The notes under the pieces: generated by a model | Database searches by the model: none | Seen by the model: only the letters and a program-made list of their open reading frames with translations | Told to the model about the DNA's origin: nothing | Shown here: positions 1-64,000 of the stretch, in pieces | Layout of the letters: each line of letters opens with the position of its first letter | How positions within the stretch are numbered: the first letter of the stretch is position 1 | Made by a program: the position numbers and the translations under genes | NCBI GenBank assembly: GCA_963708025.1 | Contig: CAVPSB010000015.1 | Location: 318,591 to 382,590 of the forward strand | From: an uncultured Candidatus Rokubacteria bacterium | GTDB taxonomy: Bacteria > Methylomirabilota > Methylomirabilia > Rokubacteriales > DASRDR01 | Direction: 5' to 3' | Length of the DNA: 64,000 nt

Positions 1-32
1 AGGGGGGCTGGGGGGTGGGCGGGAGGTCCCGA

Positions 33-785
33 ATGGTGGTGACCTTCCACGGCGATCCGGCGACCCACCTCACCCTCGAGCCGCTCGAGGCGGCGGGCAT
101 CCGGCACGCCTTCACGACGCGCCACCACGGCAACTTCGCCGCGGCGCCGGCCGGTCGCCCCTTCGCCGAGCCGGGCCCGGCGCTGCGGTCACTCCAGATC
201 GAGGGGAGCGCCGTCCGCTACGCCCGCCAGGTCCATGGCACCGAGTGCCTGCCGACCGACGGCCGGCCGCCGGGTCTCGTGGGTGAGGGCGACGCCATCG
301 TCACCGGCACGCCCCGGACCCCGCTGGCGATCTTCACCGCGGATTGCCTGGCGGTCGTGCTGGCGGATCCGGCACGGCGCGCTCTCGGCGTGGCCCACGC
401 GGGGTGGCGCGGCACGGTCGGCGGGCTGCTCGGCCGGCTCGTGGAGGCACTGGTCGAGCGCCTCGGCGCCCGGCCGAGCGACCTGGTGGCCGCCATCGGG
501 CCGTCCATCGGCCCGTGCTGCTACGAGGTGGACGAGCCGGTCGTCGGGCCCTTGAGGGCGGCCTTTGCCGACGACTGGGAGCGCTGGGCCCGGCCCCGCG
601 GGCCGGGTAAGTGGTCGCTCGACCTCTGGCAGGCGAACGCGGACCAGCTCGTTTCGGCCGGCGTGCCCCGCGCGGCGATCGCCAATCCCCGGCTGTGCAC
701 CGCCTGCCGGCTGGATCTCTTCTTCTCATACCGCAAGGAGGGTCGTGGGCGGAGCCTGGTGACCCTCGCCCTCCTTGCCGGATGA
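33..785 (+). CDS. pgeF: Peptidoglycan editing factor / YfiH-family (laccase-domain) protein
   Basis: Motifs QVHG, TADCL, HAGWRG, IGPSIGPCCYEV, CTAC, FFSYR; ATG at 33 after GGGAGG; upstream of yggS. Confidence 0.92.
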   Translation: MVVTFHGDPATHLTLEPLEAAGIRHAFTTRHHGNFAAAPAGRPFAEPGPALRSLQIEGSAVRYARQVHGTECLPTDGRPPGLVGEGDAIVTGTPRTPLAIFTADCLAVVLADPARRALGVAHAGWRGTVGGLLGRLVEALVERLGARPSDLVAAIGPSIGPCCYEVDEPVVGPLRAAFADDWERWARPRGPGKWSLDLWQANADQLVSAGVPRAAIANPRLCTACRLDLFFSYRKEGRGRSLVTLALLAG

Positions 786-806
786 CCCACCGCCGGCCGG
801 AATCCC

Positions 807-836
807 TTGGCGCGTCTCCGAGTGAACGGCTACAAT
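807..836 (+). promoter_or_regulatory. Putative sigma70 promoter for yggS-proC
   Basis: TTGGCG-18 nt-TACAAT, 12 nt before ATG 849. Confidence 0.4.
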
Positions 837-848
837 ACACCGGTATCG

Positions 849-1553
849 ATGAGTGATGGGGGTCGGGACGAGGTCGGCGCCAACCTGGCGCGGGTCAGGG
901 ATCGCATCACGCGGGCGACCGAGCGCGCCGGCCGGTCCGGGACCGGAGTCCTCCTCGTCGCCGTGTCCAAGACGGTGACCGTCGAGCGGATCCGGGCGGC
1001 CATCGCGGCCGGGGTCCCCGCGCTCGGCGAGAACCGCGTGCAGGAGGCCAGGGAAAAGGTCGCGGCGATCGGGCGCCCGGTCCCCTGGCACCTCATCGGC
1101 TCGCTCCAGACGAACAAGGTCAAGGACGCCCTCCTCTGCTTCGACCTGATCCAGTCCATCGACCGGCTGCCGCTGGCCGAGGCCCTCTCGGCCCGCGCGA
1201 CGCGAGAGGGGCGCCAGGTCGAAGGCCTGGTCCAGGTCAACGTCGCGGAGGAGCCCCAGAAGGGTGGCCTGTCACCCGCCGACCTCCGTCCGGCGCTCGA
1301 GGCGATGGCGGCCCTGCCCGGCCTCGTGCTGCGCGGGCTGATGACGATCCCGCCCCTCCCGCGTGACCCCGAGGAGTCGCGGCCGCACTACCGTGCGATG
1401 CGGAAGCTCCTCGACGAGGCGCAGGGCTGGGGGCTGGGCCCCGGCTTTCGGGAGCTGTCGATGGGCATGAGCGGAGACTTCGAGGTCGCGGTCGAGGAGG
1501 GTGCGACCATGGTCCGGGTCGGGACGGCGATCTTCGGGGCCCGGGGACACTGA
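849..1553 (+). CDS. yggS: PLP homeostasis protein YggS
   Basis: VAVSKT, GENRVQE, WHLIGSLQTNK, LSMGMSGDF, VRVGTAIFG motifs. Confidence 0.96.
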   Translation: MSDGGRDEVGANLARVRDRITRATERAGRSGTGVLLVAVSKTVTVERIRAAIAAGVPALGENRVQEAREKVAAIGRPVPWHLIGSLQTNKVKDALLCFDLIQSIDRLPLAEALSARATREGRQVEGLVQVNVAEEPQKGGLSPADLRPALEAMAALPGLVLRGLMTIPPLPRDPEESRPHYRAMRKLLDEAQGWGLGPGFRELSMGMSGDFEVAVEEGATMVRVGTAIFGARGH

Positions 1554-1555
1554 CC

Positions 1556-2380
1556 GTGTCGGCCAAGGGCAAGAAGATCGGCTTCCTCGGCGGGGGCAAC
1601 ATGGGCGAGGCCCTGATCCGGGGCCTCGCCAAGACGGGCCTCATCCCGCCCGATCACCTCTTCGTCACCGACGTCCGCCTGGAGCGCCTCGAGGAGCTGG
1701 GACGCCGCTACGGGCTGCACACCCTCTCGGACAACACGCTGCTCGTGCGGCGCGTGGACGTCGTGATCCTGGCCGTCAAGCCCCAGATCCTCGCGAGCGT
1801 CCTCCGGGAGGTCGCCGCGGCGGTCCCGGGCCGGCTGATGATCTCGATCGCCGCCGGGGTGTCAACGGCGTCGATCCGGAGTCACCTGCCCCCCGGGGTC
1901 CGCCTCATCCGGACCATGCCGAACACCCCGGCCCTCGTGCTCGAAGCCGCCACCGCCATCGCCCGGGCCGACGGGCTGGAGCCGGGCGACCTCGAGACGG
2001 CGCAGGAGATCTTCTCGGCGGTGGGCAAGGTCGTCGTGCTGGAGGAAGAGCTGATGGACGCGGTGACCGGGCTTTCCGGCTCCGGCCCCGCGTACCTCGC
2101 CCTCATCGTCGAGGCGCTCGCCGACGGCGGCGTCCGGGTTGGGCTGGACCGGCAGACCGCGATGACGCTGGCCACGCAGACCGTGCTCGGCTCGGCCCGG
2201 CTCCTCATCGAGACCGGCACCCACCCGGGCCAGCTCAAGGACATGGTGACGTCGCCCGGCGGGACGGCCATCGCCGGGATCCACACCCTCGAGTCGGGCG
2301 GCCTCCGGCGCACGCTGATCGACGCGGTGGAGCGCGCGACCCAGCGGTCGCGGGAGCTGGGCCGCGGGGAGTCGAAATAG
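1556..2380 (+). CDS. proC: Pyrroline-5-carboxylate reductase
   Basis: GFLGGGNMG, MPNTP, TGLSGSGPAY, VTSPGGT motifs. Confidence 0.97.
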   Translation: MSAKGKKIGFLGGGNMGEALIRGLAKTGLIPPDHLFVTDVRLERLEELGRRYGLHTLSDNTLLVRRVDVVILAVKPQILASVLREVAAAVPGRLMISIAAGVSTASIRSHLPPGVRLIRTMPNTPALVLEAATAIARADGLEPGDLETAQEIFSAVGKVVVLEEELMDAVTGLSGSGPAYLALIVEALADGGVRVGLDRQTAMTLATQTVLGSARLLIETGTHPGQLKDMVTSPGGTAIAGIHTLESGGLRRTLIDAVERATQRSRELGRGESK

Positions 2381-2384
2381 CCCG

Positions 2385-2678
2385 ATGTTCGTGGCGGGGC
2401 AGCTCCTGTACGCGGTGGCGATGGTGGTGCGCTACGTTCTCGAAGCCTACATGTGGATCATCATCATCCGGGCCCTCATCTCGTGGGTCAACGCCGACCC
2501 CTGGAATCCGATCGTGCGATTCCTCCACCAGGTCACGGAGCCGGTGCTCCGGCCCATCCGCCGGATGCTCCCCGCGACGCCGATCGACTTCTCGCCCGTC
2601 ATCGCCATCTTGGGCATCTATTTCCTCCAGATGTTCCTGGTTCCGGTTCTCTTGAGGGCCGCCGCTCGGCTCGACTGA
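2385..2678 (+). CDS. yggT: YggT-family membrane protein
   Basis: ISWVNADPWNPIVRFLHQVTEP, IDFSP; conserved gene order. Confidence 0.93.
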   Translation: MFVAGQLLYAVAMVVRYVLEAYMWIIIIRALISWVNADPWNPIVRFLHQVTEPVLRPIRRMLPATPIDFSPVIAILGIYFLQMFLVPVLLRAAARLD

Positions 2679-2705
2679 AACGCCGGCGGCTGAGGAGGTC
2701 AGGGT

Positions 2706-3161
2706 ATGCGACTGTCGGCCATGGACATCCGGCAGCAGCAGTTCGCGGTCAAGCTGATCCGGGGGTTCGATCCCCAGGAGGTCGACGCGTTCCTCGAAGA
2801 GGTCGCCGACGATTGGGAGGAGCTCCACAAGGAGAACAATCTCCTCAAGGAGCAGCTCACCACCCTCGAAGATCAGAAGAAAATCAGCGACGAGCACGCC
2901 ACCAGCCTCCAGCAGACGCTCGTCGTCGCGCAGAAGATGGCCGAGGAGTTCCGCGAGAGCTCCAAGCGGGCGGCCGAGATCGTCCTCCGGGAGGCGCAGC
3001 TCCAGGCCGAGAAGCTCCTCGAGGAGAAGCGCCAGGAGCTGAACAAGCTGACCCTGGACATCGACGGGCTCAAGCAGGCGAAGCGCCAGCTGGCGGAGGA
3101 GCTGCTGTCGACCCTCCGGATGCACCAGCGCCTAGTCGAGCAGAAGCTCGCGGATGCATAG
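2706..3161 (+). CDS. divIVA: DivIVA-domain protein
   Basis: DIRQQQF...RGFDPQEVDAFL followed by coiled coil; GAGGAGG RBS. Confidence 0.92.
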   Translation: MRLSAMDIRQQQFAVKLIRGFDPQEVDAFLEEVADDWEELHKENNLLKEQLTTLEDQKKISDEHATSLQQTLVVAQKMAEEFRESSKRAAEIVLREAQLQAEKLLEEKRQELNKLTLDIDGLKQAKRQLAEELLSTLRMHQRLVEQKLADA

Positions 3162-3364
3162 GGGGGCGGGGCCGATGAGCGTCGCAACGTTCATCTCGGT
3201 CGGGACGCGCTCGGCCTGCGTCGATCGGACGGCCTTCGGCCTGGGGGCGTCCGTCCCGACCTATGGTCGTCCTCGGTCGTCGCCGATCCTCGGCGTACTC
3301 GGAGTACGCCTGCGGTCGGCGACTCCCTGCGTCCTAGCGCTGCTCGCTCCTCGGCCCCGCCCCC
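3162..3364 (+). repeat. Structured ~200-bp dispersed repeat (family A), copy 1
   Basis: 14-bp terminal inverted repeat GGGGGCGGGGCCGA/TCGGCCCCGCCCCC with internal hairpins; close copies at 13257-13434 (-) and 46796-47017 (+). Confidence 0.9.
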
Positions 3365-3446
3365 GCGCGCTTGTCGCATCAGCCATGGCCGGGCGGGGCC
3401 GTTGAGCGTCGCATCGCGTCGTCGTTCGGACGACCTCCCGGTAGCG

Positions 3447-3520
3447 CCTCGGAGGGGGCCCCATTGATCGGAAGGGGGGCACCCTCCGAAGCTCCTCGGA
3501 GGGCGGCGACGGCGAAGCCG
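3447..3520. repeat. REP-like palindromic element (family B)
   Basis: TCGGAGGG...CCCTCCGA and GCGGCG...CGCCGC hairpins; similar architecture at 20935-21025. Confidence 0.5.
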
Positions 3521-3589
3521 CCGCGCGGCGCGGCCTCAGGCGCCCGCTCAGCCCGACAGGCTCCCGGCGAGAAGGAGACGCGGCTGACC

Positions 3590-3844
3590 GTGCAGGTTCA
3601 GCCCCGCGCCTCCCGCAACGGGATCGTCGCCGTGGACGGAACCGTGCTGCGGGTCCGCGTGACGGCCCCGCCGGCGGACGGCGCCGCGAACCAGGCAGTG
3701 CGCGATCTCCTGGCCGATGCCCTCGGGTGCCCGCGCTCCGCCGTGACGATCCTGCGCGGCCACGGCGCCCGCACGAAGCTGGTGGGGGTCACCGGGCTCG
3801 CGCCCGGCGAGCTCCTGTCCCGGCTCATGGCGGTCGCGCCCTGA
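3590..3844 (+). CDS. yggU: DUF167/YggU-family protein (start uncertain, may lie upstream)
   Basis: VQPRASRN, VRVTAPPADGAAN, ILRGHGARTK; typical position after divIVA. Confidence 0.85.
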   Translation: MQVQPRASRNGIVAVDGTVLRVRVTAPPADGAANQAVRDLLADALGCPRSAVTILRGHGARTKLVGVTGLAPGELLSRLMAVAP

Positions 3845-3846
3845 CC

Positions 3847-4878
3847 GTGGTGTCGAAGCTCGCCTTCACCACCGTCGCCTGGCTGGGCGACCGGCTCCTC
3901 CTCCTCGACCAGCGCCGCCTTCCCACCGACGAGGTCTTCATCGAGTGTCGCGCGTGGGAGGAGGTGGCGGAGGCGATCCGGTCGCTCGCCGTGCGGGGCG
4001 CGCCGGCCATCGGGGTGACCGCCGCCTTCGGCGTGGCGCTGGCCGGCCTGGCCAGCAAGGCGGCCACGTTCGAGGATCTGCTGGCCGACCTCGAGGTCGC
4101 CCTCCAGGGCCTGGCCGGGACCCGGCCGACCGCGGTGAATCTCTTCTGGGCCCTCGACCGGATGCGCCGGCGCGCGCTCGACCAAGCCCCCCGGCCGGTC
4201 GCCGAGATCCGGGGGAGCCTCGTGGCGGAGGCCGAGACCATCCTGGAGGAAGACATCGCCGGCAACCGCCGGCTCGGGGCCCACGGGGCCGAGCTGGTGC
4301 CCGACCGGGCGCGGATCCTGACCCACTGCAACGCCGGCGGCCTGGCGACCGCCGGCTACGGGACCGCGCTCGGCGTGGTCCGGGGCGCGGTCGAGGCCGG
4401 CAAGCGGCCGTTCGTGTGGGTGGACGAGACCCGCCCGGTGCTCCAGGGCGCGCGGCTCACCGCCTGGGAGCTTTCCAAGGAAGGGATCCCCCACACGGTG
4501 ATCGCCGACGCGGCGGCCGCGTCGATGATGGCCCGCGGGGAGGTGGATCTCGTCGTGGTCGGCGCCGACCGGATCGCCGCCAACGGGGACACCGCCAACA
4601 AGATCGGGACCTACGGCCTGGCGGTGCTCGCCCAGGCTCACCGGCTGCCCTTCTACGTGGCCGCGCCCTTCTCCACCATCGATCCCGCGCTCCCCGACGG
4701 CACGGCGATCCCGATCGAGGAGCGCGACGCCCGCGAGGTGCAGGAGCTGGCCGGCCACCGCATCGTGCCGGCCGGCTCGCCGGCCCGCAACCCGGCCTTC
4801 GACGTCACCCCGGCCGGGCTCATCACCGCCATCATCACCGAGCGCGGCGTCTTCCGCCCGCCCTACCACTTCGGCTAG
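3847..4878 (+). CDS. mtnA: S-methyl-5-thioribose-1-phosphate isomerase
   Basis: LDQRRLP, VRGAPAIG, RPTAVNL, THCNAGGLAT, DETRPVLQGARLT, NKIGTY, NPAFDVTP. Confidence 0.96.
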   Translation: MVSKLAFTTVAWLGDRLLLLDQRRLPTDEVFIECRAWEEVAEAIRSLAVRGAPAIGVTAAFGVALAGLASKAATFEDLLADLEVALQGLAGTRPTAVNLFWALDRMRRRALDQAPRPVAEIRGSLVAEAETILEEDIAGNRRLGAHGAELVPDRARILTHCNAGGLATAGYGTALGVVRGAVEAGKRPFVWVDETRPVLQGARLTAWELSKEGIPHTVIADAAAASMMARGEVDLVVVGADRIAANGDTANKIGTYGLAVLAQAHRLPFYVAAPFSTIDPALPDGTAIPIEERDAREVQELAGHRIVPAGSPARNPAFDVTPAGLITAIITERGVFRPPYHFG

Positions 4879-4963
4879 AGAGCGCCACCTGGTTGGCTAG
4901 CAAGGCAACCGCCCGTGAGATCAAGCGGTTCGGCGACATTTTCCTTGAAGAGCAGAGGTTGCT

Positions 4964-5641
4964 ATGACTTTGCCGTTCAAGATTGCTCAGGGTGACTTGG
5001 CGTTCCAGGCGGAATTCTCTGAGCCAGCCTTTGATCTTCTAAGAGATCCGACAGCGCTTCATCAGCGTGTCTTTTCGCAGTTGGCTCGTCACGGATTGAC
5101 ACTCGCCGATATGAAGATCGAGACAGGTAGCGGCGCTTTTGGCGATTTCCAGCTTAGCTGCTCCTTGCTCCATCTCACAACGTCTGTTCGCATTCGTCTC
5201 GACAAAGTAGAGATCCATTGTCTCGACCTCAAGCGGGTTTCAGCGAAGCAGATCGAGGAGATTGGATTGGCATCAATCGAGGCACCGACAGTTCAGGAGA
5301 GACAGCTTTCATACAAGACATATTCAATGGCTGTGGCTGTTCACGGGTCTCTGGTTGGTTCCACGCCCAAAGATTTCTTAGCCAGATTTGCCACAGGAGC
5401 TCCCGGGCAAGTTGGGCCGCTGGTTGGATCCGGAAGTGTATTCTACTATGGTCCTGCAGGCGAACAGGTCGCTGCGTCAGTTACTGTGGATCTGTCGGCG
5501 ATACTGCAGCCTGGTCTATTTGTCAGAACGCACGTAGTCTGGGATGCTGGTAAGATAGCTGTTGCTGCACTCTCTGAGTTCGCGGCCAAGCATGTACAGA
5601 ACGTCTTTTCGCAACTCGGAATAGCCGTAGAAAAAGGCTAG
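4964..5641 (+). CDS. Hypothetical protein, first gene of lower-GC insert
   Basis: 225-aa ORF with A/T-rich third positions, followed after 1 nt by the next ORF. Confidence 0.75.
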   Translation: MTLPFKIAQGDLAFQAEFSEPAFDLLRDPTALHQRVFSQLARHGLTLADMKIETGSGAFGDFQLSCSLLHLTTSVRIRLDKVEIHCLDLKRVSAKQIEEIGLASIEAPTVQERQLSYKTYSMAVAVHGSLVGSTPKDFLARFATGAPGQVGPLVGSGSVFYYGPAGEQVAASVTVDLSAILQPGLFVRTHVVWDAGKIAVAALSEFAAKHVQNVFSQLGIAVEKG

Positions 5642-5642
5642 C

Positions 5643-6350
5643 GTGGCATCCGTGGCCATCCTTCCAGTCGTGGGCGCGCTGAATACCTCGGCAGTGCCCG
5701 ATCGTGCCACAAGCATGTCGCAGTCGTTCCTTCGCCGGAGACATCTAAGTGAACTAGGCGAGGGGGGAGCCGGCAGACGTGAGCTGAACCTTCGCCACGT
5801 GGGCCTTCAGAGACACTCCGTCCTTCTCGGTGAGCATTCAAACTTCGGCTTCGGCCAAGATGTGCGGACTGACCAATCGTTTCTGGATCTCCGTATCGAT
5901 CCAGAACTCTTGAAGCTCGGCTTGCGCGCTAGATCACGGGCCAGAATCCTTCGTGCCCGGCGCGCTCCTCTAGCTGACGTGGTGAGCGAGAAACCAATTG
6001 GAACTACGCTCCCATACTCCTCACTGCTCAAGACCTTGATCGATGAGGAGCACATTGATGCTGCGCGCCGCTTACTCTCTGTAGCCCTCAGCGAGATCCC
6101 ACATGATGTGCATCTCTTGGCTCTTGCCAGCCTTCTCGGAAGGCCGGCCATCACAAAGACCCAGGCCTCGGATGTCAACCGAAGCCGCGAGTTCCGATGG
6201 CTTCGTACGCAGGCGTCGGCCTATCGCGGCAAGTGGGTAGCCGTGGACGGGGACACGTTAGTCGCCGAAGCAGACTCGTTGCGCGAGTTGCTCGAGACGT
6301 TAAGGACGTCAAAGAGGTCGAGACCACCGCTCGTGCATCGAGTCCAATAG
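5643..6350 (+). CDS. Protein with C-terminal DUF5678-like domain (start uncertain)
   Basis: C-terminus EFRWLR...YRGKWVAVDGDTLVAEADSLRELL...PLVHRV. Confidence 0.7.
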   Translation: MASVAILPVVGALNTSAVPDRATSMSQSFLRRRHLSELGEGGAGRRELNLRHVGLQRHSVLLGEHSNFGFGQDVRTDQSFLDLRIDPELLKLGLRARSRARILRARRAPLADVVSEKPIGTTLPYSSLLKTLIDEEHIDAARRLLSVALSEIPHDVHLLALASLLGRPAITKTQASDVNRSREFRWLRTQASAYRGKWVAVDGDTLVAEADSLRELLETLRTSKRSRPPLVHRVQ

Positions 6351-6354
6351 CGCA

Positions 6355-6810
6355 ATGCTGATGCTTGATGATCAGGTCTTTACCGTTGGTCGTTCGAAGT
6401 TTGCCGATCAAGCAACCGAAGGCGGTGAGCCGACCGCCAAGATCTATGTGAAGATCGCCCCAGGAGACCTCGGTGTACCGGTGTTGGCTCAGTTGGACAC
6501 AGGCTCGCCGTGGAGCGTACTAGAGCCGGAAATCGCCGAAGCTCTCGGTGTTCTGGGAGGGCCCGGGGAACCCAAGACGCTTCTCACGAAGGATGGACTC
6601 CAGGCTGGTCGGCTTGTACAGGTACCGATGACTTTGCTCGCCGACGAGGGCCAAGGACAGTCATTGCAAATGGAAGCCACTGTATTCGTGTCTCCTGCTT
6701 GGCCACAGGGAAGAAGCTTTCTGGGGTATTCGGGACTGCTCGAGTTCATACGTTTCGCAGTCGATGCACAGGCTAACTACTTCTACTTCGGACCTTCGCA
6801 GTCATCGTAG
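6355..6810 (+). CDS. Retropepsin-like (clan AA) aspartic protease
   Basis: AQLDTGSPWSVL catalytic motif and C-terminal FLGYSGLL. Confidence 0.85.
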   Translation: MLMLDDQVFTVGRSKFADQATEGGEPTAKIYVKIAPGDLGVPVLAQLDTGSPWSVLEPEIAEALGVLGGPGEPKTLLTKDGLQAGRLVQVPMTLLADEGQGQSLQMEATVFVSPAWPQGRSFLGYSGLLEFIRFAVDAQANYFYFGPSQSS

Positions 6811-6840
6811 TCGCTGCCCGATAGCCTGACAGGAGCTCTC

Positions 6841-6869
6841 TTGACGGGGTCCAGGGCCCCGTCTACAGT
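6841..6869 (+). promoter_or_regulatory. sigma70 promoter of aminotransferase-serA-hisZ-purA operon
   Basis: TTGACG-17 nt-TACAGT; spacer carries inverted repeat GACGGGG...CCCCGTC. Confidence 0.65.
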
Positions 6870-6939
6870 AGTGCTACCGTGAAAGTCCCCCCACATCTAG
6901 CGGTGCTCATGGTTGATTGGTCGTGAAAGGAGCGGCCGG

Positions 6940-8082
6940 ATGAAGAAGTACTACCTCCTCGCCCCCGGACCGACGCCCATCCCGCCGGAGGTGCTCCAGG
7001 CCCTGTCCCGCCCGATCCTCCATCACCGCACCCCGGAGTTCGAGGCGCTCTTCGCCCGGGTCCGGAGCGGGCTGGCCGAGCTCTGCGAGACGCGGAGCGA
7101 GGTGCTGGTCCTGGCCGCGTCGGGGACGGGGGCGATGGAGGCGGCGGTGGTGAACCTGCTGTCGCCGGGCGACGAGGCCATCGTGGTCCGCTGCGGCAAG
7201 TTCGGCGAGCGGTGGACCGACATCGGGACGGCCTTCGGGGTCACCGTTCACGCCCTCGACGCCCCCTACGGCGACACGGTGCCGCCCGAGCGGGTGGCGG
7301 CCGCCCTCCAGGCCCACCCGCGGGCCCGGGCCGTCTTCGCCACCCAGAGCGAGACCTCCACCGGCGTGCTCGAGGACATCGAGGCCTACGCCGCCCTGAC
7401 CCGGAAGACCGACACGCTCCTGGTCGTGGACACGGTCTCCTCCCTCGGCGTCGTGCCGTGCCCGATGGACGCCTGGGGCGTGGACGTCGTCGTCGCTGGC
7501 TCCCAGAAGGGGCTCATGTGCCCGCCCGGCCTGGCCTTCATCGCGCTCGGCGACCGCGCCTGGCGGGCGGTCGAGACCGCGCGGTGCCCGAAGTTCTACT
7601 GGGACCTGGCCGCCGAGCGGAAGTGGCAGGCCAAGCGGCAGGCGCAGTACACCCCGGCGGTCTCGCTCCTGATGGGCCTCGACGTGGCGCTCGGGCTGAT
7701 GAAGGCGGAGGGACTGCCGCAGGTCTACGGCCGCCACGACCGCCTGGCCCGGGCGATGCGGGCCGGCGCCGAGGCCCTCGGCCTCACGCTCTTCCCGCGC
7801 GCCACGCCGAGTCCGGCGGTGACGGCGGTCGTGGCCCCGCCCGGGGTGGACGGGGAGGCGGTGGTCCGCGCCTACGGGGAGGAGCACAACATCACGATCG
7901 CGGGCGGCCAGGGCGAGATGAAGGGGAAGATCTTCCGCCTCGCCCACCTGGGCTACGTCGCCGACTACGACGTGATCGTGGGGCTGGCCGCCCTCGAGCG
8001 CGTGCTCGCCCGCCTCGGTGTCCCGGTGGACTTCGGCGCCGGCGTGGCCGCGGCCCAGAAGCTCCTCGCCAAGGAAAACTGA
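6940..8082 (+). CDS. Class V PLP aminotransferase (serine-pyruvate/alanine-glyoxylate type), probable SerC substitute
   Basis: LLAPGPTP, SGTGAMEAA, SETSTGV, GSQKGLMCPPGL; directly upstream of serA. Confidence 0.9.
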   Translation: MKKYYLLAPGPTPIPPEVLQALSRPILHHRTPEFEALFARVRSGLAELCETRSEVLVLAASGTGAMEAAVVNLLSPGDEAIVVRCGKFGERWTDIGTAFGVTVHALDAPYGDTVPPERVAAALQAHPRARAVFATQSETSTGVLEDIEAYAALTRKTDTLLVVDTVSSLGVVPCPMDAWGVDVVVAGSQKGLMCPPGLAFIALGDRAWRAVETARCPKFYWDLAAERKWQAKRQAQYTPAVSLLMGLDVALGLMKAEGLPQVYGRHDRLARAMRAGAEALGLTLFPRATPSPAVTAVVAPPGVDGEAVVRAYGEEHNITIAGGQGEMKGKIFRLAHLGYVADYDVIVGLAALERVLARLGVPVDFGAGVAAAQKLLAKEN

Positions 8083-8109
8083 GAGCGTGTCGAGGAAGCG
8101 GCTCCGGCT

Positions 8110-8163
8110 CCCCCCTCCCCCCAGTGGGTGGGGGAGGGGGGCTGGGGGGGTAGGCGGGAGGTG
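8110..8163 (+). repeat. C/G-tract hairpin plus G-rich leader (family C)
   Basis: CCCCCCTCCCCCCA-GTGGG-TGGGGGAGGGGGG hairpin, then G-tracts and GGGAGG; relatives at 1-27 and 42371-42420 (-). Confidence 0.6.
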
Positions 8164-8185
8164 CTGAACAAACGGGAGGTGCTCA

Positions 8186-9766
8186 ATTAAGCGCGTCCTG
8201 GTCACCGACTCCCTCCAGGAGGTGGGCGTCGAGGCGCTCCGCGCCGAGGGCCTCGAGGTGGAGGTGATCCCCACGCTGCCGCCGTCCGAGCTGGCCCGGC
8301 GGATCGGGCCGTACGCCGGGCTCGTCGTACGGAGCGCGACCAGGGTCACGGCGGAGGTCATCGAGGCGGCGGCCGCCCTCGAGGTGGTGGGCCGGGCCGG
8401 CGTCGGGCTGGACAACGTCGACGTCGAGGCCGCGACCCGGCGCGGCGTCGTCTGCATGAACACGCCGGGCGGGAACACGATCGCCGCCGCCGAGCACACC
8501 ATGGCCCTTCTCCTCGCGACGGCCCGCAAGCTCCCCCAGGCCCACGCGCACCTCAAGGGCGGCAAGTGGGAGCGGGAGCGGTTCCTGGGGACCGAGGTCT
8601 ACGGCAAGACGCTCGGGGTCGTCGGGCTCGGGCGGATCGGCGCCGAGGTGGCGCGCCGCGCCCAGGGCTTCGCGATGACCGTCATCGCCTACGACCCCTA
8701 CCTGGGCGAGGAGGTGGCCCGCCGTCTGGGCGTCGAGCTGGTCGATCTCGACACGCTCTACCGACGGGCCGACTTCATCACGGTGCACGTGCCCCTCACC
8801 CGGGACACCCGGGCGCTCATCGGCGCCGCCGAGCTGGCGAAGATGAAGGACGGCGTGCGTCTCGTCAACTGCGCGCGCGGCGGCATCGTGGACGAGGCGG
8901 CGCTGGCCGCCGCCGTCCAGTCGGGCAAGGTGGCGGGGGCGGCGCTCGACGTGTTCGAGCGGGAGCCGCCGTGGGGCTCGCCCGTCCTCGACCTGGACCC
9001 GGTGGTGACTACGCCGCACCTGGGAGCCTCCACCGAGGAGGCCCAGACCTCGGTGGCGGTGGCGATCGCCCAGCAGGTCGCCGACCTCCTCGTGCGCGGG
9101 GTCGTCCGGAACGCGGTGAACGCCCCCAGCGTGGACCCGGAGCTCTTGAAGGAGCTGGCCCCGTATCTCGGCTTGAGCCAGAAGCTCGGGTCGTTCCTGG
9201 GTCAGGTCGCGCGCGGCCGCACGAGCGCGGTGACGATCCAGTACGCCGGGGAGGTGGCCGGGCTCGGCGTGCAGCCCCTGACGGTCACGCTCCTCCGCGG
9301 ACTCCTGGCCGTGATCCTGGAGGAGAACGTGACCGACGTGAACGCGCCGTACCTGGCCCGCCAGCGCGGGATCCGGGTCGTCGAGTCCCGGACCCCGGTC
9401 AGCGAGGACTTCGCGAGCCTCGTCTCGGCGGAGGTGACCACCGATGCCGGGACCTGGCAGGTCGCCGGCGCGCTCTTCCACCGGAAGGAGCCGCGCATCG
9501 TCCAGGTGGACGGCTACGGGATGGAGGCCCACCCGTCCGGCTGGATGCTCGTCTTCTCGAACGACGACGTCCCCGGTGTGATCGGCCGGATCGGCACCCT
9601 GTTCGGCGCCCACGCGATCAACATCGCGGGCATGCAGCTCGGCCGCTCGGCCCCGGGCGGCCGCGCGGTCTCGATCCTGAACCTCGACAGCCCGGTGCCG
9701 GATCCGATCCTCGCCGAGATCCGGGCCCTGCCGAACATCCGCTCGGCGACCCTCGTCCGGCTCTAG
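8186..9766 (+). CDS. serA: D-3-phosphoglycerate dehydrogenase with ASB/ACT domains; apparent ATT start
   Basis: VRSATRV, RAGVGLDN, GLGRIG, NCARGG, TPHLGAST, C-terminal DVPGVIG; N-terminal (I)KRVLVTDSL lies upstream of the ORF-track GTG. Confidence 0.95.
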   Translation: MKRVLVTDSLQEVGVEALRAEGLEVEVIPTLPPSELARRIGPYAGLVVRSATRVTAEVIEAAAALEVVGRAGVGLDNVDVEAATRRGVVCMNTPGGNTIAAAEHTMALLLATARKLPQAHAHLKGGKWERERFLGTEVYGKTLGVVGLGRIGAEVARRAQGFAMTVIAYDPYLGEEVARRLGVELVDLDTLYRRADFITVHVPLTRDTRALIGAAELAKMKDGVRLVNCARGGIVDEAALAAAVQSGKVAGAALDVFEREPPWGSPVLDLDPVVTTPHLGASTEEAQTSVAVAIAQQVADLLVRGVVRNAVNAPSVDPELLKELAPYLGLSQKLGSFLGQVARGRTSAVTIQYAGEVAGLGVQPLTVTLLRGLLAVILEENVTDVNAPYLARQRGIRVVESRTPVSEDFASLVSAEVTTDAGTWQVAGALFHRKEPRIVQVDGYGMEAHPSGWMLVFSNDDVPGVIGRIGTLFGAHAINIAGMQLGRSAPGGRAVSILNLDSPVPDPILAEIRALPNIRSATLVRL

Positions 9767-9847
9767 GCCCCGGGCGAAGGGGGTGGCGCCCGCGCCGGTT
9801 TGCCCGTATACTTCCCCGGGTTTGCCCCGGCGTCCGGGGGCGCACAT

Positions 9848-11173
9848 ATGGACCGACGCAGTCTCCACTCTCAACTTCCCACCGGGGTCAAGATCTACCT
9901 CCCCGACGAGGCGGCCCGGCTCCGCGGGCTCCAGGAGCGGCTGCTGGGCGTGTTTCGCCTCTGGGGCTTCCGGGAGGTCATGACCCCGACCTACGAGTTC
10001 TTCGACGTCCTCGCCGTCGGTACCGACCCGGCCCTCCAGGAGCGGATGTTCAAGTTCATGGACCGCGAGACCGGCCGGATGCTGGCCCTCCGGGCGGACG
10101 TCACGCCCCAGATCGCGCGCATCGCGGCCACCCGGCTCCGCGACCAGCCCAAGCCCTACCGCCTGGCGTACCGGGCCAACGTCTTCCGTTACGACGAGCC
10201 CCGGGTCGGGCGGCAGCGCGAGTTCTACCAGGCGGGCGTCGAGCTGCTCGGCCTGGACAAGCCCGAGGCGGACGCCGAGATGATCGCCATGGCGGTCGAG
10301 AGCTTCCGCGCCGCCGGGGTGGCCCGCTTCCAGATCGAGGTCGGCCAGGTCGAGTTCGTCCGCGGGGTCATCGAGGGGCTGGGGGTCGAGGCGGAGGTCG
10401 GGCGCGGCCTGCGCGACGCGCTGCGCCGGAAGGACGCCGCCGAGCTGGCGCGGCTGGTCGGCGACATGGGATTGCCGGCCGCCACCGCCGACCTCCTGCT
10501 CGCGCTGCCGGCGCTCCACGGCCGGGGGGCCGATGTGCTGGGACGGGCGGCGGGCCTGGTCCAGAATCCGCGATCGGAGCGGGCGCTGGCCAGCCTCACC
10601 GAGGTCCACCGGCTGCTGACCGCGTACGGGCTGGCCGACGCCATCATGCTGGACCTCGGCGAGGTGCGGGGCTTCGACTACTACTCGGGTGTCCACTTCG
10701 AGGGCTACGCGGACGGCTACGGCGCCGAGCTGTGCGGCGGCGGGCGCTACGACCACCTGCTGGCGCGGTTCGGCGCGCCGTGCCCGGCCACGGGCTTCGC
10801 CTTCGACGTGAACCGGCTCCTGCTGGCGCTGGAGGCCCAGGGCGTCGAGCTGCCGGTTCGCGGCCCCGAGGTGTTCGTCATCGACTTCACCGAGGACAAG
10901 ACGACGGCGCTGGCCCTCTCGCGCCGGTTCCGGGACCTCGGCCTCGCCGTCTGCCGGGACATCATGAGCCGGCCGCTGGCCGAGTCCCTCGCCTACGCCC
11001 GCGAGATCCGGGCGGCCCGCGCCCTGGTGATCGACGCCGCCGGGCTCGCCCGCGGCGAGGTGCGGATCGTCGACCCGGTCACCGGCCACGAGGAGCCCTA
11101 TCCGCTGCGCGACCTGATGGCCGCCCCGGCGCGCCTCCTGGAGCCGGCCCGGGGAGGCGCCGCCCGTGCCTAA
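9848..11173 (+). CDS. hisZ: ATP phosphoribosyltransferase regulatory subunit
   Basis: LPTGVK, LRADVTPQIAR, REFYQAGVELLG, DYYSGVHF, GGGRYD; precedes purA. Confidence 0.92.
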   Translation: MDRRSLHSQLPTGVKIYLPDEAARLRGLQERLLGVFRLWGFREVMTPTYEFFDVLAVGTDPALQERMFKFMDRETGRMLALRADVTPQIARIAATRLRDQPKPYRLAYRANVFRYDEPRVGRQREFYQAGVELLGLDKPEADAEMIAMAVESFRAAGVARFQIEVGQVEFVRGVIEGLGVEAEVGRGLRDALRRKDAAELARLVGDMGLPAATADLLLALPALHGRGADVLGRAAGLVQNPRSERALASLTEVHRLLTAYGLADAIMLDLGEVRGFDYYSGVHFEGYADGYGAELCGGGRYDHLLARFGAPCPATGFAFDVNRLLLALEAQGVELPVRGPEVFVIDFTEDKTTALALSRRFRDLGLAVCRDIMSRPLAESLAYAREIRAARALVIDAAGLARGEVRIVDPVTGHEEPYPLRDLMAAPARLLEPARGGAARA

Positions 11174-12479
11174 CGTCGTCGTCGTCGGCGCGCAGTGGGG
11201 GGACGAGGGGAAGGGGAAGATCGTCGACCTGGTCGCCCCGTGCGTGGACGTCGTCGCCCGCTACTCCGGCGGGCCGAACGCCGGCCACACGGTCGTGACG
11301 GGCGAGCGGCGGTACGTCCTCCAGTCCCTCCCCTCCGGCGTCCTCCGCCCCGGCAAGAAGAGCGTGATCGGCTGCGGCGTGGTGGTGGACCCGGGCGCGC
11401 TCCTCGACGAGATGGACGGGCTGGTCCGGGCCGGCATCGCGCTCGACGGTCTGTACGTCTCGGCCAGCGCCCACGTCATCCTGCCGTACCACCGGGCCCT
11501 GGACCAGGCCGACGACCAGGGCCGGGTCGGGACGACGGGCAAGGGGGTCGGGCCGGCCTACGCGGACAAGGCGGCCCGCCGCGGCATCCGGATGGGAGAC
11601 CTCCTGGACGAGGCCCTTCTTCGCGAGAAGCTGGAGGCGAACCTCGCCGTCAAGAACCGCCCGCTGCGCGAGCAGTACGGCCATGCCGGCTTCGCCGTGG
11701 AGGAGCTGCTGCGGACCGCGCGCGGCCAGGCGGAGCGCCTGGCCCCCCACATCGCGGACACCACGCTCCTCCTCCACCGGTGGCTCGGCGAGGGGGCCAG
11801 CATCATGTTCGAGGGCGCCCAGGGCACCATGCTGGACATGGACCACGGAACCTATCCCTACATCACGTCCTCCAGCGCCACCGCGGGCGGCGCGGTCACC
11901 GGGACCGGGGTCCCGCCTACGCGCATCAACGGGGTCCTCGGCGTGACGAAGGCCTACGCGACGCGGGTGGGCGGCGGCCCGTTCCCCACCGAGGTCACCG
12001 GCGACCTGGGCGAGCTGATCCGGGCGCGGGGCAAGGAGTACGGCTCGGTCACCGGGCGCCCGCGCCGCTGCGGCTGGTTCGACGCGCCCCTCCTCCGTCA
12101 CGCCGTGCGGGTCAACGGGCTCGACACGGTCGCGGTGACCAAGCTCGACGTGCTCGACCAGTGCCACCGGGTGCTGGTGGGGGTCGCGTACCGCTACCGC
12201 GGGTCGCTGCTCCACGAGATCCCGCTCGAGGAGCGGGTCCTCGCCCGGATCGAGCCGGTGTACGAGGAGCGGCCGGGCTGGATGGCCGTCACCGAGGGGC
12301 TGCGCGCCTGGGACGACTTGCCGGGCCGGGCCCGTGACTACATCAACTGGCTGTCCGACCTCATCGGCTGCGAGATCTGCCTGATCTCGACCGGCCCGGC
12401 GCGGGACGAGACGATCCTCCTCGAGTCCTCCCAGCTGACCCGCTGGTTCCCCGACCTCCAGCGGGCCGCGGTCCGCTGA
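11166..12479 (+). CDS. purA: Adenylosuccinate synthetase
   Basis: QWGDEGKGK, NAGHT, GTTGKGVGPAY, EGAQG, GTYPYITSS, TGRPRRCGW, TKLDVL. Confidence 0.98.
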   Translation: MPNVVVVGAQWGDEGKGKIVDLVAPCVDVVARYSGGPNAGHTVVTGERRYVLQSLPSGVLRPGKKSVIGCGVVVDPGALLDEMDGLVRAGIALDGLYVSASAHVILPYHRALDQADDQGRVGTTGKGVGPAYADKAARRGIRMGDLLDEALLREKLEANLAVKNRPLREQYGHAGFAVEELLRTARGQAERLAPHIADTTLLLHRWLGEGASIMFEGAQGTMLDMDHGTYPYITSSSATAGGAVTGTGVPPTRINGVLGVTKAYATRVGGGPFPTEVTGDLGELIRARGKEYGSVTGRPRRCGWFDAPLLRHAVRVNGLDTVAVTKLDVLDQCHRVLVGVAYRYRGSLLHEIPLEERVLARIEPVYEERPGWMAVTEGLRAWDDLPGRARDYINWLSDLIGCEICLISTGPARDETILLESSQLTRWFPDLQRAAVR

Positions 12480-13227
12480 CGCTCCGCGCGTAGACGGAGA
12501 CGTGGAACCGGCTGGCGGCCGAGAAGGGCTCCCGGCCGAAGCCGCCCCAGCGCTCCCGCAGCCCGAGCCCGGCCAGCCGCGCCATGAGATCCAGCTCCGC
12601 CGGCCAGGCATAGCGGCTCTGAACCGGGTAGACGCCGACACCTTCCGCCGAGAGCACCACATGGGCCGAGCGGGTCCGCTGCTCGACCGGGTCGTGCAGG
12701 CTGGCGGTCAGCTGTACCACGTCGGACCCGACCTGCCGCACGTCCACGCGCTGGCCATGGTCGAATCGGGTGAGGTCGGGTACGAAGGCCTCGATCAGGA
12801 AGACGCCGTCGTCGGTCAGGTGCTCGGCCACTCGGGCGAAGCACCGCACCTGCGCCTCCTGCGAGGGGAGGCCGAAGAACGTGTTGAACACGACGAAGAC
12901 CAGGGAGAAGCGTCGCCCGATCGCCAGGTCCCCGAAGTTCCCGATGGTGACCGGGATGCGGTCGCCACCCGGCTTGCTCCGGAGCCTCGCCACCATCGCA
13001 GCCGACGCGTCGATCCCGTGGACGTCCACGCCGCGCTGCGCGAGGGGCAGCGCCACCCGGCCCGTGCCGATGCCGAGCTCCAGCACCGGCCCCCGGCCGG
13101 CGAGCTCCGCCAGAAACGCGGCGGCGGCCTCGGCGTCGGATGGCGGCTGGGCGATCCGGTCGTAGACGCCAGCGACGCGATCACCATACGTCGAGGCGTC
13201 GTACTCGGAGGCATCGTACTCGGCCAC
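12361..13227 (-). CDS. Class I SAM-dependent methyltransferase
   Basis: VLELGIGTGR, GIDAS; 3' end overlaps purA convergently. Confidence 0.88.
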   Translation of the reverse strand: MAEYDASEYDASTYGDRVAGVYDRIAQPPSDAEAAAAFLAELAGRGPVLELGIGTGRVALPLAQRGVDVHGIDASAAMVARLRSKPGGDRIPVTIGNFGDLAIGRRFSLVFVVFNTFFGLPSQEAQVRCFARVAEHLTDDGVFLIEAFVPDLTRFDHGQRVDVRQVGSDVVQLTASLHDPVEQRTRSAHVVLSAEGVGVYPVQSRYAWPAELDLMARLAGLGLRERWGGFGREPFSAASRFHVSVYARSVSGPRPAGGRGTSGSAGRTRGGSSRPAPGRSRSGRSRSR

Positions 13228-13256
13228 TGCCGGCCGGCTCGCGGCTGTTCTAGCCT

Positions 13257-13434
13257 CGGCGGGGCCGAGGAGCGAGCAGCGCTAGGACGCAGGGAGTCGC
13301 CCACCGCAGGCGTATGCAGCATACGCCGAGGATGGGCGACGACCGAGGACGACCAGAGGTCGGGACGGACGCGAGGCCGCAGGCCGAGCGCGTCACGACC
13401 GAGATGAACGTTGCGAAGCTCATCGGCCCCGCCG
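13257..13434 (-). repeat. Family A structured repeat, copy 2 (inverted)
   Basis: Reverse complement aligns with 3162-3364; termini CGGCGGGGCCGA/TCGGCCCCGCCG. Confidence 0.9.
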
Positions 13435-13435
13435 G

Positions 13436-14392
13436 CTACGTGTAGCTGAAGCCCATCGTCCGGCAGTGATAGTACAGCCCGCCGTCCTGGACGATGAGGA
13501 AGAGGGCCAGCCCGTCACCCTCGTTGTGGTGCGAGTGCATCCGGGTGGGCGGGGTGATCATGACCGCGTTCGGCTCCCAGTCCACCCGCTCCCCGTCGAT
13601 CAGCGAGTAGCAGCGCTCACCGGCCACGACCAGCGTGACGGCCACCGCGTTGTGCCGGTGGGCGCGCTGGGTCTCGCCGGGCAGGAGCGAGTTCATGGCC
13701 AGCGTGTACGTGGGGGTCGTGGTGCGCGCCTGCTCGAGGGCGGCGTTCCCCAGGTTGACCGACTTCCCCGGCATGCTGGCCCCGCGCGGGTCGAGGTAGA
13801 CGGCCCGGAGCTGCCGCCGGATCTCGGCCGCCGGGTAGTGCGCCGCCCGGATCGGCGGGTCGCCGGGCGCCGGCGACTGGCAGCGCTCGAAGGCCAGCGC
13901 CGGCTCGTTGGTGGCGATCCACAGTACCGTGTCCGTCGTGGCGTGGTGCCGGACCGTGCCGCCGCCGGGCAGGGCGAAGACGTCCCCGGCCTCCCAGGCG
14001 ATCGACTCGCGGCCGTCGACCCCGAAGCTGGTCGTGCCGGCGCCGCGGATCGCGTAGTGGAGCTCGGTGCTGGCGACGAAGCGCGTCTCCAGGCGCTCGC
14101 CCCCCCGGATGCGGGCGTAGCGCGCGAGGATCAGCGGCGTGGTGGCCGGCGACTCGAGCTGGAGGAGGCCGCTCAGGTCGAGGGGAACGAGGCCGGTCGG
14201 CGCCGCGGGGTCGAGGGCCCGGTCGTGCTCCGTCCGGAAGACGTGGGCCGGGATCGCCGGGCGCTTGATGTCGAAGCCGTCCAGGGAGGAGAGATAGCGC
14301 GCGTTGGCGGCGTAGGGGCTCGGCGTGCGGTCCGGCCCGGTCTCCACGCCGAGCAGCTCCCGGAGCCCGAGCTCGTCGATGGTCCTCGCCAT
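13436..14392 (-). CDS. Bicupin protein, gentisate 1,2-dioxygenase-like
   Basis: QRAHRHNAVAV and TPPTRMHSHHN cupin motifs. Confidence 0.75.
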   Translation of the reverse strand: MARTIDELGLRELLGVETGPDRTPSPYAANARYLSSLDGFDIKRPAIPAHVFRTEHDRALDPAAPTGLVPLDLSGLLQLESPATTPLILARYARIRGGERLETRFVASTELHYAIRGAGTTSFGVDGRESIAWEAGDVFALPGGGTVRHHATTDTVLWIATNEPALAFERCQSPAPGDPPIRAAHYPAAEIRRQLRAVYLDPRGASMPGKSVNLGNAALEQARTTTPTYTLAMNSLLPGETQRAHRHNAVAVTLVVAGERCYSLIDGERVDWEPNAVMITPPTRMHSHHNEGDGLALFLIVQDGGLYYHCRTMGFSYT

Positions 14393-14424
14393 GGCGGGTT
14401 CCTCCTCGCGTGTCGGTCTGAGCG

Positions 14425-14453
14425 ATGCTAGCCCGCGGCCCCGAGAGCGTCAA
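14425..14453 (-). promoter_or_regulatory. sigma70 promoter for cupin gene
   Basis: Minus strand TTGACG-17 nt-TAGCAT upstream of GAGGAGG RBS. Confidence 0.6.
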
Positions 14454-14874
14454 GCCGACGGACTCGAGCGCGACGACCCGGCGGCCTCGAGTCATCGCGG
14501 CGCTCGCGCTCGCGCTGGCCGCCGCGCCGGTGCTCCAGGCGGCGAGCCTGGCCGGGCTCCGGCTGCTGAACTTCGCGCCGGACCGCCCGTGGAACTACGT
14601 CGCCTACGGCCTGGCGGCCCCCTACGTCGCGGTCCTGCTCTGGCGGCGCCACCCGCGGGCGCGCTTCGCGGCCTACGTGTTCCTGACCCACGAGACCGTC
14701 CGCGGTCTCCACTTCCGACGCTGGGACGCCGTGCTCGTCGCCGTCGCCGGCATCCTTCTCCTCCAGCTTCCCTCGGCCCGCCGCTGGGTGCCGTCGCTGC
14801 GCCCCGCCGAGATCCGCGCCCGGCTGCCGTGGCGCCGGCGGCACCCGGAAGCGTCAAGCTCCGACACGGCCTGA
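14425..14874 (+). CDS. Small hypothetical membrane protein (start uncertain)
   Basis: Several hydrophobic segments, GC3-rich codon usage. Confidence 0.55.
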   Translation: MLARGPESVKPTDSSATTRRPRVIAALALALAAAPVLQAASLAGLRLLNFAPDRPWNYVAYGLAAPYVAVLLWRRHPRARFAAYVFLTHETVRGLHFRRWDAVLVAVAGILLLQLPSARRWVPSLRPAEIRARLPWRRRHPEASSSDTA

Positions 14875-14906
14875 GCGAGCTACAGTAGGGTTTCGGGAGG
14901 AGGGCG

Positions 14907-15614
14907 ATGGCAACGTTCGTGCTCGTGCACGGCGCGTGGCACGGGGGGTGGTGCTGGCGTCACGTCGCGCCGTTGCTGCGGCGCGCGGGACACGACGTGT
15001 ACGCGCCCTCGCTCACCGGGCTGGGCGAGCGCGCGCACCTGGCGCGGCCGGGCATCGACCTGAACGATCACGTCCAGGACGTCGTCGCGCTCCTCGACAT
15101 GGAGGATCTGGGTGACGTCGTGCTCGTGGGTCACAGCTACGGCGGGATGGTGGTGACCGGCGCGGCGGACCGCAACCCGGCGCGCATCCGCCACCTCGTG
15201 TACCTGGATGCCTTCGTCCCCGAGAACGGCAAGTGCGCGCTCGACTACGTGGTGCCCGAGCGCGCGGCCGCGATGCGCAGGGACGGCGAGCAGGCGGGCA
15301 GCGTGACGCCGCCGCCGGTTTCGCTCTGGGGGCTCACCAGGCCCGAGCACATCGCCTTCGTCGAGCGGCGGGAGGTGCGGCATCCGTATCACACGCTGAC
15401 GCAGCCGATCCGACTCACGAACGAAGCCGCGCTTGCGCGGCTGCCCCGGACCTTCATCTACTGCTCGTCGCCCGCGACCGGCTCGTTCGACCAGTTCGCC
15501 GCCCGGTGTCGCAACGACCCGGCGTGGCGCTTCTTCGAGCTCGAGACCGGCCACGACGCCATGATTCTCGTGCCGGCGGAGCTGTCCGAAATCCTGCTGC
15601 AGTCGGCCCGATAG
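14907..15614 (+). CDS. Alpha/beta hydrolase (esterase)
   Basis: FVLVHGAWHGGWCW, GHSYGG, TGHDAM. Confidence 0.92.
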   Translation: MATFVLVHGAWHGGWCWRHVAPLLRRAGHDVYAPSLTGLGERAHLARPGIDLNDHVQDVVALLDMEDLGDVVLVGHSYGGMVVTGAADRNPARIRHLVYLDAFVPENGKCALDYVVPERAAAMRRDGEQAGSVTPPPVSLWGLTRPEHIAFVERREVRHPYHTLTQPIRLTNEAALARLPRTFIYCSSPATGSFDQFAARCRNDPAWRFFELETGHDAMILVPAELSEILLQSAR

Positions 15615-15704
15615 CGCAAGCGCGCTCCCGGGAGCTCTCGATCCCGGAAACTTGACAGGCCGGGGGCGGCCGTCCCAGACTGCGGCCCGGGAGGACGACG
15701 AGGC

Positions 15705-16826
15705 ATGGCGCGAGCCAAAGGCTCCGGGCTGGCGGCGGCTGACCCGCGCGTCGGGCAGACGCTCCGCTTCGACGGCCAGGACTGGGAAGTCACCGACCAC
15801 TCGAGCTACTGGAACGACGCGGGATACCGCGTCATGGAGTGGTGCTGCGAGGCCGAGGACGTCGAGGGCTACCTCCTCAAGGAGATCAAGGACGGCGAGC
15901 CGACCCGCTGGTTCTTCACGCGAAAGGTCCCGCGCGAGGCGGTGACCGGACTGGGCGATAGCCGGCCCGCGAGCCCGCCGCCGGCGCTCACCTTCGAGAG
16001 CCGATCCTACCGGCACGCCGAGACGAACGAAGGCACCTACGAGGAGGAGCCGGGGCAGCGCGTCCCGAAGACCACGTGGGAGTACTGGGACGACGGCCGC
16101 CAGCGGAACCTCGCCGTCGAGCTGTGGCCGGACGGCCGTGTCAACTGCTACCACGGCGCCTACATCGAGCCCGGCCAGGTCACGCCGGTCGCCGGCGCGG
16201 AGGGCTCCGGCGACCGCGAGGAAGGGAGCGCGACCCCGGGGCGGAACGTCGCCGCGGCCGGGCTAGCCGCGCTGGCCGGGGCGGCGGCGGCCAGGGCTGC
16301 GAAAGGGGGGAAGACCGGGGGCGGGGGCGGCAACCCGTTCATCGCGGCGATGGTGTTCTTCCCCCTGGTCTACGTCTTCCCCTTCTTCGTCGGCCGGCCC
16401 TTCGACGAGTGCCTGGCGGTGGCCCTGCCGCTCGCGCTGGTCGGGGGCTGGCTCTTCGCGCTGCGCGCGCCCCGGGCGGCGGGCCTCGCCTTCCTGGGCA
16501 TGGCGCTGGGGCTCTACCTGTTCTGGCGATTCCCGCCGCTGACGAGCCCGTACGGGCTGGCCGCGGTGCTCGGGGGCCCGACCGTCCTGGCGGTGTGCGC
16601 GCGCGGCGAGGCCGCCAGGAAGGGGCGGCGACCCGTGCTCTACGCGGCGGCCGTCGCGGTGGCGCTGCCCGCGGTTCTGGTCGGGCTCCACCGCTACTTC
16701 TGGTACGCCCCCGGCCCCCACACGCTCGACCAGCTCGGCCTCGCGCTCGGGCCGGCCGCGCTGGGCGGGCTCGCCGCCCTCGTGGTGGCGAGCGTGGTGC
16801 TGGTGGGCGAGACCACCGACGCCTGA
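15705..16826 (+). CDS. DUF4178-like N-terminal domain plus multi-pass membrane C-terminus
   Basis: Acidic/Trp-rich beta domain (VGQTLRFDG...WEYWDD...LAVELW) then ~6 hydrophobic helices; TTGACA at 15652 upstream. Confidence 0.7.
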   Translation: MARAKGSGLAAADPRVGQTLRFDGQDWEVTDHSSYWNDAGYRVMEWCCEAEDVEGYLLKEIKDGEPTRWFFTRKVPREAVTGLGDSRPASPPPALTFESRSYRHAETNEGTYEEEPGQRVPKTTWEYWDDGRQRNLAVELWPDGRVNCYHGAYIEPGQVTPVAGAEGSGDREEGSATPGRNVAAAGLAALAGAAAARAAKGGKTGGGGGNPFIAAMVFFPLVYVFPFFVGRPFDECLAVALPLALVGGWLFALRAPRAAGLAFLGMALGLYLFWRFPPLTSPYGLAAVLGGPTVLAVCARGEAARKGRRPVLYAAAVAVALPAVLVGLHRYFWYAPGPHTLDQLGLALGPAALGGLAALVVASVVLVGETTDA

Positions 16827-16880
16827 GCGACCCGGGGCCATGGTCGGCGTGCCGGAACTGTCCGGGGCGGGGGGAGGGCG

Positions 16881-19037
16881 GTGAGCCAGGTCTTCCTCGA
16901 CAGTCGCGACGGCGGTCTCCGACTCTACCTGAACGGTGAGCTCCAGTTCGACAGCCGGGACGAGCGGCTCTATCACGAGCCACTGGCCCTCGTTCCCACC
17001 GCGCTGGCTCGCGCGCGGGCGGCGGCGCGGGAGCTGCGAGTCCTGATCCTGGGAGGCGGCGACGGCCTGGCGCTGCGGGAGGCGCTCCGGGTCCCCGGGG
17101 TCGCCGAGGCGCACGTGGTCGATCGCGATCCCGACGTCCTGCGCCTCGGCGCCGGCTCGCTGGCGGCCCTCAACGCGGGCGCCTTCCGGGATCCCCGGAC
17201 GCGCGTCCACGTCCGGGACGCGCGCGAGTTCCTCGGCCGGGCCCGGGACTTCGACGTGGTGATCTGTGACCTCACCTACCCGGGTGACGTCGCGGGCGCC
17301 GAGCTCCTCAGCGTTCCGCTGTTCCGGAAGGCGCGGGCCGCGCTGCGACCCGGCGGGGTGCTGAGCGTGAACGCCGTCTCCCCGGAGGAGACGCCCCAGG
17401 CCTTCGGCTGCGTCGGCCGCACGCTCGGCGCCGCCGGGCTGGCCGCCGTCCCATACGCGTTCATGCTGCCCTCGTTCTTCGCCGAGGGCTACGGCCGGTG
17501 GGGCTTCTTTTTCGCCTCCTCCCGGACCATCGGGACGCGTGAGCTCCGGCGGCTCCCCCTGCCGGCGGGCGCCGGAATCACGCGGCCGCTCCTCCTCGAA
17601 GGCCTGCGCCTGCCGGTGGCGGCGGGCCCCGCGATGCGTGTGGCCCCCAACCGGAGCACCGAGCTGCTCTACTACATCTACAACGCGACGCCGCTCGCCT
17701 GGGATCCCCCGTGGCGTCCGTTCCGCTTCGCCGCCTCCGCGCTCGGGGTCGGCCCGCGCCCGACCGCCGCTCAGGGCTTCGCCCGCTGGCTGCGGGCCCC
17801 GGCCGGCCGTCGGACGCTCACCGAGCTGCTGGCCTGCGTGCCCCTGGCCCAGCGCGGCCAGACCCGCGAGGCGTTTCTCGAGTGGAGCGAGCACGCCGCG
17901 GTCCTCTTCCGCGAGGTGGACCTCCGGGCGTTCCTCGAGCGGACGCTCCGGCGGGCGGCGGAGCTGCCCCGCGCCTGGGTCCGCGAGCTGCGCCGGCTCC
18001 GGGACCGCATCCGGGCCGGGCTCCCGTCGATGGAGGAGCTGCTCGAGCAGGCCTACCGCGTCTTCGCGATCTACCTGCTCGTGCTCCTGCTGGCCAACCT
18101 GTTCTTCCCCGACAACCTGTACGCGAAGGGCGGGAGCTACTCCAGCGGCCGATCGAGCTTCTCGTCCAGCTCCAGCTCGGATTCCGGCCCGTTCCACGGG
18201 TTCAGCTTCAGCGATCCGGGACAGCGCTACGGCCCGTACCGGCACCGCGCGTTCTACTCCCGGGGCTACGGCGTCACCCCGAGCACCGGCGCCGACCGCG
18301 TCTACGACGCCGAGGGGCGGGAGTACCCGGCCCTCCGCTTCGCCCTCACCGACCCCGTGGGCGGACGGAAGCCGGTGCCCTCGCTGCTCGCGCTGAGCCC
18401 CGAGCTTCAGCTCCTCGAGACGGGGGCCATCGCCTACCTGACGGGGCTCGCCGGCTATCAGGCCCTGCTCGAGCCCGGGCGACTCCGCACCCTGGACGCG
18501 AGCGGCCGCGACGTGCTGGCGCTGGCGCCGCCCACGCGCCTCCAGGCCGACGCCGCCAGCCGGATCGCCCAGCAGGGCCCGCTGATCGACACGGCGCTGG
18601 TCGAGCACGAGCGCTGGCTCGAGTGGACGCGCTGGCGCGCGGTGATCGCGCCGGGGCGGGGGTCGGACTCCGAGCTGGCGGGACTCCAGGCGACCCGGAA
18701 GGCCGTGGATGCGGCCCGCGAGGTCTGGCAGCGTCCGGGGACGGCGCGCGCGTTCGACCCGCCGGCCGGCTGGGTCACGCTGTTTCCCGGCGTCTACCTC
18801 GAGCCGGCGAGGATCGCCGCCCAGGATCCGACCATCGTCCTGGTCAACCCCGACGGGAGCCAGAGCCGGCAGCCCGTCGGGCCGCCGGGTTGACTCACCG
18901 ACGAGGATCGCTTTCTCTTCCGCCTGCTCCACCGGCGCCTCACCGAGGGCAAGGACCAGTCGCTCAGCGTCCCGGTGACGCGCTGGATCGAGGCGCACGG
19001 GGCGGCCCTCGGCGTGAAGCCGGCCCCGCGCTCGTGA
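16881..19037 (+). CDS. Spermidine-synthase-like aminopropyltransferase fused to long C-terminal region; in-frame TGA at 18891-18893
   Basis: LYLNGELQF, YHEPL, LILGGGDG, FDVVICD; frame stays open 47 codons past the TGA and ends in a TGATG overlap with the next gene. Confidence 0.8.
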
Positions 19038-20095
19038 TGCGGATCGCCCCGCTCGACAGCCGGCACCGCGAGGCCTGGGACCGGCTGGTCGCGACCCATC
19101 CGGCATCCGGCTTCATGCAGTCGTGGGCGTGGTCGTGCTTCAAGGAGCTGGAAGGCTACCGGGTCGTGCGGCTGGGCGTCTTCGAGGGGGAGGCGCTCGC
19201 CGGCGGGGCGATCGGCTACGCGTTCCCTTCGCCGGCCGAGGCCGCGCTGCTGGCCGTGCCCGACGGGCCGCTCCTCGACTGGGACGCGCCCACCGCCGGC
19301 GCCGCTTTCGAGGCGCTGGTGCGCGCCCTCCGGCGATCGCCGGCGGGCCGGCGGGCGGTGGCGGTGCGCGTCGAGCCGCGGCTCCCGCTCGGGGCGGGGC
19401 CGGAGCGGGTGCCGGCGCCGCTCCGCGGCCTGGCCCGCGCGCCCGTGGACCTGGTCCCCGAGGAGACCCTCGAGGTCGACCTGGGACCGGAGGACCTCAT
19501 GCTGGCGCGGATGAAGCCGAAGGGGCGCTACAACGCCCGCCTGGCCTGGCGCCGCGGTGTCGAGGTGGTGAGCTCGTCCGACCCCGGCGACGTGCACTCG
19601 CTCCACTTCGTCCTGGAGCAGACCGCCGGCTACCAGGACTTCCTCCTCGAGCCCAAGAGCTTCTTCATCAACCTGGCCGGGGCGCTCATGCCGGCCATGG
19701 CCCGGCTGGCCTTCGCCCGCTACAAGGGCATCACGCTGGCCGCGGCGCTGACCGTGCGCCACGGCGCGACCGTGACGTACCTCTACGGCGGGCACCTCCC
19801 GCTGTTCCCCGACGTGATGGCTAGCCATGCGCTCCACTGGCACGTCATGCGGGAGGCGGCGGCCGAGGGCGCCCGCGTCTACGACCTCTACGGTTACGCG
19901 CCGCCCGACCGGCCCGGCCATCCCTACGCCGGCTTCTCGCGCTTCAAGGAGAAGCTGGGCGGGCGCCACGTGCGCCGGATCGGCTCTCACGACGTCGTCT
20001 TCTACGATCGGCTGGCCGACGCCGCCCTCCGCGCGATCCGGTCGGCATCGGCGGTGCGGAGGCGCGCCGCCTCGGAGAGATCGGAGAGAACATGA
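19037..20095 (+). CDS. FemABX-family tRNA-dependent aminoacyltransferase-like protein
   Basis: FMQSWAW, MKPKGRYN, YLYGG, YDLYG, FSRFKEKLGG. Confidence 0.85.
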   Translation: MRIAPLDSRHREAWDRLVATHPASGFMQSWAWSCFKELEGYRVVRLGVFEGEALAGGAIGYAFPSPAEAALLAVPDGPLLDWDAPTAGAAFEALVRALRRSPAGRRAVAVRVEPRLPLGAGPERVPAPLRGLARAPVDLVPEETLEVDLGPEDLMLARMKPKGRYNARLAWRRGVEVVSSSDPGDVHSLHFVLEQTAGYQDFLLEPKSFFINLAGALMPAMARLAFARYKGITLAAALTVRHGATVTYLYGGHLPLFPDVMASHALHWHVMREAAAEGARVYDLYGYAPPDRPGHPYAGFSRFKEKLGGRHVRRIGSHDVVFYDRLADAALRAIRSASAVRRRAASERSERT

Positions 20096-20931
20096 GCTAC
20101 GGGCTGTCAGCCGTCACCTATCTCGTCCTGTCCTTCGGGATCTGCTGGATCGGGAAGGTGGCCTACGGCCTCTTTCATCCCCGCGTCCGGGTCGACCGGG
20201 AGATGACCGCCCGCGACAACCTCGCGTTCGCGGTGCCGATGGGCGCCTACTACCTCGGCATTCTCATCGTGATGGGGGCCCCGCTCTCGGGGCAGCCCCG
20301 GGGGGATTTCGTGCGGGAGGCGCTCTCGGTACTGGCGTGGGGCGTCCTGGCCATGGTGCTGCTGAACGTCGCCTCGCTCGCCAACCGGCGGTTCCTGTTC
20401 GGCGGCATCGACCTGGCGGGGGAGATCCTCGAGCGGACCAACGTGGCGGCCGGGATCCTGGTCGGCGGCTCGCACATCGCCAACGCCCTCCTGATCCTCG
20501 GGGCCCTGGCCGACGAGGGCGGCCTCCTGCCGGCGGCCGTCTTCTGGCTGTACGCCCAGGTCCTCCTGACGCTGGCCGCGATCGCCTTCCAGCGCCTCGT
20601 CCGCTGCGACCTCGCCGCCGAGATCCGGCGGGGGAACCAGGCGCTCGCGCTCGCGGTCGCCGGGGCGCTCATCGGCATCGGCAACATCCTGCGCATGTCG
20701 ATCAGCGGGCCCTTCGAGGGCTGGTCGGCGGGCTTCGCCGCCTCGACCGGCTACGCGGTGGCCGGCCTCGTGCTCCTCTTCGTGGTCCGGCAGCTCGCCG
20801 ACTGGGTGCTCCTGCCGGGGGTGACGATCCGGCAGGAGGTCCTGGAGCAGGAGGTGCCGAACGTCGGCGTCGGCTACCTCGAGGCGGTCTTCTACCTGGG
20901 GGCGTCGCTGCTGGTCGGCTGGAGCCTGTAG
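20092..20931 (+). CDS. Tandem DUF350 membrane protein
   Basis: Repeated units VDREMTARDNLAFA, LAGEILERTNVAAG, LAAEIRRGNQALA, IRQEVLEQEVPNVGVG. Confidence 0.85.
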   Translation: MSYGLSAVTYLVLSFGICWIGKVAYGLFHPRVRVDREMTARDNLAFAVPMGAYYLGILIVMGAPLSGQPRGDFVREALSVLAWGVLAMVLLNVASLANRRFLFGGIDLAGEILERTNVAAGILVGGSHIANALLILGALADEGGLLPAAVFWLYAQVLLTLAAIAFQRLVRCDLAAEIRRGNQALALAVAGALIGIGNILRMSISGPFEGWSAGFAASTGYAVAGLVLLFVVRQLADWVLLPGVTIRQEVLEQEVPNVGVGYLEAVFYLGASLLVGWSL

Positions 20932-20934
20932 ATC

Positions 20935-21025
20935 CTTCGGGGGGGTCTCGGAAGACCCCCCCGATGCCCCCCTCGGTTGCGGCGCCTAGTGGACGGCCTT
21001 CGGCCTTTGGGCTGCCGCTCGGACG
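20935..21025. repeat. Family B palindromic element, possible bidirectional terminator
   Basis: TCGGGGGGGTCT-CGGA-AGACCCCCCCGA hairpin between convergent genes, then a GGACGGCCTTCGGCCT module. Confidence 0.6.
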
Positions 21026-21075
21026 CTGCACGCTGCCGAGCGCGGCCGGCCGCAGCCGTTCCCGATGCTCCTCCT

Positions 21076-21696
21076 CTAGGTTCCGAAGAGGCGGTCGCCG
21101 AAGTCGCCCAGCCCGGGCAGGATGAACTTCCGCTCGTTGAGCTCGCGATCGACCGCCGCGGTGTAGACGATGGCGTCCGGGACCGCCGACCGGAGGAGGG
21201 CGATGCCCTCGGGTGCGGCCACGATCGACAGGAGGCGTACCCGGCGGGCGCCGAGCTCGGCGAGTCCCTCGATCGCCATCGCGGCCGAGCCCCCCGTGGC
21301 CAGCATGGGGTCGAGGAGGAAGACCACGGCGCCCGCCAGGTCTTTCGGCACCTTCTCGTAGTAGCGACGCGCCACCGCCGTCACCTCGTCGCGCTCGAGG
21401 CCGAAGTAGCCGACTTGCGCCTGCGGCACGAGCTCGAGGAACCCGTCGAGCATGCCCAGGCCGGCGCGCAGCACCGGCACCGCGACCACCCGCGCCGCGA
21501 GCCGGCGCACCGCCGTCGCCTCCAGCGGCGTCTCGACCGTGCGCTCGGCCAGCGGCAGGTCGCGGGTGGCCTCCGCGACCAGGAGCAGGCTCACCCGGCG
21601 GGCGAGCTGGCGAAAGACGTCGCTGGGAGTGTGGCGATCCCGCAGCGCGGCGAGAACATCCTCGACCAGGGGGTGCTGGAGAACGTGGACGTCCAT
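21076..21696 (-). CDS. upp: Uracil phosphoribosyltransferase
   Basis: HPLV, VPVLRAGLGM, LDPMLATGGS, ILPGLGDFGDRLFGT. Confidence 0.97.
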   Translation of the reverse strand: MDVHVLQHPLVEDVLAALRDRHTPSDVFRQLARRVSLLLVAEATRDLPLAERTVETPLEATAVRRLAARVVAVPVLRAGLGMLDGFLELVPQAQVGYFGLERDEVTAVARRYYEKVPKDLAGAVVFLLDPMLATGGSAAMAIEGLAELGARRVRLLSIVAAPEGIALLRSAVPDAIVYTAAVDRELNERKFILPGLGDFGDRLFGT

Positions 21697-21710
21697 GGGT
21701 CGCTGCGGCG

Positions 21711-23270
21711 CTACCGCTCGAGGTCTCGCAGCACCACGGTGGCCGCGTTGCGGCCGGGCAGGCCGCTGACGTACCCCCCGGGGTGGCTGCCGCTCCCGCA
21801 GAGGTAGAGGCTCCCGACCGGCATCCGGTGGCCACCGAACCCCGGGATCGGCCGGAGCGAGAAGAGCTGCTCGAGGGTCAGGTCCCCGTGGAAGATGTTC
21901 CCGCCGGTGATGTTGAAGCGCGCCTCGATGTCGGGGGGCACCAGGACCATCCAGTCGCGGATCACGTCCCGGATGTTGGGGGCGTGCTCGGCCAGCGTGT
22001 CGAAGACGTCCTCCACGAACGCGCGCCGCCGCTCGGGCGTCCAGGGACCATCGGCCGGCTGGTACGGCACCCAGTCGCCGTACACCGTCATCGTGTGCTT
22101 TCCGGGGGGCGCCAGCCCGGGATCGGTGATCGACTGGAAGTGGAGGATCGCGTACGGCCGCCGGGGGACCCGACCCGCCCGCGCGTCCCGGTAGGCCGTC
22201 TCCAGGTACTCGAGGCTCGGGGAGATGACGACGCCGCCGCGGAGGTACGGCGTCTGGTCGCCGGGCGGCAACGCCCGGAAGCGCGGCAAGGCGTCCAGCG
22301 CGCAGTTGATCTTGTAGGAGCAGCCGGTCGTGCGATAGCGCCGGAGGTCGGCGACCACGTCGGGATCGAGCGCCTGCTCGCCGACGAGCCCCAGCAGCGT
22401 GTGGCGGGGGTCGGCGTTGGAGAGCACGACCCGGGCCGGCACCTCTTCCCCGCCGGCGAGCGCGACCCCGGTCGCCGCGCCATCCCTGATCAGCACGCGC
22501 TCGACGGTGACGCCGGTCCGGATCTCCCCGCCGTGCCGGCGCAGCGTGGTGGCGAGCGCCTGGCTGAGCCCGCCCATGCCGCCGCGGATGTACCCGAAGC
22601 ACCCCAGGTGGTCGTCCACGCGCGCGGCCAGGTGGTGGGCCTTCGAGTACGCCGACCCGGGCGTGGACGGCCCGACGAACGTGCCCACGGCGCCGCCGAA
22701 GGCGAGGAGTCCCTTGACGCCCTCCGACTCGAAGTACGCGTCGACCAGGTCCCGGGTGGTGCCCAGGATGAACCGGGCCAGCAGGCGCTCGCCGTCCGCC
22801 CCGTGGAATGCTCGCGCGAAGTCGCCCCACGTCCAGTCGTCGGCCGGACGCAGGAAGTGATCGCGCAGGATCGCTCCCACCCGGGCGCCGTCAGCCTCGA
22901 AGCGCGGCCAGGCCTCGGCGTCGCGCCGCGACCACCGGGCCACGTCGCGGACCGTCCGCTCGAGGTCGGGGTAGACGACCAGGTGTCGGCCGTCCGGGAA
23001 GACGCCGGTGAACTGCGGATCGCGGACGTACGACGCGAAGCCCGCCTCCCGGAGTCCGAGCTCCTGCACGATCTCCGGCTGTAGCATGCCGACCGTGTAC
23101 GACGCCACGCTCAGGCGGAAGCCCGGGAACAGCTCCTCGGTCACGCAGGCGCCGCCTACCAGCTCGCGGCGCTCCAGCACCACGACCGAGAGCCCGGCCC
23201 TGGCGAGATAGCACGCCGCCGTCAGCCCGTTGTGCCCGCCCCCCACCACGACCGCGTCATAGCGCTTCAT
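21711..23270 (-). CDS. Phytoene-dehydrogenase-like FAD oxidoreductase
   Basis: VVGGGHNGL, GGMGGL, GNIFHG, GSGSHPGG; TATAAT on minus strand at 23309-23314. Confidence 0.9.
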   Translation of the reverse strand: MKRYDAVVVGGGHNGLTAACYLARAGLSVVVLERRELVGGACVTEELFPGFRLSVASYTVGMLQPEIVQELGLREAGFASYVRDPQFTGVFPDGRHLVVYPDLERTVRDVARWSRRDAEAWPRFEADGARVGAILRDHFLRPADDWTWGDFARAFHGADGERLLARFILGTTRDLVDAYFESEGVKGLLAFGGAVGTFVGPSTPGSAYSKAHHLAARVDDHLGCFGYIRGGMGGLSQALATTLRRHGGEIRTGVTVERVLIRDGAATGVALAGGEEVPARVVLSNADPRHTLLGLVGEQALDPDVVADLRRYRTTGCSYKINCALDALPRFRALPPGDQTPYLRGGVVISPSLEYLETAYRDARAGRVPRRPYAILHFQSITDPGLAPPGKHTMTVYGDWVPYQPADGPWTPERRRAFVEDVFDTLAEHAPNIRDVIRDWMVLVPPDIEARFNITGGNIFHGDLTLEQLFSLRPIPGFGGHRMPVGSLYLCGSGSHPGGYVSGLPGRNAATVVLRDLER

Positions 23271-23376
23271 CCCCGGCCTCCTCCCTTGCCCGGCTCCGGC
23301 GCAGCCCAATTATAGGGGCGAGGTCCGAGAAGTGTCGGCCGAAGTCCGGCGGCATGCCTTGGAGCTCGGCGCGCGG

Positions 23377-23961
23377 TCACGGCGCCCGGAGGAGGCTCCG
23401 AAAGGTCAGGCTGATGCGCTCGCCTCCGGCGCCGGCCTGGCGGGGCACACCGTGGACGTAGTGGCGCTGGACGGTCCCGCCCATGACCAGGAGGGCGCCG
23501 TGGCCGAGCTCGAGGTCGTGCCGCTCCCGGTCCTGCTTCCGCCGCGGCTTGATGGCGAGGCGCCGGGTCGCGCCGAGCGACACGATCGCCACCGTCGGGT
23601 CGGGCCCCAGCTCCGGCTCGTCGTCGGCGTGGAGTCCCATGCTGTCGTCGCCGGTCCGGTAGCGATTCACGAGGACGTGGTTGAATGGCACGCCGGTCTG
23701 GCCGCGCACGCGCTCGAGGAGGCGCCCCGCCGCCGGCGTGAATGCGCGCGGCTCGAGGGTCTGCCCCGAGTACCGGTAGCCGAGGTCGCCGGCCCAGGCG
23801 ATCAGCCGTGGCTGGAGGACGCGCCGGCCGAAGAGCACGATGGCGCGCTGCTCCCAGGTCAGCTCGTCGCGGAGCGCCGCCAGCGCCGCATCGGCCTCGT
23901 CCGCCGACAGCCAGGCCGCGTCGAAGTCGAGCCAGGCACCCGATGCGAGAGGAATGCGCAT
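23377..23961 (-). CDS. AlkB-family 2OG-Fe(II) dioxygenase
   Basis: NRYRTGDDSMGLHADDE, HGVP, RISLTFR. Confidence 0.9.
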   Translation of the reverse strand: MRIPLASGAWLDFDAAWLSADEADAALAALRDELTWEQRAIVLFGRRVLQPRLIAWAGDLGYRYSGQTLEPRAFTPAAGRLLERVRGQTGVPFNHVLVNRYRTGDDSMGLHADDEPELGPDPTVAIVSLGATRRLAIKPRRKQDRERHDLELGHGALLVMGGTVQRHYVHGVPRQAGAGGERISLTFRSLLRAP

Positions 23962-24018
23962 GCCGCGCGGCCGGGGTTCACCAGGGGAGACTCGACCCCG
24001 GCGAGTGAGGGAGTCCGC

Positions 24019-24396
24019 TCATCGCGGGCGGGCCCACGGCTCGCGGGGGTCGTGCGCCCGGATCCGCCGGACCTCGACGCTGCCCAGGCGCGCTCCCGGG
24101 ATCCGCCCGGCCACCTGGACGGCCTCGTCGAGATCCCGCGCCTCGATGAGGTAGTACCCGCCGAGCTGCTCCTTCGTCTCGGCGAAGGGGCCGTCGACGG
24201 TGGACAGCTTCCCGTTGCGCATGCGCACGGTGGCGGCGGTCTGCACCGGGTCGAGCGGCGAGGCGCTCACGTAGTGCCCGCTCTTGCGGAGCTGCTCGCA
24301 GAGCTCCAGGTTCTCGACGACCAGGGCGTCCCATTCGCTGTCGGACAGCGCGGCGAGCCGCTTCTCTTCCGCGTAGACCAGGCACAGGTACTTCAC
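24019..24396 (-). CDS. YciI/DGPF-family protein
   Basis: DGPFAETKEQLGGYY; GTG start after AAGGAGG. Confidence 0.9.
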   Translation of the reverse strand: MKYLCLVYAEEKRLAALSDSEWDALVVENLELCEQLRKSGHYVSASPLDPVQTAATVRMRNGKLSTVDGPFAETKEQLGGYYLIEARDLDEAVQVAGRIPGARLGSVEVRRIRAHDPREPWARPR

Positions 24397-24817
24397 GGCT
24401 TCCTCCTTGGGCTCGCGGTCGTCCCCCGGGGGGATGGGCGGACCGAGCCTCCTCCCCCCCTGATGGTGCGCGCCGGGCGCGGGGGCGTCAAGAACGCGAT
24501 CCCTGGCGCGATCCCTGGCGGAAGGGAGACGGCCGATGACGGCATCAGCTGCGCCAGGCGCCGTCACGCGAGCGACGCCGAGACCCTGGCCGGCCGGCGC
24601 GGGCTCGAGGACACCCACGGGTCCCGCCCCGGACGGTCAGGGCCGGAGCCCGGTCGGGCCCGGCGCCCTTGCGGCCGATCGAGTGCTCGTCTAGGATGCC
24701 GGTGGCGAGCCGGAGCGTGTCGCGCACGGCGAGGCTGATCGAGCGCTGCCTCGGTTCCGCGCGCCGCGAGGCGCCCCGGACAGGTCGAGGACTCCGTGCC
24801 GGCCCAAGGAGGTCACC

Positions 24818-26111
24818 ATGAGCACCCGGAGTCGGGTCGTCGCACTGCTCGTGTCGATGAGCCTGGTCGGCGTCGCGGCCCTCGCGGCCGCCGCCCCGGT
24901 CACGCTCACCTTCCGGTTCAACGACGCCGAGCACAAGGAGCTGCGGGAGGCGCTCGACGTCTTCGAGCGGCAGAACCCGAACATCAAGGTGAGCCTGCAG
25001 CGCATCGCCTGGGCCGACTCCCGCGAGCAGTTCCTCCGCGAGGCGGCGGTGGGGCAGGGGCCGGACGTGGTGCACGTGGCCCAGGTCGCCGTGCGCAGCA
25101 TGGGGCAGGCCGGCGCGTTCTACAAGCTGAACGACCTGGTCAAGCGGTACGGCCTCCTGGGCGGGTGGGACGACTTCCTGTCCACCGAGCTGGCCGCCCA
25201 GGACGACGGCACCATCCACGCGATCCCCTGGACGGTGGACACCTTCGCCATGGTCTACAACCCGGAGATCCTCAAGCAGGCGGGGATCGCGAAGTTCCCG
25301 GAGACCTGGGACGAGCTCAGGCAGGCCAGCCGCCAGATCAAGGCGAAGACCGGGAAGGTCGGCTGGGCGTTCCCGGCCGGCAGCGGCTCCACCAACTCGA
25401 TCTGGTTCTTCTGCAACTTCTACTGGTGGTCTCACGGCTGGGGCCTGGTGGACCGGACGCCCGACGGAAAGTACGCGATGGGGATCACCGTCCCCCAGAT
25501 CGCCGAGGCCTTCGACTACTACAACTCGTACTTCAAGGAAGGCCTCAACGACAAGTCGATGCTGGCGGTGACCAACTGGGGGGCCCAGGAGCTGATCGAG
25601 GGCATGGTGCAGGGGAGCTACGCGATCATCAGCACGCCCGAGTTCGTCCTGACCCAGATCGAGGAGGCCTACAAGGCCCGCTATCCCGGTAAACCCCTGC
25701 CGTTCGCCTCCACCATCCATCCCAAGGACCGGAACGGCTCCAAGACGTTCATCGGCGGCCGCCAGCTGGCCATCAACGCGAACACGAAGTATCCGGACGA
25801 GGCGTTCAAGCTGGTCCAGTACCTGATCGGCCCCGACATCTACGCCAAGTACTACGTCGGCCAGTGGCCGGCGCAGAAGAGCGGAATCGCCAAGATCCAG
25901 CGCCCGCCCGCCCACATGGGGCTACCCGGAGCAGCTCAAGCACGCCCGGCAGTGGGGCGCGTACTCCAGCGGGCCGGTGGCCATCCCGACGATGTGGAAC
26001 GCGGTGGGGCGCGCCATCGGGTCGGTGTTCACCGGGGAGAGGGCCTCCACGGCGGCGGCCCAGGAGGTGTACGACCTGGTCCAGGCCGAGCTTGCCAAGA
26101 AGAAGCCGTAG
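24818..26111 (+). CDS. Sugar ABC substrate-binding protein; frameshift near 25920
   Basis: Signal peptide, GPDV, YNPEIL, PETWDEL; removing one G at ~25920 restores HMGYPEQL...AKKKP*. Confidence 0.85.
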
Positions 26112-26153
26112 GAGCCCGCCGAGACCCGACGCCGGAAGCGAGCCGGAGACCCA

Positions 26154-27056
26154 GTGAGGGGAGACCGGTCCTTCATCACATTCCTGCTGCTTCCGGCGTT
26201 CTTCTTCCTCGTCCTGTTCTACCTGTACCCGATGGTCTTCAACCTCCAGGTCAGCCTCACCGACCTCAGCCTCTTCGGCCTCCGGCGCGGCGGGCAGTGG
26301 GTCGGCCTCGGCAACTACGTCGAGCTCCTGACCAGCCCGCAGTTCCGCCGGGTGCTCTACAACACGACCGTGTGGCTCTCGCTCGTCGGCGTGTCGATCC
26401 GCATCGTGCTCGGCGTGGCCCTGGCGTTCCTGATCAACTCCGACACGCTCCGGCGGTACCGGCTGCGGACGCTGTTCCACGTCCTGCTGATCGTGCCGTG
26501 GGCGACCCCGCCCATCGTGACGGTGGTCATCTGGCGGTGGATGCTCGATCCGCGGGCGGGGGTCGTCAACAAGCTCCTGGTCGGCTCGGGGCTGGCCGCC
26601 GAGCCGGTGGCCTTCCTCTCCGACACCGGCTACGTGTGGCCGGCGCTGATCACCATCATCACGTGGAACACGCTCCCGCTGGTGACCCTCACCTTCCTGG
26701 CGAGCCTCAAGTCGATCCCGACGGAGATCCTGGAGGCGGCCGCCGTGGACGGCGCCACGAAGGTCCGGAGCGCGTGGCACGTGGTGCTGCCGCAGCTCAT
26801 GCCGGCGATCGTCGTGATGACCCTGCTGTCAACCTTCTGGACCTTCAACAACTTCGCGTACGTCTGGCTCACGACGGGCGCCGGGCCGGGGACCTACACG
26901 AACGTGATGGCGACGGAGGTCTACATCAAGGCGTTCGTCGACGGCCGCATGGGATACAGCTCCGCGCTCGGCGTCATCATGGCGGCGATCATGACCGCCT
27001 TCGGACTCCTCTACCTCCGGTTCGTGGTGCAGCGGGAGCTCCGTGAGGTCTTCTGA
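26154..27056 (+). CDS. Carbohydrate ABC permease
   Basis: VGLGNY, EAAAVDGA. Confidence 0.92.
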   Translation: MRGDRSFITFLLLPAFFFLVLFYLYPMVFNLQVSLTDLSLFGLRRGGQWVGLGNYVELLTSPQFRRVLYNTTVWLSLVGVSIRIVLGVALAFLINSDTLRRYRLRTLFHVLLIVPWATPPIVTVVIWRWMLDPRAGVVNKLLVGSGLAAEPVAFLSDTGYVWPALITIITWNTLPLVTLTFLASLKSIPTEILEAAAVDGATKVRSAWHVVLPQLMPAIVVMTLLSTFWTFNNFAYVWLTTGAGPGTYTNVMATEVYIKAFVDGRMGYSSALGVIMAAIMTAFGLLYLRFVVQRELREVF

Positions 27057-27936
27057 CGCGCCGTTGCGCGAGACGCTGGCGGGGGCCGCGGTCACCGCGC
27101 GCCCGCGCGTCGCGCGCCGTCGCCGCGTGCCGACCCCGGGCGAGGTCCTGATCCTGGCGACGGCGCTGGTGGTGGCGGTGGTGATGCTCTATCCGACCGC
27201 CTGGGTCTTCTTCGCGTCGTTCAAGACCCAGGAGACCCTCTTCTCGGGAGAGTTCGCCCACTACACGCTGCGGAACTACGTCCGGCTGCTCGGCTCCGGC
27301 TTCGCGGTCCACATCGCCAACAGCCTCGCGATCTGCCTGACCGCCGTCGTCGCGTCGACGTTCGTCTCGGTGATCGCCGCCTACGTGTTCTCCCGGACCC
27401 GGTTCCGCTGGAAGCCGGCGATCTTCGGGGCGGTGATGCTGGGACAGACGTTCCCGTGGATCGTCCTCGTCACCCCCGTCTTCATCCTGTTCGCGCGCCT
27501 GGGGCTCCTCAACAGCTACGTGGGGATGGTGTTCTGCTACATCGCGATCACCATCCCCTTCTCCGTCTACCTCCTGGTCGGCTACCTGGAGTCGGTGCCC
27601 CGGAGCCTCGACGAGACCGCGATCATCGACGGCTGCCCCCGGTTCCAGGTGATCTGGCGGATCGTCTTCCCGATCATGCTCCCGGGCGTGGTCGCCACCG
27701 CCACCTACTCCTTCCTGCTGTGCTGGTCCGAGTACCTCTTCGCGCTCGCGTTCCTGACGCAGACCGAGATGAAGACGATGCCGCTGGCGCTCTACGCGTT
27801 CTTCGGCGAGCACACCACCGAGTGGGGCCAGGTGATGGCGGCCTCGGCCCTGATCACGCTGCCGACCCTCCTCCTCTTCCTGCCCCTCCAGACGAAGCTC
27901 ACGGCGGGGCTGGCCGCCGGCTCCGTCAAGCAGTAG
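27043..27936 (+). CDS. Carbohydrate ABC permease
   Basis: YTLRNY, LDETAIIDGC, GLAAGSVK. Confidence 0.92.
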   Translation: MRSSDAPLRETLAGAAVTARPRVARRRRVPTPGEVLILATALVVAVVMLYPTAWVFFASFKTQETLFSGEFAHYTLRNYVRLLGSGFAVHIANSLAICLTAVVASTFVSVIAAYVFSRTRFRWKPAIFGAVMLGQTFPWIVLVTPVFILFARLGLLNSYVGMVFCYIAITIPFSVYLLVGYLESVPRSLDETAIIDGCPRFQVIWRIVFPIMLPGVVATATYSFLLCWSEYLFALAFLTQTEMKTMPLALYAFFGEHTTEWGQVMAASALITLPTLLLFLPLQTKLTAGLAAGSVKQ

Positions 27937-27947
27937 GCTCGCGGTCG

Positions 27948-29008
27948 ATGACGTCGCTCGAAACCATCCGAGTGCGCCAGCGCGGCCGAACGCCACTGGC
28001 TCGCCTCAGAGGGACATGGATCAGGCTGGGCACTGCCGCCGCCGTGGTCTTCTGTGCGGGTGTCCTCGTCCTCGCCGCTCCGAACGCCGCCGCCGCACAG
28101 CCGGGGGCCAGGGTCGCCCGGATCGGATACCTGACGGCAGCAAGGGCAGCGCGGGTACCACGCGCCCTCGAAGCGCTCCGGCTCGGGCTGTCGGATCTCG
28201 GCTACGTGGAGGGCCAGCATTACGTCATCGAGGCGCGGGCGGCCGAGGGGCAACTCGACCGTGTGCCCGGCCTGGCCGCTGAGCTCGTCCGGCTCAAGGT
28301 CAACGTCATCGTGGCGGCAGGCCCGCAGGCGGCCATCCCGGCGAGGGTCGCCACTACGACCATCCCCATCGTTCTGGTATTCAGTGAGGACCCGGTGGCC
28401 ATCGGCCTCGTCCAGAGCCTCTCGCGGCCGGGCGGCAACGTGACGGGGCTGTCTCACATGAGCGTGGAGCTGGCCGGGAAGCGGCTCGAGCTGCTGAAGG
28501 AAGCCGTGCCCCGGCTGTCGCGCGTGGCCGTCTTCTGGGACTCGACCCTCCCTGAGAAGGTCCTCGAGTTCAGGCAGACCGAGAGGGCGGCCCGGGTCCT
28601 CGGGATCCAGCTGCAGTCCGCGGAGGTGCGCGGGCCCGCTGACCTCGAGCCGGTCTTCGCCGCCATCGTCCGGGAGCGGGCCAGCGCGTTCATCGCCCTG
28701 CAGTACCCGCAACTGGACCCGCTGATGAAGCGGCTCTTGGAGCTGGCGCTCAGGAGCCGACTGCCCGGATTGTGCCCGGGATGGTCGAGGAGGGGTGCCT
28801 CATGGCTTACGAGGTGAACGGCGCCCAGTTGCTTCGCCGGCAGGTCGCCGGGTACGTGGACAAGCTCTTGAAGGGCGCCAAGGCCGCTGAGCTGCCCGTC
28901 CAGCAACCCACGGTCTTCGATCTGTCGATCAACCTCCGGACCGCCAGGACGATCGGCCTCACGATCCCGCCGGCGCTCCTCGACCGCGCCGACCGCGTGA
29001 TCCGGTGA
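27948..29008 (+). CDS. ABC substrate-binding protein (PF04392-like); frameshift near 28770
   Basis: LGYVEG, SLSRPGGNVTG, KRLELLKE, LPVQQPT, RADRVI. Confidence 0.8.
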
Positions 29009-30237
29009 GCGTCACCCCGACCGCGCGGACGTGCGCCTGTCGCCGTGCCGTGGCATCGTCGAGCGGGTGGGTACCTGCCGACCTCGCGAACCAGCGGCCT
29101 GACGCGCTGCTGGCACCGTCGCACTTCGACCCCGTGGCCGGCAGCCGTCTCTACAACGAGTACCTCCAGCACTACCAGCTCGTCGAGGCCGTCGGCTTCG
29201 ACGGCATCATGCTGAACGAGCACCACAACGCGCCGTTCTGCATGCAGGCCAAGGCGAACATCTTCGCCGCGATCCTGGCCGCCACGACCTCCCGGGTGAA
29301 GATCGTGCCGCTCGGCAACCCGCTGCCGCTCGCCGACAACCCGGTGCGCCTGGCCGAAGAGCTGGCCATGATCGACATGATCTCCCGGGGCCGGCTCGTG
29401 TCGGGGTTCGTCCGCGGCGGCGGCCAGGAGCAGCTCGCCACCGGCGTGAATCCCGCCTACAACCGCGAGCGCTTCGAGGAGGCGCACGACCTCATCGTCA
29501 AGGCCTGGACGCAGCCCGGGCCGTTTCGCTGGGAGGGCCCGCACTACCAGCACCGCGTCGTGAATCCCTGGGCGCTGCCGCTGCAGAAGCCGCACCCGCG
29601 CATCTGGATCCCCGGCGTCCTCAGCAAGGAGACGGTCGTCTGGGCGGCCCGTCACCGCTACCCCTACATCGCGCTGAGCACGTCGATCGAGGCCACCAAG
29701 AAGATCTGGGCGCTCTACGACGCCACCGCGGCCGAGGCGGGGTACGCCGCCGGGCCGGAGAACCGCGGCTACCTGCAGCGCTGTCACGTCGCCGAGACCG
29801 AGGAGAAGGCCCTGGCCAACGCGCGCCAGTTCATGTGGATGCAGGGCGAGTTCACAGGGCTGGCCCATCCCGTGTGGTCCACCCCGTCCGGCTACTTCTC
29901 GCCGTCGAACCGGCGCGCGTTCGTCGAGTACGCCGTGGGCCGCCGGGCCAACCCGCGCGGGGTCAAGTTCGAGGATCAGATCCGCGACCAGATGATCATC
30001 GCCGGCACGCCGTCGACGGTGATCCCGAAGCTCCGGCGCCTGCTCGAGGAGACGCGGCCGTCGATCCTGGCCTTCTGGGCGAGCGACGGGTTCGTCGGCG
30101 ACGAGGACGCGCGGACGTGCATCCGGCTCATGGGCCAGGAGGTGCTGCCGGCGCTGCGCGAGATCGGCAAGGAGCTGGAGCTGTGGAGCCCGTTCGAGGT
30201 GAACGCGCCGGTGAGCCTGGCGGCCGGCTCCGGCTAG
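29005..30237 (+). CDS. LLM-class flavin-dependent oxidoreductase; N-terminus looks degraded
   Basis: GFDGIMLNEHH, AEELAMIDMISRGR, QKPHPRIW. Confidence 0.85.
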   Translation: MSVTPTARTCACRRAVASSSGWVPADLANQRPDALLAPSHFDPVAGSRLYNEYLQHYQLVEAVGFDGIMLNEHHNAPFCMQAKANIFAAILAATTSRVKIVPLGNPLPLADNPVRLAEELAMIDMISRGRLVSGFVRGGGQEQLATGVNPAYNRERFEEAHDLIVKAWTQPGPFRWEGPHYQHRVVNPWALPLQKPHPRIWIPGVLSKETVVWAARHRYPYIALSTSIEATKKIWALYDATAAEAGYAAGPENRGYLQRCHVAETEEKALANARQFMWMQGEFTGLAHPVWSTPSGYFSPSNRRAFVEYAVGRRANPRGVKFEDQIRDQMIIAGTPSTVIPKLRRLLEETRPSILAFWASDGFVGDEDARTCIRLMGQEVLPALREIGKELELWSPFEVNAPVSLAAGSG

Positions 30238-30272
30238 GCCGTAGCGGGCGCGGCGGCGAGGAGGGAGGTCCG

Positions 30273-31736
30273 ATGGCCGCGTCGAGCGACCGGGTGCGGA
30301 ACGTCGTGCTCGTCGTCTTCGACACGCTCCGTCTGGACGCCGTCGGCTCCTACGGCACGCCGCCTCCGTGGGGCGCGATCGCGACGCCGGTCCTCGACGC
30401 CTTCGCCCGGGAGTCGGTCCGCTTCACCCGCGCCTACCCCGAGTCGCTCCCGACGCTCTGCGCGCGCCGCGCGCTCTACACCGGCCAGCGGACCTACCCC
30501 TTCCACGACGGGAACTTCCGCCTGAAGGGCGACTTCCCCGGGGTCGCGCCCGGGTGGGGGCCGATCCCCGAGGCGCAGCACACGCTGGCCGAGATCTTCC
30601 AGGCGGCCGGCTTCCGCACCGGGCTGATCGCGGACGTCTACCACATGTTCAAGCCGTCGAAGAACTTCTGGCGCGGCTTCGACCAGTGGACGTTCATCCG
30701 GGGCCAGGAGACCGACCCCGCCCGGAGCGGCCCGGCGCCGAGCCAGGCGCTGATCGACCGGTACGTCCCGCGCCGGCTCCAGGACGCGCGGCGCCAGGCA
30801 CGGGGGCTCGCGAAGCTCCCGACGGGGATCGACTGGTTCTCGAGCGCGTGTGTCCGCAACATGCACGACCGGGTGCGCGAGGAGCTGTGGTTCAACGCCC
30901 AGGTCATGCAGGAGGCGGCGCGCTGGCTCGAGCAGAACCGGGACGCCGAGCGGTTCTTCCTCACCGTCGAGTCGTTCGATCCCCACGAGCCGTGGTTCGT
31001 GCCCGAGCACTACCGGACGCCGCTACGACGGCGTCGGAGGGGCCGGAGCAGGTGCTCTCGCCCTACTGCCGAGCTCCCGGATCTCGAGCCGGAGCTGGTG
31101 CGGCGCACCCGGGCGAACTACGCGGGCCTGGTGACGATGTGCGACCGGTGGCTCGGCCACCTGCTGGAGACCCTCCGCGCCCAGGGGCGGCTCGACGACA
31201 CGCTGGTCGTCGTCGCCTCCGACCACGGCCACACGCTCTGGGAGCGGCGGGCGTACATCGGCAAGCGCGGCTACCCGTCGGACCCGGAGGTCTACGACGT
31301 CCCGCTCCTGATCCGCCACCCCGCCGGCCTCGGCGCCGGGACGACGTGCGATGCCTGGGTCCAGCACCACGACCTCGCCGCCTACGCTCCTGGAGGCGGC
31401 CGGCACGCCGCCGCCGGAGCCCATCGCCGGCCGCTCGGTCTGGCGGACGGCCTTCGCCGGCGGCCCGCCGGTCCGCGACCACGTGGTGGTCGGCTGGGGC
31501 TCGGCGATGACCGTCGTGACCGACCGCTGGTGGTTCAACTGCAAGGCGGACGGGCGGGGCGCCTTCCTGTTCGACCGGAAGCGCGCCGATCCCTTCGGCG
31601 AGAACCTGGCCGACGCGGAGCCCGCCCTCGTCCGCGAGCTGTTCGCCCGCGAGCTGGCGGGTTCCCCGGCTACGTCATGGCGCTGGCCGCGAGCGCCGTC
31701 GACGCCCCCGGCTGCAGCCCCATCGCAGTGGCGTAG
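30273..31736 (+). CDS. Sulfatase-fold hydrolase; frameshifts near 31020-31070, 31380 and 31660
   Basis: NVVLVVFDTLR, FDPHEPW, SDHG. Confidence 0.8.
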   Translation: MAASSDRVRNVVLVVFDTLRLDAVGSYGTPPPWGAIATPVLDAFARESVRFTRAYPESLPTLCARRALYTGQRTYPFHDGNFRLKGDFPGVAPGWGPIPEAQHTLAEIFQAAGFRTGLIADVYHMFKPSKNFWRGFDQWTFIRGQETDPARSGPAPSQALIDRYVPRRLQDARRQARGLAKLPTGIDWFSSACVRNMHDRVREELWFNAQVMQEAARWLEQNRDAERFFLTVESFDPHEPWFVPEHYRTPLRRRRRGRSRCSRPTAELPDLEPELVRRTRANYAGLVTMCDRWLGHLLETLRAQGRLDDTLVVVASDHGHTLWERRAYIGKRGYPSDPEVYDVPLLIRHPAGLGAGTTCDAWVQHHDLAAYAPGGGRHAAAGAHRRPLGLADGLRRRPAGPRPRGGRLGLGDDRRDRPLVVQLQGGRAGRLPVRPEARRSLRREPGRRGARPRPRAVRPRAGGFPGYVMALAASAVDAPGCSPIAVA

Positions 31737-31808
31737 ACGGGCGTCGCGTCAGCGTGGCCGGGTCCGGTTTGACCCCGATGCCCGCCGCGTCGATGCTACA
31801 CTGCGTTC

Positions 31809-32075
31809 GTGGACCCGATCGCCCTGAGGGCCTACCGGGATCGCGCGTGGGCGGTGGCGGAGGACCTGAAGCGGGCGCACTGGGCGCGCGAGTTCGCCGC
31901 GCGGGGTCCCGAGGCGACCGTCCACGCCGCCCACGCGCTCTGGCGGCACATGCGCCTCGTCCGCCCGGACTGGCCCTCGGCGGCTCAGCGCCGCGAAGAC
32001 TTCGCCCATCACGTCCAGCTCAAGCAGCGCATCGACCGCGCCGCCGGTGCCGTCCTCCGCCTCGCCGATCGTTGA
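31809..32075 (+). CDS. Small helical protein, putative antitoxin
   Basis: 88 aa, overlaps downstream nucleotidyltransferase; TGcTACACT extended -10 at 31794-31802. Confidence 0.65.
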   Translation: MDPIALRAYRDRAWAVAEDLKRAHWAREFAARGPEATVHAAHALWRHMRLVRPDWPSAAQRREDFAHHVQLKQRIDRAAGAVLRLADR

Positions 32076-32637
32076 GCTCCTCGCGGAGCTCGGGCCGGCC
32101 CTTGCCGCGCTCGGCGCTCGCTGGTACCTGTTCGGGGCTCAGGCGGCCATCCTCCACGGCGTCGCCCGGCTCACGGCCGACGTGGACGTCACGGTCGATC
32201 TCGGCTCCCAGCCGACGGCCCGGCTCGTCGCCGGTCTGGCCGACGCGGGCTTCGACCTGCGCGTCGCCGACGTCGGCGGGTTCGTCGACGCCACGCGGGT
32301 CCTCCCGTTCGTGCATCGCCGCACGCGCATCCCGGTCGACGTCGTGCTGGCCGGCCCCGGGCTCGAAGAGCTGTTCTTCGCCCGGGCCGAGGAACGGGAG
32401 ATCGGGAGTGTTCGCGTGCCGGTCGCATGCGCCGAGGATCTGATCACCATGAAGGTCCTGGCCGGGCGTCCGCGGGACCGGGAGGACGTCGTCGCCATGC
32501 TCCGGGCGCGCGGTGGAGAGCTCGACCTCGAGCGGATCCGGGCCACCCTGGGCCTCCTGGAGAAGGCCTTGGACCAGGCCGACCTCCTCCCCGAGCTGGA
32601 GCGCGCCATCGAGCGCGCCGGACGCGGCCGGTCCTAG
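32047..32637 (+). CDS. AbiEii/MenT-like nucleotidyltransferase, putative toxin
   Basis: LFGAQAAILHG..RLTADVD, EDLITMKVLAGRPRDREDV. Confidence 0.8.
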   Translation: MPSSASPIVELLAELGPALAALGARWYLFGAQAAILHGVARLTADVDVTVDLGSQPTARLVAGLADAGFDLRVADVGGFVDATRVLPFVHRRTRIPVDVVLAGPGLEELFFARAEEREIGSVRVPVACAEDLITMKVLAGRPRDREDVVAMLRARGGELDLERIRATLGLLEKALDQADLLPELERAIERAGRGRS

Positions 32638-32692
32638 CCGGACGTCGAGCCGCGTCCCTGGACGCGTCGAATGAACGCGGTTCCGATCATTC

Positions 32693-33716
32693 TCAGGCGA
32701 GCGCTGACGGGTCCAGCTCGACCCCGAAGCCCGGCGCGTCGGTGGGACGGATCAGCCCCCGCTCGATCCGGGGCTCGCCGCGGAGCCACGTGACCCAGGG
32801 CCGCCCGCTCTCGGCGAGCGGCTCCGGGCTCAGGGCGGCGATCGCGTGGAGGCCCCACACCTCGGCGCCCCGGTGGGGCACGACCCACAGGCCGTGCTCG
32901 GCGCCCAGCCGGAAGATCGCCCGGAGGGGCGTGAGGCCGCCGCACCAAGAGGCGTCCGGCTGGAGGATCTGGTGGGCGTGGCGCGCGATCACCTCCCGGA
33001 AGCCCTGCGCCCCGCACTCGTGCTCGCCGCCGGCGATCGGAATGGGCGAGCGGCGGCAGAGCTCCGCGTAGCCGTCCAGGTCGTCGGGCGAGAGCGGCTC
33101 TTCGATCCAGCGCACGTCGTGGGCCACGAACGCGTCCGCCAGTCGCAGTGTGGTCGCCAGGTCCCACTCGAGGAACGCGTCCACGTAGAGCGCGATCTCC
33201 GGGCCGAGCCGCTCGCGGGCCCGGCGCACTACGTCCACGTTTGCGGCGAAGCCCGGGGAGGGCCGCGGCATGTGGAGCTTCACGTGGCGGAAGCCCCGCT
33301 CGGCCTCGTCGCCGACCTCGTGACCAATCGAGGCGTAGGCGAGGATCGCGGGGTTCCGGAGTCCCCCGAGGAGCGCGTAGACGGGCTCCCCGGCGACTTT
33401 CCCCGCGAGGTCCCAGAGGGCCAGGTCCACTCCCGAGAGCGCCCACAGCGCGATGCCCTTCCGGCCGAACGGGAGCGTGGCCCGGTACATGAGGGCCCAG
33501 AGCCCCTCGATGTCGGCGGGATCGCGTCCCAGCAGGACGTCCCGCAGGACCGTCTCGACCACGTGGACGCCGGCGCGGCCGCCGCCGCCCACGCCGAGCC
33601 CGGTGAGCCCCGCGTCCGTGTCGAACCAGGACCGCGACCTGGGCCATGGCGGTCCGCCAGTCGCGCGGCTCGTTCGTGCCGCGCGGGATCACCGCGCGGA
33701 CGTCCGTGATCTTCAC
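32693..33716 (-). CDS. Mandelate racemase/enolase-superfamily enzyme; frameshift near 33622
   Basis: SGVDLALWDL, WIEEP, AGGEHE, QPD, PGFGVE. Confidence 0.85.
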
Positions 33717-33720
33717 GCGC

Positions 33721-34819
33721 TCAGAGATCGTCGGGGGTGAGGGCGAGGCCGAGGCCCGGCCCGTCGGGCGGCCGGACATAGCCCTGCCGCGGCGCGAACG
33801 TGCCGGCGGGGAGGCGGTCCCAGAGCCACTGGTGCAGCATGTGGTACTCGATGGAGTCGCAGTTGGCGACGGCCGCGCCGAGGTGGAGGCTCGCCGCCAT
33901 GACGACGGCGCTCGATGCCGCATGGAGCGAGCACGGGCGGTGAAACGCCCGGGCGAGGTCCGCGATCCGCCGGCCCTCGCTGATCCCCCCGCACACCGCC
34001 ACGTCGAACTGGACGAACTCCACGGCGCCTGCGGTGATCAGCTCGCGGTAGCGGTCGAGCCCGTACTCGGTCTCGTTGCCGCAGACGGGGATCGGGCCCG
34101 CGGCCTGGACGCGGGCCTGACCGGCGACGTCGTACGGCGAGACCGGCGCCTCGAGCCAGTACACGTCGTGGGGCGCGAGGGCGCGGGCGAGCCGGAGGCT
34201 CTCGGGCACGGTGAGGTTGTAGACGGCGTCCACCATGAGCCGGATGCCCGGGCCCACCGCCTCGCGCGCCGCGGCGACCCGCCGGACGTCCTCGGCCAGC
34301 GGCGCGCCCCCGACCTTCATCTTGACGCCCGGTGAAGCCCCGGGCCACGTAGCCGGCCATCTCCTCGGCGAGCGCCTCCGGCGACTTGCCCTCGCCGTAG
34401 AGCCCGGCGCTGGCGTAGCAGTAGACCTCGTCCGCGTGGGCGCCGAGGAGCCGGTAGAGCGGGACCCGCAGGACCTGCCCCTTGAGGTCCCACAGGGCCG
34501 TGTCGATCGCGGAGAGCGCCGCCGCCACGATCCCGGTGCGCGACGAGAGCTCGGTGGGCCGGAACGCCCGCTGCCACACGCGCTCGACGAAGAATGGATC
34601 CTCCCCGACCACCAGCGGAGCGAGGTCCTCCTCGATGGTGGCCACCAGGGCCTGGGGCGACGCCGCCGTGTTCCACGCCTCGCCGACCCCGAGGTGGCCT
34701 GTGTCGGTTTCGAGGAAGACCAGCACCATGACCTTTTCCTGCCACCGCGTCCGCGGATTCCAGAGGCGCCCGTCCATGTCACGGCGGACGACGCGGGGGA
34801 TGACCTTGGTGACCTTCAC
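33721..34819 (-). CDS. Mandelate racemase/enolase-superfamily enzyme; frameshift near 34330
   Basis: SAIDTALWDL, KMKVG, LMVDA, WLEAP, GNETE, PGLG. Confidence 0.85.
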
Positions 34820-34899
34820 GACAGGCAGGGTAGACCACGACCGGGGTCGGCGACAACCCGTGGCTGCGGCGGTGGGACCACCGGCCCCCACACGCTAGT

Positions 34900-35055
34900 G
34901 GTTTTGAAGCGAACCCGCCCGCCGTCCGGGCCGGCGAGCCCGGGCTTGCCGCCGGCCGCCGCGGTCAGCCGCACGGCGTCGGGTGGGCGAACGAGGAAGG
35001 CCGCCAGGAGCTGGCGCAGGCGCCCACGGGCGATCACGTGGGCGCGCCGGGCCAC
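34900..35055 (-). pseudogene. Fragment of Sfp-type 4'-phosphopantetheinyl transferase
   Basis: ARRAHVIARGRLRQLLAAFL..PPDAVRL....GKP.L....VRF resembles the Sfp N-terminal half; breaks off before NLSHS. Confidence 0.6.
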
Positions 35056-35468
35056 TGCCCAGTGAGACGCCGCGGTTCCGGTTCTCGGCATGTCGGGAAA
35101 TACCCTGGGAAAGAGTTTTGCTATTCGCCTAGCGGGGTATGCAAGAGAATCGGGATTCGTGAACCCCTCCGGTCTAGGTTCGCTGCTTGCACAGGGGTGT
35201 CCGGACCCGCAAGGGAATTCACATGGCGCCAAGCGATAACCACCCCGCTCCTCAGGCAGAGAATCGGGACACGACGAGCTCCGTGAGGACGAGCGGTGAG
35301 CTCGACGGACCCGCCCACCGTAGAGCAGCTCGCTGACGTCATCAGGCAGCGGGTGTGGTTGGCGTTCGGGTCGTCGGTGGACGACCCGAAGTGCTCCGAA
35401 CCGTATCCGACCCGCGGATTGACATCATGCCATCCCAAGTTGGGAGTCTCACGCCGTCGGGACATACC

Positions 35469-36410
35469 ATGCGAATCGCGGTAATGGGTGCCGGCGCCGT
35501 CGGAGGATATTTCGGAGCCCGACTGGCTGCGTCTGGCCTAGATGTTTCTTTCATTGCGCGGGGAGAACACCTGAGGTCTACGCAGAAACATGGCCTTAGG
35601 GTAAGAAGCATCCAGGGAGACCTGGAGATCCATTCTCGGTTCACTTCGAACCCGGAAGACGTTGGCCCTGTTGATCTGGTCCTATTCAGTGTCAAGTCTC
35701 CGGACACCGAAGAGGCTGCAAGGTCGTTGGCGCCGCTCATGAGTGGGAAAACCACGGTGTTGTGTCTTCAAAACGGCGTCAACAATCCGGAGAAGATCGC
35801 ACGACTGTGGGGTGTGGACCGGACTCTGGCCAGCGTCGTATATGTTGCCGCTGCAGTCCGCGAACCTGGAGTCATAGAGCACCGCGCGGGCGGGCGGATT
35901 GTTCTGGGATCGCTCGACGCGCCGGGCCAAGAGTCCGCACGCAACGTTCAGTCCATTTTGGCCGGGAGCCACGTTCCCTGTGATGTGAGCTCCGAGATTC
36001 GCACGGATCTCTGGAGAAAGCTCGCCTGGAGTTCACCCTTCTGTGCTCTTTCCTGCTTGCTGCGCATGACGATTGGAGAGATCAGGGCTTCGGACTCGCT
36101 CGAGCACCTTATTGGGGGCTGTATCGAGGAAGTTCGGAACGCCGCTCAGTGCCGTGGCATTGACCTTCCCCCGTCAATTGCGCAAGACACCCTGAGTGTT
36201 TCGCGTAGTCTGGGAGACGTCAAGCCGTCTATGCTTCAGGACCTGGAAGCAGGAAAGCCCCTTGAACATGAAGCCTTGAACGGCATTGTAGTAAAGATCC
36301 TTCACCAGGCCGGAAAGAGAGCGCCGATCAACGAGATCTTTTATACAGCTCTGAAACACATCGATCGGGACCTTCGCGCCAGACAATCCCGTTCCAAAGG
36401 ATTAGGTTAG
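35469..36410 (+). CDS. panE: Ketopantoate reductase (PanE/ApbA) family
   Basis: MRIAVMGAGAVGG, LQNGV, WRKL, PSMLQDLEAG, LEHEALNG; lower-GC DNA. Confidence 0.88.
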   Translation: MRIAVMGAGAVGGYFGARLAASGLDVSFIARGEHLRSTQKHGLRVRSIQGDLEIHSRFTSNPEDVGPVDLVLFSVKSPDTEEAARSLAPLMSGKTTVLCLQNGVNNPEKIARLWGVDRTLASVVYVAAAVREPGVIEHRAGGRIVLGSLDAPGQESARNVQSILAGSHVPCDVSSEIRTDLWRKLAWSSPFCALSCLLRMTIGEIRASDSLEHLIGGCIEEVRNAAQCRGIDLPPSIAQDTLSVSRSLGDVKPSMLQDLEAGKPLEHEALNGIVVKILHQAGKRAPINEIFYTALKHIDRDLRARQSRSKGLG

Positions 36411-36449
36411 ACGTATGCCGGGAAGGAGAGCACTGAGGAGGACTAGGCA

Positions 36450-38294
36450 ATGATTCCAAGAGGAGATGTTGGAGATATTCTCGAGGCCTTTGACAATGGA
36501 GCGATAGAACAGTCTATTCCCTCACGCTTCGAACAGCAGGTTGCCCGCTATCCTGACCGCATCGCCGTAGTGAGCGGCGAGACCCGTTTGACGTACACCG
36601 AACTGAATCAAGCGGCGAACCGCATTGCTCACATCATCTTGGCCCGTCTCGGGTCGGGGGACGAGACGGTCGCGCTTCTCTTTCAACCGGGGGCATCGAT
36701 CATCGCAGCGATTTTAGGGGCTCTCAAGGCCGGCAAGATCTCTGTCGCCTTGGATCCCTCGTATCCTCAGGCACGAACCGCCTACATGCTGGAAAATTGC
36801 GAAGCCAGGCTGTTCCTTACCGACTCGAAGCATCTCTCAATGGCCCAGCAGTCGGCACAGAATGGCCAAGAAGTGTTTAACTGTGACGTCATCGATGCCA
36901 GTGTTGCCGCCGGGAACCTGGACGTGTCACTTTCCGGCGAGACAGCTGCCATCATACTCTACACTTCAGGATCGACGGGAAATCCCAAAGGAGTGCTTCA
37001 CAACCATCGCAATGTCCTCGTTGAAGTGAGAAACTATACCAAGGACGTGCGGATCCGTCCTGAAGACCGGCTGGCAGTGTGGCATTCATTTAGCTTTGCG
37101 AATTCCATTCGGAATCTATATGGCGCTCTGCTGAACGGCGCTACCGTCTTTCCCTACGATCTTTCCGGTCAAGGTGTGATGCCACTGGCGGACTGGATTC
37201 GGAAGAACGAGATCACCATGATTCATACTTTGGCAACGACGTTTCGCGCGTTCGTTGACACTCTATCAGCCGACACCACGTTTCCGTCGTTGCGAGTACT
37301 ACGGTTAGGCGGCGAACCCATCAACGGAGACGATGTAAGAAGCTTCCAGCGTCATTTCTCTCCTCACTGCGTCCTAATGCACGTGATGGGTCCGACGGAG
37401 ACCTTGAGCATTCGACGTCACTTCATCGGCCATGATTGGGACGGTGACAAGGCCAAGCTACCGGTGGGCTACGCGGTTCCTGATAAACGGGTGCTCCTCT
37501 TGGATGAAACTGGTCGCCGCGTGGGCCCCGATGAGATCGGCGAGATTGCAGTGCAAAGCAAGTATCTGGCGGTCGGTTACTGGCGGCAACCTCAACTCAC
37601 ACAGGCGGCGTTTATCCCTGATCCCAAGGGTGGTGAGGAACGGCTATATCTCACGGGCGATCTCGGCGTGATGCATCCCGACGGTTGCTTGATCCACATG
37701 GGGCGCAAGGACTTTCAAGTGAAGATTCGTGGTCACAGAATTGAAGTCGGTGAAATCGAAACGGCGCTTTCAGAGTTCGACTCCGTCAAAGCAGCGGTCG
37801 TGCACGCGCAGCCAGACGGTAACGGGGAGCAGCGACTCGTCGCCTATATCGTAGCCGCTTCGGGCAGCGTTGTAACGGCAAACGAGCTCCGGCGTGGATT
37901 GGCTCAAACCCTGCCGGACTTCATGATGCCTTCGATCTTCGTGTTTCTCGAGGAGTTCCCACTCTTGCCCAATGGCAAGATCAATCGGCGAGCCTTGCCG
38001 GTACCAACCCCCGCGCGTCCGGTACTGCCGGTGCCCTACGCCACGCCCCGGAATCCCATCGAGTCAGCCCTGGTAGCCATATGGATGGAAGTTCTCAAGC
38101 TGGAAAAGGTGGGCATCCACGATCGATCTCTCGATCTCGGCGGTGATTCTCTGCGTGCCACCCGTATTCTCAATCGCACCCGTGACTCATTCACAGTAGA
38201 GTTGTCTTTTGGCGATCTCTTGAAGACCGAGAGCATAGCTCAAATGGCGGACTTGATTGCGTCAGTGAAAGCAGTTGCTTCGAGCGGAGGGTAG
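36450..38294 (+). CDS. Stand-alone NRPS-like adenylation-thiolation didomain
   Basis: YTSGSTGNPKGV, GPTE, YLTGDLG, GRKDFQVKIRG, NGKINR, carrier motif LGGDSL. Confidence 0.92.
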   Translation: MIPRGDVGDILEAFDNGAIEQSIPSRFEQQVARYPDRIAVVSGETRLTYTELNQAANRIAHIILARLGSGDETVALLFQPGASIIAAILGALKAGKISVALDPSYPQARTAYMLENCEARLFLTDSKHLSMAQQSAQNGQEVFNCDVIDASVAAGNLDVSLSGETAAIILYTSGSTGNPKGVLHNHRNVLVEVRNYTKDVRIRPEDRLAVWHSFSFANSIRNLYGALLNGATVFPYDLSGQGVMPLADWIRKNEITMIHTLATTFRAFVDTLSADTTFPSLRVLRLGGEPINGDDVRSFQRHFSPHCVLMHVMGPTETLSIRRHFIGHDWDGDKAKLPVGYAVPDKRVLLLDETGRRVGPDEIGEIAVQSKYLAVGYWRQPQLTQAAFIPDPKGGEERLYLTGDLGVMHPDGCLIHMGRKDFQVKIRGHRIEVGEIETALSEFDSVKAAVVHAQPDGNGEQRLVAYIVAASGSVVTANELRRGLAQTLPDFMMPSIFVFLEEFPLLPNGKINRRALPVPTPARPVLPVPYATPRNPIESALVAIWMEVLKLEKVGIHDRSLDLGGDSLRATRILNRTRDSFTVELSFGDLLKTESIAQMADLIASVKAVASSGG

Positions 38295-38545
38295 GGGTAG
38301 TCAACATGATGCCTCTCCTTCACGGCCGTCGTCCCCGTCCTCCGGGGGGGCTGGCGGTCGAAGCCCCCTTCGGCCCGATCGTGCGTGGCCGGCGCGGGCT
38401 GTGTCAAAGCGCGTCTCGATCGCCGAGGACGGCCAACGGATCGCCGACCTGCTGAGCACGGTGCTACACCAGGCGGAGCGGCCCGCTGAACCGCCGGGGA
38501 TCGCTGTTCGCCGCATCGGGGGTCGTGCGAGACCCGCGGCTGAAG

Positions 38546-39355
38546 CTACCGCAGGCCACCGGCGGTGAGGCCGCGGACCATCTGGCGCTGGACGAGGAAG
38601 ACGAAGGCGAGGACGGGGAGGGTGATCAGCAGGGCGGCGGCCGAGACGGCGCCCCAGTTGTACTCCTCGAAGGAGATGAAGTTGAAGACGGCGACGGGTG
38701 CCGTCTTGAGCTTGGTCCCGGTGAGGACCAGGGCGAACAGGAAGTTGTTCCAGGACGTCGTGAAGCCCAGGATGGCCGTGGCCACGATCCCGGGGCGGAC
38801 GAGCGGCAGGGCGATGCGCGCGAAGGCGCCGAGCCGGGAGCAGCCGTCGAGCCAGGCGGCCTCCTCGAGCTCGCGCGGCACGTCCTCGAAGTAGCCGATC
38901 ATGACCCCCACGCAGAGCGGCAGCGTGAAGACCAGGTGGGTGGCGATGAGGGGCGGGTAGGTGTCGATGAGCCCGAGCGTCCGCGTGATGACGTACCAGG
39001 GGAGGATGCAGCTCACGTAGGGCACCATGCGGGCGCACAGGATCAGGAACGCAAGGCGCCCCTGGCGGTGCCGGGCGATGGAGTAGGCGGCGGGGAGCCC
39101 CAGCGCGAACCCGAGCAGCGTCGCCCCGAGCCCGATCACCGTGCTGTTCACGATGTAGCGCGCGAAGGCGTGGGTGCCGAGGACGGCCTCGAAGTTCTTC
39201 CAGGTGGGCGTGAAGAGCCAGACGGGCGGAAAGGCCGTGATCTGGGCCTCCGTCTTGATGGCGTTCGTGCCCATCACGACGAAGGGGAAGAGGAAGAAGG
39301 CGAGGATGCCGGCCAGCCCGAGGTAGTAGAGGCCGCCGGGGCGCCGCCTCATCAC
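38546..39355 (-). CDS. Carbohydrate ABC permease
   Basis: ELEEAAWLDGC, SWNNF, GLTAGG. Confidence 0.92.
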   Translation of the reverse strand: MMRRRPGGLYYLGLAGILAFFLFPFVVMGTNAIKTEAQITAFPPVWLFTPTWKNFEAVLGTHAFARYIVNSTVIGLGATLLGFALGLPAAYSIARHRQGRLAFLILCARMVPYVSCILPWYVITRTLGLIDTYPPLIATHLVFTLPLCVGVMIGYFEDVPRELEEAAWLDGCSRLGAFARIALPLVRPGIVATAILGFTTSWNNFLFALVLTGTKLKTAPVAVFNFISFEEYNWGAVSAAALLITLPVLAFVFLVQRQMVRGLTAGGLR

Positions 39356-39500
39356 CCGCTCTCAGTCGGGCCGGGGGGAGCTGCGCGCTCCATTGGATCG
39401 CCGCGACGCCTCCGGACGTCGCGCCCCTCCGGGCGCCCCGAGCCCCCCCTCCAGCTGTTCCGTCGCTTGCGCATCGTCGGCGATTGCCTCGCAGGTTCTC

Positions 39501-40472
39501 TCAGTACGACCAGGCGCGGCGCCGGGCCTGGAGGAGCACGAGGCTCAGCGCCATGATGACCAGCAGGAGCACGACGGCCAGCGCGGAGCCGTACCCCATC
39601 TGGAAGTAGACCATCCCGACCTGGTACGTGTAGAGGTTGAGCGTCTCGGTGGCGTCGGCCGGCCCACCCTGGGTGATCACGTAGATGAGGTCGAACGTCT
39701 TCAGCAGCAGGATGACCCGGAACACGGCCGCCATGACCAGGTGGGGGCGGATCAGGGGGAGCTGGATGCGCCGCACGAGTCGGAGCCCCTTCGCCCCGTC
39801 GAGGGCGGCGGCCTCCAGGATCTCGGCGGGGATGGTCTGGAGCCCCGCCAGGAGCAGCAGCACGACCATCGGGGTCCACTGCCAGACGTCCACGAGCACC
39901 AGGGAGGGCAGGGCGGTCAGGGGATCGCTCGCCCACAAGAGCGGCGGGAGCCCGACCAGCGACAGCACGTAGTTCAGCATCCCGAGCGTCGGGTTGAACA
40001 TCATCGCCCAGACGAGCGCGATCGCCACCGGCGTCACGCTGAGGGGCAGGAGCAGGACGGTGCGCACCAGGCCGCTGCCGGCGAACTCGCGGTTCAGGTA
40101 GAGCGCGATGCCGAGCCCCAGGAGCAGCTCCAGCCCGAGGGCCAGGCCGGTGAAGTAGAAGGTCACCCAGGCCGCGTGCCACACGCGAGGATCGGCCAGC
40201 AGCGCGGCGTAGTTGGCGAGCCCCACGAAGCGGGGTGGCGCCGGGCTTCCCAGATACCACGAGGTCAGGCTGACCCAGAGGGCGTAGGCGAGTGGCCCGG
40301 CCAGGACGACCAGCAGCGCGAGGACGGCGGGCAACGGCAAGAGCCAGGCGAGGCGCTGGTCGACCCAGGACAGGACGCGGTCGGCGACCCCCGGCGGGCC
40401 GGCCCGGGCGCTGACCGGCTCGACGCGTGGCCCCGTCAGAGCCCCGGCGCCGTGCGCCCTACTCGGTCGCAT
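39501..40472 (-). CDS. Carbohydrate ABC permease (start uncertain)
   Basis: FVGLANY, WQWTP, EAAALDGA, TQGGP. Confidence 0.9.
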   Translation of the reverse strand: MRPSRAHGAGALTGPRVEPVSARAGPPGVADRVLSWVDQRLAWLLPLPAVLALLVVLAGPLAYALWVSLTSWYLGSPAPPRFVGLANYAALLADPRVWHAAWVTFYFTGLALGLELLLGLGIALYLNREFAGSGLVRTVLLLPLSVTPVAIALVWAMMFNPTLGMLNYVLSLVGLPPLLWASDPLTALPSLVLVDVWQWTPMVVLLLLAGLQTIPAEILEAAALDGAKGLRLVRRIQLPLIRPHLVMAAVFRVILLLKTFDLIYVITQGGPADATETLNLYTYQVGMVYFQMGYGSALAVVLLLVIMALSLVLLQARRRAWSY

Positions 40473-41811
40473 CCATGATTTTCTTCATCTCCGCCGCGGC
40501 GCGCTCGGCGGCCGCCTTGACGTCCTGCCCGAGGATCGAAGCCTGGATCGCCGCGCCGATCGCGTCGCGCACCTCGCCGACGGCGACCACGGGCGGCACG
40601 TTGAAGGGCTTGCCGGTCCGGATCCCTTCCAGGGTCGCCCCTGACCAGTCGGGGTGCCTGTCCTGGCTCTTGAAGCGAGGGTCGTTCCAGGACGACTGGC
40701 GCGGCGACGCCGAGCCGGCGACCAGGATCTGGGTCAGGTTCTCCTTGCTGGTTGCCCACTGGACGAACAGCCAGGCGGCCTCCTTGACCCGCGACTGCTT
40801 GAGGATCATCCAGGAGGTCACCGGGAGCATGGGCACGCGACGCCCGTCCGGCCCGACGGGGATGAGGGAGTACCCGACCTTGCCCGCCACCTGCGACTTC
40901 GTCGGGTCCTCGATCCGGGCGGCGAGGATGTTGATGTCGGTGAACATCGCCGCGCGCCCCTGCATGAAGAGGGCGCTCGCCTCCGGGAAGCCGTAGTTGA
41001 GCACGCCTGGCGGGCCGTAGAGGCGGAGCATCCGCCCGTAGAAGTCGATGGCCCGGACCGCGGCCGGGCTGCCGATCGCCGGCTGCCGCCGGTCGTCCAG
41101 CCAGGCGCCGCCGAAGTTGTAGAGATAGTAGGAGAGCTGGGTGACCGCCTCGGCCTTCTTGCCCCGGAACACCACGCCGTAGAGGTCCTTCTGCCCGTCG
41201 GCCAGCGCCCCCTCGCGGACGCGCTTCGCGGCCTGTTCCATCTCCTCCAGGGTCTCGGGCGGCTTGACGCCGTACTTCTGGAACAGGTCCTTCCGGTAGT
41301 AGAGGAGGTGGGTCTGCGGCGAGAACGGGACGGCCACCAGCCGCCCCTCCATCTTCCCGATCTCCCAGGGGCCGGTGAGGAAGTCGGCCGCGTCGAACTC
41401 GGGGCTGGTCAGCTCGGGGTTGCCGAGGAGTCCGTCCAGCGGCTCCAGCCAGCCCGCCTTCCAGAACCGGAGCGCGATCTGCATCGGCAGGTCGGCCACG
41501 ACGTCGAGCGTCCCCGCGCCGGCGGTGGCCTCGAGCAGCGTCTTCTGGCGGAGCTGGGCGTCGGGGAACGTCTCCAGCGTGACCTTGACGCCGGTCAGCT
41601 GCTCGAACTGCGGGAGCCACGCCTTGATCCGGTCGAGCTGGGGGATGATCGGGGCAAAGACCCGGACCTGCGCGCCCGCATGGCGCTTCCAGTTGAAGCC
41701 CTGGGCCGGCGCCGGCCGGGGCCACACGCCCGCGAGTCCCACCAGGAGCACGACCACCGCTACCCCGGCCAGCGCGACCCGCCCACGACTCGCTCGGCTC
41801 TGTCGCCTCAT
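40459..41811 (-). CDS. Sugar ABC substrate-binding protein
   Basis: Signal peptide, YYRKDL, FMQGRAAM, AWLFVQWAT. Confidence 0.9.
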   Translation of the reverse strand: MRRQSRASRGRVALAGVAVVVLLVGLAGVWPRPAPAQGFNWKRHAGAQVRVFAPIIPQLDRIKAWLPQFEQLTGVKVTLETFPDAQLRQKTLLEATAGAGTLDVVADLPMQIALRFWKAGWLEPLDGLLGNPELTSPEFDAADFLTGPWEIGKMEGRLVAVPFSPQTHLLYYRKDLFQKYGVKPPETLEEMEQAAKRVREGALADGQKDLYGVVFRGKKAEAVTQLSYYLYNFGGAWLDDRRQPAIGSPAAVRAIDFYGRMLRLYGPPGVLNYGFPEASALFMQGRAAMFTDINILAARIEDPTKSQVAGKVGYSLIPVGPDGRRVPMLPVTSWMILKQSRVKEAAWLFVQWATSKENLTQILVAGSASPRQSSWNDPRFKSQDRHPDWSGATLEGIRTGKPFNVPPVVAVGEVRDAIGAAIQASILGQDVKAAAERAAAEMKKIMDATE

Positions 41812-41823
41812 GTGCGCACCTCG

Positions 41824-42365
41824 TCACGCCCGGTCGTCAGACCGACCGGTCAGGATGGCGATCACCTGGGGGACGGCCGCCTCCGCCCGCTTGCGGAGGT
41901 CGGCCGGGGTCAGGCTCCCCACCGGGTGCGGGACGACGGCGAAGCGGATAGTCCGGGTTCCCGGAGATGGCGGCCTGGGCCCGTGCCGTGGGGATGAACT
42001 CCTCGGTGCAGATCACCACGGCCGGCACGCCCAGCCCGTCCAGCGCGATCCCGTCGTGCAGACTGCACGAGCTGCACGACCCTCAGTCGCCGATGGCGGT
42101 CACCACCGCGTCGCACCGCGGGCCAGCTCCTCGCAGGATCTCGGCGTCGGCGACGCGCGAGGCGTTCGGCTTCACGCGCACGACGACCTCGCGCACGCGG
42201 TATCGCGCCTCCAGCCCCTCCCGGACGAGGTCCAGGAGGCGGTCGGCGTTGACCTTGCCGTTCGGCGAGGAGCCCGAGCACCTTGCCGTCGAGCGCGGAC
42301 AGGCGAGGCGCGAGCGCGGCCTCGGCGTGGTCGGGCGGGACCGTGGGGTCGAGGATCTTGATCAT
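41824..42365 (-). CDS. UGSC-family probable selenoprotein; ~3 frameshifts
   Basis: AIGD-TGA-GSCSSCSLHD with TGA at 42083-42085; ILDPT N-terminus, VPHPVG. Confidence 0.8.
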
Positions 42366-42446
42366 TTGTCTCCTCCCGTCACCCCCCAACCCCCCTCCCC
42401 ACCCACCGGGGCGAGGGGGGCTTCGGAGGGACAGCTCCGAATGCAC

Positions 42447-43473
42447 TCAGCGGATCGGGCGGGTCACGACGAGGCTGTTCCGGTCGCGGCTCCAGGACGG
42501 GATGAAGGCCGAGTGGCCGCCCGCCCCGCCGCCCCCGACGGCGATGAAGATGTCCTCCGGACCCTCGCCCCGATGGACGACGCGCGTCTCGTCGCCCGGC
42601 TCGATCGGCCCCGGGACCTTGCCCGCGCGCTTGAGCTCCGCCATCGTCCGGCGGGCGCGCTCGTAGAGGGCGCCCCGGAGCCGGCCCTTCGTCCACCCGT
42701 CACGGGCGAGGAGCCGGACGTGCTCGGGGGCCAGGACGAGGAACGACTGGCCGGGGCTGAAGCTGCCGAGGCCGGCCATGGCGTCCGCCAGCGTGACCAC
42801 GATCGCCTCCGCGTCGTGCCCGTAGTGCGTCAGCACGTTGTGCGGCCCCTCGGCGGCGAACACGGTCACCGTGCTCGTGTCCCGCGGGAAGCCGCGCTCG
42901 ACGTGGAGCGGCTCCCAGGGGCTTTCCTCCTCGAGCTCCGCGATGCAGAAGGTGTACTTCCCGGGATGCCCCTGCGTCGAGCGATCGAGGACGCCCGGCT
43001 GAGCGCCCGAGGCAGTTCAGGATCACGAGCCGGAGGGCTCGCCCGATCGTCGCGTTGGCCCGCCACCCCGGGCCGAAGCAGTTCACCCCGGCGTTGATCC
43101 CGAGGGCCCGGCGGACGGGGCCGTTGACCACGAGGAACGACGCCGAGCCTCCCGTGCTCGTGATCGCGCCGTGCAGGTTGTACGCAGGATCGCCCATCGC
43201 CTCGAGCGCCGCCAGGACGACCGGCATGTACGTGGGCCGGCAGCCGGCCAGGACGGCGTTGATCGCGACCTTCTCGACGGTGACGGTGCGGCGGCGGGTC
43301 GGCTCCCGGACGACGACCTCGTCCGGCTCGCGTCCCGCGGCCTCGACGAAGCGGCGGACGGCGTCCTCGGTGGCGGGGACCACCGGCAGGCCGTCGGCCC
43401 AGCCCCGCTCGAAGCACGTCTCGACCGCCTCCAGCCAGCCGGGGACCTCGACCTGGGCCGACGTGAGCCGCAT
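42447..43473 (-). CDS. Uncharacterised partner of UGSC proteins (GWxDGLP family); frameshift near 43005
   Basis: GWADGLPVVP, EKVAINAVLAGCRP, RANATIGRA, GHPGKY, PWEPLHV. Confidence 0.78.
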
Positions 43474-43508
43474 GCCCGCCCCTCCTCCGTTCGCCTCTCG
43501 GCCAGCCC

Positions 43509-43583
43509 CGAATACTATGCGGCCGGGGAGGGTGTCAAGCCGGGCCGCGCGCTCTTGACGGGTGCCCGCCGCGGTGCTATTCC
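43509..43583. promoter_or_regulatory. Back-to-back divergent sigma70 promoters
   Basis: Plus strand TTGACG(43555)-17 nt-TATTCC with TG extension; minus strand TTGACA at 43538-43533. Confidence 0.55.
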
Positions 43584-43601
43584 GGCGGGCGTGACCCGAC
43601 G

Positions 43602-44536
43602 ATGACGTTGACGCGGTCGGCGGCCGCTCCGGCGGTGGCGGGCGCCCGAGCCCGCCGTCCACTGCGCTGGCGGGAGGAGAGCCGCTTCGCGTGGCTGAGC
43701 CTGGCCCCCGCACTCGCCTTCTTCGCCCTGTTCGTGGGGTTCCCGGTCGACGTACGCGTTCTACCTGTCGTTCCACGAGTGGAACCTGATGTCGCCGGCC
43801 CCCGAGTGGGTCGGGCTCGCCAACTACCGGGAGCTCGTCGGGGACCGCGACTTTCGCCCGAAGCCTCGTCCAGACGGCTCTCTTCACGCTCGGCATCACG
43901 GCCTGCCTCGTGGTGCTCTCCCTGGCCACGGCGCTGCTGCTCGATCAGAAGCTCCGGCACATCCGGCTCTATCGGACGATCTCCTACCTGCCGGCCGTGA
44001 CGTCGGTCGTGGCCATCGGGATCGTCTGGCTGTGGATCTTCGACCCCCAGTTCGGCCTGGTGAACCAGGCCCTCCGGGGTGTCGGTGTCGAGGGTCCGCG
44101 CTGGCTGGCCGACACCGGGCTGGCGCTCTGGTGCCTCGTCATCACGGCGGCCTGGCGGAACGTCGGCTACTTCGCCACGATCTTCCTGGCCGGGCTCCAG
44201 TCCATCGACAGCACGTTCTACGAGGCGGCCCGTATCGACGGGGCCGGGGCGTGGGGGTGCTTCCGTCGGATCACGGTGCCCCTCCTCCGGCCCACCACCC
44301 TGTTCGTGATGGTGGTGTCGGTGATCCTCTCCTTCCAGGTCTTCGCGCTGGTGTATGTCATGACGAGCGGCGGCCCGGCCGGCGCCACCTCGGTGGTCGT
44401 CTTCTACCTCTACCAGCAAGCCTTCACCTACTTCCGGATGGGCTACGCCAGCGCCATCGGCTACGTGCTGTTCGGGGTCATCTTCGTCCTCACCCTGATC
44501 CAGTTCCGCCTCTTCGGGAAGTACGTGGAGCTGTGA
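43602..44536 (+). CDS. Carbohydrate ABC permease; frameshifts near 43750 and 43860
   Basis: WVGLANY, YEAARIDGA, TSGGP, MGYASA. Confidence 0.85.
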
Positions 44537-44631
44537 CGAGGCCGTCGAGGAATGCTTCCGCCTCCCGCACGGATCGGTGTGGTGGGGGGCGTCGGGGGGA
44601 GCGGCGCCGCCCCCCCCGACGGTCAACTGAC

Positions 44632-45465
44632 GTGACCCGGCGGCCGCTCGGGATCCGGTGGCTTCTCCACGCGCTCCTCCTGGGCGGGGTGGTCCTGACC
44701 CTGGCGCCGTACGCCTGGATGGTCTCCTCGTCGTTCAAGCCCCACGCCGAGATCTTCTCGGCGACCCTGGAGCTGATCCCCACGCCGACCGATCCTGCGA
44801 CAACTACGTGGTGGCGGTCACCCGGGAGCCGACGCTCCGCGCCATCCTGAACAGCCTGATCATGGCGGGCGCGGAGACCCTGGCCGTGGTCGTGACCAGC
44901 GTCATCACCGCCTATCCCTTCGCGCGCCTCCGGTTCCGCGGGCGGGACGCGGTGTTCCTCATGGTGCTGGGGACGATGATGATCCCGGCCCAGGTGACCA
45001 TGGTCCCCACGTTCATCCTGCTCCGGTGGCTGGGCTGGATCGACACCTACCAGGGGCTCATCGTGCCGCGGATCGTGACCCCGCTGGGCATCTTCCTGAT
45101 CCGGCAGTTCCTGCTGACGCTCCCGCGGGAGCTGGAGGAGGCGGCCCGGATCGACGGGTGCGGCCGGCTGGCGACGCTGCAGCCGGGTGCTGATGCCGCT
45201 CACCTCGGACCGGCGGTGGCGACGCTCGCCATCTTCACGTTCACGGCATCGTGGAACGAGTTCTTCTGGCCGCTGATCGTCGTCCAGTCGTCGGAGATGC
45301 GGACGATCCAGCTCCTGATCGCGGCCCTCAAGCAGACGGAGGCGGTGGAGTGGGGCGTGGTGATGGCCATCGTGACGCTCTCGGTGCTCCCCACGGTGGC
45401 CATTTACCTCGCCCTCCAGAAGTACTTCGCAGAAGGGCATCGTCATGAGCGGGCTCAAGGGGTGA
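44632..45465 (+). CDS. Carbohydrate ABC permease; several frameshifts
   Basis: ELEEAARIDGC, SWNEFFWPL, SGLKG*. Confidence 0.85.
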
Positions 45466-45497
45466 TCGGGACCGGCGGACCGAGAGGAGACAGCGCC

Positions 45498-46795
45498 ATG
45501 ACACGCACGACGAAGACGACGGCGGTGGGACGACGCACGTTCCTCAGGACGACCGGGGCCGCGGGCGCCGGGCTGGCGCTCGGCGCGATCCCGGGGAGGG
45601 CGCCGGCCCAGACGAAGAAGCACACCGTGAACATCTGGATCCACTTCGCGGGGAAGAACTACGAGATCATCACGCGGCTGATCGACGAGTTCAACCAGGC
45701 CACGCCCGACGTGGAGGTCAAGCACGACGTCCTACGGGCCGACAGGAGATCACGCCGAAGTACCTGGCGGCGGTGGCCGGAGGGGCCCCGCCCGACGTGT
45801 TCCACGCCCCGGGGTACGTGCCGCCGGACTTCGCCGTCAACAAGGTGATCGTCCCGCTGGACGACCTGGTGAAGCTGGATCCGACCACCTACAAGAACTT
45901 CGATGCCATCACCCTCTATGGCGGGCGGCGGTACGGGGTGCCGGTCAACGGCGGCCTCGGGTGCATGCTCTACAACCTGGAGCTCATGGAAAAGGCCGGT
46001 CTCGATCCCCGGAAGCTGCCCGATACCTGGGACGAGCTGCTGGCGGCGGCGACCCGGATGACCAACCCCGCCGAGAACCAGTGGGGCCTGATGCTCGGCA
46101 ACAAGCCCGGCTTCACCACCGCCCAGAACTACTGGGCGTTCCTCACGGGGGCGGGCGGCGAGTTCTTCACCCCCGACGGGAAGGCGAGCGCCTTCAACTC
46201 GGAGGCGGGGCTCGAGACGCTGACCTTCATGGCGGACAACGTGCGGGCGCGGAAGATCTCACCCCAGAAGTCCTACACCGACGTGGAGGCCTGGAACGAC
46301 TGGGGCACGCGGAAGGTCGGCTCGGCGCTCCTCTACCCGGTCTTCACCGCCAACATCCTGGCGACCAAGGTGCGGAGCATGACGGCGCCGCCGCCGAAGA
46401 AGGTCAAGCGCGGGGCCCACTTCGCCGGGAACTACTGGTGCATCTCGGGGCTCAGCAAGAACAAGGAAGCCGTCGCGAAGTTCTGCCAGTGGTGGGTCCA
46501 GCCGGCGGTGAGCGGCCGCTGGGCCGGGGAGAGCGGCGCCATCCCCAACTCGCAGGCGGCGGCCGACCACCCCGGCTACCGCCAGTTCCTCGCCCAGAAC
46601 CCGCTGGGCCAGGCCTTCCTCGACACGATCCCCGACGCGCGGCCGTTCCCCGGCGTGGTCGGGCTCCCGGCGGTGCTCCAGATCGTCTCGGAGATGGTGG
46701 AGTCGGCGGTGATCGGCGGGGTGCCGCCCAAGGAAGCGCTGGCCCGGGCCGCCGGTCGCGCCGATCAGGAGCTGAAGCGCGCCCAGAAGGCCTAG
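45498..46795 (+). CDS. Tat-exported sugar ABC substrate-binding protein; frameshift near 45740
   Basis: GRRTFL Tat motif, PPDV, YNLEL, PDTWDEL. Confidence 0.85.
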
Positions 46796-47017
46796 GGGGC
46801 GGGGCCGATGAGCGTCGCAATGTTCACCTCGGTCGTGACGCGCTCGGCCTGCATCGATCGGACGGCCTTCGGCCTGGGGGCGTCCGTCCCGACCTATGGT
46901 CGTCCTCGGTCGTCGCCGATCCTCGGCGTACTCGGAGTACGCCTTCGGTCGGCGACTCCCTGCGTCTATTGGACGGCCTTCGGCCTTTGGGCGCTGCTCG
47001 CTCCTCGGCCCCGCCCC
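46796..47017 (+). repeat. Family A structured repeat, copy 3
   Basis: Near-identical to 3162-3364 plus an extra hairpin module. Confidence 0.9.
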
Positions 47018-47072
47018 GAGAACCTGACTCATCTGCCATGACGGTGGCGTTTCAAGGAATCTAGATTCGGTA

Positions 47073-48047
47073 ATGCCGATCGACGTGGCGCTCGTCGGGT
47101 GTGGGGCGTTCGCTCGGCTCTACCACGTACCGGCGCTGACGGGCGACTCGCGCGTGCGGCTCACCGCGATCTGCGAGCCGGCCCCGGACGCGGGTGTGCG
47201 CGAGCTGGCCGCGCGGACCGGCGCGCGCCTCACGGCGAGCCTGGACGACGTCTGGGCCGCGGCGGACGCGATCGTGATCAGCACGCCCCACGCCCTCCAC
47301 GCCGAGCACGCGCGGGCGGCGCTCGCGCACGGTCGGCACGTCCTGCTCGACAAGCCCTTCGTCCTGCGGAGCGCCGAGGCGCGCGAGCTGGCCCAACTCG
47401 CCGCCGCCCGGGGCCTGGTGGCCGCGGTGGCCTTCAACCGCCGCGTCGACCCGGCGTGCCGGCGCGCGCGCGAGCTCGTGGCGGCGGACGCGCTGGGGCC
47501 GCTCCGCCTGGTGGAGACCCTCCAGCTTGGCTACGCGACGACGGGCTGGGTGGACGACCCCGCGCTCGGCGGCGGCGGTCCCTTCGTCGGCCGGGGGGCG
47601 CACATGGCAGACCTCGTGCCCTGGCTGACCGGCCTCCAGCCCCGGCGGGTGCGGGCCCGGACGCATCCCGGCCCGCCGGGGCGAGTGGACCGGGGCGGGC
47701 TCGTGGACGTCGCGGGGGACGGGCCCGACTGGCAGGCGGTCTGCCTCACGGCGGGGCTGTGGATGTGGGACGAGGTGCGCGTGTTCGGTGAGGGCGGCGT
47801 TGTCGAGCTACGGCGCCCGCTCGGCCAGCCGCTCGGGTGGACACTGACGCGGCTCGGCCCGCGGGGCGAGGTCGTGGAGACGCTGCCCGCCGACCCGGCG
47901 ATCGGACGCGCCACGCTGGACTTCCTGGACGCCGTGCAGGGACGGGGCGCGCCGGCGTGCCCGTTCGGCGACGCCTGGCTCTCGGTCCGGGTGATCGAAG
48001 CGGCCTTCGAGTCCGCCGCGCAGGACGGCGCCTGGATCGATTGCTGA
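47073..48047 (+). CDS. Gfo/Idh/MocA oxidoreductase
   Basis: VGCGAFA, STPHALH, DKP, GGG....GAH. Confidence 0.88.
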   Translation: MPIDVALVGCGAFARLYHVPALTGDSRVRLTAICEPAPDAGVRELAARTGARLTASLDDVWAAADAIVISTPHALHAEHARAALAHGRHVLLDKPFVLRSAEARELAQLAAARGLVAAVAFNRRVDPACRRARELVAADALGPLRLVETLQLGYATTGWVDDPALGGGGPFVGRGAHMADLVPWLTGLQPRRVRARTHPGPPGRVDRGGLVDVAGDGPDWQAVCLTAGLWMWDEVRVFGEGGVVELRRPLGQPLGWTLTRLGPRGEVVETLPADPAIGRATLDFLDAVQGRGAPACPFGDAWLSVRVIEAAFESAAQDGAWIDC

Positions 48048-48075
48048 GTCGAGATGCGTCTCCACCAAGGCGCCC

Positions 48076-48104
48076 TTGACCGTGCCGTGACCTGCGGCTA
48101 CGGT
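48076..48104 (+). promoter_or_regulatory. Putative sigma70 promoter of sulfatase-ABC operon
   Basis: TTGACC-17 nt-TACGGT. Confidence 0.5.
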
Positions 48105-48142
48105 TAGTCGTTCGCAGGCCAGGACGACCGGGAGGCTGCCGC

Positions 48143-49535
48143 ATGAACGCCATCTGGATCGTGGCCGACACGTTCCGCCGGGACCACGTCGGCTGCTACG
48201 GGAACCGGGTCATCCGCACGCCGGCGCTCGACGCGCTGGCCGCGCGGGGCGTCGTCTTCGACCGCCACTACGTCGCGGGCTTTCCGACGATGCCGGCCCG
48301 GGCCGACCACGCGACCGGCCGCTGGACGCTCTCCTTCATGCGGTGGGAGCCGCTGCCGCCCGATGTCACCACGCTCGCCCAGCTCCTGGGGGCGGCCGGC
48401 TTCCACACCGCGGCGTCCGTGGACACCCCCTTCTACCTCCGCGGGGGCATGAACTACGACCGCGGCTTCCAGACGTTCTTCATGAATCCCTCCCAGGAGG
48501 GCTCGCTGACGCGGCTCGACGCCCGGCGCGGCCACGAGTCCCGGGACGTGCGCGCCTGGTGGCGGGTGGAGGAGGACCGAAACGCCCCGCGCACCATCAC
48601 CACTGCCATGCACTGGCTGGAGCGTCACTACGAGGAGGACTTCTTCCTCTACGTCGACACGTGGGACCCCCACGAGCCGTGGGACGCCCCGCCCTGGTAC
48701 ACGGAGCTCTACTGGCCGGACTACGACGGCGAGGTGGTCCAGCCCGTCTACGGGTACTGGCACGAGACGCCCGGCCTCACCGAGGAGAAGGTCCGGAAGG
48801 CCCACGCCACCTACATGGGCGAGATCACCATGGTGGACACGTGGGTCGGCCGCCTCCTCCGGACCGTGGAGAACATGGGGCTCCTCGACAAGACCGTGGT
48901 GATCTTCACGTCCGACCACGGCTTCTACTTCGGCGAGCACGGCGGCCTCTTCGGCAAGATGACCTACGCTCGACGGGCCGACGGGACCCTGCCCACCCAC
49001 CGCGACGCGATGGCGGGCTGGGCGCGCTCGCCGCTTTACGAGGAGCTGGTCGCGCTGCCCCTGCTCGTCGCCGTCCCGGGCGGTCGGGCCGGCCGGTACC
49101 CCGGGCTCACCTCGGCCATCGACCTCATGCCGACCGTCCTCGACTGCCTGGGTCAGCCGGTCCCCGGCTGGGTGGAGGGCCGGTCGCTGCGGCCGGCGCT
49201 GCGACGACCCGCGGGCGCCGGCGCGCGACTTCGTGATCAGCACGCTCCCCTTCGCCAACCCCGACGACGCCGTGAACTCCGTCGACAACGTGAGCCGGAA
49301 GCTGGTGGCGCCGCTGGTCACGACGGTGACGTCGGCCGACTGGTCCTTCCTCTACATGCCGGAGGCCGGGGGCTCGGAGCTCTTCCACCTCGCGTCCGAC
49401 CCCCGGCAGGAGTCGAGCGTCCTGTCCAAGCACCCGGACGTAGGCCGGGATCACCATCGGATGCTGGTGGAGTTCATGCGGCAGACTCGCGTGCCGCCCG
49501 CGCTCGTGGCGCCGCGACAGGAGCTCCGCCTGTGA
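48143..49535 (+). CDS. Sulfatase-fold hydrolase; frameshift near 49205
   Basis: IVADTFRRDH, WDPHEPW, TSDHG, ELFHLASDP. Confidence 0.85.
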
Positions 49536-49545
49536 GGAGACCGCC

Positions 49546-50781
49546 ATGACGACCGCACCGACTCGTCGCGGATTCCTGGCCGGCCTCGGCGCGAGCCTGG
49601 CGCTCGGCGCCAGTGCCCACCGGGCGGCCGCGCAGGGCGCGAAGAAGCGGAAGCTCGTGATCGGGCGCCAGCCGCTGGCGGGCGCCTCGACGGCGATCAG
49701 CCGCTACCTCATGGACCAGGGGCTGCTCGAGAAGGAAGCGGCTGCCTTCGGCTACGAGCTGACGGTCGACTGGCGCGACTTCCCCAACGCCGGGCCGATC
49801 ATGGAGCTCTTGAAGGCGGGTGCTGGCTCGATGGCGTTCGCCCTCGTCGGCAACACGCCCGTCGTCACCGGGATCGCCAACCGCCTGCCCTTGCAGGTCG
49901 TCAACACGGCCGAGGGGACGCAGCCGTTCTTCCTCCTGGTGCGCCCCGGCTCCGACATCCGGAAGATCGAGGACCTCAAGGGCAAGACGGTCGGCACCTT
50001 CATCGGGCTGGACCCGCAGAACGCGTTCATCCAGGCGCTCAACGCCGAGCTGGGCATGCCGCCCGACCGGCTCGGGATCCGCTTCCAGAACTTCCCCGAG
50101 TTCCCGAGCCTGGCCCGGCTGCCGCGCGGGATCGACGCGGCCGGCATGGTCCCCTGGTCGCCGGCCTACTCGGCGATCGCCGCTGGCCACGCCGTCGCCC
50201 TCTTCGACACCCGGGGCGTCACCGGCCCCGCCCACGAGCTGGGCGAAGGCAAGCGGCTGCCCGGCGTTGCCCGGTCGCCGTTCCGGCCCGAGGGCTACTA
50301 CCAGTACCGGCCGTTCATGATCTGCCACGCCGAGATCGCCGAGAAGGACCCCGACCTCGTGCTGGCGTGGCTGATCGCGTACCAGAAGGGGCTGGAGGGC
50401 ATCAAGGCGCTGGGCGCTCAGAAGGTTGCGGAGCGGAACGAGGGCGACTGGAAGCAGCCGCCCAGGGTCGGCGTCGGCATCATCAGCGCGGATCTGCTCT
50501 GGAACCGGGGCTGGGTGTGGCTGACCGAGGGCGACATGGTCTCGGTGGTCTCGGCGTCGAAGGCGCTGGCGGCGGCCGGCAACATCCCGAAGCCGGTGAC
50601 GTGGGAGGTCGCCCGCGAGCACCTCCAGCGGGTGGCGCCGCTCCAGAAGACGGCGCGTGAGCGGACCGGCGGGGTGCCGCCCGACGCAGAGTTCGAGCGC
50701 CCCGACTCCGAGCTGTCGGACCTGCGCGGCCTTCCGGTCTGGCGGCTCGACCGGTGGGGGCGCTACGCCGATCGGGGCTGA
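49546..50781 (+). CDS. Tat-exported SsuA/NrtA-like ABC substrate-binding protein
   Basis: TRRGFL, IEDLKGKTVG. Confidence 0.85.
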   Translation: MTTAPTRRGFLAGLGASLALGASAHRAAAQGAKKRKLVIGRQPLAGASTAISRYLMDQGLLEKEAAAFGYELTVDWRDFPNAGPIMELLKAGAGSMAFALVGNTPVVTGIANRLPLQVVNTAEGTQPFFLLVRPGSDIRKIEDLKGKTVGTFIGLDPQNAFIQALNAELGMPPDRLGIRFQNFPEFPSLARLPRGIDAAGMVPWSPAYSAIAAGHAVALFDTRGVTGPAHELGEGKRLPGVARSPFRPEGYYQYRPFMICHAEIAEKDPDLVLAWLIAYQKGLEGIKALGAQKVAERNEGDWKQPPRVGVGIISADLLWNRGWVWLTEGDMVSVVSASKALAAAGNIPKPVTWEVAREHLQRVAPLQKTARERTGGVPPDAEFERPDSELSDLRGLPVWRLDRWGRYADRG

Positions 50782-50790
50782 CCCGCGCGC

Positions 50791-51594
50791 ATGCTGGCGG
50801 TCGAGCACGTGTCGAAGGTCTATCCGGCGACGCGGCGGGGCGGGGAAGTACTCGCGCTGCGGGACATCACCTTCGAGGTGCCGGCCGGCCAGTTCGTCGC
50901 GATCGTCGGACCGAGTGGCTGCGGCAAGTCGACGCTCCTCAACCTCGTCGCCGGGATCGACACCCCGTCCGCGGGAGCGATCCGGCTGGACGGCCGGCTG
51001 GTAGAAAGGCCGGGACCCGAGCGCGGCATCATGTTCCAGCAGTACGTGCTCTTTCCGTGGATGACCGTGCGGAAGAACGTCGAGTTCGGCCCGCGCTCGC
51101 GCGGCGAGCCGCGTGCTCGCTGCTCGGAGATCTCCGCCCGGTACCTGGCACTGGTCGGCCTCGACGGCGTCGCCGACCGCTACCCCCACGAGCTGTCAGG
51201 CGGGATGCAGCAGCGCTGCGCGCTGGCCCGAGTGCTGGCCAACGATCCCGTGGTCCTGCTGATGGACGAGCCGCTGGCCGCGGTCGATGCCCAGACGCGC
51301 GCGATCCTCCAGGAGGAGCTGCTCGACATCTGGGGCGAGCGCAAGGACCCGGCCGCCCGCAAGACCGTGCTCTTCGTGACCCACGCGATCGACGAGGCGG
51401 TCTTCCTCGCCGACCGGATCCTCGTGCTCGGCCGGAAGCCGGGGCGGCTGATCGCCGACCTGGAGGACGACCTCGACCGCCCGCGGCTCGGCGTCCGGCG
51501 GAGCGCTCGGTTCGGCGAGCAGGTGGACGCGATCTGGGGGCTCCTGCACGACCAGGCCGCAGAAGCCACGCGGCAGCTCGACGCCGGATTTTGA
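50791..51594 (+). CDS. ABC ATPase (SsuB/TauB-like)
   Basis: GPSGCGKST, LSGGMQQR, LLMDEP, VTH. Confidence 0.95.
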   Translation: MLAVEHVSKVYPATRRGGEVLALRDITFEVPAGQFVAIVGPSGCGKSTLLNLVAGIDTPSAGAIRLDGRLVERPGPERGIMFQQYVLFPWMTVRKNVEFGPRSRGEPRARCSEISARYLALVGLDGVADRYPHELSGGMQQRCALARVLANDPVVLLMDEPLAAVDAQTRAILQEELLDIWGERKDPAARKTVLFVTHAIDEAVFLADRILVLGRKPGRLIADLEDDLDRPRLGVRRSARFGEQVDAIWGLLHDQAAEATRQLDAGF

Positions 51595-51609
51595 GACCGC
51601 CGTGACGGG

Positions 51610-52407
51610 ATGTTGATCGCCGGGCGGCTGCGGGGGCCGGCGCGGCGCGCGTGGCTGGTGGTCCGGGCGCTCGCCGCGGCCACGCTCGTGTGGGCGGTGG
51701 CCAGCCGCCTCGCCGATCGGCCGCTGCTGCTGCCCGGGCCGCTGGACGTCACGACGAGCTGGGTCGCCCTGCTCACCTCCGGCCGGCTCCTCGGCGAAAC
51801 GTGGGTGAGCCTGCGCCGCCTCGCGCTCGCCTACGCGGTGGCGGCGCTCGTCGGCGTCGCGCTGGGGATGGCGATGGGCCACTGGCGCGCGGTGGACCGC
51901 ATCGCGAGCCCGCTGGTCAACTCGCTCCGGGCCGTGTCGGGGATCGCCTGGATCCCGATCGCCGTCGTCTGGTTCGGCGTCAGCGAGTGGCTCCCGGTCT
52001 TCATCATCTTCTACGGGGCGGTCTTCCCGTTCGTCCTCCACGCCCAGGCCGGCATCGCCAGCGTGGACGCCCGCCTGGTCCACGTCGCCCGGAGCCTCGG
52101 GGCGGGACCCCGGCGCATCGCGCTGCGGGTGATCCTGCCCGCGACGCTGCCGTACCTGCTGACGGGAGCCCGGGTCGGCCTGGGGCTGGCCTGGATGTCG
52201 ATCATCGCGGCGGAGCTGCTCGGGGCGCCGACCGGACTCGGCTTCTCGATCCAGTACGCGCGGTTGCTGCAGCAGACCCCCACGATGCTCGCCTGGATCC
52301 TGTGGGTGGGAGCGGTGGGATTCGCGCTGGACGCCGGCATGCGGGCGGCGGTGCGCCGGCTGGCCCCGTGGGCGAGCGCGGGCCGGCTGGCGGCGGAGGC
52401 CGCGTGA
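51610..52407 (+). CDS. ABC permease (SsuC-like)
   Basis: AWIPIAVVWFG, ARSLGA, IAAEL. Confidence 0.9.
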   Translation: MLIAGRLRGPARRAWLVVRALAAATLVWAVASRLADRPLLLPGPLDVTTSWVALLTSGRLLGETWVSLRRLALAYAVAALVGVALGMAMGHWRAVDRIASPLVNSLRAVSGIAWIPIAVVWFGVSEWLPVFIIFYGAVFPFVLHAQAGIASVDARLVHVARSLGAGPRRIALRVILPATLPYLLTGARVGLGLAWMSIIAAELLGAPTGLGFSIQYARLLQQTPTMLAWILWVGAVGFALDAGMRAAVRRLAPWASAGRLAAEAA

Positions 52408-53168
52408 CGCTCGAGCGGGGTTCGAGCGCGCTGGTCCTGGCCGGCGCGGTGGCGGGCTGGCAGCTCCTGGCGACAGCGGCGCCCGGGCTCGAGCTCTCGT
52501 CGCCGCTCGGCGTCTGGACCGCGGCCCGCAAGCTCGCCGCCGACGGGAGCCTCGCGCGGGCGGTCCTCGTGAGCTGGCAGACCGTCCTCCAGGGGTTCCT
52601 GATCGCGACGGTGCTCGGCGTTCCCCTCGGCATCCTGATGGGCTACTGGACCCACGTCGGCGCCTGGATCCTGCCGACGGTGGACGTCCTCCGCCCGATC
52701 GCGCCCTTCGCCTGGATCCCGATGGCGATCCTCTGGTTCGGCGCATCCAGCGGCGCCGGGGTGATGATCACAGCCTACGCGGCCTTCTTCCCGATCGTGA
52801 CCAGCACGCTGGGCGGGGTCGCCCGCGTCCGGACCGCGTTCATCCTGGCGGCCCGGACGCTCGGCGCCGGCGAGTGGACGATCTTCTGCCGGATCGTGCT
52901 GCCCGGCTCGGCGCCGCTCGTCCTGGTCGGGCTCCGCCTCGGGATCGGTCTGGCGTGGGCGGCCGTCATCGCCGCCGAGCTGGCCACGGGGAAGTCCACG
53001 AACGCACCGCCCGGGATCGGGTACCTGATGTACCTGAACTTCGCCACCGAGGCCGACACGGACGCGATCGTGGCGATGATGGTCGTCATCGGACTGTCGG
53101 CGCTCGCCGCCGACTGGCTGGTCCGCCGGCTCCACGAGCGGCTCGTGTTCTGGCCGGTAGAGCGTTGA
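52404..53168 (+). CDS. ABC permease (SsuC-like)
   Basis: RPIAPFAWIP, ARTLGA, IAAEL. Confidence 0.9.
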   Translation: MTLERGSSALVLAGAVAGWQLLATAAPGLELSSPLGVWTAARKLAADGSLARAVLVSWQTVLQGFLIATVLGVPLGILMGYWTHVGAWILPTVDVLRPIAPFAWIPMAILWFGASSGAGVMITAYAAFFPIVTSTLGGVARVRTAFILAARTLGAGEWTIFCRIVLPGSAPLVLVGLRLGIGLAWAAVIAAELATGKSTNAPPGIGYLMYLNFATEADTDAIVAMMVVIGLSALAADWLVRRLHERLVFWPVER

Positions 53169-53172
53169 GGCC

Positions 53173-56100
53173 GCCAGGTAGAGCTCCTGCCTCTTAAGGT
53201 GAGGGGCTGAGCGTCCTACGGTGCCTTCTCAGATCAACACTTTTCCCAACCGCCCGACTCCCCGGACTTCCCGGCAGAACCGGAGAAGTCACTCCGAAAC
53301 CGTCAGCAAAACGTCAGCATGGTTCGGCAGGCTCCGCGCATCCCCTTTGCCGACTCGGGATGCGCCCGTGGTGTCTGGAAAAGCCGTTGCGGATACCGCC
53401 ATGGACGAACTGAGGAGCCCGGAAACGGTCGATCCTCCAAGCGACCTGCTCGGCGCCGGCCCGTGCTGCTAGCCCGCGCCCGCGTGCTCGAGGGCGCGGC
53501 ACACGGCGCCCCGGAGACCTCCTTCCTTCTTCCCATGTGCACCGGTTAGAATGCTGCGAAGCAGTCCAAGCACACCACGCGGCCAGAAAGGTGGAGATCT
53601 CACGATGAGCGTTCACGCGTCGCCACGGTCGGTCACGGCGTCAATGCTTCCGTACGAGCGCCAGCGACTGGAAGACATCGGTTACATGACCTGCATGACC
53701 CTCACGCTTCTCGGCAACTACGCCCAGACCGGGCATTTCGGCGGCCCGCTGGCGTACACGCCGTTCAACGTCGTCACCCATCTTGCCGGGCCCGAGCTGG
53801 GCGGACTCCGCTACGACTACCGGCGCCCCAAGCATCCGTATGGCGACAGGTTCATGCTGGCGGCGGGCCACTGCGCCCCGACCTGCTACGCGCTGTGGAT
53901 GATCCTTGGCGAGGCGCTGTACCGCAGGCATCAGGCGACGGGCGACCGCCGCTACTACGTCGCGCCGGACGTCGCGATGCTCCCGATCGATGCGCTGGGA
54001 TTCCGCCGGGGCGCTGGGGCGCTCGCGACACTCCTCGAGGATCACGGTCTGTCGGACCACCCGCTGTTTGCCCAGGCCAGGGGACGGGGTATCCGGGCCC
54101 TCGCCGGGCACATCGAATCCACCGACGTCACCAACGATGTCAACGGCGGTCCGTCGGGCGTGGGCATCGCCTCCGCGGCCGGGAAGGCCGCGTTCTGGAA
54201 CATCATCGGCGCTCCCATGGGGACGCCGAAGATCATCGCGTTCGAGGGCGAGTTCGCCATGACCGAAGGGCACGCCCAGGAGCTCAAGACACAGGCGATC
54301 GCGCTTCAGGTCGGCAAGCGGCTGCGGATCTTCCTGTCCGACAACAACGCCGGCATCGACGATTCGCTGATCGGTGGCGTCGTTCCCAGCAAGTTCAAAG
54401 ACTACCGGTTGATCGACCAGTGGACCTCCTATGGGTGGAACGTGTTCTCGCTACCGGATGGCCACGACTACGACCAGATCGTGGCCGCACTCAAGACCAT
54501 GGAGGAATGGGACCCGGAGGACCGCCGGCCGATGATCGTGATCGGCACGACCACCAAGGGGTACTGGCCCGGCGCGGTGAACGGCAAGATTCCCGGGGCG
54601 GGTGACCAAGTGGTGGGGTATCCGAGCCATCCGTACGCGATGAAGATGAACTCGGAATATTTCGTCGCCCTCGCGCGAACCTTCGAGGAACGCTACGGGG
54701 TGGAGTTCTCCGGCATCCGCCAGGGCCCGGTGACCGACCCGCGCGAGCGACTCATCCAGTTCAAGACCAATATCGACGTCGCCATGTCCGTGCTCGAGCG
54801 CAATGGCCTGGGTGACTGGCTCGCCGATCACCTGGTGGAGATCGGGGATTCGGTCAGAGAGGGGATTCCGCTCCGCATCGACGCGAAGCAGGACCCATTC
54901 CTGGACGATCGTCTTCGTGTCGCCAATCTCCCCGAGGAGCCGCAGACCCTGACCGTGAAGAATTCGGTCTCGGGCGCGGAGAAGCAGCTGAAGATCGCGC
55001 TGTTCCGCAAGGCCGGCGAGGTGGCGGGTGCTCGCCGGGGAGTCTCCGAGATCGTCAAGTGGCTGAACCACGTCACGGACAACCGCGCGCTGACGCTGGC
55101 CGCGGATCTGTCGGAATCGATCAACCTGGAGCACGGCAGCATCTGGGGCCACTACGATCCCGAGACCAATCCGCTGGGGACGCGGCTCAAGGCGGCGATC
55201 CAGGAAGCGGGCAATGTGTCCAGCGCCATCGGTCTCGTGGGCCAGAGCGCTTCACTGGATCCCGAGAAGTTCGCGGGCGTGTGGGCCTTCAGCGGAACCT
55301 ACGGTGCCTTCACGCCGCTGATGTACCTGCCGGCGCGCGTCTGGAGCCAGCAGAACCAGGACAGCAAGTTCCGCACGGGCGTCCTGCACATCCTGGCGGG
55401 GCATTCGGGCCCCGAAACCGCCGCCGACGCCCGCACGCACTTCGGCATCTTCTCGCCACAGGTCTGGAAGCTGTTTCCGCGCGGCCACGTCATCCACCTG
55501 AGTTTCTGGGACTACAACGACGTGGCGCCCGGATACTTCGCCGCGGCGGAGATCGCCGCGCGCGACAAGAAGGTGGGGATCATCGTCATCGAAGTGGCGC
55601 GCCCCGACTTTCGCGTGGCCGACCGCAGCAAGTTCGCCGACACGGATCTCCGGGCCGCGGCCAAGGGCCTGTACGTCATTCGGGAGTTCGCCCCCGGCAT
55701 GCCGAGGCACGGATACGTGGTGGCGCAGGGATCGAGCTCGACGTTCAATCTGGTGAGCGTGCTGCCGCGACTGGAAGCGGCCGGCGTCAACGTGAAGGTG
55801 ATCGCGGCGATCAGCGAGGATCTGTTCGACCATCAGCCGGACGACTACCGAAACGCCGTGCTGCCGCCCGAGGCACACCAGGACCTCATGTTCGTGAGCA
55901 GCGGCACCCGGCGCATGTGGCCGCTGCGCAACGTGGGTTCGCTGACCGACGCCTACTCGCTCACGGCCGACTGGGACAATCAGTGGCTCACCGGAGGACT
56001 GGAAGCGGACGTGATCGCCGAAGCGCATCTGGATCCGAACTCGATCTTCGCCGGTGTCCAACGCTTCGCCCGGGAACGGCCGGAGCGCCTGCTCCATCAG

Positions 56101-56313
56101 CGGTCGCTGCTGGATGCGCTGGGATAGAACCGAGAGGGCGATCCATCGCCGGGCGACCATCAACTGGACGATTGCTTGGGAGTGCTGGCAAAGCGTGTGC
56201 GGCGAACCCCGTGATTTCCGTCAGCACAACGTCAGCACGGATTCGAGAGCGGCCGCGCCTGCCGCGTAACCAGTGGTAGGATGACGGCGTGAGGCGTTAG
56301 CTCAGCCAGGTAG
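53173..56313. mobile_element. Integrase-less integrative element bounded by tRNA-Lys fragments
   Basis: Direct repeat GCCAGGTAG at 53173 and 56305; tRNA-Lys pieces 53173-53198 and 56291-56313; CCGTCAGCA.AACGTCAGCA at 53300 and 56218. Confidence 0.7.
53605..56127 (+). CDS. Atypical transketolase-like ThDP enzyme
   Basis: TGHFGG, DRFMLAAGH, YGWNV, DGHD, TTKG, ADLSES, DARTH. Confidence 0.8.
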   Translation: MSVHASPRSVTASMLPYERQRLEDIGYMTCMTLTLLGNYAQTGHFGGPLAYTPFNVVTHLAGPELGGLRYDYRRPKHPYGDRFMLAAGHCAPTCYALWMILGEALYRRHQATGDRRYYVAPDVAMLPIDALGFRRGAGALATLLEDHGLSDHPLFAQARGRGIRALAGHIESTDVTNDVNGGPSGVGIASAAGKAAFWNIIGAPMGTPKIIAFEGEFAMTEGHAQELKTQAIALQVGKRLRIFLSDNNAGIDDSLIGGVVPSKFKDYRLIDQWTSYGWNVFSLPDGHDYDQIVAALKTMEEWDPEDRRPMIVIGTTTKGYWPGAVNGKIPGAGDQVVGYPSHPYAMKMNSEYFVALARTFEERYGVEFSGIRQGPVTDPRERLIQFKTNIDVAMSVLERNGLGDWLADHLVEIGDSVREGIPLRIDAKQDPFLDDRLRVANLPEEPQTLTVKNSVSGAEKQLKIALFRKAGEVAGARRGVSEIVKWLNHVTDNRALTLAADLSESINLEHGSIWGHYDPETNPLGTRLKAAIQEAGNVSSAIGLVGQSASLDPEKFAGVWAFSGTYGAFTPLMYLPARVWSQQNQDSKFRTGVLHILAGHSGPETAADARTHFGIFSPQVWKLFPRGHVIHLSFWDYNDVAPGYFAAAEIAARDKKVGIIVIEVARPDFRVADRSKFADTDLRAAAKGLYVIREFAPGMPRHGYVVAQGSSSTFNLVSVLPRLEAAGVNVKVIAAISEDLFDHQPDDYRNAVLPPEAHQDLMFVSSGTRRMWPLRNVGSLTDAYSLTADWDNQWLTGGLEADVIAEAHLDPNSIFAGVQRFARERPERLLHQRSLLDALG

Positions 56314-56426
56314 CGCGCTCCGAGCGCCATGGGCGCGGTCGCCGCTTGCCGGTCGGTTGCCCTTCGGTGGCGTGTCGTCTATGATCACCACCGCCCGGGT
56401 CGATTCATGGCAGGGGGGGAGAGGCG

Positions 56427-57842
56427 GTGACGAACCTACCGGCGGCCCACGCGCGGCCCTGGAGTCCGCGACGCTTCGGGCTCTCGCTGAAGCTCGGTCT
56501 CCTGATCATCTCGGTGCTGGCCCTCGCGATCGTTCTGGTGACAGTCCTGCTGCTCCGGCTCGAACAAGAGAGCCTCACCGCCGAGATGATGCAGCGAGGC
56601 CTCACGATGGCGCGGGATCTCGCAGGGAGCGCCAAGACTCATCTCCTCGCCAACGACGACTTGAGCCTCAGTCTGCTCGTACAGGACACGATGAAGGATC
56701 CGGACGTCGTCTACCTCGCGTTCACCGATCCGGGCGGCACGATCGTCGCGCACACCGACCTGAGCCTGATCGGCAAGTCCATCCAGCGTCCGGACGGCCT
56801 CGCGCCGGCCGGTGCGGAGATGCAGGCTCGGCCGTACACTCACCCGGCGCACGGGCGGCTCTTCGAGTTCACCACGTCGCTGAGCTTCAGCGAGGTGCCC
56901 CTCGGCGCCCTCTACCTCGGCTTCAGCCGGCGGGCGATCGACGTAGCCCTCGGGCGGGCACGGAACCAGGCGATCCTCGTCAGCGGCATCATGGCCCTGG
57001 TCGGCATCGCCGGGGCCATGACCCTCTCCATCCTCGTGTCGCGCCCCGTGCTGCGGCTCGCCGAGGCGACGCGGGCGATCGCCGCCGGCGATTATCAGGT
57101 TTCGCTGCCCGTTCCTGCCCGGGATGAGATCGGGCTCCTGACGATGTCGTTCAATCGGATGGCCAAGAGTCTCCGCGAGAAGGAGATGATCAAGCGTGCC
57201 TTCACGCGCTATGTCGCCCGCGAAGTGGTCGACGAGATCCTCAAGCATCCCGAGCGGCCGACGCTCCAGGGCGAGCGCCGCGACGTGACGGTGCTCTTCG
57301 CGGACATGCGTGGGTTCACCGCCCTCACGGAGCGGCTCAGTCCGGAAGAGGTGTTCCTGCTGCTGAACGAGTACTACACGCTGATGATCGAGACCACGTT
57401 CAAGCACGACGGGACGCTCGACCGATTCCTCGGGGATGGAGTCATGGCGATCTTCGGCGCGCCGACCGCGCACCACGACCACTCGCTCCGCGCGATCCGG
57501 ACCGCCGTGGCCGTGCAGGCGGCGATCACCGGGCTGAGCGCGGGGCGGATTCGCGAAGGCCGGGACCCGATCGCGGTGGGAATCGGATGCAGTGCGGGTG
57601 AGGTCGTCGCCGGTACCGTGGGACGGGAGGATCGGCTGGAGTATGCGGTCATCGGCGAGAGCGTCGTCCTCGCCGCTCGACTTCAGTCCCTCGCCAAGCC
57701 GGGTCAGATCCTGATGAGCCACCGGACATATCAGAATGTCGCGGGACTCGTCCGGGTCGAGCCGCTCGGAACGCTCGCCGAGAGCGGCACCCGCGAGCAG
57801 GTGGCGATCTACGAGCTACGGGGCCTGGTCGAGGCCGCATGA
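56427..57842 (+). CDS. Membrane class III nucleotidyl cyclase (TM-sensor-TM-HAMP-cyclase), metal-binding half
   Basis: FADMRGFT, DRFLGDG, GESVVLAARL; HAMP RDEIGLL. Confidence 0.9.
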   Translation: MTNLPAAHARPWSPRRFGLSLKLGLLIISVLALAIVLVTVLLLRLEQESLTAEMMQRGLTMARDLAGSAKTHLLANDDLSLSLLVQDTMKDPDVVYLAFTDPGGTIVAHTDLSLIGKSIQRPDGLAPAGAEMQARPYTHPAHGRLFEFTTSLSFSEVPLGALYLGFSRRAIDVALGRARNQAILVSGIMALVGIAGAMTLSILVSRPVLRLAEATRAIAAGDYQVSLPVPARDEIGLLTMSFNRMAKSLREKEMIKRAFTRYVAREVVDEILKHPERPTLQGERRDVTVLFADMRGFTALTERLSPEEVFLLLNEYYTLMIETTFKHDGTLDRFLGDGVMAIFGAPTAHHDHSLRAIRTAVAVQAAITGLSAGRIREGRDPIAVGIGCSAGEVVAGTVGREDRLEYAVIGESVVLAARLQSLAKPGQILMSHRTYQNVAGLVRVEPLGTLAESGTREQVAIYELRGLVEAA

Positions 57843-57853
57843 AGGGTGGGTCG

Positions 57854-59917
57854 ATGGACAGGCTCGTGGCAGCACGCGCGCTCGCACTCGGCTTGTTGGT
57901 GTGGCTTCTCGCGGCATGCGCCGCGGCGCGTCCGGGCGCGCCGGTTCCCCAGGTCCCCCCGGTGCCGGCGGTGTTCGAGTCAGAAGAGTTCGTCGTGGTG
58001 TTCGCAAAGCCCGACGACACGACCGGGGCCCTGGCCGCCAGGTTCCTCGACGACCCGGCCAAGGCGTGGATGATCGAGGAGTTCAACGAGCTCACCACGC
58101 TGACGCCGGGGCAGGAGGTCGTCATCCCGAAGCGTCCCTGGAATCCGGTCGGGGTGGAGCCGTCCGGCTACCAGCTGGTGCCCGTGCTCTGCTACCACGA
58201 TATCGGGCGGGAACCGAAGGAGAAACTGCGCATCGGCGTCAAGGCCTTCGAGGAGCAGATGCGGTACCTGAAGGCCCAGGGCTACCGCGTCGTGAGCCTG
58301 AAGGACTTCCTCGAGTTCGCCGCCCAGAAGCGGCAGCTGCCCCGAAAGACCGTCGTGCTGACGTTCGACGACGGCTGGAGGTCGTTCCGGCCGTACGCGC
58401 AGCCGATCCTCAAGGAGCTCGGGTTCACGGCGACGCTCTTCATCTATACAGACTTCGTGGGAGGGCGCAGCGCGCTCACCTGGGCGGATCTCCGCGAGCT
58501 CGCGCAGGAGGGGTTCGACATTCAGGCGCACTCCAAGACCCACGAGGACCTGCGACGCCGGCCCGGAGAGTCGGATGCGGACTACGCGCGGCGGATGGAG
58601 GCCGAGCTCGCACAGCCACGCGAGCTGATACGGCGACAGCTCGGGCTGTCCAGCGGCGTCCTGGCCTATCCGTTCGGCGCCCACGACGAACCGCTGGTCA
58701 AGCTGGTGAAGCAGTACGGGTACACGGCGGCATTCGACGTGCGGCGTCAGGGGAATGCCGCCTTCGCAAGGCCTCTCGCCCTGCACCGGAGCCAGATCTA
58801 CGCGAGTATGGGGCTCGAAGACTTCGTCAAGAACCTGAACGTCCTCAGCCAGCCCTCTCCGCCGCCGTCGATGTCGCCCCCGCCGGTGGCGCCAGTGTCG
58901 CCCCCGCTGCGCGAGCGCCTCACCGCCGAGCACCGCGAGCGGGCCCGGGCGCTGGAGCGCTCAGGACGTCTCCGTCGCGCGCTGGACGAGTGGAAGATCG
59001 CGCTCACGATCGACCCGGGCGATCCGGCCGCCCGCGACGGGCAGCACCAGCTCGAGCAGCGGATCGAGGGAGAGACCGCCCGGCGGGTCGAGCAGGGGCG
59101 CCAGGCCCTCGGACGCGGCGATCATGTCGGCGCGCGACGGAACTTCCTGGCTGCGCTCGCCCTGGACCCGCGCCAGGGCGACGCGTTCAGGGCTCTCCAG
59201 AACGACCTCAACGAGCTCCACTTCATCACGCACACCGTGCGGCCCCGGGAGACTCTGGCCGCCATCGCCGAGCGGTATTACGGAGACCGGTCGCGTGCCG
59301 AGGTGATCTGGGAGATCAACGAGCTGCCGCCGGGGGCACGGCTCGCGGCGGGGACGCCTCTGCGGATCCCGGAGATTCCCGGCGTTCCGTTCCGGGAGGA
59401 AGCGCCGGGGACCCGGGCCGAGCTGCCGAAAGACGAGCCCGCCGCGACGGGCGGCGAGCCGCGCGAGGTCAGCCCGCTCCTGGCCCTGGCCCAGGAATCA
59501 CTCGAGAAGGGCGAGTACGGGGTCGCCCTCACCGACGTGGACAAGCTCCTGGCCAGCAACGCGCAGAGCGCCGAGGGCCTCGACCTGAAAAAGGTGATCC
59601 TGTACGGGCTCGGCAAGCAGCAGCTCGACCAGCGGCGCTTCGAGGAGTCGTATCAGACCCTGACCCGTCTCACCAAGCTCGCGCCCGGCTACCAGGATGC
59701 GACCGCGCTCCTGGGGCGAGCGCGCGACCGGCTCGCCCAGCAGCATTACACTCAGGGGGTCCGGCTCTTCCAGGAGGAGCGACTCGAAGCGGCCATTGCC
59801 GAGTGGCAGAAGGTGCTGGAGTACGACCCGCAGCATGCGAACGCGAAGAAGAACATCGACCAGGCCGAGCGGCTGCTCCGAAATCTCCAGCAGCGACGGC
59901 AGCCGCCGAAGCAGTAG
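57854..59917 (+). CDS. Lipoprotein: LysM-like + polysaccharide deacetylase + TPR + LysM + TPR
   Basis: Lipobox LAAC; TFDDG, HSKTH, AYPFG; HTVRPRETLAAIAERYYG; TPR-like helices. Confidence 0.85.
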   Translation: MDRLVAARALALGLLVWLLAACAAARPGAPVPQVPPVPAVFESEEFVVVFAKPDDTTGALAARFLDDPAKAWMIEEFNELTTLTPGQEVVIPKRPWNPVGVEPSGYQLVPVLCYHDIGREPKEKLRIGVKAFEEQMRYLKAQGYRVVSLKDFLEFAAQKRQLPRKTVVLTFDDGWRSFRPYAQPILKELGFTATLFIYTDFVGGRSALTWADLRELAQEGFDIQAHSKTHEDLRRRPGESDADYARRMEAELAQPRELIRRQLGLSSGVLAYPFGAHDEPLVKLVKQYGYTAAFDVRRQGNAAFARPLALHRSQIYASMGLEDFVKNLNVLSQPSPPPSMSPPPVAPVSPPLRERLTAEHRERARALERSGRLRRALDEWKIALTIDPGDPAARDGQHQLEQRIEGETARRVEQGRQALGRGDHVGARRNFLAALALDPRQGDAFRALQNDLNELHFITHTVRPRETLAAIAERYYGDRSRAEVIWEINELPPGARLAAGTPLRIPEIPGVPFREEAPGTRAELPKDEPAATGGEPREVSPLLALAQESLEKGEYGVALTDVDKLLASNAQSAEGLDLKKVILYGLGKQQLDQRRFEESYQTLTRLTKLAPGYQDATALLGRARDRLAQQHYTQGVRLFQEERLEAAIAEWQKVLEYDPQHANAKKNIDQAERLLRNLQQRRQPPKQ

Positions 59918-59930
59918 CTGTCCGATAGCG

Positions 59931-60533
59931 CTACGGGTCGGCGTGCGTATCCAGGGTCGCGACGAAGTGATTCACGATCGCCGGGTCGAACTGGGAGCCC
60001 GCGCCCGTCCGGAGGCGATCGAGCGCCTCCGCCCGGGCCAAGGCGCGGCGATACGGGCGGTCGTGGATCATTGCCTCATAGGCGTCCGCGACCAGGATGA
60101 TGCGCGACGGCAGCGGGATCGCCTCACCGGAGAGGCCGTCGGGGTACCCGCTTCCGTCCACGCGCTCGTGGTGATGGCGGATCGCCCGGGCGATCTCGCC
60201 CAGCGCCGGCGCGCCGGCGAACGCCTCGAAGCCCCTCACCGGATGCACGCGTACCTCCTCCATCTCCTCCTCGGCGAGCGCCGAGGGCTTCCGCAGGACG
60301 TAGGCCGGTGTGGAGAGCATGCCGATGTCGTGAAAGCGGGCCGACAGCGCGAGCACGAAGCGCTCGTGTTCTCCGAGTCCCATCGACTCGCCGACGCGCT
60401 CGCAGTATGCCGCGACGCGGCCGGCGTGTCTGCGCATGTGTGCGTCCGGGCCGGGGATCGCCTCGGCGATCGCCCATACCAGCTGGAGGAGGATCTCGGA
60501 CTTCTGGCGGTCGAGGTTGCCGTTCCACACCAC
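59931..60533 (-). CDS. Stand-alone HD-GYP phosphodiesterase
   Basis: FHDIG, HHHERVDGSGYPDGL, VADAYEAM, QFDP. Confidence 0.9.
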   Translation of the reverse strand: MVWNGNLDRQKSEILLQLVWAIAEAIPGPDAHMRRHAGRVAAYCERVGESMGLGEHERFVLALSARFHDIGMLSTPAYVLRKPSALAEEEMEEVRVHPVRGFEAFAGAPALGEIARAIRHHHERVDGSGYPDGLSGEAIPLPSRIILVADAYEAMIHDRPYRRALARAEALDRLRTGAGSQFDPAIVNHFVATLDTHADP

Positions 60534-60676
60534 GGGCGATGCGGCCCTCCCTGCGCACGTTCCGGCGCGGCGCGTTCAGACGAGACTCTACTGCCACCAT
60601 GGGACGGAGCGCAAGCGCGAAGGGCTGGCCGGTGGCCCGGCGGATCCGGTCACCTTCCCGGGTGGGGTCTCCCTCG

Positions 60677-62092
60677 ATGACCATGACAACCCCGGAACCG
60701 CAGGAGCGGCCCATCCGGCTGTCGCTCAAGCTCAAGCTGAGCGCCTTGATCACTGCGCTCCTGATCCTCACCGTGGCCCTTGTCAGCACGTTTCTCCTTC
60801 GACACACCCAGCAGAGCGTCACGCGGGAGATGACCAAGCGGGGCCTGACGAGCGCTCGTACCCTCGCCAACAGCGCGCGGAGCTCGGTAGTCTCGAACGA
60901 CGAGCTCGCGCTGAGCGTCCTGGTGCGGGAAGCCCTCCGCAACCAGGACGTCGCGTACCTCATCGTGACGGACCTCGATGACAAGGTGCTCGCCCACTCT
61001 GACCTCAGTTGGGTCGGACAGCGCCTCGAGCGCCCCCGAGAGCTGACGGCCGTTCGCGATCAGCCACTGGTCCAGCCCCTCGAGGACCCCCGCCACGGCC
61101 GGCTGCTCGACTTCGCGATGCCGTTGATGTTCAGCCAGGTCCGGCTGGGGGCCCTGTACCTCGGGATCAGCCAGCGCTCCCTCGAGCAGGCCCTCGCGAA
61201 GGCCCGGACCCAGACCACCGTGATCAGCGTCGCCCTGGTCGCACTCGGGATCGGGGCGGCGGTCGCCCTTGCCTCCGTCATGACCCGCCCCGTCCTCCGG
61301 CTCGTCAACGGGACGCGCGCCATCGCCGACGGAGATCTGAACGTCACGCTGCCCGTGCCCTCGGGCGACGAGATCGGGCTCCTGACCGATTGCTTCAACC
61401 AGATGGCGCGGAGTCTCAGGGAGAAGGAGACGATCACGCGGGCCTTCAGTCGGTACGTGGCCCGGCAGGTGGTCGACGAGATCCTGAAGGACCCCGAGCG
61501 GCTCGTCCTCAAGGAGGAACGCCGCGACGTCACCGTCCTCTTTTGCCAGATTCGCGACTTCGTGCCCCTCGCCGAGCAACTGCCGCCCGAGGAGATCGTC
61601 GAGCTCCTCAACGACTTCTACGGCTTGATGATCGACGCGACCTTCGAGCACGAGGGGACCCTCAACGAGTTCTTCGGTGATGGCGTCATGGCCTTCTTCG
61701 GCGCGCCGATTCGCGACGAGGAGCACCCCCTCCACGCGATCCGGACGGCGCTCGCCATGAAAGCGGGCGTCCTCGAGCTCCGGGAGCGGCGTGCCCGGGA
61801 GGGGAAGTTCCCAATCGGGCTGGGGATCGGCCTCGACGCGGGCGAGGTGATCGCCGGGACCGTGGGCACCGAGGACCGCATGAAGTACGCCGTGGTCGGG
61901 GACACGGTCAACCTGGCCGCTCGGCTCGAGAGCAAGGCCCAGGCGGATCAGATCCTCATCACGCGCAGCACCTACGAGCGCGTCAAGGACCGAGTGGACG
62001 CGCGCTCCCTCGGCCTGTACAAGATGAAGGGCAAGCAGCAGGACGTGGAGGTGTTCGAGGTGCTTGGATTCCCCCCGCCGGGACTCGGCTAG
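60677..62092 (+). CDS. Membrane class III nucleotidyl cyclase paralogue, substrate-specifying half
   Basis: FCQIRDF, NEFFGDG, GDTVNLAARL, MKGK; HAMP GDEIGLL. Confidence 0.9.
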   Translation: MTMTTPEPQERPIRLSLKLKLSALITALLILTVALVSTFLLRHTQQSVTREMTKRGLTSARTLANSARSSVVSNDELALSVLVREALRNQDVAYLIVTDLDDKVLAHSDLSWVGQRLERPRELTAVRDQPLVQPLEDPRHGRLLDFAMPLMFSQVRLGALYLGISQRSLEQALAKARTQTTVISVALVALGIGAAVALASVMTRPVLRLVNGTRAIADGDLNVTLPVPSGDEIGLLTDCFNQMARSLREKETITRAFSRYVARQVVDEILKDPERLVLKEERRDVTVLFCQIRDFVPLAEQLPPEEIVELLNDFYGLMIDATFEHEGTLNEFFGDGVMAFFGAPIRDEEHPLHAIRTALAMKAGVLELRERRAREGKFPIGLGIGLDAGEVIAGTVGTEDRMKYAVVGDTVNLAARLESKAQADQILITRSTYERVKDRVDARSLGLYKMKGKQQDVEVFEVLGFPPPGLG

Positions 62093-62291
62093 ACTCCTCG
62101 GGGGTCTCGGGGCCAGAATACCCCGGCCATTCGGGAGGCTCCCCTGTCCTTCGCCCAAGACGAAGCAGGTGGAGCAGCGTGGTGATCATGGACGGCGATT
62201 GTCTCCGGACCAGAGCTGACCGATCAACTAGTTGCCCGCCGGACGGCGGTTGGCGAAGGACAGGGTCCGCTCCGAAGTCCTTACTCTCCAG

Positions 62292-62757
62292 CGCCGCCAC
62301 GTGGATCTCAAGGCGGGCACCCTCCGGCTCGACCCCGGCACTACCAAGAACGGGGAAGGCGGGTCGTCTACCTGACGCCCAAACTCAAGGCGCTCCTCGC
62401 CGAGCAGCTCGAGCGGGCTGATCGCCTTCGAAGACCAGCGGCCGCATCGTCCCGTGGCTCTTTCCCCACCTCCGAGGGCGCCTCGCCGGCATCCGGCGTC
62501 GCACCTTCGGCTCGGTGTGGGATACGGCCTGCGAGAAGGCCGGCGTCCCCGGCCGCATCCTGCACGACTTCCGTCGGACCGCTGTCCGGAACCTCGAGCG
62601 TGCAGGCATTTCGCGCTCCGTCGCGATGAAAATCACCGGCCACAAGACCGAGAGCGTCTATCGGCGGTACGCGATCGTCAGCGACGCCGACCTCCTCCAG
62701 GCCTCTCGGCGCCTCACGGGCATACTTTACGGGCATACAGACCGGTTCCCAGGTTGA
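62292..62757 (+). pseudogene. Tyrosine integrase C-terminal remnant, frameshifted
   Basis: LRLDPGTTKNGEG, LHDFRRTAVRNL, ITGHKT...RY. Confidence 0.85.
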
Positions 62758-62782
62758 CGGGCGCCGCGTAAGTGTGCAGAAT
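62754..62782 (+). promoter_or_regulatory. Promoter of tRNA-Lys
   Basis: TTGACG-17 nt-CAGAAT, 9 nt upstream of the tRNA. Confidence 0.6.
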
Positions 62783-62791
62783 GACGAGCGT

Positions 62792-62868
62792 GAGGCGTTA
62801 GCTCAGCCCGGTAGAGCTCCTGCCTTTTAAGCAGGGAGTCGCTGGTTCGAATCCAGCACGCCTCACCA
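62792..62868 (+). tRNA. tRNA-Lys(UUU)
   Basis: Acceptor stem GAGGCGT/ACGCCTC, anticodon arm CCTGC-CTTTTAA-GCAGG, T arm GCTGG-TTCGAAT-CCAGC, encoded CCA. Confidence 0.97.
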
Positions 62869-63362
62869 CTTCAGAATCGCGCACTTCGCCCGCCCCCCGT
62901 GTCCGATAATTCGCGGCCGCGACCGCGTTTGCTACCACTTTGCTACCACTTCGACCGTCGAGCCGGTCGACGGCGGCCTTGTTCCCCATGGGGAGCCAGC
63001 GCCCGTAGGTGTCCACCGTGAGCTTGATCGAGGCGTGGCCGAGCTGGCGCTGCACGTAGACGGGACTCTCGCCCTGCTGGAGGAGCAGGCTCGCGAACGT
63101 GTGGCGCAGCGAGTGCGGGGTGAAGTGCTCGGGCAGGGCGGCCCGCTTGAGGGTGCGCGCGAACGCCCGGCGGACGTTGGCCACCTGAAGCGGCGTGGCG
63201 GCTTCCGAACAGAAGACCAGCGCCGGCATCTCCCGCCAGCCTCGCCGCAGCGTCTCGGCCTTCCGCTCGGTCTTCAGGTGCTGCAGGACGGCCACCAGCT
63301 CCTTCGACATGTCCACCGTCCGCCCGTGCCCACTCTTCGGGGTGGCCGCTTCGCCGTCCGAC
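62798..63362 (-). pseudogene. Second tyrosine integrase remnant (5'-truncated)
   Basis: TPKSGHGRTVDM, HSLRHTFAS, LGHASI..T..TY. Confidence 0.85.
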
Positions 63363-63966
63363 AGGGCTCAACCGATTGCAGCCGGACACCAAGTGTTGCT
63401 GCCGCACTCTCCATCGCCCTCCAGGCAGACGGCATGCCGGGAAAGTCCGGATACCAAAGGACCGCCACGTGCGATGCTCGGGGCGCGATCTCCTTCACGA
63501 GTTGCAGGTATTTCCCCCATATGTCAGCCGTGACGTCGGCCGTAAGCCCCGTGATGTTTCCACCCGGCCGCGCGAGGCCGGCCACAAAGCCGACGCCTAC
63601 GGGATCGACGCCATACGTCATAATGATCGGGATCCGAGATGTTGCGTGTTTCGCGGCGGAAATGGAAGCATTGTTTCCGGCTATGATTACGTCAACGTTC
63701 AGCGCCGTAAGCTCATTGGCGAGCTCCGAAAGCCGCTCCGTCCGCCCGTCCGCGAACCTATGCTCATAGAGCACGTTCGCACCCTTTACATACCCGAGTT
63801 CCCTTAGACGTTCCTCGAACGCGCTGATGAAGTGAGACGCGCGTTCAGCCGGCGACACCGTGAGGGTACCAATCCGATACGTCTTGCCGGGTTGCTGCGC
63901 CTCGGTGCCGAGCGGCGCAGCGAGGAGGCCGGCGGTTGTCGCCATGAACGCCCGGCGGTCCATCAT
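63363..63966 (-). pseudogene. 3'-truncated ABC substrate-binding protein (PF04392-like)
   Basis: MDRRAF, LRELGYV, LARPGGNITG; breaks after RLQSVE and joins integrase DNA. Confidence 0.75.
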
Positions 63967-64000
63967 TGGATGACCTCATCCGCCCGGGCCAGCACCGAGG
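63963..64000 (-). CDS. C-terminus of another ABC substrate-binding paralogue (runs off window)
   Basis: SVLARADEVIQ*. Confidence 0.7.
   Translation of the reverse strand, partial: SVLARADEVIQ

Follow-up and report, generated by a model that had tools for sequence, protein, structure and literature searches.

The window, a stretch of 64,000 nucleotides, carries four co-oriented genes on its plus strand, with the following features.

15705-16826, plus strand: DUF4178 membrane protein, 373 aa (Pfam PF13785, E 3.8e-14)
16881-19037, plus strand: spermidine-synthase-like (SpeE-like) gene to its ancestral end, 718 codons; in the window it ends at 18893, giving 670 aa
16881-17540, plus strand: aminopropyltransferase-like catalytic domain of the SpeE-like protein, residues 1-220, with LQ..DE..YHE, GGGDG (17052-17066) and D-L-T-Y-P (17268-17282)
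18048-18131, plus strand: single hydrophobic helix (hydropathy), then the invariant motif ANL..PD..YAKG, residues 390-417
18891-18893, plus strand: in-frame TGA that ends the SpeE-like gene 47 codons early
18894-19037, plus strand: conserved C-terminal tail (LTDEDRFLF...), now 3' of the stop, recognized by tblastn and third-position GC
19037-20095, plus strand: FemX-like, putatively aminoacyl-tRNA-dependent transferase, 352 aa (Pfam PF02388, FemAB, and PF13480, Acetyltransf_6; E 4.5e-27)
19142-19144, 19649-19651 and 19943-19948, plus strand: Fem residues K36, E205 and F303-K304, placed by profile alignment
20092-20931, plus strand: tandem double DUF350 membrane protein, 279 aa (Pfam PF03994 in two stretches, E 2.8e-45)

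Third-position GC of 0.83-1.00 tracks the frames of the four genes. The DUF4178 stop lies 54 nt before the GTG of the SpeE-like gene, which is preceded by GGAGGG. The original prediction held that the last three genes are joined by overlapping stop and start codons if the SpeE-like frame is read to 19037, and the coordinates and junctions bear this out: the TGA at 19035-19037 of the extended SpeE-like frame overlaps the Fem ATG as TGATG, and the DUF350 start sits on the Fem stop as ATGA. The four genes are one cassette, whose last three members were coupled in translation until the in-frame TGA arose.

The break in the SpeE-like frame is that single TGA. Beyond it the same frame keeps a coding-like composition for 47 codons, with a third-position GC of 0.92 in the 180-nt segment starting at 18920. 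By tblastn the tail is 46-65% identical to six relatives, in which it shares the frame of the upstream part and which have a sense codon at the TGA site (T, A, A, Q, M and G). Position 18891 is C (CGA, Arg), not T, in all covering contigs of four public runs, and in one of these, of 169 nt, it is the only difference. The premature TGA may impair the SpeE-like copy in this genome; alternatively, it may reflect an error in the assembly. For this copy, a stop codon that cuts the SpeE-like gene counts against the joint pathway that we favor below.

An aminopropyltransferase-like protein with an altered acceptor site

The SpeE-like protein matches Pfam Spermine_synth PF01564 over residues 29-204 of 670 (E 7.6e-23; 81.5 bits against a cut-off of 22.9) and falls below every NCBIfam equivalog cut-off (PRK03612, 189 vs 472; PRK00811, 101.9 vs 260; TIGR00417, 80.2 vs 249.55). 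Its best solved relative is the triamine/agmatine aminopropyltransferase of Thermus thermophilus (E 7.8e-24). The motif columns of the catalytic domain are invariant in alignments of 25 and 40 SpeE-like sequences, and the donor-site GGGDG, whose acidic residue we take to select decarboxylated SAM, is found together with D130 and Y31 in 40/40. Judged by where the motifs fall when the protein is aligned with T. thermophilus SpeE, D130 and Y31 correspond to Asp173 and Tyr79, given as the catalytic residues of human SPDS in passages of PMC12812037.

The acceptor site differs from this pattern of conservation. It is the fourth residue of D-x-T-X-P that departs, being Y, F, C, V, S, T or A and never acidic in 40/40 cassette sequences, whereas the same position is Asp in 73/73 relatives that occur without Fem and Glu in the ordinary SpeE of the window's genome. 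This second acid of D-x-x-[DE]-P presumably binds the far amine of the diamine. Its loss here, and its retention in the ordinary SpeE and in the multi-TM type discussed below, make a polyamine no more than a candidate acceptor.

Hydropathy detects no hydrophobic segment before the catalytic domain of the window's SpeE-like protein. Across 25 sequences from several phyla, the motif that follows the single helix keeps N406, D411 and K416 without exception, and P410 and G417 in 90% or more of cases. Should the helix span the membrane, the C-terminal 300 residues of the protein in the window would lie outside the cell, which would tell against the joint pathway favored below.

The invariant lysine raises the possibility of a protein acceptor, in which the two enzymes would post-translationally modify a lysine or the N-terminus of a membrane protein; candidates are the PD..YAKG lysine of the SpeE-like protein itself, DUF4178 or DUF350. 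Such chemistry can be likened to that of aminoacyl-tRNA protein transferases combined with a deoxyhypusine-type lysine modification. All partners are membrane proteins encoded together, the lysine of ANL..PD..YAKG beside the hydrophobic helix is invariant across phyla, the lost diamine-binding acid fits an acceptor other than a polyamine, and the double-GNAT fold is common to protein-aminoacylating enzymes such as Ate1. We nevertheless regard a protein acceptor as unlikely. The conserved lysine would be on the far side if the helix spans the membrane. DUF4178 and DUF350 are not obligatory, since they are absent in the Herpetosiphon, Obscuribacterales, Bryobacterales and Armatimonadota forms. 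Moreover, we know of no member of the FemAB family proper that acts on proteins, and the passages of a review of Fem enzymes that bear on this name only wall precursors and small molecules as acceptors (PMC12945691).

A Fem transferase with a substituted precursor-binding residue

The cassette Fem scores 95.3 bits against PF02388 (cut-off 24), and its model (pLDDT 95.2) has a double-GNAT fold. Fem-type tRNA-dependent amino-acid transferases are known mainly from cell-wall synthesis. The closest solved relatives by profile are S. aureus FemX (E 1.7e-36) and W. viridescens FemX (FemX_Wv, 2.3e-20), with Foldseek TM scores of 0.82 to the former (6snr) and 0.75-0.79 to the latter; that the best matches in both sequence and fold are peptidoglycan enzymes counts against the reading we favor. 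Membership of the family suggests that the donor would be an aminoacyl-tRNA. F303 and K304 are invariant in 50/50 sequences and align with F304-K305 of FemX_Wv, in which Lys305 is named as the catalytic residue in part of PMC12945691. E113 supplies an acidic residue at the place of FemX_Wv Asp108.

The precursor site gives a mixed picture. Lys36 and Arg211 of FemX_Wv bind both phosphates and both D-Ala of UDP-MurNAc-pentapeptide, according to passages of PMC2655667, and MurM retains the pair as Lys35 and Arg215, according to those of PMC8280954. The cassette clade retains Lys36 in 49 of 50 sequences, the exception having R, and also Tyr256 of the FemX_Wv precursor pocket, with an aromatic residue at the Tyr215 place. 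The position of Arg211, which is Arg208 in S. aureus FemX, is Glu205 in 50/50, so that the precursor-binding pair of peptidoglycan-branching Fem enzymes is replaced in its second member. Of eight FemAB paralogues from outside the cassette, six have R there, one K and one H, and a quick tree separates the cassette clade from these eight (SH-aLRT 86).

These residues bear directly on whether Fem is a branching enzyme for peptidoglycan precursors. It would then add an amino acid to lipid II or UDP-MurNAc-peptide, perhaps on a polyamine attached to the stem peptide, and the SpeE-like protein would supply or extend that polyamine, yielding a wall decorated with both polyamine and amino acid. The kept Lys36, Tyr256 and aromatic residue fit this scheme, as do the FemX enzymes as closest solved relatives; the cassette Fem is the only FemAB-family gene found in its genome, annotation pipelines label its relatives 'lipid II:glycine glycyltransferase', and polyamines are bound to peptidoglycan in some diderm Firmicutes. 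The change of the precursor arginine to Glu in 50/50, where 8/8 other FemAB paralogues have a basic residue, argues against it. So do the scores of the cassette Fem against the NCBIfam equivalog for UDP-MurNAc-pentapeptide-lysine alanyltransferase FemX (24.4 bits, cut-off 500) and the PEP-CTERM-associated FemAB model (24.3 vs 260.35). Distribution points the same way: the cassette appears to lie outside core wall synthesis because few sampled genomes carry it, Fem adjoining double DUF350 in only 6/151 genomes of the window's phylum and a Fem orthologue occurring in only 10/201 of a cyanobacterial phylum sample. Carriers are mostly cyanobacteria, and the cyanobacterial wall is described as directly cross-linked. 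We judge a wall role improbable. As far as sequence can tell, Fem is thus not an ordinary bridge enzyme, in keeping with the original prediction: it is sporadic, and the precursor arginine of FemX is an invariant Glu.

Conservation of the context across phyla

We counted neighbors within 7 kb of the best 80 of 513 Fem relatives. A SpeE-like gene is found at 73/80 of these loci, DUF4178 at 58/80, DUF350 at 56/80 and an AdoMet_dc homologue at 41/80, and the closest relatives with this context span at least six phyla. The arrangement is far beyond chance, because it recurs at 73/80 loci of the closest Fem relatives; the original prediction would have failed had Fem not been conserved in this setting. 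Among the seven loci that lack a SpeE-like gene, four (L004, L059, L063 and L076) end at a contig edge within 1.3 kb of Fem, and of the five 'orphan' genomes searched, three have a long match to this SpeE-like subfamily at another place. The SpeE-like stop and the Fem start lie a median of 49 nt apart (69 loci). In two proteins of 788 aa, 96% identical to each other, SpeE-like and Fem are fused; there Fem directly follows the hydrophobic helix and would also lie outside if that helix spans the membrane.

The association holds in the reverse direction. Fem accompanies 7/7 SpeE-like genes whose match extends over all 423 positions of the profile, and 0/73 relatives that match in the catalytic domain only. 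Four or more hydrophobic segments lie upstream in the same frame in 71/73 of the catalytic-domain-only relatives vs 0/7 of the whole-profile genes.

Neighborhood by itself is no proof of a shared pathway, and the genome is already equipped with an ordinary AdoMetDC-SpeE pair. It is conceivable that the two enzymes share no substrate: the SpeE-like protein could act as an ordinary polyamine synthase, or as a scaffold or sensor, and Fem, under common regulation, could serve an unrelated tRNA-dependent purpose. We consider this very unlikely given the two-way co-occurrence (73/80; 7/7 vs 0/73), the fused protein in two variants and the clade-specific acceptor-site substitutions in both enzymes. 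A mere scaffold is further disfavored because the SpeE-like domain keeps both its donor site and its catalytic residues invariant.

A possible membrane pathway

The two remaining proteins are predicted to be polytopic. By Pfam, hydropathy and an AlphaFold2 model, DUF4178 consists of an N-terminal all-beta domain (about residues 15-160), a linker and six predicted helices; in the model the beta domain has pLDDT above 90 and helices occupy 211-372. Aromatic and acidic residues prevail among its conserved positions (W27, W46, W69, T124, W125, Y127, N135, E139 and Y149; 38 sequences). The double DUF350 has about 8 hydrophobic segments, and 6/6 tandem-DUF350 genes in the sample of the window's phylum adjoin Fem.

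A supply of decarboxylated SAM could come from a gene beside the cassette or elsewhere in the genome. No AdoMet_dc gene lies beside the cassette in the window, and none lies within 7 kb at 39/80 of the Fem loci (best 80 of 513); in the window's genome the ordinary AdoMetDC-SpeE pair is on another contig. Three of four cassette-linked AdoMet_dc homologues exceed the NCBIfam AdoMetDC equivalog cut-off. SpeD homologues may also be arginine or ornithine decarboxylases, according to passages of PMC10407285, which, like the loci with no neighboring AdoMet_dc and the lineages that lack DUF4178 and DUF350, weighs against the joint pathway set out next.

Our preferred reading, which we hold tentatively and at slightly less than an even chance, is a joint membrane pathway that both aminopropylates and aminoacylates one amine other than peptidoglycan. 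Two enzymes would tailor a shared amine-bearing acceptor, not a peptidoglycan precursor, at the cytoplasmic face of the membrane. An AdoMet decarboxylase would provide decarboxylated SAM; its gene adjoins the cassette in half the relatives and lies elsewhere in this genome. The SpeE-like enzyme, held at the membrane by its hydrophobic helix, would then aminopropylate an acceptor that is not a simple diamine. The FemX-like enzyme could next use aminoacyl-tRNA to attach an amino acid through an amide bond to one of that molecule's free amines, most likely at the new cationic aminopropyl end, which the clade-specific Glu205 would attract. Finally, the double DUF350 (8 TM) and DUF4178, whose beta domain, with its aromatic and acidic residues, is joined to a helical membrane part, may bind, sense or move the cationic product. 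The acceptor may be a small polyamine-like molecule or a lipid head group.

It is tempting to speculate further that the pair makes a novel molecule by tRNA-dependent polyamine chemistry, either an amino-acid-capped aminopropyl cationic head group or, if each enzyme can use the other's product, a short chain of alternating aminopropyl and aminoacyl units. It would be attached to a membrane lipid or to a carrier, and the double DUF350 would flip it to the outside, where it would serve as an envelope-charge device. We consider this elaboration distinctly unlikely; were it true, it would be a second, unrelated solution to the task of MprF and would offer a substrate for 'polyamine-independent' AdoMet decarboxylases.

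Comparison with known systems

Our literature search found no paper describing a pathway for this cassette, and its parts resemble several systems. Like the FemX/MurM-type enzymes (W. viridescens FemX, S. aureus FemX and FemA), the cassette Fem has the double-GNAT fold without a coiled-coil arm, at the size of FemX_Wv, and shares the catalytic Phe-Lys, the acidic residue at the Asp108 place and Lys36. It differs in the invariant Glu for Arg211, in its sporadic occurrence within its phyla and in its company, an aminopropyltransferase-like gene (beside 73/80) rather than wall genes.

The lipid version of our reading finds a parallel in MprF, an aminoacyl-phosphatidylglycerol synthase and flippase in which a tRNA-dependent double-GNAT enzyme produces a cationic component of the membrane that is moved by a polytopic membrane part (fold match to the Fem model, TM score 0.52). 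For the cassette a lipid is no more than a candidate acceptor. In contrast to the cassette Fem, MprF esterifies a hydroxyl group, is a member of another family (DUF2156) and forms one polypeptide with its membrane domain.

Natural-product Fem-like enzymes (PacB, VlmA, DhpH-C, DhpK, Orf11 and Sbb17/Sba18) likewise transfer an amino acid from aminoacyl-tRNA to a small-molecule amine, as described in part of PMC12945691; Sbb17/Sba18 match the Fem model with a TM score of 0.66. They are farther from the cassette Fem in sequence than FemX is and sit in actinomycete antibiotic clusters, for which those passages describe neither an aminopropyltransferase nor membrane partners.

DUF350 and DUF4178 had been predicted to recur with GspS-like ATP-grasp ligases. 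Passages of PMC11237479 and locus L181 of the window's phylum agree: in clusters of the E. coli yjfL-yjfC type (PMC11237479; L179-L181 in the same phylum), DUF350, sometimes with DUF4178, adjoins an enzyme that forms amides on amines. There the amide former is an ATP-grasp ligase and the DUF350 proteins have 70-130 aa, whereas the cassette has a tRNA-dependent transferase and a tandem double DUF350; no SpeE-like gene occurs at L179-L181. GSP_synth PF03738 has no match anywhere in the window's genome or at the 11 Fem loci scanned with Pfam. The suggestion that Fem and GspS-like genes exclude each other agrees with 151 genomes of the phylum (six with Fem-DUF350, three with GSP_synth-DUF350, none with both), small as these counts are. 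That Fem stands in for the ligase is only partly upheld: the two never shared a locus among those scanned, but Fem may be an addition rather than a substitute, because the cassette is closer to the ligase-free type with SpeE-like, 8-TM DUF350 and DUF4178 proteins than to the GspS type.

Clusters of that ligase-free kind, with multi-TM-fused SpdSyn-like proteins, were reportedly described by Li et al. 2019 (Biochem J). Passages of PMC11237479 place multi-TM-fused SpdSyn-like, AdoMetDC, DUF350 (YjfL) and DUF4178 clusters in a second group of PspA-linked operons, and the window's operon likewise unites an 8-TM DUF350, DUF4178 and a SpeE-like gene. Both have a membrane-anchored SpeE-like enzyme and frequent AdoMet_dc neighbors. 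The cassette protein lacks the N-terminal 7-TM transporter-like domain of the multi-TM type (0/7 vs 71/73), having instead a C-terminal helical region with the hydrophobic helix and the PD..YAKG motif, and it has lost the second acid of D-x-x-D-P that the multi-TM type keeps. PspA and CesT, and hence the CesT/Tir-PspA dyad, were found neither in the window's flanks (6.9 to 27.9 kb) nor at 11 related loci. Relative to these clusters the Fem gene is an added component, and the main text of PMC11237479 has no occurrence of FemAB. The cassette belongs with the DUF4178/DUF350/spermidine-synthase-like membrane modules as a variant that carries Fem, and it points to an undescribed modification, combining an amino acid with an aminopropyl group, that is made at the membrane.

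The cassette and its setting

The window has a G+C content of 73%, and third-position GC marks its real frames. As the original prediction had it, four genes lie in one orientation on the + strand between 15705 and 20931:

Genes of the cassette (window coordinates)
15705-16826, +, DUF4178 protein of 373 aa, the DUF4178 domain being N-terminal and the C-terminal half hydrophobic
16881-18893, +, SpeE-like (spermidine-synthase-like) protein of 670 aa, its spermidine-synthase-like domain being the first 220 residues
19037-20095, +, FemAB-family protein (Fem) of 352 aa
20092-20931, +, tandem double DUF350 protein of 279 aa, with about eight hydrophobic segments

The stop codon of Fem and the start codon of DUF350 share the sequence ATGA. 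Flanking genes have housekeeping roles: serA, purA, a HisRS-like gene and genes for a methyltransferase, a cupin and a hydrolase, with upp and a flavin amine oxidase gene of the other strand on the far side. The surrounding genome comprises 8.17 Mb in 49 contigs, and the closest relatives of its cassette are found in Methylomirabilota/Rokubacteria MAGs. No sigma-70-like promoter was found at the cassette, where two terminator-like sites did not exceed shuffled-sequence expectation. An Rfam search gave no family at E 1 or better except a chance miRNA match, and no tRNA gene was found near the cassette.

Two further associations were considered and set aside. The flavin amine oxidase-like gene two genes downstream (21714-23309, - strand) was dropped as a polyamine oxidase partner: it is divergent, upp lies between, and it is not kept beside related cassettes. 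A defence-system reading was rejected because the sole PADLOC hit was that of the SpeE-like domain (window 16881-18890, residues 47-213 of the protein) to mad2, a candidate for methylation-associated defence, at E 1.4e-16; we take it as general methyltransferase-fold likeness of the Rossmann-fold part.

An in-frame TGA in the SpeE-like gene

The SpeE-like frame stops at a TGA at 18891-18893, and 47 further coding-like codons lead to a second TGA (19035-19037) that overlaps the Fem ATG as TGATG. Overlapping stop and start codons thus join the last three genes, as predicted, once the first TGA is read through. The tail beyond it is present in the same frame in six relatives (loci L003-L008) at 46-65% identity, with sense codons for T, A, A, Q, M and G at the TGA site. 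We compared contigs of four public sequencing runs with window positions 18700-19100. Position 18891 is C, not T, in every covering contig (two from run X1 and one each from X2, X3 and X10), and in the 169-nt X10 contig this C is the sole difference from the window. Because all of these contigs read C, the ancestral codon predicted for 18891-18893 is CGA (Arg). The TGA is either a true, fresh nonsense change or an assembly error. Selenocysteine and programmed read-through were rejected, since the position is unconserved among the relatives and the near-identical environmental contigs read CGA.

Conservation of the Fem gene beside the SpeE-like gene

A scan of one genome per species yielded 513 Fem relatives, and neighbour genes at the best 80 of these loci were scored by tblastn within 7 kb of Fem. 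The SpeE-like catalytic domain adjoins Fem in 73 of these best 80 of 513, which bears out the claim that Fem is conserved in this context; the C-terminal part of the SpeE-like protein was matched in 64/80, DUF4178 in 58/80, DUF350 in 56/80 and an AdoMet_dc homologue in 41/80. The SpeE-like gene lies directly upstream of Fem on the same strand in 72 of the 73 (the order is permuted in L031), with a median of 49 nt between its stop and the Fem start (69 loci). Four of the seven loci without it end at a contig edge less than 1.3 kb from Fem (L004, L059, L063 and L076), and at L048 a fragment is all that is present, both at the locus and in the whole genome. Only at L011 and L024 is the gene truly absent from the Fem locus. 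Long matches to this SpeE-like subfamily lie at other places in the genomes of L011, L024 and L076 (in L024 fragmented, with a stop), and the genome of L059 has none.

The carriers span Methylomirabilota, many Cyanobacteria, Obscuribacterales, Chloroflexota (Herpetosiphon, Thermomicrobiales), Omnitrophota, Armatimonadota, Acidobacteriota (Bryobacterales), Syntrophobacteraceae and Geomonas. Carriers available in culture include Tolypothrix tenuis PCC 7101, Calothrix sp. NIES-2100, Herpetosiphon geysericola DSM 7119 and Geomonas sp. Red32. A Pfam search of 102 ORFs from 11 loci confirmed the domain calls and found AdoMet_dc at four loci, and neither GSP_synth nor PspA at any of the 11. Calothrix sp. 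NIES-2100 carries two copies of the cassette (L019 and L046): in one, AdoMet_dc immediately follows Fem and DUF350 is absent, while the second has DUF350. In an Armatimonadaceae locus (L082:7994-8815), a PIG-L family deacetylase follows Fem in place of the DUF350 or AdoMet_dc of other loci.

In the reverse direction, a search with the SpeE-like profile matched at least 600 stretches, and 80 loci were taken as a sample of the matches listed. The whole 423-position profile, which includes the helical region and the hydrophobic helix, was matched at seven listed loci, and Fem was found at 7/7. Among the matches listed, loci matching in the catalytic domain only had Fem in 0/73, an AdoMet_dc homologue in 37/73 and DUF350 in 23/73. 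At least four hydrophobic segments lie upstream in the same open frame at 71/73 of these listed catalytic-domain-only loci versus 0/7 of the full-profile loci, and the 71 relatives are of a type fused to a multi-TM domain. A GspS profile, built from only five sequences, gave no match at the 80 listed loci, a negative that carries little weight.

In two 788-aa proteins (P0121 and P0136), the SpeE-like part runs as far as ...PDAGYAKG and is fused to a Fem domain. The two share 96% identity (757/788, no gaps), and since two such variants exist, the fusion cannot be put down to a single artefact of sequencing. The placing of Fem directly after the hydrophobic helix and PD..YAKG motif in these proteins questions whether the helix spans the membrane. 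It is conceivable that the two enzymes work without a shared substrate; set against the adjoining genes of 73 loci and the natural fusion, we regard this as very unlikely.

Distribution and mobility

A set of 1.84 billion proteins has 144 representatives of the Fem clade with E values of 1e-30 or better. A sample of the window's phylum comprised 151 genomes, 46 of them with a FemAB match. Six (G000, the window's own genome, and G079, G084, G104, G107 and G116) have Fem beside tandem DUF350; these six account for all tandem-DUF350 genes of the sample. Three other genomes (G031, G094 and G109) have GSP_synth beside DUF350. The tallies take in two genomes flagged as unpublished (G058 and G101), on which no claim rests. 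The recurrence of DUF350 and DUF4178 with GspS-like ligases is confirmed by the operons described in PMC11237479 and by a locus in the window's phylum (L181).

The original prediction held that Fem stands in for the GspS-like ATP-grasp ligase of such operons. The exclusivity that this supposes is observed, as no locus in the 151 genomes has both Fem and GSP_synth with DUF350, though the counts are small (6 versus 3 genomes). As to replacement itself, the DUF350 and SpeE-like genes of the cassette are of the ligase-free type, so that "added" is as good a word for Fem as "replaced".

A Fem orthologue (E 1e-30 or better) occurs in 10/201 genomes of a cyanobacterial phylum sample. Given such sporadic occurrence (6/151 and 10/201), the cassette is an accessory module that has moved between phyla. 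It is slightly shifted in L003 relative to two genes common to that locus and the window; the cassette or its neighbours have therefore moved locally. A cupin gene and a 149-aa gene of unknown function flank the cassette in L003 (2031-2987 and 8205-8639), and both lie upstream in the window (13439-14871). When plasmids were searched, the only matches were two distant ones (32% identity). In a quick tree, L061 (on a contig labelled Rhizobium MAG) groups with Pseudanabaena, and L008 (labelled Elusimicrobia) groups inside the Methylomirabilota clade; these are either wrong bins or recent transfers.

The Fem protein

A Fem model from a 50-sequence alignment (pLDDT 95.2) has its best fold matches in FemX of S. 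aureus (TM 0.82), FemX of W. viridescens (FemX_Wv, 0.75-0.79) and FemA, followed by the streptothrisamine-acylating Sbb17/Sba18 (0.66) and the MprF synthase domain (0.52). The Fem profile aligns FemX_Wv end to end (E 2.3e-20): F304-K305 corresponds to the invariant F303-K304 of Fem, Asp108 to E113 and Lys36 to K36. Lys305 is the catalytic residue of FemX_Wv, according to a passage of PMC12945691.

The acceptor pocket differs at one position, where FemX_Wv Arg211 and S. aureus FemX Arg208 align with Glu205 of Fem. In FemX_Wv, Lys36 and Arg211 bind UDP-MurNAc-pentapeptide through both of its phosphates and both of its D-Ala residues, as described in PMC2655667, and MurM retains Lys35 and Arg215 (PMC8280954). 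Glu205 is Glu in 50/50 clade members; of eight non-cassette FemAB paralogues, seven from the window's phylum and one from Herpetosiphon, six have R there, one K and one H, and a ninth, a fragment with no Phe-Lys pair, was excluded. A quick tree with 58 rows places the 50 clade members together on one side of a branch (SH-aLRT 86). A peptidoglycan precursor would be the acceptor expected from the FemX-like fold and the retained lysine, but the reversal of charge from Arg to Glu205 speaks against the wall precursor, which is anionic, and in favour of an acceptor that bears a positive group, and we consider the wall precursor unlikely. Public annotation pipelines label the clade "lipid II:glycine glycyltransferase"; the predicted pocket and the neighbouring genes argue that this label is a systematic mis-annotation.

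The SpeE-like protein

The best solved relative of the SpeE-like protein is the T. thermophilus triamine/agmatine aminopropyltransferase (E 7.8e-24). The LQ..DE..YHE motif, GGGDG, D81 and D130 of the SpeE-like protein are invariant or nearly so. By motif position, D130 and Y31 correspond to Asp173 and Tyr79 of human SPDS, which position and deprotonate the attacking amine, as stated in PMC12812037. The second acid of D-x-x-[DE]-P is replaced throughout 40 SpeE-like sequences (Y17, F10, C5, V4, S2, T1, A1); it is Asp in 73/73 listed multi-TM-type relatives and Glu in the genome's ordinary SpeE. This acid binds the far amine of putrescine. The replacement would fit a non-polyamine acceptor such as a protein, though a protein acceptor we hold to be improbable.

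The catalytic domain is followed by a helical region, a single hydrophobic helix, an ANL..PD..YAKG motif kept across phyla and a stretch rich in Ser and Gly. In cyanobacterial forms a second hydrophobic helix closes the protein, and the window's form has about 300 more residues; a Pfam search of its C-terminal 450 residues, these final ~300 included, gave no family. Two more long ORFs of the same genome, with open frames of 1158 and 799 aa, match Spermine_synth (G000:C19:224365-224823 and G000:C31:310647-311027). In them Ser or Thr replaces the G-loop acid and EPSNP or EPMPP replaces D-x-x-D-P, and because of these changes they are probably not aminopropyltransferases.

Membrane partners and donor supply

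The DUF4178 domain is predicted with high confidence to be an all-beta fold (strands 19-154), is rich in conserved Trp, Tyr, Asp and Glu, and is followed by six helices in the window. Foldseek gave no match to the DUF4178 model at E 0.001 or better, and in a wider fold search generic helical matches to residues 187-373 crowded the results. Two GspS-type loci (L179 and L180) pair a 70-aa DUF350 with GSP_synth in Pfam searches, and L181 has DUF4178 and a double GSP_synth with a 130-aa DUF350 match between them.

Three of the four cassette-linked AdoMet_dc homologues tested exceed the NCBIfam AdoMetDC equivalog cut-off, and the fourth ORF, as cut for the test, scored 70.1 against 75.65. Such homologues can be arginine or ornithine decarboxylases, as noted in PMC10407285. 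In the window's genome, another contig carries AdoMet_dc together with an ordinary SpeE at a distance of 245 nt.

Discussion

The simplest account of the cassette, which we put forward tentatively and somewhat short of an even chance, is a joint membrane pathway that places an aminopropyl group and an amino acid on the same molecule. The SpeE-like enzyme would transfer an aminopropyl group from decarboxylated SAM to an acceptor other than a plain diamine, Fem would attach an amino acid from aminoacyl-tRNA, through an amide bond, to an amine of that molecule, and the membrane proteins (DUF350, DUF4178) would then handle the cationic product. Such a product, if real, would mean that aminoacyl-tRNA serves polyamine or envelope chemistry in a new way. 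Because the Fem variant adds a second enzyme of known family chemistry (an amide on a free amine), the aminopropylation target of SpeE-like/AdoMetDC/DUF350/DUF4178 modules becomes testable. Glu205 of Fem and residue 133 of the SpeE-like protein offer two signature residues for point tests, and the natural fusion protein is another handle.

We file the cassette as a variant of a known module type. SpeE-like/DUF350/DUF4178 and GspS-like/DUF350 operons are described in PMC11237479, and FemAB does not occur in its main text. The searched passages of a 2026 review on aminoacyl-tRNA-dependent enzymes (PMC12945691) make no mention of polyamines. A full-text literature search found no paper tying a Fem enzyme to DUF4178/DUF350/SpeE-like/AdoMetDC genes, and an earlier mention may still exist. 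Iyer et al. are said to have surveyed Fem-like ligase neighbourhoods in 2009, which may bear on priority. To our knowledge, Fem-family enzymes outside wall synthesis are few, and the known ones all belong to antibiotic pathways. The Fem clade of the cassette is conserved and spread over several phyla.

Follow-up and report, generated by a model that had tools for sequence, protein, structure and literature searches.

Two genes of an uncultured soil bacterium (Candidatus Rokubacteria) encode membrane-bound class III nucleotide cyclases, each lacking catalytic residues that the other keeps, and the question raised by this locus is whether they are two failing enzymes or two halves of one. Both genes lie near the end of the window, by which we mean the whole 64,000-nucleotide stretch of DNA analysed, to whose first letter all positions refer. 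Cyclase A (471 aa, GTG start, plus strand, 56427-57842) is arranged as a membrane helix, an sCache_3_2 domain, a second membrane helix, HAMP and a class III cyclase domain. A sigma-70-like promoter match (TTGCCC-17-TATGAT, plus strand, 56357-56385; consensus match only) lies 42 bases 5' of its start codon, and two promoter-like sites were counted in the region against 0.2 expected from shuffled sequence. A domain search identified the next gene (692 aa, plus strand, 57839-59917) as polysaccharide deacetylase/LysM/TPR lipoprotein-like. Its start shares four bases (ATGA) with the stop codon of cyclase A, an overlap on which we take the two genes to be probably co-transcribed. A stand-alone HD-GYP phosphodiesterase-type protein (200 aa; HD_5, 130.8 bits), with both the HD and the GYP motif, is encoded on the minus strand (59931-60533), convergent with the deacetylase gene and divergent from cyclase B. 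Cyclase B (471 aa, ATG start, plus strand, 60677-62092) has the same architecture as cyclase A. The ATG at 60677 is most likely its true start and gives a product collinear with A. A 594-aa open reading frame from 60308 was rejected as over-extended because it overlaps the opposite-strand HD-GYP gene and nothing in the homologues corresponds to the added part. With the deacetylase gene and the opposite-strand HD-GYP gene in between, A and B are separate transcription units. Their order is the same in a ~95% identical strain (X7 contigs). The sole Rfam match between 56000 and 63000 was a tRNA. The G+C content of the region is below that of the genome, and an integrase remnant lies nearby.

A and B are paralogues with 51% identity over 441 residues. 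Pfam searches found sCache_3_2, then HAMP, then Guanylate_cyc in each (PF00211; 85.2 bits for A and 96.5 bits for B, cut-off 21.9), and hydrophobic segments at about residues 16-45 and 178-207 stand on either side of the Cache domain. According to PMC2576301, the active sites of class III cyclases span the dimer interface, one chain contributing the two metal-binding Asp residues (Me1 and Me2) and the other the base-selecting pair, the Asn, the Arg and the phosphate-binding Lys. The motifs quoted in the preliminary description were all found in place on the plus strand. In A, FADMRG (from 57297) supplies the first metal Asp (codon 57303-57305), and DRFLGD (from 57420) has Arg at the base-selecting Lys site (57423-57425) and retains the second metal Asp (57435-57437). 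The second specificity site of A is Ala (57645-57647), and GESVVLAARL (from 57654) has Val (GTC, 57666-57668) at the Asn site and retains the Arg (57678-57680). The loss of the C-terminal KGK from A was likewise borne out, with Thr (57789-57791) in place of the otherwise invariant phosphate Lys. In B, FCQIRDF (from 61541) has Gln (CAG, 61547-61549) in place of the first metal Asp, and NEFFGD (from 61664) has Glu at the purine-selecting site (61667-61669) and the second metal Asp (61679-61681). The second specificity site of B is Ala (61889-61891), with Lys two residues before it (61883-61885); GDTVNLAARL (from 61898) supplies Asn (61910-61912) and Arg (61922-61924), and KGK (62027-62035) the phosphate Lys (62033-62035). 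In short, A reads D-R-D-A-V-R plus Thr and B reads Q-E-D-A-N-R plus Lys: A is without the Lys, the Thr/Asp, the Asn and the phosphate Lys, and B is without the first metal Asp. The full catalytic set of a homodimer is present in neither chain and becomes complete only for A and B together.

The two odd codons are not read or assembly errors, as had been argued earlier. Logan contigs of other sequencing runs, with 0-2 differences, cover the Val codon of A (X1 record 2, X3 record 9) and the Gln codon of B (X3 record 16), and a separate JGI protein 98% identical to B (P0001) also has Gln. Sequencing error was thereby ruled out as the source of either codon.

The family to which A and B belong is overwhelmingly canonical. 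The genome has 54 cyclase-domain ORFs, with several non-canonical hexads among these expanded cyclases; B is the sole full-length domain match without the first metal Asp, and one further ORF, matched only in its C-terminal half, has His at Me1. The nearest paralogue (G000:C13:9960-11444), 59-60% identical to A and to B, carries the canonical hexad D-K-D-T-N-R. The same hexad was found in some 320 other members of the Rokubacterial family: in all 29 orthologues from related genomes (one of them, L076, from the unpublished genome G038), in 158 of 173 database proteins, in 65 family ORFs at 76 genome loci, and in 71 of 83 family ORFs at 80 metagenome loci, where the remainder are mostly cut fragments. 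The metagenome scan, which used the B-clade alignment with HAMP and linker peptides as search patterns, returned a single, short B-type contig (L104, 1692 bp, EEDANR). The canonical Rokubacterial sCache-HAMP adenylyl cyclases, of which G000:C13:9960-11444 is an example, resemble A and B in architecture, length and sequence (57-68% identity), and share the neighbourhood of cyclase, deacetylase/LysM/TPR gene and, in a subset, HD-GYP gene. A deacetylase homologue lies 3' of the family cyclase in 66 of the 76 genome loci, and a convergent HD-GYP gene is present at 12 of the 76. However, these enzymes have the full D-K-D-T-N-R set, unlike A or B, and each locus holds a single such gene, without a second family member next to it at any of the 76 genome loci. 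A occupies the same place in its locus as the canonical enzyme. A probably stands at the ancestral place in a conserved cyclase/deacetylase/HD-GYP module, and B would be a paralogue added beyond the HD-GYP gene.

Relatives of the two chains fall into two clades, A-type (8 rows) and B-type (7 rows, all full-length), each monophyletic with SH-aLRT support of 98 and 100, respectively. In the A clade, both metal Asp residues and the phosphate-loop Arg and Thr are kept in 8/8, and changes fall at the Lys site (5/8), at the Asn (6/8; retained in P0121 and P0122) and at the phosphate Lys (8/8). In the B clade, one metal Asp is lost in all seven members (Me1 to Gln in one, to Gly in one and to Glu in four; Me2 to Gly in the seventh), and the Glu, Ala, Asn, Arg and Lys are invariant (7/7). 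Loop residues of the B clade changed at Arg (4/7), Gly (3/7) and Thr (2/7). Across 79 cyclase-domain columns invariant in the canonical family, the A clade changed 6 in the N-terminal and 14 in the C-terminal half, whereas the B clade changed 17 and 8 (Fisher p = 0.017, indicative only as the rows are kin). An AU test of A and B as one clade (33 rows, LG+G4) gave p-AU = 0.087 with a log-likelihood 24.6 lower, and neither rejects nor shows a single origin. Orthologues of both remain intact down to ~60% identity and keep most of the canonical-invariant columns, which argues for purifying selection. As far as aligned residues can tell, the losses in A and B are patterned and not random decay, because a canonical family contains two small clades, each with a consistent one-sided pattern.

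A-type and B-type genes also appear to travel together. Four further pairs share their source and an identical contig size: P0123/P0004 (JGI, 44287), P0180/P0011 (JGI, 7281), P0124/P0175 (ENA, 6980) and P0129/P0183 (JGI, 13507). Co-location in these four metagenome contigs is read from the equal source and size rather than from contig DNA. Over the four pairs and the window's own, A-A identities (60-99.8%) and B-B identities (62-98.9%) are correlated with r = 0.998, in a sample of approximately four independent lineages, and the internal topologies of the two clades run parallel. The preliminary description had set paired degeneracy in other organisms against homologues occurring singly with random decay; the former was found, in two clades with reciprocal losses, shared source and size, and mirrored divergence. 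The pair was absent from 60 related genomes searched and from 251 genomes of the phylum (E <= 1e-170). No B-type gene turned up in the genome collection when it was searched with EFFGDGVM and EDRMKYAV, two peptides specific to B, and scans of the same collection found only HAMP look-alikes with B, no matches with P0004 and no B-type gene with P0011. No B-type protein from NCBI was found besides the window's own. P0184, a cluster mate of the A-type P0122, is encoded on a 32-kb NCBI contig; scanning the genome collection with it gave 76 loci, its own contig not among them.

The catalytic residues, the two clades, their reciprocal conservation, the co-occurrence and the mirrored divergence lead us to read A and B as an obligate heterodimer with one active site, a reading we put at about 60%. 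A and B would be the two subunits of a membrane receptor cyclase, each contributing a periplasmic single-Cache sensor, two membrane helices, HAMP and a cyclase domain. Since A keeps only the metal-donor half of the catalytic set and B only the other, A would act as metal donor (C1/alpha-like) and B as donor of the base-selecting, transition-state and phosphate-binding residues (C2/beta-like). The dimer is then expected to have one complete site, made of Asp-Asp from A and Glu, Ala, Asn, Arg and Lys from B, and one dead pseudo-site. We infer physical association of the two chains and inactivity, or near inactivity, of the A/A and B/B dimers.

Complex prediction supports the pairing weakly. The linker and cyclase parts of A and B together scored 0.58, which passed our mark, the best of three controls being 0.21; three runs agreed in at least 95% of contacts, and partner pLDDT was at least 81. 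In the benchmark, 58 of 80 solved complexes passed this mark, as did 2 of 110 mismatched pairs; just 7 of the 80 solved complexes, together with both passing mismatches, did so with a score of 0.60 or below. These benchmark counts are only roughly valid for A/B, because our own alignments were used. As class III cyclase dimers have already been solved, the pass may reflect likeness alone, and the prediction does not separate AB from AA or BB. The heterodimer proposed in the preliminary description is supported in part, by reciprocal, co-occurring and co-diverging clades; against it stand a canonical paralogue that could also pair and the lack of a common operon.

The last two points bear on an alternative that we regard as unlikely, namely that A, B or both pair not exclusively with each other, or not with each other at all, but with G000:C13:9960-11444 or other cyclases of the genome, acting as dominant-negative or product-changing modulators. 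A canonical chain with B would have one GTP-type site, and A with a canonical chain one ATP-type site. The canonical paralogue is 59-60% identical to A and to B, the genome has 54 cyclase-domain ORFs in total, A and B are transcribed separately, and the complex prediction also lets through near relatives of a genuine partner. However, an intact partner would not require reciprocal losses in clades that co-occur and co-diverge, and a modulator would have no need of an invariant Asp-Asp pair, such as A has, or of the invariant Glu, Ala, Asn, Arg and Lys seen in B.

A second alternative, to which we give a similarly low probability, is that the chains work as independent homodimers: A as an enzyme of low activity or unusual mechanism, and B as a sensor-only pseudoenzyme or, in its Glu-bearing relatives, as a homodimeric guanylyl cyclase. 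Loss of the Asn alone need not inactivate A, since the mycobacterial cyclase Ma1120 has Ala there and is an active enzyme, which lost its activity when the Asn was restored (PMC4215837). Homodimers of the four B-type relatives with Glu at Me1 (4/7) might stay active because Glu is still acidic, and A holds the locus place of the canonical enzyme. Yet the Asn is not the only loss in A, which is also without the base-selecting Lys, the Thr and the phosphate Lys. Those B-type proteins that have Gln or Gly at Me1, or Gly at Me2, are unable to bind both metals, and still none of them departs from the Glu, Ala, Asn, Arg and Lys, which would make no sense for a dead homodimer; the co-occurrence of A-type and B-type genes likewise speaks against independence. 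That A and B are redundant duplicates drifting into pseudogenes, their complementarity a coincidence, is very improbable: a large cyclase expansion with several non-canonical hexads, the absence of the pair from the related genomes searched, and a region low in G+C near an integrase remnant would fit it, but both frames are intact with all domains above Pfam cut-offs, orthologues persist to ~60% identity with most invariant columns kept, and the changes are patterned rather than scattered, with four different kinds of metal-Asp loss set against an invariant other half.

If A and B do form one site, its substrate would be set by B. The best solved match to the cyclase domain of B is Synechocystis Cya2 (PDB 2W01, E = 1.2e-38), with Glu aligned to Glu and KYA to KYG. 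Guanylyl cyclases have Glu plus C, S, T, H, A or G at the specificity positions (PMC4215837), and B carries Glu plus Ala, invariant in 7/7 B-type proteins. In Cya2, the single change E488K is described as switching the substrate from GTP to ATP and the enzyme from guanylyl to adenylyl cyclase (PMC5995499). An unrelated deltaproteobacterial cyclase (L165), whose catalytic set is complete, has the Glu with Lys-Tyr-Ala as well. The Glu and Lys-Tyr-Ala of B would thus favour GTP as substrate and cGMP as product. The earlier guanylyl assignment is strengthened by the Cya2 match, the Glu, the Lys-Tyr-(Gly/Ala) and the effect of E488K, and is tempered by the Ala of B at the position where Cya2 has a Tyr said to boost guanylyl cyclase activity. 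From residue identities, we infer that cGMP is a plausible product of A/B.

A fuller picture, in which we place much less confidence, is that A and B are a natural two-gene bacterial heterodimeric receptor guanylyl cyclase, whose two different periplasmic Cache sensors might act through a mixed HAMP/coiled-coil stalk on one site. The pseudo-site could serve as an allosteric pocket comparable to the forskolin site of animal enzymes. Such an enzyme might have arisen independently, in parallel to the asymmetric animal adenylyl and soluble guanylyl cyclases, and might be a rare dedicated bacterial source of cGMP. A natural bacterial gene pair whose reciprocal losses are conserved would show that bacteria can themselves arrive at the asymmetric one-site design, through duplication followed by subfunctionalisation; it would offer a simple expressible model for two different sensors integrated by one catalytic site, and would add another candidate to the few known bacterial guanylyl cyclases. 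Shenoy and Visweswariah, in genomic surveys of bacterial cyclases, reportedly raised the possibility of bacterial heterodimeric class III cyclases. No natural example was found in the literature searched, which covered few subscription journals, and an earlier description is possible.

Bacterial class III cyclases are described as homodimers and eukaryotic ones as pseudoheterodimers of complementary halves (PMC4821796). The closest parallels in design are the mammalian membrane adenylyl cyclases (C1/C2) and soluble guanylyl cyclase (alpha/beta), which, according to PMC2576301 and PMC4821796, have the same single active site, single degenerate site and division of roles, A corresponding to C1/alpha and B to C2/beta. 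In contrast to the one chain of the membrane enzymes and the H-NOX/PAS subunits of the soluble one, A and B come from two separate bacterial genes, and each has its own Cache, membrane helices and HAMP; their family is nearest to class IIIb (Cya2, P. aeruginosa CyaB) rather than class IIIa, and their heterodimer is a prediction. Cya2 shares with B the Glu at the selecting site, and has Lys-Tyr-Gly for the Lys-Tyr-Ala of B; PMC5995499 indicates that the Glu alone sets GTP versus ATP preference in Cya2. Cya2 differs in being a homodimer with both metal Asp residues, a CHASE2 sensor and, three residues past the Asn, a Tyr where B has Ala. The chytrid rhodopsin-guanylyl cyclases (RGC/NeoR) are reported (PMC8815786, PMC12264004) to function exclusively as heterodimers of two receptor subunits; these are eukaryotic and have rhodopsin sensors. 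Finally, Rv1625c was engineered into two individually inactive class III chains, one with a metal Asp loss (D300A) and one with a transition-state loss (R376A), and activity was restored on co-expression as a heterodimer (PMC4821796). That pair is a laboratory construct of one gene, whereas the losses in A and B are natural, lie in two genes 51% identical and are kept in two clades; it shows that a bacterial scaffold can support such complementation.

Two cyclases, A and B, enclose two further genes. Cyclase A (56427–57842, + strand, 471 aa) has a GTG start after a GGAGAGG-like ribosome site, and its stop is overlapped by the start of a polysaccharide deacetylase/LysM/TPR protein (57839–59917, +, 692 aa). 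A stand-alone HD-GYP protein (59931–60533, –, 200 aa) and cyclase B (60677–62092, +, 471 aa) follow. An open reading frame for B beginning at 60308 would run through the HD-GYP gene; we placed the start at the ATG at 60677, because from there B is collinear with A and all homologues. A and B are 51% identical across 441 residues and have the same domain order (sCache_3_2, HAMP, Guanylate_cyc), with the Cache domain flanked by two hydrophobic segments in each; they are membrane receptor cyclases. The contig has 382,590 bases, the last 64 kb of which make up the window, and its assembly is 8.2 Mb (99.7% complete, 8.2% contaminated). Source names of homologues assign it to the Rokubacteria/Methylomirabilota, and the organism is present in wetland and bog samples.

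The catalytic motifs quoted in the preliminary description were all found in place. Written in the order first metal Asp (Me1), selecting Lys, second metal Asp (Me2), second specificity residue, Asn, Arg (canonically D-K-D-T-N-R), the hexad of A is D-R-D-A-V-R, plus Thr at the site of the phosphate Lys, and that of B is Q-E-D-A-N-R, plus the phosphate Lys. In the CYG12 structure, according to a passage of PMC2576301, one monomer contributes the two Asp and the other the base-recognition pair, Asn, Arg and the loop Lys. That neither CAG (Gln) in B nor GTC (Val) in A is a read error had been argued from the codons and was borne out: Logan contigs of other sequencing runs carry them with 0–2 differences (run X1, record 2; run X3, records 9 and 16), and the fragment P0001, assembled separately and sharing 98% identity with B, has Gln as well. 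An assembly error behind either codon is thereby ruled out.

Reciprocal degeneracy, so far described from this one locus, proved to be conserved in other sequences. With A and B as queries, 173 proteins were retrieved from a collection of 5.8 billion; 158 of them are canonical, and the exceptions group with A or B save P0125 (D-K-D-T-N-H), which was excluded from both clades. The B-type proteins are P0001, P0002 (G-E-D-A-N-R), P0003 (D-E-G-A-N-R) and P0004, P0011, P0015 and P0020 (all E-E-D-A-N-R); the A-type proteins are P0121 (D-R-D-A-N-R), P0122 (D-K-D-A-N-R), P0123 and P0157 (D-K-D-A-T-R), and P0124, P0128 and P0129 (D-E-D-A-T-R). A B-type profile scored six B-type clusters at 868–925 bits and all others at 768 or less, so the B clade is small and sharply bounded. 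In a 65-row tree (IQ-TREE quick search, LG+C20 PMSF), the A-type (8 rows, support 98) and B-type (7 rows, support 100) sequences each form one side of a branch, with a canonical subgroup beside the A-type group (support 99).

Constraint was compared over those alignment columns, 146 in number, in which 159 canonical proteins show at least 97% invariance. All 8 A-clade rows retain Me1, Me2 and the phosphate-loop Arg and Thr; the selecting Lys is changed in 5/8, Asn in 6/8 and the phosphate Lys in 8/8. The B clade keeps Glu, Ala, Asn, Arg and Lys in 7/7, adjoined by fixed substitutions (Asp to Asn, Leu to Phe, Glu to Lys); Me1 is changed in 6/7, to three different residues, the seventh lacking Me2 instead, and loop changes affect Arg (4/7), Gly (3/7) and Thr (2/7). 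Counted by domain half, N-terminal and C-terminal changes number 6 and 14 in the A clade and 17 and 8 in the B clade (Fisher p = 0.017, indicative only since the rows are related). Exactly such mirror-image constraint is expected of a heterodimer, in which each subunit would be selected for one half of a single shared site while the other half drifted freely.

Indirect evidence that A-type and B-type genes occur together is good. Cluster look-ups placed an A-type and a B-type protein on contigs of the same source and size four times: P0123/P0004 (contig of 44287), P0180/P0011 (7281), P0124/P0175 (6980) and P0129/P0183 (13507). When the window's own pair is added to these four, A–A identity tracks B–B identity (r = 0.998, 10 comparisons; for example 63.5 vs 64.0, 83.3 vs 85.6 and 99.8 vs 98.9), as expected if each pair resides in one genome. 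In run X7, from a related strain about 95% identical, gene order is the same over all four genes. The collection of species-representative genomes held no B-type gene, and protein-collection searches and cluster look-ups found no B-type protein at NCBI beyond the window's own. P0184, a cluster mate of P0122 that keeps Asn and lacks the phosphate Lys, lies on a 32-kb NCBI contig and is a possible exception to co-occurrence.

A class III cyclase domain occurs in 54 ORFs of the window's own genome (G000). When these were aligned, only B among the full-length domains proved to lack the first metal Asp, and A is among six with a non-polar residue or Gly at the Asn site. Gln, Thr and His occupy the Lys, Asp and Asn sites in about 17 of the 54, and several stand in neighbouring pairs (for example C20:41185–42513/C20:44988–46331, C13:523527–525815/C13:527309–528748 and C21:17474–21268/C21:21046–24519). 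Other odd hexads include D-Q-D-V-I-R (C33:4448), D-K-D-A-V-R (C16:183259) and D-R-D-A-G-R (C13:558709). The nearest paralogue (G000:C13:9960–11444) has the canonical hexad and is 59–60% identical to both A and B. B is matched at E ≤ 1e-60 in 38 of 61 genomes (60 related ones plus G000), mostly once each. All 29 loci retrieved from related genomes (one, L076, from the unpublished genome G038) are canonical, and their identity to the C13 paralogue (59–74% vs 53–61% to A or B) makes them its orthologues. This fully equipped paralogue could itself be the partner of A or of B; with reciprocal loss conserved in both clades and their divergence paired, we consider this less likely than A pairing with B.

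A complex of A (residues 252–471) and B (residues 250–471) was predicted in the AB combination, each chain with its own clade alignment. The score was 0.58, against 0.21 for the best of three controls; contacts agreed between runs by at least 95%, and the partners' pLDDT was at least 81. In a benchmark whose counts hold roughly only, own alignments having been supplied here, the mark was reached by 58/80 solved complexes and 2/110 mismatched pairs, scores of 0.60 or under comprising 7 of the 80 and both passing mismatches. As class III cyclase dimers are plentiful among solved structures, the AB pass may reflect mere likeness, and the prediction lends weak support to pairing by a test blind to AB versus AA or BB. 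Independent AA and BB homodimers are, against the mirrored losses of the two clades, the less likely arrangement. Decay of both genes is also less likely, each clade having kept its own half of the site intact. The A/B heterodimer put forward in the preliminary description has reciprocal, clade-conserved residue loss and paired divergence on its side, with the pairing itself weakly backed by modelling; from the conserved constraint and the indirect co-occurrence it is the best-supported explanation, with a probability of about 60%.

The surroundings bear on the origin of the pair. In Rokubacteria, a deacetylase/LysM/TPR lipoprotein-like gene nearly always stands right after the sCache-HAMP cyclase (66/76 canonical-family genome loci, L168–L236; 59 of these at 150 bits or more). 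Cyclase and deacetylase form a conserved two-gene module that connects signalling by cyclic nucleotides to modification of the cell envelope or of exopolysaccharide. A convergent HD-GYP gene, as in the window, is present in 12/76 (L168, L170–L172, L174, L176–L178, L228, L230, L231 and L236); its product may hydrolyse what the cyclase makes or tie the module to c-di-GMP. None of the 76 loci has a second cyclase of the canonical family, the additional matches being that one gene in split form and, in L232, a single unrelated cyclase at 112 bits. By this context A probably occupies the ancestral place in the module and B is an addition past the HD-GYP gene. Downstream of the C13 paralogue, too, lies a deacetylase homologue, with no HD-GYP gene. 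As to a single duplication, the free tree parts A from B, and holding them together was not rejected (p-AU 0.087). Directly upstream of A, an 858-aa ORF (53551–56127, +) weakly matches the N- and C-terminal domains of transketolase; such an ORF adjoins the cyclase in 0/76 canonical loci. A tRNA-Lys (TTT; 62792–62868, +) 0.7 kb downstream of B, a phage-type integrase remnant (about 63004–63305, –; profile positions 72–165 only) and a truncated ABC substrate-binding ORF (63274–63966, –) together resemble a degraded integration site. G+C over the final 11 kb of the contig is 66–69% vs 71.2% for the genome, and with the nearby tRNA-Lys and integrase remnant this makes acquisition from another Rokubacterial lineage conceivable.

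The solved structures nearest the cyclase domain of B are Synechocystis Cya2 (2W01, E = 1.2e-38; identified as Cya2 in a passage of PMC5995499) and its phytochrome fusion (6FHT). Glu of B aligns with Glu of Cya2 and Lys-Tyr-Ala with Lys-Tyr-Gly. At these two sites, Lys and an acidic residue-Tyr-Thr, respectively, are found in CyaB (3R5G), an adenylyl cyclase, as well as in the canonical family. The same passage of PMC5995499 describes a single exchange, E488K, turning Cya2 from a specific guanylyl into a specific adenylyl cyclase, and according to part of PMC4215837 the second site of guanylyl cyclases, which have Glu at the first, holds C, S, T, H, A or G. A Tyr said there to boost the guanylyl cyclase activity of Cya2 is absent from B. 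An unrelated multi-TM cyclase of a Deltaproteobacteria MAG (L165:9176–10789, +) has D-E-D-A-N-R plus Lys, and so combines the B-clade signature with a full catalytic set; Glu plus Lys-Tyr-Ala therefore looks like a functioning specificity signature, and the L165 protein is a candidate homodimeric bacterial guanylyl cyclase. With the Cya2-like residues and this occurrence, GTP is the best guess for the substrate, with about even odds provided that the heterodimer exists. Of the guanylyl activity proposed earlier, the Glu/Ala signature aligns as claimed and cGMP is a plausible product.

According to a passage of Beltz et al. (PMC4821796), bacterial enzymes require homodimerisation and mammalian ones are pseudoheterodimers with complementary halves; two inactive Rv1625c point mutants were shown there to complement one another. 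In the literature searched, which took in few subscription journals, natural heterodimeric cyclases came from eukaryotes only (soluble guanylyl cyclase, chytrid rhodopsin cyclases and protist enzymes), and within those same searches a natural bacterial heterodimeric class III cyclase has not been described. A/B would follow the same design as the mammalian C1/C2 adenylyl cyclases and soluble guanylyl cyclase alpha/beta; unlike these, each of its halves has a bacterial receptor gene of its own, both from a IIIb-like family.
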